Sequence record: OL964749.1
From: Escherichia phage T7
Length of the DNA stretch: 37,063 bases
Direction: 5' to 3' (one strand)
Shown here: piece after piece, positions 1 through 37,063 of the stretch
How the letters are laid out: every line of letters starts with the position of its first letter
Position numbering within the stretch: the stretch's first letter is position 1
Notes under the pieces: generated by a model
What the model saw: the letters and a program-made list of their open reading frames with translations, nothing else
What the model was told of the DNA's origin: nothing
Databases searched by the model: none
Position numbers and translations under genes: made by a program

Positions 1-150
1 CTCACAGTGTACGGACCTAAAGTTCCCCCATAGGGGTACCTAAAGCCCAGCCAATCACCTAAAGTCAATGACCTTGAGGGTTCCCTAAGGGTTGGGGATG
101 ACCCTTGGGTTTGTCTTTGGGTGTTACCTTGAGTGTCTCTCTGTGTCCCT
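1..150. repeat. Left terminal direct repeat (TR) of a T7-type genome; identical copy at the right end
   Basis: Bases 1-150 recur exactly at 36914-37063; sequence matches the T7 terminal redundancy (CTCACAGTGTACGGACCTAAAG...). Confidence 0.95.
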
Positions 151-345
151 ACCTGTTACAGTCTCCTAAAGTATCCTCCTAAAGTATCCTCCTAAAGTCA
201 CCTCCTAACGTCCATCCTAAAGCCAACACCTAAAGACCCATCAAGTCAACGCCTATCTTAAAGTTTAAACATAAAGACCAGACCTAAAGACCAGACCTAA
301 AGACACTACATAAAGACCAGACCTAAAGACGCCTTGTTGTTAGCC
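151..345. repeat. Left-end array of short CCTAAAG-containing repeats (concatemer junction region)
   Basis: Repeated 12-13 bp units such as CCTAAAGTATCCT (165-177 and 178-190), CCTAAAGTCACCT, CCTAAAGACCAGA, as in the T7 left end. Confidence 0.8.
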
Positions 346-366
346 ATAAAGTGATAACCTTTAATC

Positions 367-431
367 ATTGTCTTTATTAATACAACTCATTGTCTTTATT
401 AATATAATCATTGTCTTTATTAATACAACTC
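367..431 (+). repeat. Tandem triplication of a 21-22 bp unit (ATTGTCTTTATTAATACAACTC) spanning the upstream half of promoter phiOL
   Basis: Copies at 367-388, 389-409 (variant AATATAATC) and 410-431; only the third is followed by CACTATAAGGAGAG. Confidence 0.85.
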
Positions 432-443
432 ACTATAAGGAGA
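421..443 (+). promoter_or_regulatory. T7 RNA polymerase promoter phiOL (left-end replication/packaging-associated promoter)
   Basis: TAATACAACTCACTATAAGGAGAG matches the T7 promoter consensus over -17 to +6 except two positions; predicted +1 near 438. Confidence 0.8.
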
Positions 444-494
444 GACAACTTAAAGAGACTTAAAAGATTAATTTAAAATTTATCAAAAAGAGTA

Positions 495-531
495 TTGACT
501 TAAAGTCTAACCTATAGGATACTTACAGCCA
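495..531 (+). promoter_or_regulatory. Strong early sigma70 promoter A1
   Basis: -35 TTGACT (495-500), 17-bp spacer, -10 GATACT (518-523), start near 531; matches the known T7 A1 sequence. Confidence 0.85.
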
Positions 532-642
532 TCGAGAGGGACACGGCGAATAGCCATCCCAATCGACACCGGGGTCAACCGGGCGCACAGTGCCTTCTAG
601 GTGACTTAAGCGCACCACGGCACATAAGGTGAAACAAAACGG

Positions 643-679
643 TTGACAACATGAAGTAAACACGGTACGATGTACCACA
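643..679 (+). promoter_or_regulatory. Early sigma70 promoter A3
   Basis: -35 TTGACA (643-648), 17-bp spacer, -10 TACGAT (666-671); matches T7 A3. The A2 promoter expected between A1 and A3 is absent. Confidence 0.85.
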
Positions 680-789
680 TGAAACGACAGTGAGTCACCA
701 CACTGAAAGGTGATGCGGTCTAACGAAACCTGACCTAAGACGCTCTTTAACAATCTGGTAAATAGCTCTTGAGTGCATGACTAGCGGAT

Positions 790-830
790 AACTCAAGGGT
801 ATCGCAAGGTGCCCTTTATGATATTCACTA
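790..830 (+). promoter_or_regulatory. RNase III processing hairpin R0.3
   Basis: Inverted repeat AAGGGTATCGCAAGGTGCCCTT just upstream of the ocr start, typical of T7 RNase III sites. Confidence 0.55.
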
Positions 831-853
831 ATAACTGCACGAGGTAACACAAG

Positions 854-1549
854 ATGGCTATGTCTAACATGACTTACAACAACGTTTTCGACCACGCTTA
901 CGAAATGCTGAAAGAAAACATCCGTTATGATGACATCCGTGACACTGATGACCTGCACGATGCTATTCACATGGCTGCCGATAATGCAGTTCCGCACTAC
1001 TACGCTGACATCTTTAGCGTAATGGCAAGTGAGGGCATTGACCTTGAGTTCGAAGACTCTGATCTGATGCCTGACACCAAGGACGTAATCCGCATCCTGC
1101 AAGCGCGTATCTATGAGCAATTAACGATTGACCTCTGGGAAGACGCAGAAGACTTGCTCAATGAATACTTGGAGGAAGTCGAGGAAGTCGCACGACAGAA
1201 AGAAATTGACCGCGCTAAGGCCCGTAAAGAACGTCACGAGGGGCGCTTAGAGGCACGCAGATTCAAACGTCGCAACCGCAAGGCACGTAAAGCACACAAA
1301 GCTAAGCGCGAAAGAATGCTTGCTGCGTGGCGATGGGCTGAACGTCAAGAACGGCGTAACCATGAGGTAGCTGTAGATGTACTAGGAAGAACCAATAACG
1401 CTATGCTCCGGGTCAACATGTCCTCTGGGGACTTTAAGGCGCTTGAGGAACGAATCGCGCTGCACTGGCGTAATGCTGACCGGATGGCTATCGCTAATGG
1501 TCTTACGCTCAACATTGATAAGCAACTTGACGCAATGTTAATGGGCTGA
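854..1549 (+). CDS. In-frame fusion: Ocr (gene 0.3 anti-restriction DNA mimic, residues 1 to about 111) joined to the C-terminal roughly 120 aa of gp0.7 (host transcription shut-off domain); kinase domain absent
   Basis: 231-aa ORF; N-terminus [19 protein letters not shown]...[10 protein letters not shown] equals T7 Ocr, then a basic Arg/Lys-rich tail ending 71 bp before gene 1, as gene 0.7 does in T7. Confidence 0.85.
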
Positions 1550-1552
1550 TAG

Positions 1553-1612
1553 TCTTATCTTACAGGTCATCTGCGGGTGGCCTGAATAGGTACGATTTAC
1601 TAACTGGAAGAG
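1553..1612 (+). promoter_or_regulatory. RNase III site R1 upstream of gene 1
   Basis: Hairpin CAGGTCATCTGCGGGTGGCCTG between the fusion ORF stop and the gene 1 start. Confidence 0.6.
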
Positions 1613-1619
1613 GCACTAA

Positions 1620-4271
1620 ATGAACACGATTAACATCGCTAAGAACGACTTCTCTGACATCGAACTGGCTGCTATCCCGTTCAACACTCTGGCTGACCAT
1701 TACGGTGAGCGTTTAGCTCGCGAACAGTTGGCCCTTGAGCATGAGTCTTACGAGATGGGTGAAGCACGCTTCCGCAAGATGTTTGAGCGTCAACTTAAAG
1801 CTGGTGAGGTTGCGGATAACGCTGCCGCCAAGCCTCTCATCACTACCCTACTCCCTAAGATGATTGCACGCATCAACGACTGGTTTGAGGAAGTGAAAGC
1901 TAAGCGCGGCAAGCGCCAGACAGCCTTCCAGTTCCTGCAAGAAATCAAGCCGGAAGCCGTAGCGTACATCACCATTAAGACCACTCTGGCTTGCCTAACC
2001 AGTGCTGACAATACAACCGTTCAGGCTGTAGCAAGCGCAATCGGTCGGGCCATTGAGGACGAGGCTCGCTTCGGTCGTATCCGTGACCTTGAAGCTAAGC
2101 ACTTCAAGAAAAACGTTGAGGAACAACTCAACAAGCGCGTAGGGCACGTCTACAAGAAAGCATTTATGCGAGTTGTCGAGGCTGACATGCTCTCTAAGGG
2201 TCTACTCGGTGGCGAGGCGTGGTCTTCGTGGCATAAGGAAGACTCTATTCATGTAGGAGTACGCTGCATCGAGATGCTCATTGAGTCAACCGGAATGGTT
2301 AGCTTACACCGCCAAAATGCTGGCGTAGTAGGTCAAGACTCTGAGACTATCGAACTCGCACCTGAATACGCTGAGGCTATCGCAACCCGTGCAGGTGCGC
2401 TGGCTGGCATCTCTCCGATGTTCCAACCTTGCGTAGTTCCTCCTAAGCCGTGGACTGGCATTACTGGTGGTGGCTATTGGGCTAACGGTCGTCGTCCTCT
2501 GGCGCTGGTGCGTACTCACAGTAAGAAAGCACTGATGCGCTACGAAGACGTTTACATGCCTGAGGTGTACAAAGCGATTAACATTGCGCAAAACACCGCA
2601 TGGAAAATCAACAAGAAAGTCCTAGCGGTCGCCAACGTAATCACCAAGTGGAAGCATTGTCCGGTCGAGGACATCCCTGCGATTGAGCATGAAGAACTCC
2701 CGATGAAACCGGAAGACATCGACATGAATCCTGAGGCTCTCACCGCGTGGAAACGTGCTGCCGCTGCTGTGTACCGCAAGGACAAGGCTCGCAAGTCTCG
2801 CCGTATCAGCCTTGAGTTCATGCTTGAGCAAGCCAATAAGTTTGCTAACCATAAGGCCATCTGGTTCCCTTACAACATGGACTGGCGCGGTCGTGTTTAC
2901 GCTGTGTCAATGTTCAACCCGCAAGGTAACGATATGACCAAAGGACTGCTTACGCTGGCGAAAGGTAAACCAATCGGTAAGGAAGGTTACTACTGGCTGA
3001 AAATCCACGGTGCAAACTGTGCGGGTGTCGATAAGGTTCCGTTCCCTGATCGCATCAAGTTCATTGAGGAAAACCACGAGAACATCATGGCTTGCGCTAA
3101 GTCTCCACTGGAGAACACTTGGTGGGCTGAGCAAGATTCTCCGTTCTGCTTCCTTGCGTTCTGCTTTGAGTACGCTGGGGTACAGCACCACGGCCTGAGC
3201 TATAACTGCTCCCTTCCGCTGGCGTTTGACGGGTCTTGCTCTGGCATCCAGCACTTCTCCGCGATGCTCCGAGATGAGGTAGGTGGTCGCGCGGTTAACT
3301 TGCTTCCTAGTGAAACCGTTCAGGACATCTACGGGATTGTTGCTAAGAAAGTCAACGAGATTCTACAAGCAGACGCAATCAATGGGACCGATAACGAAGT
3401 AGTTACCGTGACCGATGAGAACACTGGTGAAATCTCTGAGAAAGTCAAGCTGGGCACTAAGGCACTGGCTGGTCAATGGCTGGCTTACGGTGTTACTCGC
3501 AGTGTGACTAAGCGTTCAGTCATGACGCTGGCTTACGGGTCCAAAGAGTTCGGCTTCCGTCAACAAGTGCTGGAAGATACCATTCAGCCAGCTATTGATT
3601 CCGGCAAGGGTCTGATGTTCACTCAGCCGAATCAGGCTGCTGGATACATGGCTAAGCTGATTTGGGAATCTGTGAGCGTGACGGTGGTAGCTGCGGTTGA
3701 AGCAATGAACTGGCTTAAGTCTGCTGCTAAGCTGCTGGCTGCTGAGGTCAAAGATAAGAAGACTGGAGAGATTCTTCGCAAGCGTTGCGCTGTGCATTGG
3801 GTAACTCCTGATGGTTTCCCTGTGTGGCAGGAATACAAGAAGCCTATTCAGACGCGCTTGAACCTGATGTTCCTCGGTCAGTTCCGCTTACAGCCTACCA
3901 TTAACACCAACAAAGATAGCGAGATTGATGCACACAAACAGGAGTCTGGTATCGCTCCTAACTTTGTACACAGCCAAGACGGTAGCCACCTTCGTAAGAC
4001 TGTAGTGTGGGCACACGAGAAGTACGGAATCGAATCTTTTGCACTGATTCACGACTCCTTCGGTACCATTCCGGCTGACGCTGCGAACCTGTTCAAAGCA
4101 GTGCGCGAAACTATGGTTGACACATATGAGTCTTGTGATGTACTGGCTGATTTCTACGACCAGTTCGCTGACCAGTTGCACGAGTCTCAATTGGACAAAA
4201 TGCCAGCACTTCCGGCTAAAGGTAACTTGAACCTCCGTGACATCTTAGAGTCGGACTTCGCGTTCGCGTAA
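1620..4271 (+). CDS. T7 RNA polymerase (gene 1), single-subunit DNA-dependent RNA polymerase
   Basis: 883-aa ORF, MNTINIAKNDFSDIELAAIPFNTLADHYG...ESDFAFA, essentially identical to T7 RNAP. Confidence 0.98.
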   Translation: MNTINIAKNDFSDIELAAIPFNTLADHYGERLAREQLALEHESYEMGEARFRKMFERQLKAGEVADNAAAKPLITTLLPKMIARINDWFEEVKAKRGKRQTAFQFLQEIKPEAVAYITIKTTLACLTSADNTTVQAVASAIGRAIEDEARFGRIRDLEAKHFKKNVEEQLNKRVGHVYKKAFMRVVEADMLSKGLLGGEAWSSWHKEDSIHVGVRCIEMLIESTGMVSLHRQNAGVVGQDSETIELAPEYAEAIATRAGALAGISPMFQPCVVPPKPWTGITGGGYWANGRRPLALVRTHSKKALMRYEDVYMPEVYKAINIAQNTAWKINKKVLAVANVITKWKHCPVEDIPAIEHEELPMKPEDIDMNPEALTAWKRAAAAVYRKDKARKSRRISLEFMLEQANKFANHKAIWFPYNMDWRGRVYAVSMFNPQGNDMTKGLLTLAKGKPIGKEGYYWLKIHGANCAGVDKVPFPDRIKFIEENHENIMACAKSPLENTWWAEQDSPFCFLAFCFEYAGVQHHGLSYNCSLPLAFDGSCSGIQHFSAMLRDEVGGRAVNLLPSETVQDIYGIVAKKVNEILQADAINGTDNEVVTVTDENTGEISEKVKLGTKALAGQWLAYGVTRSVTKRSVMTLAYGSKEFGFRQQVLEDTIQPAIDSGKGLMFTQPNQAAGYMAKLIWESVSVTVVAAVEAMNWLKSAAKLLAAEVKDKKTGEILRKRCAVHWVTPDGFPVWQEYKKPIQTRLNLMFLGQFRLQPTINTNKDSEIDAHKQESGIAPNFVHSQDGSHLRKTVVWAHEKYGIESFALIHDSFGTIPADAANLFKAVRETMVDTYESCDVLADFYDQFADQLHESQLDKMPALPAKGNLNLRDILESDFAFA

Positions 4272-4279
4272 CGCCAAAT

Positions 4280-4302
4280 CAATACGACTCACTATAGAGG
4301 GA
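4280..4302 (+). promoter_or_regulatory. T7 promoter phi1.1A
   Basis: CAATACGACTCACTATAGAGGGA; +1 near 4297. Confidence 0.85.
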
Positions 4303-4354
4303 CAAACTCAAGGTCATTCGCAAGAGTGGCCTTTATGATTGACCTTCTTCCGGT

Positions 4355-4377
4355 TAATACGACTCACTATAGGAGAA
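4355..4377 (+). promoter_or_regulatory. T7 promoter phi1.1B
   Basis: TAATACGACTCACTATAGGAGAA; +1 near 4372. Confidence 0.9.
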
Positions 4378-4455
4378 CCTTAAGGTTTAACTTTAAGACC
4401 CTTAAGTGTTAATTAGAGATTTAAATTAAAGAATTAATAAGAGAGGACTTTAAGT

Positions 4456-4584
4456 ATGCGTAACTTCGAAAAGATGACCAAACGTTCTAACCGTAATGCT
4501 CGTGACTTCGAGGCAACCAAAGGTCGCAAGTTGAATAAGACTAAGCGTGACCGCTCTCACAAGCGTAGCTGGGAGGGTCAGTAA
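4456..4584 (+). CDS. Gene 1.1 protein (42 aa, basic, function unknown)
   Basis: ORF MRNFEKMTKRSNRNARDFEATKGRKLNKTKRDRSHKRSWEGQ with upstream GAGAGGA Shine-Dalgarno; position conserved with T7 gene 1.1. Confidence 0.8.
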   Translation: MRNFEKMTKRSNRNARDFEATKGRKLNKTKRDRSHKRSWEGQ

Positions 4585-4585
4585 G

Positions 4586-4843
4586 ATGGGACGTTTATAT
4601 AGTGGTAATCTGGCAGCATTCAAGGCAGCAACAAACAAGCTGTTCCAGTTAGACTTAGCTGTCATTTATGATGACTGGTATGATGCCTATACAAGAAAAG
4701 ATTGCATACGGTTACGTATTGAGGACAGGAGTGGAAACCTGATTGATACTAGCACCTTCTACCACCACGACGAGGACGTTCTGTTCAATATGTGTACTGA
4801 TTGGTTGAACCATATGTATGACCAGTTGAAGGACTGGAAGTAA
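4586..4843 (+). CDS. Gene 1.2 protein (inhibitor of host dGTPase Dgt), 85 aa
   Basis: MGRLYSGNLAAFKAATNKLFQLDLAVIYDDWYDAYTRKDCIRLRIED...KDWK; matches T7 gp1.2. The ORF-track start at 4547 is an upstream extension. Confidence 0.85.
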   Translation: MGRLYSGNLAAFKAATNKLFQLDLAVIYDDWYDAYTRKDCIRLRIEDRSGNLIDTSTFYHHDEDVLFNMCTDWLNHMYDQLKDWK

Positions 4844-4863
4844 TACGACTCAGTATAGGGACA
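4841..4863 (+). promoter_or_regulatory. T7 promoter phi1.3
   Basis: TAATACGACTCAGTATAGGGACA; +1 near 4858. Confidence 0.85.
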
Positions 4864-4865
4864 AT

Positions 4866-4905
4866 GCTTAAGGTCGCTCTCTAGGAGTGGCCTTAGTCAT
4901 TTAAC
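4866..4905 (+). promoter_or_regulatory. RNase III site R1.3
   Basis: Hairpin TTAAGGTCGCTCTCTAGGAGTGGCCTTAG immediately downstream of phi1.3. Confidence 0.55.
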
Positions 4906-4923
4906 CAATAGGAGATAAACATT

Positions 4924-6003
4924 ATGATGAACATTAAGACTAACCCGTTTAAAGCCGTGTCTTTCGTAGAGTCTGCCATTAAGAAGGCTCTGGATAACGC
5001 TGGGTATCTTATCGCTGAAATCAAGTACGATGGTGTACGCGGGAACATCTGCGTAGACAATACTGCTAACAGTTACTGGCTCTCTCGTGTATCTAAAACG
5101 ATTCCGGCACTGGAGCACTTAAACGGGTTTGATGTTCGCTGGAAGCGTCTACTGAACGATGACCGTTGCTTCTACAAAGATGGCTTTATGCTTGATGGGG
5201 AACTCATGGTCAAGGGCGTAGACTTTAACACAGGGTCCGGCCTACTGCGTACCAAATGGACTGACACGAAGAACCAAGAGTTCCATGAAGAGTTATTCGT
5301 TGAACCAATCCGTAAGAAAGATAAAGTTCCCTTTAAGCTGCACACTGGACACCTTCACATAAAACTGTACGCTATCCTCCCGCTGCACATCGTGGAGTCT
5401 GGAGAAGACTGTGATGTCATGACGTTGCTCATGCAGGAACACGTTAAGAACATGCTGCCTCTGCTACAGGAATACTTCCCTGAAATCGAATGGCAAGCGG
5501 CTGAATCTTACGAGGTCTACGATATGGTAGAACTACATCAACTGTACGAGCAGAAGCGAGCAGAAGGCCATGAGGGTCTCATTGTGAAAGACCCGATGTG
5601 TATCTATAAGCGCGGTAAGAAATCTGGCTGGTGGAAAATGAAACCTGAGAACGAAGCTGACGGTATCATTCAGGGTCTGGTATGGGGTACAAAAGGTCTG
5701 GCTAATGAAGGTAAAGTGATTGGTTTTGAGGTGCTTCTTGAGAGTGGTCGTTTAGTTAACGCCACGAATATCTCTCGCGCCTTAATGGATGAGTTCACTG
5801 AGACAGTAAAAGAGGCCACCCTAAGTCAATGGGGATTCTTTAGCCCATACGGTATTGGCGACAACGATGCTTGTACTATTAACCCTTACGATGGCTGGGC
5901 GTGTCAAATTAGCTACATGGAGGAAACACCTGATGGCTCTTTGCGGCACCCATCGTTCGTAATGTTCCGTGGCACCGAGGACAACCCTCAAGAGAAAATG
6001 TAA
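4924..6003 (+). CDS. ATP-dependent DNA ligase (gene 1.3)
   Basis: 359-aa ORF MMNIKTNPFKAVSFVESAIKK... with the adenylation motif KYDGVRG; matches T7 ligase. Confidence 0.95.
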   Translation: MMNIKTNPFKAVSFVESAIKKALDNAGYLIAEIKYDGVRGNICVDNTANSYWLSRVSKTIPALEHLNGFDVRWKRLLNDDRCFYKDGFMLDGELMVKGVDFNTGSGLLRTKWTDTKNQEFHEELFVEPIRKKDKVPFKLHTGHLHIKLYAILPLHIVESGEDCDVMTLLMQEHVKNMLPLLQEYFPEIEWQAAESYEVYDMVELHQLYEQKRAEGHEGLIVKDPMCIYKRGKKSGWWKMKPENEADGIIQGLVWGTKGLANEGKVIGFEVLLESGRLVNATNISRALMDEFTETVKEATLSQWGFFSPYGIGDNDACTINPYDGWACQISYMEETPDGSLRHPSFVMFRGTEDNPQEKM

Positions 6004-6010
6004 TCACACT

Positions 6011-6038
6011 GGCTCACCTTCGGGTGGGCCTTTCTGCG
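6011..6038 (+). terminator. Early transcription terminator TE (rho-independent, for host RNA polymerase)
   Basis: GC-rich hairpin GGCTCACCTTCGGGTGGGCC followed by TTTCTGCGTTT directly after the ligase stop. Confidence 0.9.
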
Positions 6039-6053
6039 TTTATAAGGAGACAC

Positions 6054-6076
6054 TTTTACGACTCACTAAAGGAGGT
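6054..6076 (+). promoter_or_regulatory. T7 promoter phi1.5 with non-consensus -16/-15 (TTTTACGACTCACTAAAGGAGGT)
   Basis: Matches the class II promoter from -14 to +6; positions -16 and -15 are TT instead of AA, consistent with a deletion junction at the promoter edge. Confidence 0.7.
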
Positions 6077-6083
6077 ACACACC

Positions 6084-6173
6084 ATGATGTACTTAATGCC
6101 ATTACTCATCGTCATTGTAGGATGCCTTGCGCTCCACTGTAGCGATGATGATATGCCAGATGGTCACGCTTAA
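6084..6173 (+). CDS. Gene 1.5 protein (29 aa)
   Basis: ORF MMYLMPLLIVIVGCLALHCSDDDMPDGHA preceded by AAGGAGGT; matches T7 gene 1.5. Confidence 0.7.
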   Translation: MMYLMPLLIVIVGCLALHCSDDDMPDGHA

Positions 6174-6193
6174 TACGACTCACTAAAGGAGAC
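6171..6193 (+). promoter_or_regulatory. T7 promoter phi1.6
   Basis: TAATACGACTCACTAAAGGAGAC; +1 near 6188. Confidence 0.9.
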
Positions 6194-6198
6194 ACTAT

Positions 6199-6465
6199 AT
6201 GTTTCGACTTCATTACAACAAAAGCGTTAAGAATTTCACGGTTCGCCGTGCTGACCGTTCAATCGTATGTGCGAGCGAGCGCCGAGCTAAGATACCTCTT
6301 ATTGGTAACACAGTTCCTTTGGCACCTAGCGTCCACATCATTATCACCCGTTGTGACTTTGAGAAAGCAATAGACAAGAAACGTCCGGTTCTTAGTGTGG
6401 CAGTGACCCGCTTCCCGTTCGTCCGTCTGTTACTCAAACGAATCAAGGAGGTGTTACACCTGTAA
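6199..6465 (+). CDS. Gene 1.6 protein (88 aa here; C-terminal residues may be altered by the adjacent deletion)
   Basis: [32 protein letters not shown]...; position and N-terminus match T7 gene 1.6. Confidence 0.8.
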
Positions 6466-6481
6466 CAAAGGAGCTAACGAT

Positions 6482-6941
6482 ATGACCGAACGTGAACAAG
6501 AGATGATCATTAAGTTGATAGACAATAATGAAGGTCGCCCAGATGATTTGAATGGCTGCGGTATTCTCTGCTCCAATGTCCCTTGCCACCTCTGCCCCGC
6601 AAATAACGATCAAAAGATAACCTTAGGTGAAATCCGAGCGATGGACCCACGTAAACCACATCTGAATAAACCTGAGGTAACTCCTACAGATGACCAGCCT
6701 TCCGCTGAGACAATCGAAGGTGTCACTAAGCCTTCCCACTACATGCTGTTTGACGACATTGAGGCTATCGAAGTGATTGCTCGTTCAATGACCGTTGAGC
6801 AGTTCAAGGGATACTGCTTCGGTAACATCTTAAAGTACAGACTACGTGCTGGTAAGAAGTCAGAGTTAGCGTACTTAGAGAAAGACCTAGCGAAAGCAGA
6901 CTTCTATAAAGAACTCTTTGAGAAACATAAGGATAAATGTT

Positions 6942-6949
<8 letters not shown>
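6482..6949 (+). CDS. Gene 1.7 protein (nucleotide kinase), N-terminally truncated: 155 aa against 196 aa in reference T7
   Basis: ORF MTEREQEMIIKLIDNNEGRPDDLNGCGILCSN...KDKCYA equals the C-terminal 155 aa of gp1.7; AAGGAG lies 8 nt upstream of this internal Met. Confidence 0.8.
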
Positions 6950-7282
<333 letters not shown>

Positions 7283-7285
<3 letters not shown>

Positions 7286-7306
7286 TACGACTCACTATTA
7301 GGGAAG
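7283..7306 (+). promoter_or_regulatory. T7 promoter phi2.5
   Basis: TAATACGACTCACTATTAGGGAAGA. Confidence 0.85.
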
Positions 7307-7350
7307 ACTCCCTCTGAGAAACCAAACGAAACCTAAAGGAGATTAACATT

Positions 7351-8049
7351 ATGGCTAAGAAGATTTTCACCTCTGCGCTGGGTACCGCTGAACCTTACGC
7401 TTACATCGCCAAGCCGGACTACGGCAACGAAGAGCGTGGCTTTGGGAACCCTCGTGGTGTCTATAAAGTTGACCTGACTATTCCCAACAAAGACCCGCGC
7501 TGCCAGCGTATGGTCGATGAAATCGTGAAGTGTCACGAAGAGGCTTATGCTGCTGCCGTTGAGGAATACGAAGCTAATCCACCTGCTGTAGCTCGTGGTA
7601 AGAAACCGCTGAAACCGTATGAGGGTGACATGCCGTTCTTCGATAACGGTGACGGTACGACTACCTTTAAGTTCAAATGCTACGCGTCTTTCCAAGACAA
7701 GAAGACCAAAGAGACCAAGCACATCAATCTTGTTGTGGTTGACTCAAAAGGTAAGAAGATGGAAGACGTTCCGATTATCGGTGGTGGCTCTAAGCTGAAA
7801 GTTAAATATTCTCTGGTTCCATACAAGTGGAACACTGCTGTAGGTGCGAGCGTTAAGCTGCAACTGGAATCCGTGATGCTGGTCGAACTGGCTACCTTTG
7901 GTGGCGGTGAAGACGATTGGGCTGACGAAGTTGAAGAGAACGGCTATGTTGCCTCTGGTTCTGCCAAAGCGAGCAAACCACGCGACGAAGAAAGCTGGGA
8001 CGAAGACGACGAAGAGTCCGAGGAAGCAGACGAAGACGGAGACTTCTAA
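7351..8049 (+). CDS. Single-stranded DNA-binding protein gp2.5
   Basis: 232-aa ORF MAKKIFTSALGTAEPYAYIAKPDYGNEERGFGNPRGVYKVDLTIPN... with acidic C-terminal tail ending ...EADEDGDF. Confidence 0.95.
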   Translation: MAKKIFTSALGTAEPYAYIAKPDYGNEERGFGNPRGVYKVDLTIPNKDPRCQRMVDEIVKCHEEAYAAAVEEYEANPPAVARGKKPLKPYEGDMPFFDNGDGTTTFKFKCYASFQDKKTKETKHINLVVVDSKGKKMEDVPIIGGGSKLKVKYSLVPYKWNTAVGASVKLQLESVMLVELATFGGGEDDWADEVEENGYVASGSAKASKPRDEESWDEDDEESEEADEDGDF

Positions 8050-8469
8050 GTGGAACTGCGGGAGAAAATCCTTGAGCGAATCAAGGTGACTTCCTCTGGG
8101 TGTTGGGAGTGGCAGGGCGCTACGAACAATAAAGGGTACGGGCAGGTGTGGTGCAGCAATACCGGAAAGGTTGTCTACTGTCATCGCGTAATGTCTAATG
8201 CTCCGAAAGGTTCTACCGTCCTGCACTCCTGTGATAATCCATTATGTTGTAACCCTGAACACCTATCCATAGGAACTCCAAAAGAGAACTCCACTGACAT
8301 GGTAAATAAGGGTCGCTCACACAAGGGGTATAAACTTTCAGACGAAGACGTAATGGCAATCATGGAGTCCAGCGAGTCCAATGTATCCTTAGCTCGCACC
8401 TATGGTGTCTCCCAACAGACTATTTGTGATATACGCAAATGGAGGCGACATGGCAGGTTACGGCGCTAA
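8050..8469 (+). CDS. Gene 2.8 protein (139 aa), HNH-type endonuclease-like
   Basis: ORF starting at GTG directly after the 2.5 stop; contains CHRVMSNAPKGSTVLHSCDNPLCCNPEHL, an HNH-like Cys/His motif. Confidence 0.7.
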   Translation: MELREKILERIKVTSSGCWEWQGATNNKGYGQVWCSNTGKVVYCHRVMSNAPKGSTVLHSCDNPLCCNPEHLSIGTPKENSTDMVNKGRSHKGYKLSDEDVMAIMESSESNVSLARTYGVSQQTICDIRKWRRHGRLRR

Positions 8470-8899
8470 AGGAATCCGAAAGGTTGGAGCGTTTCGCTCT
8501 GGCCTAGAGGACAAGGTTTCAAAGCAGTTGGAATCAAAAGGTATTAAATTCGAGTATGAAGAGTGGAAAGTGCCTTATGTAATTCCGGCGAGCAATCACA
8601 CTTACACTCCAGACTTCTTACTTCCAAACGGTATATTCGTTGAGACAAAGGGTCTGTGGGAAAGCGATGATAGAAAGAAGCACTTATTAATTAGGGAGCA
8701 GCACCCCGAGCTAGACATCCGTATTGTCTTCTCAAGCTCACGTACTAAGTTATACAAAGATTCTCCAACGTCTTATGGAGAGTTCTGCGAAAAGCATGGT
8801 ATTAAGTTCGCTGATAAACTGATACCTGCTGAGTGGATAAAGGAACCCAAGAAGGAGGTCCCCTTTGATAGATTAAAAAGGAAAGGAGGAAAGAAATAA
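8450..8899 (+). CDS. Endonuclease I (gene 3), Holliday-junction resolvase
   Basis: 149-aa ORF MAGYGAKGIRKVGAFRSGLEDKVSKQLESKGIKFEYEEWKVPYVIPASNHTYTPDFLLPNG...; the track start at 8402 is an upstream extension. Confidence 0.9.
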   Translation: MAGYGAKGIRKVGAFRSGLEDKVSKQLESKGIKFEYEEWKVPYVIPASNHTYTPDFLLPNGIFVETKGLWESDDRKKHLLIREQHPELDIRIVFSSSRTKLYKDSPTSYGEFCEKHGIKFADKLIPAEWIKEPKKEVPFDRLKRKGGKK

Positions 8900-9354
8900 T
8901 GGCTCGTGTACAGTTTAAACAACGTGAATCTACTGACGCAATCTTTGTTCACTGCTCGGCTACCAAGCCAAGTCAGAATGTTGGTGTCCGTGAGATTCGC
9001 CAGTGGCACAAAGAGCAGGGTTGGCTCGATGTGGGATACCACTTTATCATCAAGCGAGACGGTACTGTGGAGGCAGGACGAGATGAGATGGCTGTAGGCT
9101 CTCACGCTAAGGGTTACAACCACAACTCTATCGGCGTCTGCCTTGTTGGTGGTATCGACGATAAAGGTAAGTTCGACGCTAACTTTACGCCAGCCCAAAT
9201 GCAATCCCTTCGCTCACTGCTTGTCACACTGCTGGCTAAGTACGAAGGCGCTGTGCTTCGCGCCCATCATGAGGTGGCGCCGAAGGCTTGCCCTTCGTTC
9301 GACCTTAAGCGTTGGTGGGAGAAGAACGAACTGGTCACTTCTGACCGTGGATAA
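8899..9354 (+). CDS. T7 lysozyme (gene 3.5), N-acetylmuramoyl-L-alanine amidase and RNA polymerase inhibitor
   Basis: 151-aa ORF MARVQFKQRESTDAIFVHCSATKPSQNVGVREIRQWHKEQGWLDVGYHFIIKRDGTVEAG...; identical to T7 lysozyme as I recall it. Confidence 0.97.
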   Translation: MARVQFKQRESTDAIFVHCSATKPSQNVGVREIRQWHKEQGWLDVGYHFIIKRDGTVEAGRDEMAVGSHAKGYNHNSIGVCLVGGIDDKGKFDANFTPAQMQSLRSLLVTLLAKYEGAVLRAHHEVAPKACPSFDLKRWWEKNELVTSDRG

Positions 9355-9355
9355 T

Positions 9356-9377
9356 TAATTGAACTCACTAAAGGGAG

Positions 9378-9378
<1 letters not shown>
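9356..9378 (+). promoter_or_regulatory. T7 promoter phi3.8
   Basis: TAATTGAACTCACTAAAGGGAGA; +1 near 9373. Confidence 0.85.
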
Positions 9379-11239
<1,861 letters not shown>

Positions 11240-11242
<3 letters not shown>

Positions 11243-11262
11243 TACGACTCACTAAAGGCCAC
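11240..11262 (+). promoter_or_regulatory. T7 promoter phi4.3 with altered initially transcribed sequence (GGCCAC instead of GGAGAC)
   Basis: TAATACGACTCACTAAAGG then CCACACAG; consensus through +2, consistent with a deletion junction at +3. Confidence 0.75.
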
Positions 11263-11380
11263 ACAGTCACGCGCTCTGGCGATTCGCTCCAACGAACTGG
11301 CTGACAGTGCATCCACTAAAGTTACCGAGGCTGCCCGTGTGGCAAACCAAGCTCAACAGCTTTCCAAATTCTTTGAGTAA
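11259..11380 (+). pseudogene. Remnant of gene 4.3 lacking RBS, start codon and about 30 N-terminal codons
   Basis: In-frame segment ATQSRALAIRSNELADSASTKVTEAARVANQAQQLSKFFE without an initiator; about 100 bp missing relative to reference. Confidence 0.65.
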
Positions 11381-11399
11381 TCAAACAGGAGAAACCATT

Positions 11400-11669
11400 A
11401 TGTCTAACGTAGCTGAAACTATCCGTCTATCCGATACAGCTGACCAGTGGAACCGTCGAGTCCACATCAACGTTCGCAACGGTAAGGCGACTATGGTTTA
11501 CCGCTGGAAGGACTCTAAGTCCTCTAAGAATCACACTCAGCGTATGACGTTGACAGATGAGCAAGCACTGCGTCTGGTCAATGCGCTTACCAAAGCTGCC
11601 GTGACAGCAATTCATGAAGCTGGTCGCGTCAATGAAGCTATGGCTATCCTCGACAAGATTGATAACTAA
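11400..11669 (+). CDS. Gene 4.5 protein (89 aa)
   Basis: ORF MSNVAETIRLSDTADQWNRRVHINVRNGKATMVYRWKDSK... preceded by CAGGAGAA; the track start at 11307 is an upstream extension. Confidence 0.85.
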   Translation: MSNVAETIRLSDTADQWNRRVHINVRNGKATMVYRWKDSKSSKNHTQRMTLTDEQALRLVNALTKAAVTAIHEAGRVNEAMAILDKIDN

Positions 11670-11679
11670 GAGTGGTATC

Positions 11680-11713
11680 CTCAAGGTCGCCAAAGTGGTG
11701 GCCTTCATGAATA
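11680..11713 (+). promoter_or_regulatory. RNase III site R4.7
   Basis: Hairpin CAAGGTCGCCAAAGTGGTGGCCTT just downstream of the 4.5 stop. Confidence 0.55.
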
Positions 11714-11736
11714 CTATTCGACTCACTATAGGAGAT
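11714..11736 (+). promoter_or_regulatory. T7 promoter phi4.7
   Basis: CTATTCGACTCACTATAGGAGAT; +1 near 11731, 12 nt before the gene 4.7 ATG. Confidence 0.7.
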
Positions 11737-11742
11737 ATTACC

Positions 11743-11994
11743 ATGCGTGACCCTAAAGTTATCCAAGCAGAAATCGCTAAACTGGAAGCTGAACTGGAGG
11801 ACGTTAAGTACCATGAAGCTAAGACTCGCTCCGCTGTTCACATCTTGAAGAACTTAGGCTGGACTTGGACAAGACAGACTGGCTGGAAGAAACCAGAAGT
11901 TACCAAGCTGAGTCATAAGGTGTTCGATAAGGACACTATGACCCACATCAAGGCTGGTGATTGGGTTAAGGTTGACATGGGAGTTGTAACATGA
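11743..11994 (+). CDS. Gene 4.7 protein, truncated: 83 aa against 135 aa in reference T7
   Basis: ORF MRDPKVIQAEIAKLEAELEDVKYHEAKTRS...VDMGVVT; about 100 bp missing near the 3' end, with the frame-shifted original stop about 55 nt downstream. Confidence 0.7.
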   Translation: MRDPKVIQAEIAKLEAELEDVKYHEAKTRSAVHILKNLGWTWTRQTGWKKPEVTKLSHKVFDKDTMTHIKAGDWVKVDMGVVT

Positions 11995-12068
11995 TTCACA
12001 CAGGTTTCTTGACAGTTGTTTCATATGAAGAGATTGTTAAGTCACGATAATCAATAGGAGAAATCAAT

Positions 12069-14183
12069 ATGATCGTTTCTGACATCGAAGCTAACGCCCT
12101 CTTAGAGAGCGTCACTAAGTTCCACTGCGGGGTTATCTACGACTACTCCACCGCTGAGTACGTAAGCTACCGTCCGAGTGACTTCGGTGCGTATCTGGAT
12201 GCGCTGGAAGCCGAGGTTGCACGAGGCGGTCTTATTGTGTTCCACAACGGTCACAAGTATGACGTTCCTGCATTGACCAAACTGGCAAAGTTGCAATTGA
12301 ACCGAGAGTTCCACCTTCCTCGTGAGAACTGTATTGACACCCTTGTGTTGTCACGTTTGATTCATTCCAACCTCAAGGACACCGATATGGGTCTTCTGCG
12401 TTCCGGCAAGTTGCCCGGAAAACGCTTTGGGTCTCACGCTTTGGAGGCGTGGGGTTATCGCTTAGGCGAGATGAAGGGTGAATACAAAGACGACTTTAAG
12501 CGTATGCTTGAAGAGCAGGGTGAAGAATACGTTGACGGAATGGAGTGGTGGAACTTCAACGAAGAGATGATGGACTATAACGTTCAGGACGTTGTGGTAA
12601 CTAAAGCTCTCCTTGAGAAGCTACTCTCTGACAAACATTACTTCCCTCCTGAGATTGACTTTACGGACGTAGGATACACTACGTTCTGGTCAGAATCCCT
12701 TGAGGCCGTTGACATTGAACATCGTGCTGCATGGCTGCTCGCTAAACAAGAGCGCAACGGGTTCCCGTTTGACACAAAAGCAATCGAAGAGTTGTACGTA
12801 GAGTTAGCTGCTCGCCGCTCTGAGTTGCTCCGTAAATTGACCGAAACGTTCGGCTCGTGGTATCAGCCTAAAGGTGGCACTGAGATGTTCTGCCATCCGC
12901 GAACAGGTAAGCCACTACCTAAATACCCTCGCATTAAGACACCTAAAGTTGGTGGTATCTTTAAGAAGCCTAAGAACAAGGCACAGCGAGAAGGCCGTGA
13001 GCCTTGCGAACTTGATACCCGCGAGTACGTTGCTGGTGCTCCTTACACCCCAGTTGAACATGTTGTGTTTAACCCTTCGTCTCGTGACCACATTCAGAAG
13101 AAACTCCAAGAGGCTGGGTGGGTCCCGACCAAGTACACCGATAAGGGTGCTCCTGTGGTGGACGATGAGGTACTCGAAGGAGTACGTGTAGATGACCCTG
13201 AGAAGCAAGCCGCTATCGACCTCATTAAAGAGTACTTGATGATTCAGAAGCGAATCGGACAGTCTGCTGAGGGAGACAAAGCATGGCTTCGTTATGTTGC
13301 TGAGGATGGTAAGATTCATGGTTCTGTTAACCCTAATGGAGCAGTTACGGGTCGTGCGACCCATGCGTTCCCAAACCTTGCGCAAATTCCGGGTGTACGT
13401 TCTCCTTATGGAGAGCAGTGTCGCGCTGCTTTTGGCGCTGAGCACCATTTGGATGGGATAACTGGTAAGCCTTGGGTTCAGGCTGGCATCGACGCATCCG
13501 GTCTTGAGCTACGCTGCTTGGCTCACTTCATGGCTCGCTTTGATAACGGCGAGTACGCTCACGAGATTCTTAACGGCGACATCCACACTAAGAACCAGAT
13601 AGCTGCTGAACTACCTACCCGAGATAACGCTAAGACGTTCATCTATGGGTTCCTCTATGGTGCTGGTGATGAGAAGATTGGACAGATTGTTGGTGCTGGT
13701 AAAGAGCGCGGTAAGGAACTCAAGAAGAAATTCCTTGAGAACACCCCCGCGATTGCAGCACTCCGCGAGTCTATCCAACAGACACTTGTCGAGTCCTCTC
13801 AATGGGTAGCTGGTGAGCAACAAGTCAAGTGGAAACGCCGCTGGATTAAAGGTCTGGATGGTCGTAAGGTACACGTTCGTAGTCCTCACGCTGCCTTGAA
13901 TACCCTACTGCAATCTGCTGGTGCTCTCATCTGCAAACTGTGGATTATCAAGACCGAAGAGATGCTCGTAGAGAAAGGCTTGAAGCATGGCTGGGATGGG
14001 GACTTTGCGTACATGGCATGGGTACATGATGAAATCCAAGTAGGCTGCCGTACCGAAGAGATTGCTCAGGTGGTCATTGAGACCGCACAAGAAGCGATGC
14101 GCTGGGTTGGAGACCACTGGAACTTCCGGTGTCTTCTGGATACCGAAGGTAAGATGGGTCCTAATTGGGCGATTTGCCACTGA
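12069..14183 (+). CDS. DNA polymerase gp5 (family A, thioredoxin-binding, with 3'-5' exonuclease)
   Basis: 704-aa [39 protein letters not shown]... with exonuclease and polymerase motifs; matches T7 gp5. Confidence 0.98.
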
Positions 14184-14198
14184 TACAGGAGGCTACTC

Positions 14199-14402
14199 AT
14201 GAACGAAAGACACTTAACAGGTGCTGCTTCTGAAATGCTAGTAGCCTACAAATTTACCAAAGCTGGGTACACTGTCTATTACCCTATGCTGACTCAGAGT
14301 AAAGAGGACTTGGTTGTATGTAAGGATGGTAAATTTAGTAAGGTTCAGGTTAAAACATTGTGGTTGACGAAGATGTGCTTATTTTCACATGGGACGAAGT
14401 AA
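14199..14402 (+). CDS. Gene 5.3 (HNH endonuclease-like), frameshift-truncated to 67 aa against 118 aa in reference
   Basis: N-terminus MNERHLTGAASEMLVAYKFTKAGYTVYYPMLTQSKEDLVVCKDGKFSKVQVKT matches gp5.3, then a short out-of-frame tail; about 100 bp missing. Confidence 0.7.
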   Translation: MNERHLTGAASEMLVAYKFTKAGYTVYYPMLTQSKEDLVVCKDGKFSKVQVKTLWLTKMCLFSHGTK

Positions 14403-14466
14403 AAGGTAAGACATCCATGTGTGTCGGCAAGAGAAACAAAGGCATAAAACTATAGGAGAAATTATT

Positions 14467-14766
14467 ATGGCTATGACAAAGAAATTTAAAGTGTCCTTCG
14501 ACGTTACCGCAAAGATGTCGTCTGACGTTCAGGCAATCTTAGAGAAAGATATGCTGCATCTATGTAAGCAGGTCGGCTCAGGTGCGATTGTCCCCAATGG
14601 TAAACAGAAGGAAATGATTGTCCAGTTCCTGACACACGGTATGGAAGGATTGATGACATTCGTAGTACGTACATCATTTCGTGAGGCCATTAAGGACATG
14701 CACGAAGAGTATGCAGATAAGGACTCTTTCAAACAATCTCCTGCAACAGTACGGGAGGTGTTCTGA
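14467..14766 (+). CDS. Gene 5.5 protein (99 aa, H-NS-binding)
   Basis: ORF MAMTKKFKVSFDVTAKMSSDVQAILEKDMLHLCKQVGS...; the track start at 14419 is an upstream extension. Confidence 0.9.
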   Translation: MAMTKKFKVSFDVTAKMSSDVQAILEKDMLHLCKQVGSGAIVPNGKQKEMIVQFLTHGMEGLMTFVVRTSFREAIKDMHEEYADKDSFKQSPATVREVF

Positions 14767-14975
14767 TGTCTGACTACCTGAAAGTGCTGCAAGCAATCAA
14801 AAGTTGCCCTAAGACTTTCCAGTCCAACTATGTACGGAACAATGCGAGCCTCGTAGCGGAGGCCGCTTCCCGTGGTCACATCTCGTGCCTGACTACTAGT
14901 GGACGTAACGGTGGCGCTTGGGAAATCACTGCTTCCGGTACTCGCTTTCTGAAACGAATGGGAGGATGTGTCTAA
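14766..14975 (+). CDS. Gene 5.7 protein (69 aa)
   Basis: ORF MSDYLKVLQAIKSCPKTFQSNYVRNNASLVAEAASRGHISCL...; start overlaps the 5.5 stop. Confidence 0.85.
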   Translation: MSDYLKVLQAIKSCPKTFQSNYVRNNASLVAEAASRGHISCLTTSGRNGGAWEITASGTRFLKRMGGCV

Positions 14976-15133
14976 TGTCTCGTGACCTTGTGACTATTCC
15001 ACGCGATGTGTGGAACGATATACAGGGCTACATCGACTCTCTGGAACGTGAGAACGATAGCCTTAAGAATCAACTAATGGAAGCTGACGAATACGTAGCG
15101 GAACTAGAGGAGAAACTTAATGGCACTTCTTGA
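14975..15133 (+). CDS. Gene 5.9 protein (52 aa, RecBCD inhibitor)
   Basis: ORF MSRDLVTIPRDVWNDIQGYIDSLERENDSLKNQLMEADEYVAELEEKLNGTS; TAATG overlap with the 5.7 stop. Confidence 0.85.
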   Translation: MSRDLVTIPRDVWNDIQGYIDSLERENDSLKNQLMEADEYVAELEEKLNGTS

Positions 15134-16022
15134 CCTTAAACAATTCTATGAGTTACGTGAAGGCTGCGACGACAAGGGTATCCTTGTGATGGACGGCGAC
15201 TGGCTGGTCTTCCAAGCTATGAGTGCTGCTGAGTTTGATGCCTCTTGGGAGGAAGAGATTTGGCACCGATGCTGTGACCACGCTAAGGCCCGTCAGATTC
15301 TTGAGGATTCCATTAAGTCCTACGAGACCCGTAAGAAGGCTTGGGCAGGTGCTCCAATTGTCCTTGCGTTCACCGATAGTGTTAACTGGCGTAAAGAACT
15401 GGTTGACCCGAACTATAAGGCTAACCGTAAGGCCGTGAAGAAACCTGTAGGGTACTTTGAGTTCCTTGATGCTCTCTTTGAGCGCGAAGAGTTCTATTGC
15501 ATCCGTGAGCCTATGCTTGAGGGTGATGACGTTATGGGAGTTATTGCTTCCAATCCGTCTGCCTTCGGTGCTCGTAAGGCTGTAATCATCTCTTGCGATA
15601 AGGACTTTAAGACCATCCCTAACTGTGACTTCCTGTGGTGTACCACTGGTAACATCCTGACTCAGACCGAAGAGTCCGCTGACTGGTGGCACCTCTTCCA
15701 GACCATCAAGGGTGACATCACTGATGGTTACTCAGGGATTGCTGGATGGGGTGATACCGCCGAGGACTTCTTGAATAACCCGTTCATAACCGAGCCTAAA
15801 ACGTCTGTGCTTAAGTCCGGTAAGAACAAAGGCCAAGAGGTTACTAAATGGGTTAAACGCGACCCTGAGCCTCATGAGACGCTTTGGGACTGCATTAAGT
15901 CCATTGGCGCGAAGGCTGGTATGACCGAAGAGGATATTATCAAGCAGGGCCAAATGGCTCGAATCCTACGGTTCAACGAGTACAACTTTATTGACAAGGA
16001 GATTTACCTGTGGAGACCGTAG
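15120..16022 (+). CDS. 5'-3' exonuclease gp6
   Basis: 300-aa ORF MALLDLKQFYELREGCDDKGILVMDGDWLVFQAMSAAEFD...; FEN-family exonuclease matching T7 gp6. Confidence 0.95.
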   Translation: MALLDLKQFYELREGCDDKGILVMDGDWLVFQAMSAAEFDASWEEEIWHRCCDHAKARQILEDSIKSYETRKKAWAGAPIVLAFTDSVNWRKELVDPNYKANRKAVKKPVGYFEFLDALFEREEFYCIREPMLEGDDVMGVIASNPSAFGARKAVIISCDKDFKTIPNCDFLWCTTGNILTQTEESADWWHLFQTIKGDITDGYSGIAGWGDTAEDFLNNPFITEPKTSVLKSGKNKGQEVTKWVKRDPEPHETLWDCIKSIGAKAGMTEEDIIKQGQMARILRFNEYNFIDKEIYLWRP

Positions 16023-16123
16023 CGTATATTGGTCTGGGTCTTTGTGTTCTCGGAGTGTGCCTCATTTCGTGGGGCCTTTGTGACTTAGCCAGAATAATCA
16101 AGTCGTTACACGACACTAAGTGA
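16010..16123 (+). CDS. Gene 6.3 protein (37 aa, hydrophobic), apparent GTG start
   Basis: Small ORF (M)ETVAYIGLGLCVLGVCLISWGLCDLARIIKSLHDTK overlapping the gene 6 stop; position matches T7 gene 6.3. Confidence 0.5.
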   Translation: METVAYIGLGLCVLGVCLISWGLCDLARIIKSLHDTK

Positions 16124-16143
16124 TAAACTCAAGGTCCCTAAAT

Positions 16144-16166
16144 TAATACGACTCACTATAGGGAGA
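16144..16166 (+). promoter_or_regulatory. T7 class III promoter phi6.5
   Basis: TAATACGACTCACTATAGGGAGA, perfect consensus; +1 near 16161. Confidence 0.95.
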
Positions 16167-16220
16167 TAGGGGCCTTTACGATTATTACTTTAAGATTTAA
16201 CTCTAAGAGGAATCTTTATT

Positions 16221-16475
16221 ATGTTAACACCTATTAACCAATTACTTAAGAACCCTAACGATATTCCAGATGTACCTCGTGCAACCGCTGAGTATCTACA
16301 GGTTCGATTCAACTATGCGTACCTCGAAGCGTCTGGTCATATAGGACTTATGCGTGCTAATGGTTGTAGTGAGGCCCACATCTTGGGTTTCATTCAGGGC
16401 CTACAGTATGCCTCTAACGTCATTGACGAGATTGAGTTACGCAAGGAACAACTAAGAGATGATGGGGAGGATTGA
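16221..16475 (+). CDS. Gene 6.5 protein (84 aa)
   Basis: [43 protein letters not shown]... preceded by AAGAGGAA. Confidence 0.85.
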
Positions 16476-16479
16476 CACT

Positions 16480-16746
16480 ATGTGTTTCTCACCGAAAATT
16501 AAAACTCCGAAGATGGATACCAATCAGATTCGAGCCGTTGAGCCAGCGCCTCTGACCCAAGAAGTGTCAAGCGTGGAGTTCGGTGGGTCTTCTGATGAGA
16601 CGGATACCGAGGGCACCGAAGTGTCTGGACGCAAAGGCCTCAAGGTCGAACGTGATGATTCCGTAGCGAAGTCTAAAGCCAGCGGCAATGGCTCCGCTCG
16701 TATGAAATCTTCCATCCGTAAGTCCGCATTTGGAGGTAAGAAGTGA
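16480..16746 (+). CDS. Gene 6.7 protein (88 aa, virion protein)
   Basis: ORF MCFSPKIKTPKMDTNQIRAVEPAPLTQEVSSVEFGG...; the track start at 16459 is an upstream extension. Confidence 0.8.
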   Translation: MCFSPKIKTPKMDTNQIRAVEPAPLTQEVSSVEFGGSSDETDTEGTEVSGRKGLKVERDDSVAKSKASGNGSARMKSSIRKSAFGGKK

Positions 16747-17147
16747 TGTCTGAGTTCACATGTGTGGAGGCTAAGAGTCGCTTCCGTGCAATCCGGTGGA
16801 CTGTGGAACACCTTGGGTTGCCTAAAGGATTCGAAGGACACTTTGTGGGCTACAGCCTCTACGTAGACGAAGTGATGGACATGTCTGGTTGCCGTGAAGA
16901 GTACATTCTGGACTCTACCGGAAAACATGTAGCGTACTTCGCGTGGTGCGTAAGCTGTGACATTCACCACAAAGGAGACATTCTGGATGTAACGTCCGTT
17001 GTCATTAATCATGAGGCAGACTCTAAGGGCTTACAGCGATTCCTAGCGAAACGCTTTAAGTACCTTGCGGAACTCCACGATTGCGATTGGGTGTCTCGTT
17101 GTAAGCATGAAGGCGAGACAATGCGTGTATACTTTAAGGAGGTATAA
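16746..17147 (+). CDS. Gene 7 protein (133 aa)
   Basis: ORF MSEFTCVEAKSRFRAIRWTVEHLGLPKGFEGHFVGYSLYV...; start overlaps the 6.7 stop (GTGATG). Confidence 0.85.
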   Translation: MSEFTCVEAKSRFRAIRWTVEHLGLPKGFEGHFVGYSLYVDEVMDMSGCREEYILDSTGKHVAYFAWCVSCDIHHKGDILDVTSVVINHEADSKGLQRFLAKRFKYLAELHDCDWVSRCKHEGETMRVYFKEV

Positions 17148-17150
17148 GTT

Positions 17151-17438
17151 ATGGGTAAGAAAGTTAAGAAGGCCGTGAAGAAAGTCACCAAGTCCGTTAA
17201 GGAAGGGGCTCGTCCGGTTAAACAGGTTGCTGGCGGTCTAGCTGGTCTGGCTGGTGGTACTGGTGAAGCACAGATGGTGGAAGTACCACAAGCTGCCGCA
17301 CAGATTGTTGACGTACCTGAGAAAGAGGTTTCCACTGAGGACGAAGCACAGACAGAAAGCGGACGCAAGAAAGCTCGTGCTGGCGGTAAGAAATCCTTGA
17401 GTGTAGCCCGTAGCTCCGGTGGCGGTATCAACATTTAA
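17151..17438 (+). CDS. Gene 7.3 protein (tail-associated), 95 aa here (reference about 99 aa)
   Basis: Lys-rich ORF MGKKVKKAVKKVTKSVKEGARPVKQVAGGLAGLAGG... preceded by AAGGAGGT. Confidence 0.8.
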   Translation: MGKKVKKAVKKVTKSVKEGARPVKQVAGGLAGLAGGTGEAQMVEVPQAAAQIVDVPEKEVSTEDEAQTESGRKKARAGGKKSLSVARSSGGGINI

Positions 17439-17451
17439 TCAGGAGGTTATC

Positions 17452-17475
17452 CGTAAGACATGGAGACACATTTAA
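17452..17475 (+). other. Residual 3' end of gene 7.7 (last 7 codons plus stop), retaining the gene 8 ribosome-binding region
   Basis: Only CGTAAGACATGGAGACACATTTAA remains between the 7.3 intergenic AGGAGG and the gene 8 ATG, where reference T7 carries the roughly 130-codon gene 7.7. Confidence 0.65.
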
Positions 17476-19085
17476 TGGCTGAGAAACGAACAGGACTTGC
17501 GGAGGATGGCGCAAAGTCTGTCTATGAGCGTTTAAAGAACGACCGTGCTCCCTATGAGACACGCGCTCAGAATTGCGCTCAATATACCATCCCATCATTG
17601 TTCCCTAAGGACTCCGATAACGCCTCTACAGATTATCAAACTCCGTGGCAAGCCGTGGGCGCTCGTGGTCTGAACAATCTAGCCTCTAAGCTCATGCTGG
17701 CTCTATTCCCTATGCAGACTTGGATGCGACTTACTATATCTGAATATGAAGCAAAGCAGTTACTGAGCGACCCCGATGGACTCGCTAAGGTCGATGAGGG
17801 CCTCTCGATGGTAGAGCGTATCATCATGAACTACATTGAGTCTAACAGTTACCGCGTGACTCTCTTTGAGGCTCTCAAACAGTTAGTCGTAGCTGGTAAC
17901 GTCCTGCTGTACCTACCGGAACCGGAAGGGTCAAACTATAATCCCATGAAGCTGTACCGATTGTCTTCTTATGTGGTCCAACGAGACGCATTCGGCAACG
18001 TTCTGCAAATGGTGACTCGTGACCAGATAGCTTTTGGTGCTCTCCCTGAGGACATCCGTAAGGCTGTAGAAGGTCAAGGTGGTGAGAAGAAAGCTGATGA
18101 GACAATCGACGTGTACACTCACATCTATCTGGATGAGGACTCAGGTGAATACCTCCGATACGAAGAGGTCGAGGGTATGGAAGTCCAAGGCTCCGATGGG
18201 ACTTATCCTAAAGAGGCTTGCCCATACATCCCGATTCGGATGGTCAGACTAGATGGTGAATCCTACGGTCGTTCGTACATTGAGGAATACTTAGGTGACT
18301 TACGGTCCCTTGAAAATCTCCAAGAGGCTATCGTCAAGATGTCCATGATTAGCTCTAAGGTTATCGGCTTAGTGAATCCTGCTGGTATCACCCAGCCACG
18401 CCGACTGACCAAAGCTCAGACTGGTGACTTCGTTACTGGTCGTCCAGAAGACATCTCGTTCCTCCAACTGGAGAAGCAAGCAGACTTTACTGTAGCTAAA
18501 GCCGTAAGTGACGCTATCGAGGCTCGCCTTTCGTTTGCCTTTATGTTGAACTCTGCGGTTCAGCGTACAGGTGAACGTGTGACCGCCGAAGAGATTCGGT
18601 ATGTAGCTTCTGAACTTGAAGATACTTTAGGTGGTGTCTACTCTATCCTTTCTCAAGAATTACAATTGCCTCTGGTACGAGTGCTCTTGAAGCAACTACA
18701 AGCCACGCAACAGATTCCTGAGTTACCTAAGGAAGCCGTAGAGCCAACCATTAGTACAGGTCTGGAAGCAATTGGTCGAGGACAAGACCTTGATAAGCTG
18801 GAGCGGTGTGTCACTGCGTGGGCTGCACTGGCACCTATGCGGGACGACCCTGATATTAACCTTGCGATGATTAAGTTACGTATTGCCAACGCTATCGGTA
18901 TTGACACTTCTGGTATTCTACTCACCGAAGAACAGAAGCAACAGAAGATGGCCCAACAGTCTATGCAAATGGGTATGGATAATGGTGCTGCTGCGCTGGC
19001 TCAAGGTATGGCTGCACAAGCTACAGCTTCACCTGAGGCTATGGCTGCTGCCGCTGATTCCGTAGGTTTACAGCCGGGAATTTAA
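17475..19085 (+). CDS. Head-to-tail connector (portal) protein gp8
   Basis: 536-aa ORF MAEKRTGLAEDGAKSVYERLKNDRAPYETRAQNCAQYTIP...; the track start at 17460 is an upstream in-frame extension. Confidence 0.95.
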   Translation: MAEKRTGLAEDGAKSVYERLKNDRAPYETRAQNCAQYTIPSLFPKDSDNASTDYQTPWQAVGARGLNNLASKLMLALFPMQTWMRLTISEYEAKQLLSDPDGLAKVDEGLSMVERIIMNYIESNSYRVTLFEALKQLVVAGNVLLYLPEPEGSNYNPMKLYRLSSYVVQRDAFGNVLQMVTRDQIAFGALPEDIRKAVEGQGGEKKADETIDVYTHIYLDEDSGEYLRYEEVEGMEVQGSDGTYPKEACPYIPIRMVRLDGESYGRSYIEEYLGDLRSLENLQEAIVKMSMISSKVIGLVNPAGITQPRRLTKAQTGDFVTGRPEDISFLQLEKQADFTVAKAVSDAIEARLSFAFMLNSAVQRTGERVTAEEIRYVASELEDTLGGVYSILSQELQLPLVRVLLKQLQATQQIPELPKEAVEPTISTGLEAIGRGQDLDKLERCVTAWAALAPMRDDPDINLAMIKLRIANAIGIDTSGILLTEEQKQQKMAQQSMQMGMDNGAAALAQGMAAQATASPEAMAAAADSVGLQPGI

Positions 19086-19105
19086 TACGACTCACTATAG
19101 GGAGA
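19083..19105 (+). promoter_or_regulatory. T7 class III promoter phi9
   Basis: TAATACGACTCACTATAGGGAGA; +1 near 19100. Confidence 0.95.
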
Positions 19106-19184
19106 CCTCATCTTTGAAATGAGCGATGACAAGAGGTTGGAGTCCTCGGTCTTCCTGTAGTTCAACTTTAAGGAGACAATAATA

Positions 19185-20108
19185 ATGGCTGAATCTAATG
19201 CAGACGTATATGCATCTTTTGGCGTGAACTCCGCTGTGATGTCTGGTGGTTCCGTTGAGGAACATGAGCAGAACATGCTGGCTCTTGATGTTGCTGCCCG
19301 TGATGGCGATGATGCAATCGAGTTAGCGTCAGACGAAGTGGAAACAGAACGTGACCTGTATGACAACTCTGACCCGTTCGGTCAAGAGGATGACGAAGGC
19401 CGCATTCAGGTTCGTATCGGTGATGGCTCTGAGCCGACCGATGTGGACACTGGAGAAGAAGGCGTTGAGGGCACCGAAGGTTCCGAAGAGTTTACCCCAC
19501 TGGGCGAGACTCCAGAAGAACTGGTAGCTGCCTCTGAGCAACTTGGTGAGCACGAAGAGGGCTTCCAAGAGATGATTAACATTGCTGCTGAGCGTGGCAT
19601 GAGTGTCGAGACCATTGAGGCTATCCAGCGTGAGTACGAGGAGAACGAAGAGTTGTCCGCCGAGTCCTACGCTAAGCTGGCTGAAATTGGCTACACGAAG
19701 GCTTTCATTGACTCGTATATCCGTGGTCAAGAAGCTCTGGTGGAGCAGTACGTAAACAGTGTCATTGAGTACGCTGGTGGTCGTGAACGTTTTGATGCAC
19801 TGTATAACCACCTTGAGACGCACAACCCTGAGGCTGCACAGTCGCTGGATAATGCGTTGACCAATCGTGACTTAGCGACCGTTAAGGCTATCATCAACTT
19901 GGCTGGTGAGTCTCGCGCTAAGGCGTTCGGTCGTAAGCCAACTCGTAGTGTGACTAATCGTGCTATTCCGGCTAAACCTCAGGCTACCAAGCGTGAAGGC
20001 TTTGCGGACCGTAGCGAGATGATTAAAGCTATGAGTGACCCTCGGTATCGCACAGATGCCAACTATCGTCGTCAAGTCGAACAGAAAGTAATCGATTCGA
20101 ACTTCTGA
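19185..20108 (+). CDS. Capsid assembly (scaffolding) protein gp9
   Basis: 307-aa acidic ORF MAESNADVYASFGVNSAVMSGGSVEEHEQNMLALD...; matches T7 gp9. Confidence 0.95.
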   Translation: MAESNADVYASFGVNSAVMSGGSVEEHEQNMLALDVAARDGDDAIELASDEVETERDLYDNSDPFGQEDDEGRIQVRIGDGSEPTDVDTGEEGVEGTEGSEEFTPLGETPEELVAASEQLGEHEEGFQEMINIAAERGMSVETIEAIQREYEENEELSAESYAKLAEIGYTKAFIDSYIRGQEALVEQYVNSVIEYAGGRERFDALYNHLETHNPEAAQSLDNALTNRDLATVKAIINLAGESRAKAFGRKPTRSVTNRAIPAKPQATKREGFADRSEMIKAMSDPRYRTDANYRRQVEQKVIDSNF

Positions 20109-20121
20109 TAGACTTCGAAAT

Positions 20122-20144
20122 TAATACGACTCACTATAGTGAGA
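20122..20144 (+). promoter_or_regulatory. T7 class III promoter phi10 carrying a G-to-T change at +2 (TATAGTGAGA instead of TATAGGGAGA)
   Basis: TAATACGACTCACTATAGTGAGACCACAACGGTTTCCCTCTAGAAATAATTTTGTTTAACTTTAAGAAGGAGATATACATATG; otherwise identical to the phi10 promoter and leader used in pET vectors. Confidence 0.9.
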
Positions 20145-20201
20145 CCACAACGGTTTCCCTCTAGAAATAATTTTGTTTAACTTTAAGAAGGAGATATACA
20201 T

Positions 20202-21239
20202 ATGGCTAGCATGACTGGTGGACAGCAAATGGGTACTAACCAAGGTAAAGGTGTAGTTGCTGCTGGAGATAAACTGGCGTTGTTCTTGAAGGTATTTGGC
20301 GGTGAAGTCCTGACTGCGTTCGCTCGTACCTCCGTGACCACTTCTCGCCACATGGTACGTTCCATCTCCAGCGGTAAATCCGCTCAGTTCCCTGTTCTGG
20401 GTCGCACTCAGGCAGCGTATCTGGCTCCGGGCGAGAACCTCGACGATAAACGTAAGGACATCAAACACACCGAGAAGGTAATCACCATTGACGGTCTCCT
20501 GACGGCTGACGTTCTGATTTATGATATTGAGGACGCGATGAACCACTACGACGTTCGCTCTGAGTATACCTCTCAGTTGGGTGAATCTCTGGCGATGGCT
20601 GCGGATGGTGCGGTTCTGGCTGAGATTGCCGGTCTGTGTAACGTGGAAAGCAAATATAATGAGAACATCGAGGGCTTAGGTACTGCTACCGTAATTGAGA
20701 CCACTCAGAACAAGGCCGCACTTACCGACCAAGTTGCGCTGGGTAAGGAGATTATTGCGGCTCTGACTAAGGCTCGTGCGGCTCTGACCAAGAACTATGT
20801 TCCGGCTGCTGACCGTGTGTTCTACTGTGACCCAGATAGCTACTCTGCGATTCTGGCAGCACTGATGCCGAACGCAGCAAACTACGCTGCTCTGATTGAC
20901 CCTGAGAAGGGTTCTATCCGCAACGTTATGGGCTTTGAGGTTGTAGAAGTTCCGCACCTCACCGCTGGTGGTGCTGGTACCGCTCGTGAGGGCACTACTG
21001 GTCAGAAGCACGTCTTCCCTGCCAATAAAGGTGAGGGTAATGTCAAGGTTGCTAAGGACAACGTTATCGGCCTGTTCATGCACCGCTCTGCGGTAGGTAC
21101 TGTTAAGCTGCGTGACTTGGCTCTGGAGCGCGCTCGCCGTGCTAACTTCCAAGCGGACCAGATTATCGCTAAGTACGCAATGGGCCACGGTGGTCTTCGC
21201 CCAGAAGCTGCTGGTGCAGTGGTTTTCAAAGTGGAGTAA
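20202..21239 (+). CDS. Major capsid protein gp10A
   Basis: 345-aa ORF MASMTGGQQMGTNQGKGVVAAGDKLALFLKVFGGEVLTAFARTSV...; identical to T7 gp10A including the T7-tag N-terminus. Confidence 0.98.
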   Translation: MASMTGGQQMGTNQGKGVVAAGDKLALFLKVFGGEVLTAFARTSVTTSRHMVRSISSGKSAQFPVLGRTQAAYLAPGENLDDKRKDIKHTEKVITIDGLLTADVLIYDIEDAMNHYDVRSEYTSQLGESLAMAADGAVLAEIAGLCNVESKYNENIEGLGTATVIETTQNKAALTDQVALGKEIIAALTKARAALTKNYVPAADRVFYCDPDSYSAILAALMPNAANYAALIDPEKGSIRNVMGFEVVEVPHLTAGGAGTAREGTTGQKHVFPANKGEGNVKVAKDNVIGLFMHRSAVGTVKLRDLALERARRANFQADQIIAKYAMGHGGLRPEAAGAVVFKVE

Positions 21240-21396
21240 TGCTGGGGGTGGCCTCAACGGTCGCTGCTAGTCCCGAAGAGGCGAGTGTTACTTCAACAGA
21301 AGAAACCTTAACGCCAGCACAGGAGGCCGCACGCACCCGCGCTGCTAACAAAGCCCGAAAGGAAGCTGAGTTGGCTGCTGCCACCGCTGAGCAATA
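20202..21396 (+). CDS. Minor capsid protein gp10B produced by programmed -1 ribosomal frameshift near the end of 10A
   Basis: The -1 frame stays open from the GGTTTTC slippery region near 21225 to a TAA at 21394-21396, just before Tphi, as in T7. Confidence 0.7.
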
Positions 21397-21403
21397 ACTA
21401 GCA

Positions 21404-21444
21404 TAACCCCTTGGGGCCTCTAAACGGGTCTTGAGGGGTTTTTT
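21404..21444 (+). terminator. Tphi, the T7 RNA polymerase terminator
   Basis: AACCCCTTGGGGCCTCTAAACGGGTCTTGAGGGGTTTTTTG, a GC-rich hairpin followed by a U-run; identical to the Tphi used in expression vectors. Confidence 0.97.
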
Positions 21445-21462
21445 GCTGAAAGGAGGAACTAT

Positions 21463-22053
21463 ATGCGCTCATACGATATGAACGTTGAGACTGCCGCTGA
21501 GTTATCAGCTGTGAACGACATTCTGGCGTCTATCGGTGAACCTCCGGTATCAACGCTGGAAGGTGACGCTAACGCAGATGCAGCGAACGCTCGGCGTATT
21601 CTCAACAAGATTAACCGACAGATTCAATCTCGTGGATGGACGTTCAACATTGAGGAAGGCATAACGCTACTACCTGATGTTTACTCCAACCTGATTGTAT
21701 ACAGTGACGACTATTTATCCCTAATGTCTACTTCCGGTCAATCCATCTACGTTAACCGAGGTGGCTATGTGTATGACCGAACGAGTCAATCAGACCGCTT
21801 TGACTCTGGTATTACTGTGAACATTATTCGTCTCCGCGACTACGATGAGCTGCCTGAGTGCTTCCGTTACTGGATTGTCACCAAGGCTTCCCGTCAGTTC
21901 AACAACCGATTCTTTGGGGAACCGGAAGTAGAGGGTGTACTCCAAGAAGAGGAAGATGAGGCTAGACGTCTCTGCATGGAGTATGAGATGGACTACGGTG
22001 GGTACAATATGCTGGATGGAGATGCGTTCACTTCTGGTCTACTGACTCGCTAA
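21463..22053 (+). CDS. Tail tubular protein gp11
   Basis: 196-aa [38 protein letters not shown]... Confidence 0.95.
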
Positions 22054-22076
22054 CATTAATAAATAAGGAGGCTCTA

Positions 22077-24461
22077 ATGGCACTCATTAGCCAATCAATC
22101 AAGAACTTGAAGGGTGGTATCAGCCAACAGCCTGACATCCTTCGTTATCCAGACCAAGGGTCACGCCAAGTTAACGGTTGGTCTTCGGAGACCGAGGGCC
22201 TCCAAAAGCGTCCACCTCTTGTTTTCTTAAATACACTTGGAGACAACGGTGCGTTAGGTCAAGCTCCGTACATCCACCTGATTAACCGAGATGAGCACGA
22301 ACAGTATTACGCTGTGTTCACTGGTAGCGGAATCCGAGTGTTCGACCTTTCTGGTAACGAGAAGCAAGTTAGGTATCCTAACGGTTCCAACTACATCAAG
22401 ACCGCTAATCCACGTAACGACCTGCGAATGGTTACTGTAGCAGACTATACGTTCATCGTTAACCGTAACGTTGTTGCACAGAAGAACACAAAGTCTGTCA
22501 ACTTACCGAATTACAACCCTAATCAAGACGGATTGATTAACGTTCGTGGTGGTCAGTATGGTAGGGAACTAATTGTACACATTAACGGTAAAGACGTTGC
22601 GAAGTATAAGATACCAGATGGTAGTCAACCTGAACACGTAAACAATACGGATGCCCAATGGTTAGCTGAAGAGTTAGCCAAGCAGATGCGCACTAACTTG
22701 TCTGATTGGACTGTAAATGTAGGGCAAGGGTTCATCCATGTGACCGCACCTAGTGGTCAACAGATTGACTCCTTCACGACTAAAGATGGCTACGCAGACC
22801 AGTTGATTAACCCTGTGACCCACTACGCTCAGTCGTTCTCTAAGCTGCCACCTAATGCTCCTAACGGCTACATGGTGAAAATCGTAGGGGACGCCTCTAA
22901 GTCTGCCGACCAGTATTACGTTCGGTATGACGCTGAGCGGAAAGTTTGGACTGAGACTTTAGGTTGGAACACTGAGGACCAAGTTCTATGGGAAACCTTG
23001 CCACACGCTCTTGTGCGAGCCGCTGACGGTAATTTCGACTTCAAGTGGCTTGAGTGGTCTCCTAAGTCTTGTGGTGACGTTGACACCAACCCTTGGCCTT
23101 CTTTTGTTGGTTCAAGTATTAACGATGTGTTCTTCTTCCGTAACCGCTTAGGATTCCTTAGTGGGGAGAACATCATATTGAGTCGTACAGCCAAATACTT
23201 CAACTTCTACCCTGCGTCCATTGCGAACCTTAGTGATGACGACCCTATAGACGTAGCTGTGAGTACCAACCGAATAGCAATCCTTAAGTACGCCGTTCCG
23301 TTCTCAGAAGAGTTACTCATCTGGTCCGATGAAGCACAATTCGTCCTGACTGCCTCGGGTACTCTCACATCTAAGTCGGTTGAGTTGAACCTAACGACCC
23401 AGTTTGACGTACAGGACCGAGCGAGACCTTTTGGGATTGGGCGTAATGTCTACTTTGCTAGTCCGAGGTCCAGCTTCACGTCCATCCACAGGTACTACGC
23501 TGTGCAGGATGTCAGTTCCGTTAAGAATGCTGAGGACATTACATCACACGTTCCTAACTACATCCCTAATGGTGTGTTCAGTATTTGCGGAAGTGGTACG
23601 GAAAACTTCTGTTCGGTACTATCTCACGGGGACCCTAGTAAAATCTTCATGTACAAATTCCTGTACCTGAACGAAGAGTTAAGGCAACAGTCGTGGTCTC
23701 ATTGGGACTTTGGGGAAAACGTACAGGTTCTAGCTTGTCAGAGTATCAGCTCAGATATGTATGTGATTCTTCGCAATGAGTTCAATACGTTCCTAGCTAG
23801 AATCTCTTTCACTAAGAACGCCATTGACTTACAGGGAGAACCCTATCGTGCCTTTATGGACATGAAGATTCGATACACGATTCCTAGTGGAACATACAAC
23901 GATGACACATTCACTACCTCTATTCATATTCCAACAATTTATGGTGCAAACTTCGGGAGGGGCAAAATCACTGTATTGGAGCCTGATGGTAAGATAACCG
24001 TGTTTGAGCAACCTACGGCTGGGTGGAATAGCGACCCTTGGCTGAGACTCAGCGGTAACTTGGAGGGACGCATGGTGTACATTGGGTTCAACATTAACTT
24101 CGTATATGAGTTCTCTAAGTTCCTCATCAAGCAGACTGCCGACGACGGGTCTACCTCCACGGAAGACATTGGGCGCTTACAGTTACGCCGAGCGTGGGTT
24201 AACTACGAGAACTCTGGTACGTTTGACATTTATGTTGAGAACCAATCGTCTAACTGGAAGTACACAATGGCTGGTGCCCGATTAGGCTCTAACACTCTGA
24301 GGGCTGGGAGACTGAACTTAGGGACCGGACAATATCGATTCCCTGTGGTTGGTAACGCCAAGTTCAACACTGTATACATCTTGTCAGATGAGACTACCCC
24401 TCTGAACATCATTGGGTGTGGCTGGGAAGGTAACTACTTACGGAGAAGTTCCGGTATTTAA
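22077..24461 (+). CDS. Tail tubular protein gp12
   Basis: 794-aa ORF MALISQSIKNLKGGISQQPDILRYPDQGSRQVNGW... Confidence 0.95.
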   Translation: MALISQSIKNLKGGISQQPDILRYPDQGSRQVNGWSSETEGLQKRPPLVFLNTLGDNGALGQAPYIHLINRDEHEQYYAVFTGSGIRVFDLSGNEKQVRYPNGSNYIKTANPRNDLRMVTVADYTFIVNRNVVAQKNTKSVNLPNYNPNQDGLINVRGGQYGRELIVHINGKDVAKYKIPDGSQPEHVNNTDAQWLAEELAKQMRTNLSDWTVNVGQGFIHVTAPSGQQIDSFTTKDGYADQLINPVTHYAQSFSKLPPNAPNGYMVKIVGDASKSADQYYVRYDAERKVWTETLGWNTEDQVLWETLPHALVRAADGNFDFKWLEWSPKSCGDVDTNPWPSFVGSSINDVFFFRNRLGFLSGENIILSRTAKYFNFYPASIANLSDDDPIDVAVSTNRIAILKYAVPFSEELLIWSDEAQFVLTASGTLTSKSVELNLTTQFDVQDRARPFGIGRNVYFASPRSSFTSIHRYYAVQDVSSVKNAEDITSHVPNYIPNGVFSICGSGTENFCSVLSHGDPSKIFMYKFLYLNEELRQQSWSHWDFGENVQVLACQSISSDMYVILRNEFNTFLARISFTKNAIDLQGEPYRAFMDMKIRYTIPSGTYNDDTFTTSIHIPTIYGANFGRGKITVLEPDGKITVFEQPTAGWNSDPWLRLSGNLEGRMVYIGFNINFVYEFSKFLIKQTADDGSTSTEDIGRLQLRRAWVNYENSGTFDIYVENQSSNWKYTMAGARLGSNTLRAGRLNLGTGQYRFPVVGNAKFNTVYILSDETTPLNIIGCGWEGNYLRRSSGI

Positions 24462-24491
24462 TTAAATATTCTCCCTGTGGTGGCTCGAAAT

Positions 24492-24514
24492 TAATACGAC
24501 TCACTATAGGGAGC
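24492..24514 (+). promoter_or_regulatory. T7 class III promoter phi13
   Basis: TAATACGACTCACTATAGGGAGC; +1 near 24509 (C at +6 where I recall A in reference). Confidence 0.9.
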
Positions 24515-24541
24515 ACAATACGACTACGGGAGGGTTTTCTT

Positions 24542-24958
24542 ATGATGACTATAAGACCTACTAAAAGTACAGACTTTGAGGTATTCACTCCGGCTCACCA
24601 TGACATTCTTGAAGCTAAGGCTGCTGGTATTGAGCCGAGTTTCCCTGATGCTTCCGAGTGTGTCACGTTGAGCCTCTATGGGTTCCCTCTAGCTATCGGT
24701 GGTAACTGCGGGGACCAGTGCTGGTTCGTTACGAGCGACCAAGTGTGGCGACTTAGTGGAAAGGCTAAGCGAAAGTTCCGTAAGTTAATCATGGAGTATC
24801 GCGATAAGATGCTTGAGAAGTATGATACTCTTTGGAATTACGTATGGGTAGGCAATACGTCCCACATTCGTTTCCTCAAGACTATCGGTGCGGTATTCCA
24901 TGAAGAGTACACACGAGATGGTCAATTTCAGTTATTTACAATCACGAAAGGAGGATAA
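24542..24958 (+). CDS. Gene 13 protein (virion assembly/internal protein)
   Basis: 138-aa ORF MMTIRPTKSTDFEVFTPAHHDILEAKAAGIEPSFPD... Confidence 0.9.
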   Translation: MMTIRPTKSTDFEVFTPAHHDILEAKAAGIEPSFPDASECVTLSLYGFPLAIGGNCGDQCWFVTSDQVWRLSGKAKRKFRKLIMEYRDKMLEKYDTLWNYVWVGNTSHIRFLKTIGAVFHEEYTRDGQFQLFTITKGG

Positions 24959-24962
24959 CCAT

Positions 24963-25553
24963 ATGTGTTGGGCAGCCGCAATACCTATCGCTATATCTGG
25001 CGCTCAGGCTATCAGTGGTCAGAACGCTCAGGCCAAAATGATTGCCGCTCAGACCGCTGCTGGTCGTCGTCAAGCTATGGAAATCATGAGGCAGACGAAC
25101 ATCCAGAATGCTGACCTATCGTTGCAAGCTCGAAGTAAACTTGAGGAAGCGTCCGCCGAGTTGACCTCACAGAACATGCAGAAGGTCCAAGCTATTGGGT
25201 CTATCCGAGCGGCTATCGGAGAGAGTATGCTTGAAGGTTCCTCAATGGACCGCATTAAGCGAGTCACAGAAGGACAGTTCATTCGGGAAGCCAATATGGT
25301 AACTGAGAACTATCGCCGTGACTACCAAGCAATCTTCGCACAGCAACTTGGTGGTACTCAAAGTGCTGCAAGTCAGATTGACGAAATCTATAAGAGCGAA
25401 CAGAAACAGAAGAGTAAGCTACAGATGGTTCTGGACCCACTGGCTATCATGGGGTCTTCCGCTGCGAGTGCTTACGCATCCGGTGCGTTCGACTCTAAGT
25501 CCACAACTAAGGCACCTATTGTTGCCGCTAAAGGAACCAAGACGGGGAGGTAA
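24963..25553 (+). CDS. Internal core protein gp14
   Basis: 196-aa ORF MCWAAAIPIAISGAQAISGQNAQAKMIAAQTAAGRRQAMEIMRQ...; the track start at 24888 is an upstream extension overlapping gene 13. Confidence 0.9.
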   Translation: MCWAAAIPIAISGAQAISGQNAQAKMIAAQTAAGRRQAMEIMRQTNIQNADLSLQARSKLEEASAELTSQNMQKVQAIGSIRAAIGESMLEGSSMDRIKRVTEGQFIREANMVTENYRRDYQAIFAQQLGGTQSAASQIDEIYKSEQKQKSKLQMVLDPLAIMGSSAASAYASGAFDSKSTTKAPIVAAKGTKTGR

Positions 25554-25559
25554 TGAGCT

Positions 25560-27803
25560 ATGAGTAAAATTGAATCTGCCCTTCAAGCGGCACAACCGGG
25601 ACTCTCTCGGTTACGTGGTGGTGCTGGAGGTATGGGCTATCGTGCAGCAACCACTCAGGCCGAACAGCCAAGGTCAAGCCTATTGGACACCATTGGTCGG
25701 TTCGCTAAGGCTGGTGCCGATATGTATACCGCTAAGGAACAACGAGCACGAGACCTAGCTGATGAACGCTCTAACGAGATTATCCGTAAGCTGACCCCTG
25801 AGCAACGTCGAGAAGCTCTCAACAACGGGACCCTTCTGTATCAGGATGACCCATACGCTATGGAAGCACTCCGAGTCAAGACTGGTCGTAACGCTGCGTA
25901 TCTTGTGGACGATGACGTTATGCAGAAGATAAAAGAGGGTGTCTTCCGTACTCGCGAAGAGATGGAAGAGTATCGCCATAGTCGCCTTCAAGAGGGCGCT
26001 AAGGTATACGCTGAGCAGTTCGGCATCGACCCTGAGGACGTTGATTATCAGCGTGGTTTCAACGGGGACATTACCGAGCGTAACATCTCGCTGTATGGTG
26101 CGCATGATAACTTCTTGAGCCAGCAAGCTCAGAAGGGCGCTATCATGAACAGCCGAGTGGAACTCAACGGTGTCCTTCAAGACCCTGATATGCTGCGTCG
26201 TCCAGACTCTGCTGACTTCTTTGAGAAGTATATCGACAACGGTCTGGTTACTGGCGCAATCCCATCTGATGCTCAAGCCACACAGCTTATAAGCCAAGCG
26301 TTCAGTGACGCTTCTAGCCGTGCTGGTGGTGCTGACTTCCTGATGCGAGTCGGTGACAAGAAGGTAACACTTAACGGAGCCACTACGACTTACCGAGAGT
26401 TGATTGGTGAGGAACAGTGGAACGCTCTCATGGTCACAGCACAACGTTCTCAGTTTGAGACTGACGCGAAGCTGAACGAGCAGTATCGCTTGAAGATTAA
26501 CTCTGCGCTGAACCAAGAGGACCCAAGGACAGCTTGGGAGATGCTTCAAGGTATCAAGGCTGAACTAGATAAGGTCCAACCTGATGAGCAGATGACACCA
26601 CAACGTGAGTGGCTAATCTCCGCACAGGAACAAGTTCAGAATCAGATGAACGCATGGACGAAAGCTCAGGCCAAGGCTCTGGACGATTCCATGAAGTCAA
26701 TGAACAAACTTGACGTAATCGACAAGCAATTCCAGAAGCGAATCAACGGTGAGTGGGTCTCAACGGATTTTAAGGATATGCCAGTCAACGAGAACACTGG
26801 TGAGTTCAAGCATAGCGATATGGTTAACTACGCCAATAAGAAGCTCGCTGAGATTGACAGTATGGACATTCCAGACGGTGCCAAGGATGCTATGAAGTTG
26901 AAGTACCTTCAAGCGGACTCTAAGGACGGAGCATTCCGTACAGCCATCGGAACCATGGTCACTGACGCTGGTCAAGAGTGGTCTGCCGCTGTGATTAACG
27001 GTAAGTTACCAGAACGAACCCCAGCTATGGATGCTCTGCGCAGAATCCGCAATGCTGACCCTCAGTTGATTGCTGCGCTATACCCAGACCAAGCTGAGCT
27101 ATTCCTGACGATGGACATGATGGACAAGCAGGGTATTGACCCTCAGGTTATTCTTGATGCCGACCGACTGACTGTTAAGCGGTCCAAAGAGCAACGCTTT
27201 GAGGATGATAAAGCATTCGAGTCTGCACTGAATGCATCTAAGGCTCCTGAGATTGCCCGTATGCCAGCGTCACTGCGCGAATCTGCACGTAAGATTTATG
27301 ACTCCGTTAAGTATCGCTCGGGGAACGAAAGCATGGCTATGGAGCAGATGACCAAGTTCCTTAAGGAATCTACCTACACGTTCACTGGTGATGATGTTGA
27401 CGGTGATACCGTTGGTGTGATTCCTAAGAATATGATGCAGGTTAACTCTGACCCGAAATCATGGGAGCAAGGTCGGGATATTCTGGAGGAAGCACGTAAG
27501 GGAATCATTGCGAGCAACCCTTGGATAACCAATAAGCAACTGACCATGTATTCTCAAGGTGACTCCATTTACCTTATGGACACCACAGGTCAAGTCAGAG
27601 TCCGATACGACAAAGAGTTACTCTCGAAGGTCTGGAGTGAGAACCAGAAGAAACTCGAAGAGAAAGCTCGTGAGAAGGCTCTGGCTGATGTGAACAAGCG
27701 AGCACCTATAGTTGCCGCTACGAAGGCCCGTGAAGCTGCTGCTAAACGAGTCCGAGAGAAACGTAAACAGACTCCTAAGTTCATCTACGGACGTAAGGAG
27801 TAA
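25560..27803 (+). CDS. Internal core protein gp15
   Basis: 747-aa ORF MSKIESALQAAQPGLSRLRGGAGGMGYRAATTQAEQPRSS... Confidence 0.95.
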   Translation: MSKIESALQAAQPGLSRLRGGAGGMGYRAATTQAEQPRSSLLDTIGRFAKAGADMYTAKEQRARDLADERSNEIIRKLTPEQRREALNNGTLLYQDDPYAMEALRVKTGRNAAYLVDDDVMQKIKEGVFRTREEMEEYRHSRLQEGAKVYAEQFGIDPEDVDYQRGFNGDITERNISLYGAHDNFLSQQAQKGAIMNSRVELNGVLQDPDMLRRPDSADFFEKYIDNGLVTGAIPSDAQATQLISQAFSDASSRAGGADFLMRVGDKKVTLNGATTTYRELIGEEQWNALMVTAQRSQFETDAKLNEQYRLKINSALNQEDPRTAWEMLQGIKAELDKVQPDEQMTPQREWLISAQEQVQNQMNAWTKAQAKALDDSMKSMNKLDVIDKQFQKRINGEWVSTDFKDMPVNENTGEFKHSDMVNYANKKLAEIDSMDIPDGAKDAMKLKYLQADSKDGAFRTAIGTMVTDAGQEWSAAVINGKLPERTPAMDALRRIRNADPQLIAALYPDQAELFLTMDMMDKQGIDPQVILDADRLTVKRSKEQRFEDDKAFESALNASKAPEIARMPASLRESARKIYDSVKYRSGNESMAMEQMTKFLKESTYTFTGDDVDGDTVGVIPKNMMQVNSDPKSWEQGRDILEEARKGIIASNPWITNKQLTMYSQGDSIYLMDTTGQVRVRYDKELLSKVWSENQKKLEEKAREKALADVNKRAPIVAATKAREAAAKRVREKRKQTPKFIYGRKE

Positions 27804-27829
27804 CTAAAGGCTACATAAGGAGGCCCTAA

Positions 27830-30800
27830 ATGGATAAGTACGATAAGAACGTACCAAGTGATTATGATGGTCTGTTCCAAAAGGCTGCTGATGCCAACGG
27901 GGTCTCTTATGACCTTTTACGTAAAGTCGCTTGGACAGAATCACGATTTGTGCCTACAGCAAAATCTAAGACTGGACCATTAGGCATGATGCAATTTACC
28001 AAGGCAACCGCTAAGGCCCTCGGTCTGCGAGTTACCGATGGTCCAGACGACGACCGACTGAACCCTGAGTTAGCTATTAATGCTGCCGCTAAGCAACTTG
28101 CAGGTCTGGTAGGGAAGTTTGATGGCGATGAACTCAAAGCTGCCCTTGCGTACAACCAAGGCGAGGGACGCTTGGGTAATCCACAACTTGAGGCGTACTC
28201 TAAGGGAGACTTCGCATCAATCTCTGAGGAGGGACGTAACTACATGCGTAACCTTCTGGATGTTGCTAAGTCACCTATGGCTGGACAGTTGGAAACTTTT
28301 GGTGGCATAACCCCAAAGGGTAAAGGCATTCCGGCTGAGGTAGGATTGGCTGGAATTGGTCACAAGCAGAAAGTAACACAGGAACTTCCTGAGTCCACAA
28401 GTTTTGACGTTAAGGGTATCGAACAGGAGGCTACGGCGAAACCATTCGCCAAGGACTTTTGGGAGACCCACGGAGAAACACTTGACGAGTACAACAGTCG
28501 TTCAACCTTCTTCGGATTCAAAAATGCTGCCGAAGCTGAACTCTCCAACTCAGTAGCTGGGATGGCTTTCCGTGCTGGTCGTCTCGATAATGGTTTTGAT
28601 GTGTTTAAAGACACCATTACGCCGACTCGCTGGAACTCTCACATCTGGACTCCAGAGGAGTTAGAGAAGATTCGAACAGAGGTTAAGAACCCTGCGTACA
28701 TCAACGTTGTAACTGGTGGTTCCCCTGAGAACCTCGATGACCTCATTAAATTGGCTAACGAGAACTTTGAGAATGACTCCCGCGCTGCCGAGGCTGGCCT
28801 AGGTGCCAAACTGAGTGCTGGTATTATTGGTGCTGGTGTGGACCCGCTTAGCTATGTTCCTATGGTCGGTGTCACTGGTAAGGGCTTTAAGTTAATCAAT
28901 AAGGCTCTTGTAGTTGGTGCCGAAAGTGCTGCTCTGAACGTTGCATCCGAAGGTCTCCGTACCTCCGTAGCTGGTGGTGACGCAGACTATGCGGGTGCTG
29001 CCTTAGGTGGCTTTGTGTTTGGCGCAGGCATGTCTGCAATCAGTGACGCTGTAGCTGCTGGACTGAAACGCAGTAAACCAGAAGCTGAGTTCGACAATGA
29101 GTTCATCGGTCCTATGATGCGATTGGAAGCCCGTGAGACAGCACGAAACGCCAACTCTGCGGACCTCTCTCGGATGAACACTGAGAACATGAAGTTTGAA
29201 GGTGAACATAATGGTGTCCCTTATGAGGACTTACCAACAGAGAGAGGTGCCGTGGTGTTACATGATGGCTCCGTTCTAAGTGCAAGCAACCCAATCAACC
29301 CTAAGACTCTAAAAGAGTTCTCCGAGGTTGACCCTGAGAAGGCTGCGCGAGGAATCAAACTGGCTGGGTTCACCGAGATTGGCTTGAAGACCTTGGGGTC
29401 TGACGATGCTGACATCCGTAGAGTGGCTATCGACCTCGTTCGCTCTCCTACTGGTATGCAGTCTGGTGCCTCAGGTAAGTTCGGTGCAACAGCTTCTGAC
29501 ATCCATGAGAGACTTCATGGTACTGACCAGCGTACTTATAATGACTTGTACAAAGCAATGTCTGACGCTATGAAAGACCCTGAGTTCTCTACTGGCGGCG
29601 CTAAGATGTCCCGTGAAGAAACTCGATACACTATCTACCGTAGAGCGGCACTAGCTATTGAGCGTCCAGAACTACAGAAGGCACTCACTCCGTCTGAGAG
29701 AATCGTTATGGACATCATTAAGCGTCACTTTGACACCAAGCGTGAACTTATGGAAAACCCAGCAATATTCGGTAACACAAAGGCTGTGAGTATCTTCCCT
29801 GAGAGTCGCCACAAAGGTACTTACGTTCCTCACGTATATGACCGTCATGCCAAGGCGCTGATGATTCAACGCTACGGTGCCGAAGGTTTGCAGGAAGGGA
29901 TTGCCCGCTCATGGATGAACAGCTACGTCTCCAGACCTGAGGTCAAGGCCAGAGTCGATGAGATGCTTAAGGAATTACACGGGGTGAAGGAAGTAACACC
30001 AGAGATGGTAGAGAAGTACGCTATGGATAAGGCTTATGGTATCTCCCACTCAGACCAGTTCACCAACAGTTCCATAATAGAAGAGAACATTGAGGGCTTA
30101 GTAGGTATCGAGAATAACTCATTCCTTGAGGCACGTAACTTGTTTGATTCGGACCTATCCATCACTATGCCAGACGGACAGCAATTCTCAGTGAATGACC
30201 TAAGGGACTTCGATATGTTCCGCATCATGCCAGCGTATGACCGCCGTGTCAATAGTGACATCGCCATCATGGGGTCTACTGGTAAAACCACTAAGGAACT
30301 TAAGGATGAGATTTTGGCTCTCAAAGCGAAAGCTGAGGGAGACGGTAAGAAGACTGGCGAGGTACATGCTTTAATGGATACCGTTAAGATTCTTACTGGT
30401 CGTGCTAGACGCAATCAGGACACTGTGTGGGAAACCTCACTGCGTGCCATCAATGACCTAGGGTTCTTCGCTAAGAACGCCTACATGGGTGCTCAGAACA
30501 TTACGGAGATTGCTGGGATGATTGTCACTGGTAACGTTCGTGCTCTAGGGCATGGTATCCCAATTCTGCGTGATACACTCTACAAGTCTAAACCAGTTTC
30601 AGCTAAGGAACTCAAGGAACTCCATGCGTCTCTGTTCGGGAAGGAGGTGGACCAGTTGATTCGGCCTAAACGTGCTGACATTGTGCAGCGCCTAAGGGAA
30701 GCAACTGATACCGGACCTGCCGTGGCGAACATCGTAGGGACCTTGAAGTATTCAACACAGGAACTGGCTGCTCGCTCTCCGTGGACTAAGCTACTGGACG

Positions 30801-31786
30801 GAACCACTAACTACCTTCTGGATGCTGCGCGTCAAGGTATGCTTGGGGATGTTATTAGTGCCACCCTAACAGGTAAGACTACCCGCTGGGAGAAAGAAGG
30901 CTTCCTTCGTGGTGCCTCCGTAACTCCTGAGCAGATGGCTGGCATCAAGTCTCTCATCAAGGAACATATGGTACGCGGTGAGGACGGGAAGTTTACCGTT
31001 AAGGACAAGCAAGCGTTCTCTATGGACCCACGGGCTATGGACTTATGGAGACTGGCTGACAAGGTAGCTGATGAGGCAATGCTGCGTCCACATAAGGTGT
31101 CCTTACAGGATTCCCATGCGTTCGGAGCACTAGGTAAGATGGTTATGCAGTTTAAGTCTTTCACTATCAAGTCCCTTAACTCTAAGTTCCTGCGAACCTT
31201 CTATGATGGATACAAGAACAACCGAGCGATTGACGCTGCGCTGAGCAGCATCACCTCTATGGGTCTCGCTGGTGGTTTCTATGCTATGGCTGCACACGTC
31301 AGAGCATACGCTCTGCCTAAGGAGAAACGTAAGGAGTACTTGGAGCGTGCACTGGACCCAACCATGATTGCCCACGCTGCGTTATCTCGTAGTTCTCAAT
31401 TGGGTGTTCCTTTGGCTATGGTTGACCTAGTTGGTGGTGTTTTAGGGTTCGAGTCCTCCAAGATGGCTCGCTCTACGATTCTACCTAAGGACACCGTGAA
31501 GGAACGTGACCCAAACAAACCGTACACCTCTAGAGAGGTAATGGGCGCTATGGGTTCAAACCTTCTGGAACAGATGCCTTCGGCTGGCTTTGTGGCTAAC
31601 GTAGGGGCTACCTTAATGAATGCTGCTGGCGTGGTCAACTCACCTAATAAAGCAACCGAGCAGGACTTCATGACTGGTCTTATGAACTCCACAAAAGAGT
31701 TAGTACCGAACGACCCATTGACTCAACAGCTTGTGTTGAAGATTTATGAGGCGAACGGTGTTAACTTGAGGGAGCGTAGGAAATAA
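27830..31786 (+). CDS. Internal core protein gp16 with N-terminal lytic transglycosylase domain
   Basis: 1318-aa ORF MDKYDKNVPSDYDGLFQKAADANGVSYDLLRKVAWTESRF... containing an SLT-like motif. Confidence 0.95.
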   Translation: MDKYDKNVPSDYDGLFQKAADANGVSYDLLRKVAWTESRFVPTAKSKTGPLGMMQFTKATAKALGLRVTDGPDDDRLNPELAINAAAKQLAGLVGKFDGDELKAALAYNQGEGRLGNPQLEAYSKGDFASISEEGRNYMRNLLDVAKSPMAGQLETFGGITPKGKGIPAEVGLAGIGHKQKVTQELPESTSFDVKGIEQEATAKPFAKDFWETHGETLDEYNSRSTFFGFKNAAEAELSNSVAGMAFRAGRLDNGFDVFKDTITPTRWNSHIWTPEELEKIRTEVKNPAYINVVTGGSPENLDDLIKLANENFENDSRAAEAGLGAKLSAGIIGAGVDPLSYVPMVGVTGKGFKLINKALVVGAESAALNVASEGLRTSVAGGDADYAGAALGGFVFGAGMSAISDAVAAGLKRSKPEAEFDNEFIGPMMRLEARETARNANSADLSRMNTENMKFEGEHNGVPYEDLPTERGAVVLHDGSVLSASNPINPKTLKEFSEVDPEKAARGIKLAGFTEIGLKTLGSDDADIRRVAIDLVRSPTGMQSGASGKFGATASDIHERLHGTDQRTYNDLYKAMSDAMKDPEFSTGGAKMSREETRYTIYRRAALAIERPELQKALTPSERIVMDIIKRHFDTKRELMENPAIFGNTKAVSIFPESRHKGTYVPHVYDRHAKALMIQRYGAEGLQEGIARSWMNSYVSRPEVKARVDEMLKELHGVKEVTPEMVEKYAMDKAYGISHSDQFTNSSIIEENIEGLVGIENNSFLEARNLFDSDLSITMPDGQQFSVNDLRDFDMFRIMPAYDRRVNSDIAIMGSTGKTTKELKDEILALKAKAEGDGKKTGEVHALMDTVKILTGRARRNQDTVWETSLRAINDLGFFAKNAYMGAQNITEIAGMIVTGNVRALGHGIPILRDTLYKSKPVSAKELKELHASLFGKEVDQLIRPKRADIVQRLREATDTGPAVANIVGTLKYSTQELAARSPWTKLLDGTTNYLLDAARQGMLGDVISATLTGKTTRWEKEGFLRGASVTPEQMAGIKSLIKEHMVRGEDGKFTVKDKQAFSMDPRAMDLWRLADKVADEAMLRPHKVSLQDSHAFGALGKMVMQFKSFTIKSLNSKFLRTFYDGYKNNRAIDAALSSITSMGLAGGFYAMAAHVRAYALPKEKRKEYLERALDPTMIAHAALSRSSQLGVPLAMVDLVGGVLGFESSKMARSTILPKDTVKERDPNKPYTSREVMGAMGSNLLEQMPSAGFVANVGATLMNAAGVVNSPNKATEQDFMTGLMNSTKELVPNDPLTQQLVLKIYEANGVNLRERRK

Positions 31787-31806
31787 TACGACTCACTATA
31801 GGGAGA
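31784..31806 (+). promoter_or_regulatory. T7 class III promoter phi17
   Basis: TAATACGACTCACTATAGGGAGA; +1 near 31801. Confidence 0.95.
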
Positions 31807-31858
31807 GGCGAAATAATCTTCTCCCTGTAGTCTCTTAGATTTACTTTAAGGAGGTCAA

Positions 31859-33520
31859 ATGGCTAACGTAATTAAAACCGTTTTGACTTACCAGTTAGAT
31901 GGCTCCAATCGTGATTTTAATATCCCGTTTGAGTATCTAGCCCGTAAGTTCGTAGTGGTAACTCTTATTGGTGTAGACCGAAAGGTCCTTACGATTAATA
32001 CAGACTATCGCTTTGCTACACGTACTACTATCTCTCTGACAAAGGCTTGGGGTCCAGCCGATGGCTACACGACCATCGAGTTACGTCGAGTAACCTCCAC
32101 TACCGACCGATTGGTTGACTTTACGGATGGTTCAATCCTCCGCGCGTATGACCTTAACGTCGCTCAGATTCAAACGATGCACGTAGCGGAAGAGGCCCGT
32201 GACCTCACTACGGATACTATCGGTGTCAATAACGATGGTCACTTGGATGCTCGTGGTCGTCGAATTGTGAACCTAGCGAACGCCGTGGATGACCGCGATG
32301 CTGTTCCGTTTGGTCAACTAAAGACCATGGACCAGAACTCATGGCAAGCACGTAATGAAGCCTTACAGTTCCGTAATGAGGCTGAGACTTTCAGAAACCA
32401 AGCGGAGGGCTTTAAGAACGAGTCCAGTACCAACGCTACGAACACAAAGCAGTGGCGCGATGAGACCAAGGGTTTCCGAGACGAAGCCAAGCGGTTCGAG
32501 AATACGGCTGGTCAATACGCTACATCTGCTGGGAACTCTGCTTCCGCTGCGCATCAATCTGAGGTAAACGCTGAGAACTCTGCCACAGCATCCGCTAACT
32601 CTGCTCATTTGGCAGAACAGCAAGCAGACCGTGCGGAACGTGAGGCAGACAAGCTGGAAAATTACAATGGATTGGCTGGTGCAATTGATAAGGTAGATGG
32701 AACCAATGTGTACTGGAAAGGAAATATTCACGCTAACGGGCGCCTTTACATGACCACAAACGGTTTTGACTGTGGCCAGTATCAACAGTTCTTTGGTGGT
32801 GTCACTAATCGTTACTCTGTCATGGAGTGGGGAGATGAGAACGGATGGCTGATGTATGTTCAACGTAGAGAGTGGACAACAGCGATAGGCGGTAACATCC
32901 AGTTAGTAGTAAACGGACAGATCATCACCCAAGGTGGAGCCATGACCGGTCAGCTAAAATTGCAGAATGGGCATGTTCTTCAATTAGAGTCCGCATCCGA
33001 CAAGGCGCACTATATTCTATCTAAAGATGGTAACAGGAATAACTGGTACATTGGTAGAGGGTCAGATAACAACAATGACTGTACCTTCCACTCCTATGTA
33101 CATGGTACGACCTTAACACTCAAGCAGGACTATGCAGTAGTTAACAAACACTTCCACGTAGGTCAGGCCGTTGTGGCCACTGATGGTAATATTCAAGGTA
33201 CTAAGTGGGGAGGTAAATGGCTGGATGCTTACCTACGTGACAGCTTCGTTGCGAAGTCCAAGGCGTGGACTCAGGTGTGGTCTGGTAGTGCTGGCGGTGG
33301 GGTAAGTGTGACTGTTTCACAGGATCTCCGCTTCCGCAATATCTGGATTAAGTGTGCCAACAACTCTTGGAACTTCTTCCGTACTGGCCCCGATGGAATC
33401 TACTTCATAGCCTCTGATGGTGGATGGTTACGATTCCAAATACACTCCAACGGTCTCGGATTCAAGAATATTGCAGACAGTCGTTCAGTACCTAATGCAA
33501 TCATGGTGGAGAACGAGTAA
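31859..33520 (+). CDS. Tail fibre protein gp17
   Basis: 553-aa ORF MANVIKTVLTYQLDGSNRDFNIPFEYLARKFVVVTLIGVDRK... Confidence 0.95.
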   Translation: MANVIKTVLTYQLDGSNRDFNIPFEYLARKFVVVTLIGVDRKVLTINTDYRFATRTTISLTKAWGPADGYTTIELRRVTSTTDRLVDFTDGSILRAYDLNVAQIQTMHVAEEARDLTTDTIGVNNDGHLDARGRRIVNLANAVDDRDAVPFGQLKTMDQNSWQARNEALQFRNEAETFRNQAEGFKNESSTNATNTKQWRDETKGFRDEAKRFENTAGQYATSAGNSASAAHQSEVNAENSATASANSAHLAEQQADRAEREADKLENYNGLAGAIDKVDGTNVYWKGNIHANGRLYMTTNGFDCGQYQQFFGGVTNRYSVMEWGDENGWLMYVQRREWTTAIGGNIQLVVNGQIITQGGAMTGQLKLQNGHVLQLESASDKAHYILSKDGNRNNWYIGRGSDNNNDCTFHSYVHGTTLTLKQDYAVVNKHFHVGQAVVATDGNIQGTKWGGKWLDAYLRDSFVAKSKAWTQVWSGSAGGGVSVTVSQDLRFRNIWIKCANNSWNFFRTGPDGIYFIASDGGWLRFQIHSNGLGFKNIADSRSVPNAIMVENE

Positions 33521-33578
33521 TTGGTAAATCACAAGGAAAGACGTGTAGTCCACGGATGGACTCTCAAGGAGGTACAAG

Positions 33579-33782
33579 GTGCTATCATTAGACTTTAACA
33601 ACGAATTGATTAAGGCTGCTCCAATTGTTGGGACGGGTGTAGCAGATGTTAGTGCTCGACTGTTCTTTGGGTTAAGCCTTAACGAATGGTTCTACGTTGC
33701 TGCTATCGCCTACACAGTGGTTCAGATTGGTGCCAAGGTAGTCGATAAGATGATTGACTGGAAGAAAGCCAATAAGGAGTGA
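33579..33782 (+). CDS. Holin (gene 17.5)
   Basis: 67-aa ORF with one hydrophobic segment and charged C-terminus (MLSLDFNNELIKAAPIVGTGVADVSARLFFGLSLNEWFYVAAIAYTVVQIGAKVVDKMIDWKKANKE). Confidence 0.9.
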   Translation: MLSLDFNNELIKAAPIVGTGVADVSARLFFGLSLNEWFYVAAIAYTVVQIGAKVVDKMIDWKKANKE

Positions 33783-33787
33783 TATGT

Positions 33788-34057
33788 ATGGAAAAGGATA
33801 AGAGCCTTATTACATTCTTAGAGATGTTGGACACTGCGATGGCTCAGCGTATGCTTGCGGACCTTTCGGACCATGAGCGTCGCTCTCCGCAACTCTATAA
33901 TGCTATTAACAAACTGTTAGACCGCCACAAGTTCCAGATTGGTAAGTTGCAGCCGGATGTTCACATCTTAGGTGGCCTTGCTGGTGCTCTTGAAGAGTAC
34001 AAAGAGAAAGTCGGTGATAACGGTCTTACGGATGATGATATTTACACATTACAGTGA
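33788..34057 (+). CDS. Terminase small subunit gp18
   Basis: 89-aa ORF MEKDKSLITFLEMLDTAMAQRMLADLSDHERRSPQLYNAINKLLDRHKF...; the track start at 33779 is an upstream extension. Confidence 0.9.
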   Translation: MEKDKSLITFLEMLDTAMAQRMLADLSDHERRSPQLYNAINKLLDRHKFQIGKLQPDVHILGGLAGALEEYKEKVGDNGLTDDDIYTLQ

Positions 34058-34059
34058 TA

Positions 34060-34100
34060 TACTCAAGGCCACTACAGATAGTGGTCTTTATGGATGTCAT
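34060..34100 (+). promoter_or_regulatory. RNase III site R18.5
   Basis: Hairpin CAAGGCCACTACAGATAGTGGTCTTTATGG downstream of gene 18. Confidence 0.55.
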
Positions 34101-34151
34101 TGTCTATACGAGATGCTCCTACGTGAAATCTGAAAGTTAACGGGAGGCATT

Positions 34152-34583
34152 ATGCTAGAATTTTTACGTAAGCTAATCCCTTGGGTTCTCGCTGGGATGC
34201 TATTCGGGTTAGGATGGCATCTAGGGTCAGACTCAATGGACGCTAAATGGAAACAGGAGGTACACAATGAGTACGTTAAGAGAGTTGAGGCTGCGAAGAG
34301 CACTCAAAGAGCAATCGATGCGGTATCTGCTAAGTATCAAGAAGACCTTGCCGCGCTGGAAGGGAGCACTGATAGGATTATTTCTGATTTGCGTAGCGAC
34401 AATAAGCGGTTGCGCGTCAGAGTCAAAACTACCGGAACCTCCGATGGTCAGTGTGGATTCGAGCCTGATGGTCGAGCCGAACTTGACGACCGAGATGCTA
34501 AACGTATTCTCGCAGTGACCCAGAAGGGTGACGCATGGATTCGTGCGTTACAGGATACTATTCGTGAACTGCAACGTAAGTAG
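34152..34583 (+). CDS. Gene 18.5 protein (Rz-like inner-membrane spanin component)
   Basis: 143-aa ORF with N-terminal transmembrane segment MLEFLRKLIPWVLAGMLFGLGWHLG and coiled-coil-like remainder. Confidence 0.9.
   Translation: MLEFLRKLIPWVLAGMLFGLGWHLGSDSMDAKWKQEVHNEYVKRVEAAKSTQRAIDAVSAKYQEDLAALEGSTDRIISDLRSDNKRLRVRVKTTGTSDGQCGFEPDGRAELDDRDAKRILAVTQKGDAWIRALQDTIRELQRK
34267..34518 (+). CDS. Gene 18.7 protein (Rz1-like outer-membrane lipoprotein spanin component), embedded in the +1 frame of 18.5
   Basis: 83-aa ORF containing a lipobox-like LICVATISGC and Pro-rich tail, nested in 18.5 as in T7. Confidence 0.75.
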   Translation: MSTLRELRLRRALKEQSMRYLLSIKKTLPRWKGALIGLFLICVATISGCASESKLPEPPMVSVDSSLMVEPNLTTEMLNVFSQ

Positions 34584-34604
34584 GAAATCAAGTAAGGAGG
34601 CAAT

Positions 34605-36365
34605 GTGTCTACTCAATCCAATCGTAATGCGCTCGTAGTGGCGCAACTGAAAGGAGACTTCGTGGCGTTCCTATTCGTCTTATGGAAGGCGCTAAACCTA
34701 CCGGTTCCCACTACGTGTCAGATTGACATGGCTAAGGTGCTGGCGAATGGAGACAACAAGAAGTTCATCTTACAGGCTTTCCGTGGTATCGGTAAGTCGT
34801 TCATCACATGTGCGTTCGTTGTGTGGTCCTTATGGAGAGACCCTCAGTTGAAGATACTTATCGTATCAGCCTCTAAGGAGCGTGCAGACGCTAACTCCAT
34901 CTTTATTAAGAACATCATTGACCTGCTGCCATTCCTATCTGAGTTAAAGCCAAGACCCGGACAGCGTGACTCGGTAATCAGCTTTGATGTAGGCCCAGCC
35001 AATCCTGACCACTCTCCTAGTGTGAAATCAGTAGGTATCACTGGTCAGTTAACTGGTAGCCGTGCTGACATTATCATTGCGGATGACGTTGAGATTCCGT
35101 CTAACAGCGCAACTATGGGTGCCCGTGAGAAGCTATGGACTCTGGTTCAGGAGTTCGCTGCGTTACTTAAACCGCTGCCTTCCTCTCGCGTTATCTACCT
35201 TGGTACACCTCAGACAGAGATGACTCTCTATAAGGAACTTGAGGATAACCGTGGGTACACAACCATTATCTGGCCTGCTCTGTACCCAAGGACACGTGAA
35301 GAGAACCTCTATTACTCACAGCGTCTTGCTCCTATGTTACGCGCTGAGTACGATGAGAACCCTGAGGCACTTGCTGGGACTCCAACAGACCCAGTGCGCT
35401 TTGACCGTGATGACCTGCGCGAGCGTGAGTTGGAATACGGTAAGGCTGGCTTTACGCTACAGTTCATGCTTAACCCTAACCTTAGTGATGCCGAGAAGTA
35501 CCCGCTGAGGCTTCGTGACGCTATCGTAGCGGCCTTAGACTTAGAGAAGGCCCCAATGCATTACCAGTGGCTTCCGAACCGTCAGAACATCATTGAGGAC
35601 CTTCCTAACGTTGGCCTTAAGGGTGATGACCTGCATACGTACCACGATTGTTCCAACAACTCAGGTCAGTACCAACAGAAGATTCTGGTCATTGACCCTA
35701 GTGGTCGCGGTAAGGACGAAACAGGTTACGCTGTGCTGTACACACTGAACGGTTACATCTACCTTATGGAAGCTGGAGGTTTCCGTGATGGCTACTCCGA
35801 TAAGACCCTTGAGTTACTCGCTAAGAAGGCAAAGCAATGGGGAGTCCAGACGGTTGTCTACGAGAGTAACTTCGGTGACGGTATGTTCGGTAAGGTATTC
35901 AGTCCTATCCTTCTTAAACACCACAACTGTGCGATGGAAGAGATTCGTGCCCGTGGTATGAAAGAGATGCGTATTTGCGATACCCTTGAGCCAGTCATGC
36001 AGACTCACCGCCTTGTAATTCGTGATGAGGTCATTAGGGCCGACTACCAGTCCGCTCGTGACGTAGACGGTAAGCATGACGTTAAGTACTCGTTGTTCTA
36101 CCAGATGACCCGTATCACTCGTGAGAAAGGCGCTCTGGCTCATGATGACCGATTGGATGCCCTTGCGTTAGGCATTGAGTATCTCCGTGAGTCCATGCAG
36201 TTGGATTCCGTTAAGGTCGAGGGTGAAGTACTTGCTGACTTCCTTGAGGAACACATGATGCGTCCTACGGTTGCTGCTACGCATATCATTGAGATGTCTG
36301 TGGGAGGAGTTGATGTGTACTCTGAGGACGATGAGGGTTACGGTACGTCTTTCATTGAGTGGTGA
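34605..36365 (+). CDS. Terminase large subunit gp19 (ATPase/nuclease DNA maturase)
   Basis: 586-aa [38 protein letters not shown]... with Walker A-like FRGIGKS. Confidence 0.95.
35251..35508 (+). CDS. Gene 19.2 ORF embedded out of frame in gene 19; doubtful expression
   Basis: Alternate-frame ORF at the position of T7 19.2; no convincing independent signal. Confidence 0.25.
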
Positions 36366-36446
36366 TTTATGCATTAGGACTGCATAGGGATGCACTATAG
36401 ACCACGGATGGTCAGTTCTTTAAGTTACTGAAAAGACACGATAAAT

Positions 36447-36469
36447 TAATACGACTCACTATAGGGAGA
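36447..36469 (+). promoter_or_regulatory. T7 class III promoter phiOR (right-end, replication/packaging-associated)
   Basis: TAATACGACTCACTATAGGGAGA; +1 near 36464. Confidence 0.95.
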
Positions 36470-36623
36470 GGAGGGACGAAAGGTTACTATATAGATACTG
36501 AATGAATACTTATAGAGTGCATAAAGTATGCATAATGGTGTACCTAGAGTGACCTCTAAGAATGGTGATTATATTGTATTAGTATCACCTTAACTTAAGG
36601 ACCAACATAAAGGGAGGAGACTC

Positions 36624-36773
36624 ATGTTCCGCTTATTGTTGAACCTACTGCGGCATAGAGTCACCTACCGATTTCTTGTGGTACTTTGTGCTGCCCTTGG
36701 GTACGCATCTCTTACTGGAGACCTCAGTTCACTGGAGTCTGTCGTTTGCTCTATACTCACTTGTAGCGATTAG
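36624..36773 (+). CDS. Gene 19.5 protein (49 aa, hydrophobic)
   Basis: ORF MFRLLLNLLRHRVTYRFLVVLCAALGYASLTGDLSSLESVVCSILTCSD preceded by AAAGGGAGGAGA. Confidence 0.8.
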   Translation: MFRLLLNLLRHRVTYRFLVVLCAALGYASLTGDLSSLESVVCSILTCSD

Positions 36774-36912
36774 GGTCTTCCTGACCGACTGATGGCTCAT
36801 CTATACCTAAAGATAGGCCATCCTATCAGTGTCACCTAAAGAGGGTCTTAGAGAGGGCCTATGGAGTTCCTATAGGGTCCTTTAAAATATACCATAAAAA
36901 TCTGAGTGACTA

Positions 36913-37063
36913 TCTCACAGTGTACGGACCTAAAGTTCCCCCATAGGGGTACCTAAAGCCCAGCCAATCACCTAAAGTCAATGACCTTGAGGGTTCCCTA
37001 AGGGTTGGGGATGACCCTTGGGTTTGTCTTTGGGTGTTACCTTGAGTGTCTCTCTGTGTCCCT
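36913..37063. repeat. Right terminal direct repeat (TR)
   Basis: 36914-37063 is identical to 1-150; the preceding T at 36913 corresponds to the first TR base missing from the window start. Confidence 0.95.

Follow-up and report, generated by a model that had tools for sequence, protein, structure and literature searches.

Gene 7.7 of a genome-reduced phage T7 clone carries a published engineered deletion that leaves the gene 8 start region in place

Gene 7.7 of Escherichia phage T7 is sporadic among its relatives: it is present in T7 and YpsP-G and absent from JeanTinguely, IME390 and MegaDucksbill, in which gene 7.3 adjoins gene 8. It has also been removed experimentally. In CiPGr (Yuan, Shi, Jiang and Ma, Nucleic Acids Res 2022, PMC9825161), a Cas9-based genome reduction carried through 300 transfers of T7, each 200-bp cassette consists of a spacer and a homologous repair template of two times 50 bp. 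Two cassette versions, one removing 100 bp and the other a whole gene, were handled as separate libraries, and gp7.7 is listed among the genes deleted or disrupted and reported as removable. The smallest genome of that study is T7_300L, while T7_100_t2, obtained from mixed populations by subsequent passaging, is its "optimal" mutant with a 7.1% reduction; a gp17 Asn158Asp substitution, undesigned large deletions and escape mutations are reported as well (PMC9825161). More recently, the T7-B chassis (SMART method, mBio 2025, PMC12153263) was built with a seamless gp7.7 deletion, and the locus was used for payload. Here we describe the same locus in OL964749.1, a T7 record of 37,063 nucleotides that was analysed over its full length (the window). 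Coordinates are those of the window unless marked as reference (NC_001604), and all features of the locus that are given with window coordinates lie on its plus strand.

The locus was compared by four-way alignment, and both of the losses found were then reconstructed exactly. In the reference, gene 7.3 (19535-19834) is followed by gene 7.7, an HNH endonuclease gene (19848-20240), and by gene 8 (20240-21850). Reference gp7.7, 130 aa long, is a member of Pfam HNH_3 (E=2.6e-13; 49.8 bits versus a cut-off of 24.8), which bears out the 130-codon HNH-like gene that a preliminary description of the window had placed here. Across a 2-kb stretch (16400-18400) the window is at least 99% identical to many T7 records. 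OL964748 (Mutant Escherichia phage T7 clone T7_1t1, 37,088 bp) matches this stretch at 100% and in one piece; V01146 and NC_001604 align to it in two pieces, with 2,382 bp per 2,001 bp of query, so that the window is short of 381 bp. The loss in gene 7.7 takes away 369 bp (123 codons, reference 19848-20216), beginning with the G of the GTG start and sparing the last 24 nt of the gene. Only one placement is possible (0 bp of junction ambiguity), and there is no microhomology; reference 19847 is joined to 20217 at 17451..17452. What remains of the gene (17452-17475, CGTAAGACATGGAGACACATTTAA) is 24 nt long and holds the last 7 sense codons and TAA. The final A of this remnant is also the A of the gene 8 ATG (17475-17477), leaving 23 nt in front of the ATG. 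The preliminary description had proposed just this structure, an almost complete excision of 7.7 with about 24 nt left before gene 8, and the alignment bears it out, including the presence of 7.7 between 7.3 and 8 in the reference. It had also called the excision in frame. The length is indeed a multiple of three, but this has no consequence because the GTG start codon is itself deleted; with no start codon on the remnant, neither translation in the 7.7 frame nor a remnant peptide is expected.

Gene 8, which encodes the portal protein (head-tail connector), lies at 17475-19085; its 536-aa product (Pfam Head-tail_con, E=2.8e-113) shows zero differences from reference gp8. The engineered genome has two tandem Shine-Dalgarno sequences in front of it. 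The nearer one, GGAGA at 17462-17466, was retained from within 7.7, as had been pointed out earlier, and stands 8 nt before the ATG; its position, together with the established T7 annotation, suggests that it acts as the gene 8 ribosome-binding site. The farther one, AGGAGG at 17441-17446, is the former Shine-Dalgarno sequence of 7.7, which was kept and now has no start codon at working distance. The deletion places another ATG (17460-17462) 13 nt downstream of this orphan AGGAGG. It appears in the list of open reading frames, is in the frame of gene 8 and would add METHL to the protein; in MZ375294, MZ375281 and MZ375288 the annotated gene 8 begins at this upstream ATG (1626 nt). In the wild type the stop codon of 7.7 overlaps the start of gene 8 (TAATG), and some translational coupling between the two genes is possible. 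After the deletion the nearest translated open reading frame is 7.3, which ends 36 nt upstream of gene 8, so gene 8 would need direct initiation at GGAGA. RNA folding with three window sizes predicted a probability of being unpaired of 0.58-0.59 in the wild type and 0.52-0.65 in the deletion for positions -20 to +15 of gene 8; as the predicted accessibilities are similar, folding neither backs nor weakens an effect on translation. A scan of the junction region found no sigma-70-like promoter and no intrinsic terminator created by the deletion, and the annotation of NC_001604 has no regulatory feature between phi6.5 (18545) and phi9 (21865). Since no annotated promoter or terminator lies in the deleted stretch, transcription should be unaffected. 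The phage is viable without 7.7, as the deletion is carried by multiple isolates.

To find other genomes with the same junction, we searched with a 120-nt probe spanning it and counted as matches only alignments at 100% in one piece. Nine records have exactly this junction, namely MZ375281 (T7_250L), MZ375287, MZ375288 (T7_280S), MZ375289-292, MZ375294 (T7_300L.2) and OL964748 (T7_1t1), and all other T7 records match the probe in two pieces. The four that were examined (T7_250L, T7_280S, T7_300L.2 and T7_1t1) are named clones with differing backgrounds. The window agrees with these CiPGr clones in the junction to the base (19847 to 20217), in companion 100-bp and whole-ORF deletions and in the N158D substitution of gp17, which the window carries too; with the 1t clones it further shares a 12-bp loss in gene 7.3. 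Relative to T7_1t1, the window has an additional 100-bp deletion in 5.3 and keeps 75 bp between the promoters phi1.1A and phi1.1B that T7_1t1 has lost. With T7_1t3 (OL964750) it has all other deletions in common, the difference being that T7_1t3 retains 7.7. The window genome is 7.2% smaller than that of the wild type, close to the 7.1% given for T7_100_t2, and is probably the further sibling T7_1t2. The loss of 7.7 is thus a published engineered deletion and as such already known; it is the clone names and the deletion signatures that point to Yuan et al. as the origin of these accessions and of the arm coordinates at 7.7. We are highly confident that the window is a genome-reduced T7 carrying an engineered CiPGr deletion of 7.7, a sibling of T7_1t1 and T7_1t3, and that the loss in 7.3 is a separate matter.

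The remaining large changes help to place this deletion. Against NC_001604 the window has ten larger deletions. Five of them are exactly 100 bp long, at reference 8163-8262 (gene 1.7), about 13343-13442 (4.3), 14172-14271 (4.7), 16642-16741 (5.3) and 39565-39664, and one removes a whole open reading frame exactly (gene 1.4, reference 7608-7763). Three others, of 104 bp, 1480 bp and 277 bp, do not look designed: they lie between direct repeats of 9, 13 and 9 bp, respectively, and look spontaneous. The 7.7 deletion has no repeat at its junction, and its left boundary is base 1 of the open reading frame (reference 19848); for these two reasons it belongs with the templated class. As the window mixes 100-bp with whole-gene deletions, which came from separate libraries, its history would require recombination in the mixed populations of the paper.

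The deletion map of T7_300L.2 is informative about the right boundary. Genes 1.4 and 4.7 are taken out exactly in this clone. The deletions of 1.7 (8190-8725), 5.3 (16483-16820) and 7.7 (19848-20216) stop 23 nt short of the 1.8 ATG, 30 nt short of 5.5 and 23 nt short of gene 8, respectively. The simplest reading of this pattern is that the tail of an open reading frame was kept where the next gene starts inside it or just after it. Retention of 3' ends is not uniform, gene 4.3 keeping 36 nt and gene 3.8 keeping 22-25 nt, and the main text of PMC9825161 gives no rule for it. A design that spares the gene 8 start region is well supported, with the pattern in the sister clone being what speaks for this purpose. 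The preliminary description had judged that the deletion looks designed. The start on base 1 of the open reading frame, the absence of microhomology, the recurrence in nine records, the CiPGr signatures and the T7_300L.2 pattern all agree with that judgement.

We weighed these observations against three other explanations of the 7.7 loss. It could have arisen spontaneously, by illegitimate or short-repeat recombination or as a CRISPR-escape deletion after a Cas9 cut. The three undesigned deletions (104, 1480 and 277 bp) show that such events took place in this very genome, and undesigned large deletions and escape mutations are on record for the method (PMC9825161). However, the undesigned deletions have repeats of 9-13 bp at their junctions, against 0 bp of microhomology for 7.7; on the left, the 7.7 deletion begins exactly on base 1 of the open reading frame; and the same junction is found in nine records, of which those examined differ in background. 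On the strength of these three points we rejected a spontaneous origin, which we consider very improbable. That the junction is an artefact of assembly or sequencing appears more improbable still: the left end of the window does have oddities that could be assembly-related, but the junction is common to nine separately assembled records, the sequence around it is clean, gene 8 is intact, and the loss of gp7.7 is reported in PMC9825161.

A natural T7 variant or relative that had lost the HNH gene or had never acquired it would likewise show 7.3 followed by gene 8, and such empty sites exist in JeanTinguely and IME390 (both Teseptimavirus) and in MegaDucksbill (Teetrevirus). Yet the natural sites read AGGAGG, 6 nt, ATG and do not have the 24-nt tail of 7.7 that is seen here. 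Moreover, the flanks in the window are about 99.9% identical to T7 itself, and deletions of exactly 100 bp elsewhere in the genome are not the product of any natural process. The retained 3' remnant contradicts this reading, the T7 flanks and the 100-bp deletions also speak against it, and we give it hardly any credence.

The deletion was very probably made as follows. Gene 7.7 is a non-essential, free-standing and mobile-like HNH endonuclease gene. Cas9 would have cut inside 7.7, and the break would have been repaired by homologous recombination with a template carried on a plasmid, in which two arms of 50 bp (the "cassette-gene" version) joined reference 19847, the base preceding the GTG, to 20217. 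The reason for sparing the last 24 nt of 7.7 would be, we propose, that the gene 8 Shine-Dalgarno sequence lies inside them and that the 7.7 stop overlaps the ATG (TAATG). In the resulting genome, gene 8 would initiate directly at its own ribosome-binding site instead of through a possible coupling to 7.7. The T7-B chassis offers a comparison: there, too, 7.7 was removed as non-essential and gene 8 still functions, confirming that 7.7 is dispensable, the difference being that T7-B was made by Red-ccdB recombineering on cloned segments.

The natural relatives suggest how this arrangement came about. In JeanTinguely (MZ501081) and vB_EcoP_IME390 (NC_048082), the gene 8 ATG comes immediately after TAATCAGGAGGTGACAC, and gene 8 has as its Shine-Dalgarno sequence the AGGAGG behind the 7.3 stop (JeanTinguely 320-400, IME390 311-391). 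Both phages resemble the window in that 7.3 is followed by gene 8 and that the AGGAGG after the 7.3 stop is conserved. They differ in the distance from AGGAGG to the gene 8 ATG, which is 6 nt in the two relatives and 28 nt in the window, where GGAGA is present in addition. Since AGGAGG is the gene 8 Shine-Dalgarno sequence in relatives that lack 7.7, the AGGAGG used by 7.7 in T7 is the ancestral gene 8 Shine-Dalgarno sequence. Gene 7.7 of T7, judging from this comparison of sequences, is an insertion between the ancestral Shine-Dalgarno sequence and the gene 8 ATG that brings a substitute in its own 3' end. As 7.7 took over the ancestral site in this way, a designer must either keep the tail of 7.7 or excise it precisely to restore the ancestral spacing.

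The second loss at the locus lies in gene 7.3, which encodes a virion (tail assembly) protein and occupies 17151-17438. It has 95 codons versus 99 in the reference; the preliminary description had noticed that four codons were lacking and suspected a 12-bp slip in the Lys-rich repeats that it could not localise. Comparison with the reference protein confirmed the first point, and the slip can now be assigned to reference 19579-19590 (CGTTAAGAAAGT), between two copies of CGTTAAG. Because this 7-bp direct repeat flanks the loss, there are eight equivalent placements, with starts up to reference 19586, and the window junction can lie anywhere from 17194|17195 to 17201|17202, that is, anywhere across the sole remaining CGTTAAG copy (17195-17201). 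The residues removed are KKVV, from MGKKVKKAVKKVTKSV(KKVV)KEG, turning TKSVKKVVKEG into TKSVKEG. The shortened protein still matches Pfam VirionAssem_T7 (E=3.8e-56), its 95 residues spanning profile positions 1-99. At its N-terminus gp7.3 consists of successive four-residue Lys-rich units, and their count varies among relatives; compared with T7, JeanTinguely and IME390 have one unit more and the window has one unit less. The loss is best read as short-repeat slippage in a region that tolerates changes in length. It is an event separate from the 7.7 deletion and not a designed one, either slippage or short-repeat recombination between the CGTTAAG copies.

The loss in 7.3 occurs in the window, T7_1t1 and T7_1t3, and no other record is at least 99% identical to the shortened sequence; T7_300L.2, the sole CiPGr isolate aligned at 7.3, has the gene at full length. 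It is thus confined to the three "t" clones, the window included, which come from a competition screen. A near-identical deletion is found in T7 isolate P82 (AY264778), which has also lost 12 bp from the same Lys-rich repeat and also has a 95-aa product. Its boundaries are shifted by 1 nt (AAGTTCGTTAAGG against AAGTCCGTTAAGG), giving K-F-V-K-E where the window has K-S-V-K-E, and this one-base shift marks it as an independent event. P82 presumably derives from an experimental-evolution line. A literature search returned no described 12-bp deletion in T7 7.3 and nothing on the origin of AY264778. We also considered an escape from Cas9. Visual inspection shows a protospacer (GTCCGTTAAGAAAGTCGTTA, with AGG next to it) that overlaps the site. 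Nothing points to such a spacer in the library, and apart from T7_1t1 and T7_1t3, which match the shortened form at 100%, no sequenced CiPGr isolate among the records searched carries the deletion; we leave escape as a possibility only. The loss may have been favoured in rapid serial passage.

The start region of gene 8 allows similarly tentative readings. The orphan AGGAGG, a strong site, might, to judge by its spacing from the upstream ATG, let a fraction of the portal protein begin METHL-MAEKR. Alternatively it might be a ribosome standby site that replaces the coupling to 7.7. Taken jointly, the proposals that the 7.3 loss was adaptive, or that some portal protein begins METHL-MAEKR or the AGGAGG acts as a standby site in place of 7.7 coupling, strike us as doubtful, with perhaps one chance in four.

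The main value of the 7.7 finding lies in provenance: the window is a genome-reduced T7 engineered in a published study, and it would be wrong to take its anomalies for natural biology. For work on T7 tail assembly and on experimental evolution, the 12-bp change that recurs in 7.3 offers a minor lead.

Several further changes were noted elsewhere in the genome. At the left end, a partial duplication, about 42 bp in length, lies immediately upstream of the phiOL promoter (364-431); the two copies of the terminal repeat have each lost about 10 bp from a palindromic hairpin (GTCAACCTTCGGTTGAC; 60-75 and 36970-36990); and small unit changes are seen in a short-repeat array (about 150-260). All of these could be genuine or could stem from the assembly. 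T7_1t1 is 99.93% identical to window 1-4297 with a single gap, and so appears to share them. The 104-bp deletion, between 9-bp repeats (GTCAACCGG), covers reference 541-644 (window junction 574-582), and with it the region of the E. coli promoter A2 (626) is gone.

The 1480-bp deletion, between 13-bp direct repeats, covers reference 1244-2723 (window junction 1173-1185). Across it, gene 0.3 (Ocr) runs on in frame into the C-terminal part of 0.7, giving a 231-aa hybrid (ORF 854-1549); genes 0.4-0.6 and the N-terminal two-thirds or so of 0.7 are lost through this fusion. The lost part of 0.7 is what we take to be the kinase part. Sister records label the Ocr-gp0.7 hybrid "protein kinase".

Among the 100-bp deletions, the one at reference 39565-39664 (window 36799|36800) falls in non-coding right-end DNA downstream of 19.5 (39389-39538); the gene prediction used by the authors of the study may differ here from the reference annotation. 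The one in 1.7 (reference 8163-8262; window 6455|6456) also takes the stop codon of 1.6. Sister records annotate gene 1.6 with 267 nt instead of 261, and the C-terminus of gp1.6 is therefore altered.

Compared with NC_001604 there are 39 substitutions, of which 19 are G:C to T:A transversions. This bias is unusual and is suggestive of oxidative damage or of a library or sequencing artefact. The substitutions are mostly missense, with four in the RNA polymerase, five missense changes in gp16, and K214E in addition to N158D in gp17. Finally, three small endonuclease-like genes are inactivated in the window: 3.8 (HNH_3; 9370-9378), 5.3 (PD-(D/E)XK; 14357|14358) and 7.7 itself (HNH_3; 17451|17452). 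Gene 2.8, which has a weak HNH_3 match, is retained and carries G131W.

Follow-up and report, generated by a model that had tools for sequence, protein, structure and literature searches.

A 100-bp deletion of very probably engineered origin removes a conserved hairpin near the right terminal repeat of a mutant T7 genome

The right end of the mutant T7 genome OL964749.1 lacks exactly 100 bp between gene 19.5 and the right terminal repeat, and the lost segment holds a 51-nt two-tier hairpin at T7 39568-39618 (AGGGATTCAGCGGTATGATTGCATCACACCACTTCATCCCTATAGAGTCAA). The whole sequence of 37,063 nucleotides, a complete T7-type genome, was analysed and is referred to here as the window. The deletion is a designed Cas9/homology-directed edit from a published genome-reduction study, not a natural or spontaneous variant. 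That the gap was engineered and that it took a conserved hairpin with it we regard as very probable. The hairpin is dispensable for plaque formation in the laboratory. As a discovery the deletion is already known, since it is an engineered feature of a published and deposited mutant, and as a sequence feature it is ordinary; its modest value is that of a ready-made experiment on a conserved hairpin by the concatemer junction.

The gap was defined by alignment of window 36560-37063 with the T7 reference NC_001604 and by whole-genome BLAST. Both place it at T7 39565-39664, and the alignment to the reference right end is interrupted by one clean gap only. The spacer from the gene 19.5 stop codon to the repeat measures 139 bp in the window (36774-36912) and 239 bp in T7 (39539-39777), so the two are not of equal length and the original prediction of about 100 missing bp holds. 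The junction is also where it had been proposed, at window 36799|36800 (...GATGGCTCA|TCTATACCTAAAG..., also written ...GATGGCTCA|TCTATACC...). Both 50-bp flanks match T7 perfectly. Since the junction has 0 bp microhomology and cannot slide either way, alignment ambiguity or chance is excluded. Besides the hairpin, the lost DNA comprises a Cas9 protospacer with its PAM (CCCTATAGAGTCAAGTCCTA, PAM AGG, T7 39605-39627) and three of the five CCTAAAG-like heptamer repeats of the spacer.

Promoter phiOR and gene 19.5 are both intact. The promoter lies at 36447-36469 on the + strand (TAATACGACTCACTATAGGGAGA, +1 at 36464; 39229 in NC_001604, an offset of 2765), and transcripts that start from it cover gene 19.5, what is left of the spacer, and the repeat. 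Gene 19.5 (36624-36773, + strand, 49 aa; T7 ORF 39389-39538, T7p60 in the annotation of the sibling clones) has the same translation as T7 gp19.5, and its stop codon is 26 bp before the deletion. Promoter and terminator scans of the window match those of T7 except for the coordinate shift, with none lost or gained through the 100-bp deletion. To the right of the junction the genome retains a poorly conserved spacer (36800-36878) with two CCTAAAG repeats (36806-36812 and 36835-36841) and an imperfect palindrome, CCTATGGAGTTCCTATAGG (36858-36876), which is not kept up in relatives. A 34-bp conserved block, CCTTTAAAATATACCATAAAAATCTGAGTGACTA (36879-36912), abuts the repeat.

The source of the deletion was traced by megablast against 50,697 phage records. 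The right end matched OL964748.1 (T7_1t1) at 100% in a single piece and OL964750.1 (T7_1t3) at 99.9%. All other T7 records aligned there in two pieces at 98.8% and thus do not carry the deletion. Relatives ranked in the same way when the first 20 kb of the window were used, and by whole-genome BLAST the window and T7_1t1 are only two deletions apart. The titles of OL964748 and OL964750 name them as 'Mutant Escherichia phage T7 clone' T7_1t1 and T7_1t3, and the window is their sibling. The clone names, together with those of the MZ3752xx series (T7_30S, T7_270S, T7_300L.2), fit the CiPGr study (PMC9825161). The same junction is present in the two sibling genomes, which were deposited independently. 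That the gap is an assembly or sequencing artefact of a structured, repeat-rich genome end is scarcely credible: such ends with hairpins and repeats are error-prone and the left end of the record is one base short, but the same clean junction with perfect flanks occurs in three separately deposited clone genomes, and the size and position of the gap obey the cassette design rule.

This rule is given in the CiPGr paper (Yuan, Shi, Jiang & Ma, Nucleic Acids Res 2022; PMC9825161), according to which T7 went through as many as 300 passages in host cells equipped with SpCas9 and plasmid libraries. Each cassette pairs a 20-nt spacer with a repair template of 100 bp whose arms are 50 bp long; cassette-100 removes 100 bp and cassette-gene an entire gene, and the two libraries are described as separate (PMC9825161). 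If the arm length of this design is applied to the window, the left homology arm would be 36750-36799 (T7 39515-39564) and the right arm 36800-36849 (T7 39665-39714), both identical to T7. We infer the exact cassette and the arms from the design.

The same genome allows designed and other deletions to be compared, and we mapped every window deletion against T7 and measured the microhomology at each junction. Those of exactly 100 bp at T7 8163-8262, 14172-14271, 16642-16741 and 39565-39664 have 0 bp. A further deletion of exactly 100 bp at 13340-13439 has 3 bp; written as 13341-13440, with the ambiguity resolved, it has a centred target on the - strand. Two deletions remove exact whole genes with 0 bp microhomology, 7608-7763 (gene 1.4) and 19848-20216 (gene 7.7), the latter sparing the last 24 bp before gene 8, where its start region lies. 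Deletions of irregular length (541-644, 1244-2723 and 11177-11453) have 9-13 bp. Each of the five 100-bp deletions has a 20-nt protospacer followed by NGG at exactly positions 41-60 (40+20+40), on the + strand in four and on the - strand in one. From the GG/CC dinucleotide frequencies (0.061/0.045) a centred protospacer is expected by chance at ca. 0.106 per deletion and ca. 5e-5 overall. At the right end this Cas9 target is CCCTATAGAGTCAAGTCCTA|AGG (T7 39605-39624, with the PAM extending to 39627). The exact size, the centred NGG protospacer, the lack of microhomology and the clone identity together identify a designed, Cas9-selected and template-copied edit.

A spontaneous deletion, formed by replication slippage or CRISPR escape between short direct repeats and not copied from a template, is highly improbable. 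T7 does make such deletions, as the three in the window genome and those at the right end of sibling genomes (39420-39608 and 39363-39718) illustrate, and a target outside any annotated gene is unexpected for a designed cassette. However, spontaneous deletions have irregular sizes and 6-13 bp of microhomology, in contrast to exactly 100 bp and 0 bp at 39565-39664. The direct-repeat signature, found with 9-13 bp at the three spontaneous deletions of this genome, is absent here, and the NGG protospacer is centred in the missing segment as it is in the other four 100-bp deletions.

Two observations count against a cassette-100 origin. The protospacer at 39605-39624 is intergenic, 67 bp downstream of the gene 19.5 stop (39538) and outside all 60 annotated T7 genes. 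This is at odds with the published description of the cassettes as gene-directed, with likely regulatory elements avoided (PMC9825161). Furthermore, the two whole-gene deletions of the window are unexpected from a pure cassette-100 library; 100-bp and whole-gene edits occur together in one genome, though the paper presents the libraries as separate (PMC9825161). It also names 'gp19.5' among undesigned large deletions (PMC9825161), a description that fits the 39420-39608 deletion of other clones and not 39565-39664. In the accessible part of the CiPGr main text neither the deletion site nor the removed conserved element is mentioned (PMC9825161). Point mutations in other clones were considered as possible marks of Cas9 escape at 39605-39627; their positions fall in the hairpin instead, and for this reason they neither confirm nor refute the guide.

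According to the CiPGr design, a host plasmid would carry a guide RNA against T7 39605-39624 (CCCTATAGAGTCAAGTCCTA, PAM AGG) and, on the same plasmid, a repair template of 100 bp that joins the two 50-bp stretches flanking a 100-bp segment with the target in its middle. Cas9 would destroy phage DNA that is still unedited. Phages that copy the template by homologous recombination would lose the target and then take over in serial passage. With the edit, the spacer after gene 19.5 has shrunk to 139 bp from its original 239, the hairpin and three of the five CCTAAAG-like repeats are gone, and gene 19.5, the conserved 34-bp block and the repeat itself are still in place.

Further designed-edit junctions occur in the window at 6056|6057, 6455|6456, 11255|11256, 11987|11988, 14357|14358 and 17451|17452. 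These edits comprise the exact removal of gene 1.4, four 100-bp deletions (at the gene 1.7 start, the phi4.3 promoter/gene 4.3, gene 4.7 and gene 5.3) and the removal of gene 7.7. Among the irregular deletions, the 1,480-bp deletion T7 1244-2723 (13-bp microhomology) removes genes 0.4-0.6 and creates an in-frame fusion at window 1172|1173. The resulting reading frame, window 854-1549 on the + strand, joins residues 1-110 of Ocr (gp0.3) to the C-terminal ca. 120 residues of the gp0.7 kinase/shut-off protein; its Ocr part carries one substitution (EDSGLM to EDSDLM). At window 573|574 a 104-bp deletion (T7 541-644) between GTCAACCGG repeats spans position 626, the E. coli early promoter A2 in NC_001604. 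Promoter A2 is consequently lost, while A1 (498) and A3 (750) remain.

The conservation of the right-end spacer was examined by aligning it with seven natural relatives: phiA1122, 64795_ec1, Salmonella 3A_8767, NC-A, Sal_R1S, Aeromonas PZL-Ah1 and Klebsiella phi1_146030. Identity to T7 was 79% for the 3' end of gene 19.5 (T7 39480-39538) and 74% from the stop codon to the start of the deletion (39539-39564). It rose to 98.6% in the hairpin (39568-39618), reaching 96% even in two distant phages, as compared to 74-85% for its flanks. The remaining deleted DNA (39619-39664) was 85% identical and the retained spacer (39665-39743) 78%. The 34 bp adjoining the repeat (39744-39777) reached 95% across the relatives and 100% in close ones. 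Of the non-coding DNA that separates gene 19.5 from the repeat, the best-conserved element therefore lies in the deleted part. The original prediction had placed the gap beside sequences implicated in concatemer processing. The region is indeed part of the T7 concatemer-junction neighbourhood; the deleted DNA is no neutral neighbour of such sequences, since it holds a conserved, covarying hairpin itself.

The 60-bp conserved block is at least 99% identical in 102 phage records, and the hairpin can be recognised in the corresponding position of T3 (Teetrevirus) and K11 (Przondovirus), i.e. in three genera in all. It lies downstream of phiOR in unique DNA, 160-210 bp left of the repeat in T7, 156-207 bp in T3 and at a similar distance in K11. 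A pattern scan of IMG/VR returned 70 contigs with 12 variants in four classes. All variants fold alike: an outer stem of 6 bp is followed inwards by a middle stem of 2 bp, then by 3 bp, a mismatch or bulge, and 4-5 bp with a loop of 3-4 nt. A covariance model also finds relatives in which the C-terminal half of the terminase is only ca. 66-74% identical, and in these even the outer stem has changed in a compensatory manner, from AGGGAT/ATCCCT to GGTCAT/ATGACC.

In the model-fitted alignment of 14 distinct sequences 92.9% of the cells were paired; when the partners were slid as a control, the figure was 27-43%. Of the 15 pairs, 7 show compensatory change at both positions among these 14 sequences, which represent ca. 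5-6 independent lineages. The observed covariation score was reached by no shuffle; it was counted on an alignment that was fitted to the model and hence leans towards it, and the number of lineages is small. A plain MAFFT alignment of T7-type and K11-type hairpins was not structural and was replaced by the covariance-model alignment. Two T7-like contigs had no match to the hairpin model and carried a two-tier hairpin with a 10-bp outer stem (CCTTAAGG...) ca. 490 bp after gene 19. These hairpins, at contig positions 2962-3017 and 2951-3006, are at the same distance after gene 19. Because contigs lacking the sequence match still carry a two-tier hairpin, the structure appears to be older than its sequence.

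A coding explanation for the conserved block was rejected: the overlapping T7 open reading frames have only 22-36 aa, the ATG is not kept in T3 and K11, and the substitutions are pairwise-compensatory. Rfam holds no family for the hairpin and returned only a sub-threshold chance match to a snoRNA. A second or relocated copy that could explain tolerance of the loss was found neither in the window nor elsewhere in T7. In laboratory-evolved T7 the hairpin carries point substitutions, three in T7_40L (39572, 39590 and 39592) and one in T7_70L (39596), clustering at T7 39572-39596. A39585G was seen twice in identical form, once in the CiPGr clone T7_5t3 and once in K115 (AY264776), an evolved isolate that is unrelated. 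Relaxed or reversed selection in laboratory passage, chance in a heavily mutated line, and donor-oligo errors are possible causes of these substitutions.

The earlier proposal that the phage tolerates the loss is supported, since the window genome matches plaque-purified clones for which good growth had been the selection criterion in the CiPGr study (PMC9825161). The T7_1t clones are apparently its 'T7_100_t' isolates. Before these were purified as plaques they had competed through eight transfers on plain hosts, and the best of them grew only 0.9 doublings per hour below wild type despite a genome reduction of ca. 7% (PMC9825161). Other clones have lost the hairpin through different deletions. 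The ca. 39420-39608 deletion, with 9-bp microhomology (ATAGAGTCA), occurs in T7_30S and many later clones. In T7_300L.2 a deletion of ca. 39363-39718 leaves only 59 bp before the repeat. Block CCTTTAAAATATACCATAAAAATCTGAGTGACTA, which is conserved in T3 and K11, is present in every deletion clone examined, including T7_300L.2. Because sibling clones carry larger deletions in the region, dispensability of the hairpin was already implicit in public data. The suggestion that the 100-bp gap helps to define what is dispensable thus stands as far as tolerance goes, whereas the interval itself is better bounded by these larger deletions. An independent insertion screen found most loci at the T7 ends non-essential, with the exception of positions 142 and 162 (PMC11482910).

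Several other changes surround the concatemer junction in this genome. The right terminal repeat (36913-37063) has 151 bp instead of 160. Missing from it are CCTTCGGT, which forms the middle of the perfect palindrome GTCAACC-TTC-GGTTGAC, and a single G from the G-run CCCCCATAGGGGG. The left repeat (1-150) has the same two small deletions, and the record starts one base late there, the first T of TCTCACAG being absent. Thus, both repeats are ca. 151 bp, and the direct repeat pair at the genome ends is 1-150/36914-37063. The changes map to junctions 68|69 and 36981|36982 and to the G-run at 33-36. The other CiPGr lineage (T7_270S, T7_300L.2 and T7_5t3) lacks 18 bp of the repeat (GGGTTGGGGATGACCCTT), by which a terminator-like stem-loop is lost, and carries substitutions in addition. 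The loss of CCTTCGGT in one lineage and of these 18 bp in the other means that the two independently lost different repeat hairpins.

Next to the left repeat, the class II pause motif of the concatemer junction (window 151-157, + strand) has changed from ATCTGTT to ACCTGTT by alignment to T7 (T162C, window 152). ATCTGTT we take to be the pause signal for T7 RNA polymerase at the concatemer junction. The T162C change also occurs in the other lineage (T7_30S and T7_100L) and not in reference T7; it may have arisen through selection, as a stock polymorphism or by Cas9 escape. Position 162 is one of only two essential end spots in the insertion screen (PMC11482910). Further inward, at window ca. 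170-235, the CCTAAAG-type array is rearranged, with one TATCCTCCTAAAG unit gained and one CCTACACCTAAAG unit lost at a net length change of 0. Around 366-420 the genome has gained two tandem copies, both partial, of the upstream half of phiOL (TCATTGTCTTTATTAATA[C/T]AA); T7_1t3 has three.

This unusual cluster (smaller terminal repeat, T162C, and repeat-array and phiOL duplications) would be expected if the hairpin were packaging DNA of essential grade and the clone survived through compensating changes at the junction. We consider this very unlikely. In T7_30S, an early clone without the whole hairpin (39420-39608), the terminal repeat is still that of wild type, so that the junction did not have to compensate at once. 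Conversely, T7_5t3 has kept the hairpin region and nevertheless shows the repeat changes of its lineage, and T162C is found in both lineages irrespective of the 39565-39664 deletion. From these three distributions it follows that the junction changes do not track hairpin loss.

Viable plaque-purified clones lacking the hairpin through three different deletions argue against a requirement in cis for packaging or phage growth; a quantitative defect is possible. We tentatively favour, with slightly less than even confidence, an accessory role in cis, as a signal by which concatemers are processed or packaging is initiated. The main alternative to a packaging or concatemer-processing signal is that the hairpin acts as RNA in phiOR or read-through late transcripts, affecting stability, processing or polymerase pausing, with no direct packaging role. 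The element lies downstream of phiOR on the transcribed strand, its predicted RNA fold is good (-15 to -19 kcal/mol), and the laboratory substitution A39585G, which converts an A-T pair to a G-T wobble, occurred in two lines. On the other hand, it has neither an Rfam family nor a U-tract as in a terminator. It is a near-palindrome, so that both DNA strands fold. The pair counts include almost no G-U cells and hence reveal no strand asymmetry, and the conserved, single-stranded-looking tail TA-N-AGTCAA and the fixed distance to the repeat would suit a protein or DNA site better. An RNA role is therefore rather improbable.

For the signal role, the position of the hairpin is of interest. The right repeat starts at 39778, and the centre of the hairpin loop (39588) lies 190 bp to the left of this base. 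Chung, Nardone and Hinkle (J Mol Biol, 1990) are said to have described a hairpin end on T7 concatemers ca. 190 bp from a mature-end site. Work from the Fujisawa laboratory reportedly located pacB, a recognition site of the T3 terminase, in unique DNA left of the repeat. The hairpin at T7 39568-39618 is a candidate for the published hairpin end or pacB. That it is the cis signal which starts concatemer processing or packaging in the T7 group, even though T7 grows without it, is conceivable but on balance unlikely. If so, hairpin-primed duplication of the terminal repeat, or recognition of pacB, would be an accessory and not an obligatory route, and the true minimal right-end signal would consist of the 59 bp adjoining the repeat and the repeat itself.

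In the published models gp18 recognises PacB and gp19 cuts PacC, and the packaging signal is required (PMC9860248). Packaging plasmids need phiOR and the junction (bioRxiv 10.1101/2024.04.20.590424). The production of terminally redundant genomes, the origin of the second repeat copy and the recognition of concatemers are still poorly understood (PMC13595956; PMC3350473). Public mutants offer a hairpin that is near-invariant in nature, has been maintained by compensatory change from T7 to T3 and K11, and can be removed without killing the phage. The need for right-side DNA at the junction can be narrowed to ca. 59 bp plus the repeat, and the role of the hairpin is directly testable with existing strains. 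This is relevant for the design of a minimal T7 chassis and for T7 packaging plasmids.

Of the known systems, the cassette-100 edits of CiPGr are the closest to the window deletion, with an identical junction, a size of exactly 100 bp, 0 bp microhomology, a centred SpCas9 target and the same companion deletions. They differ in that the target here is intergenic and the cassettes are gene-directed in the paper (PMC9825161). Spontaneous T7 deletions, i.e. the classical deletion mutants and CRISPR-escape deletions such as 39420-39608 in T7_30S, likewise remove non-essential end-proximal DNA from a viable phage, and the T7_30S type removes the hairpin too. They have arbitrary lengths and direct repeats of 6-13 bp, in contrast to the exact 100 bp and lack of repeats in the window.

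The lost element resembles pacB or the 'hairpin end' in that it is found downstream of phiOR, within the unique DNA to the left of the right repeat, in its ability to form a hairpin, and in being common to T3 and T7 with differences that could give specificity. It differs from them in that the published signal is required, whereas the lost element is absent from a viable phage. Lambda cosB/cosQ share no sequence or protein homology with the T7 element, and lambda has cohesive ends where T7 has direct terminal repeats. By analogy only, they are accessory sites in cis, adjacent to where terminase cuts, that enhance its action and do not define it, which is the role that the hairpin may have in T7.
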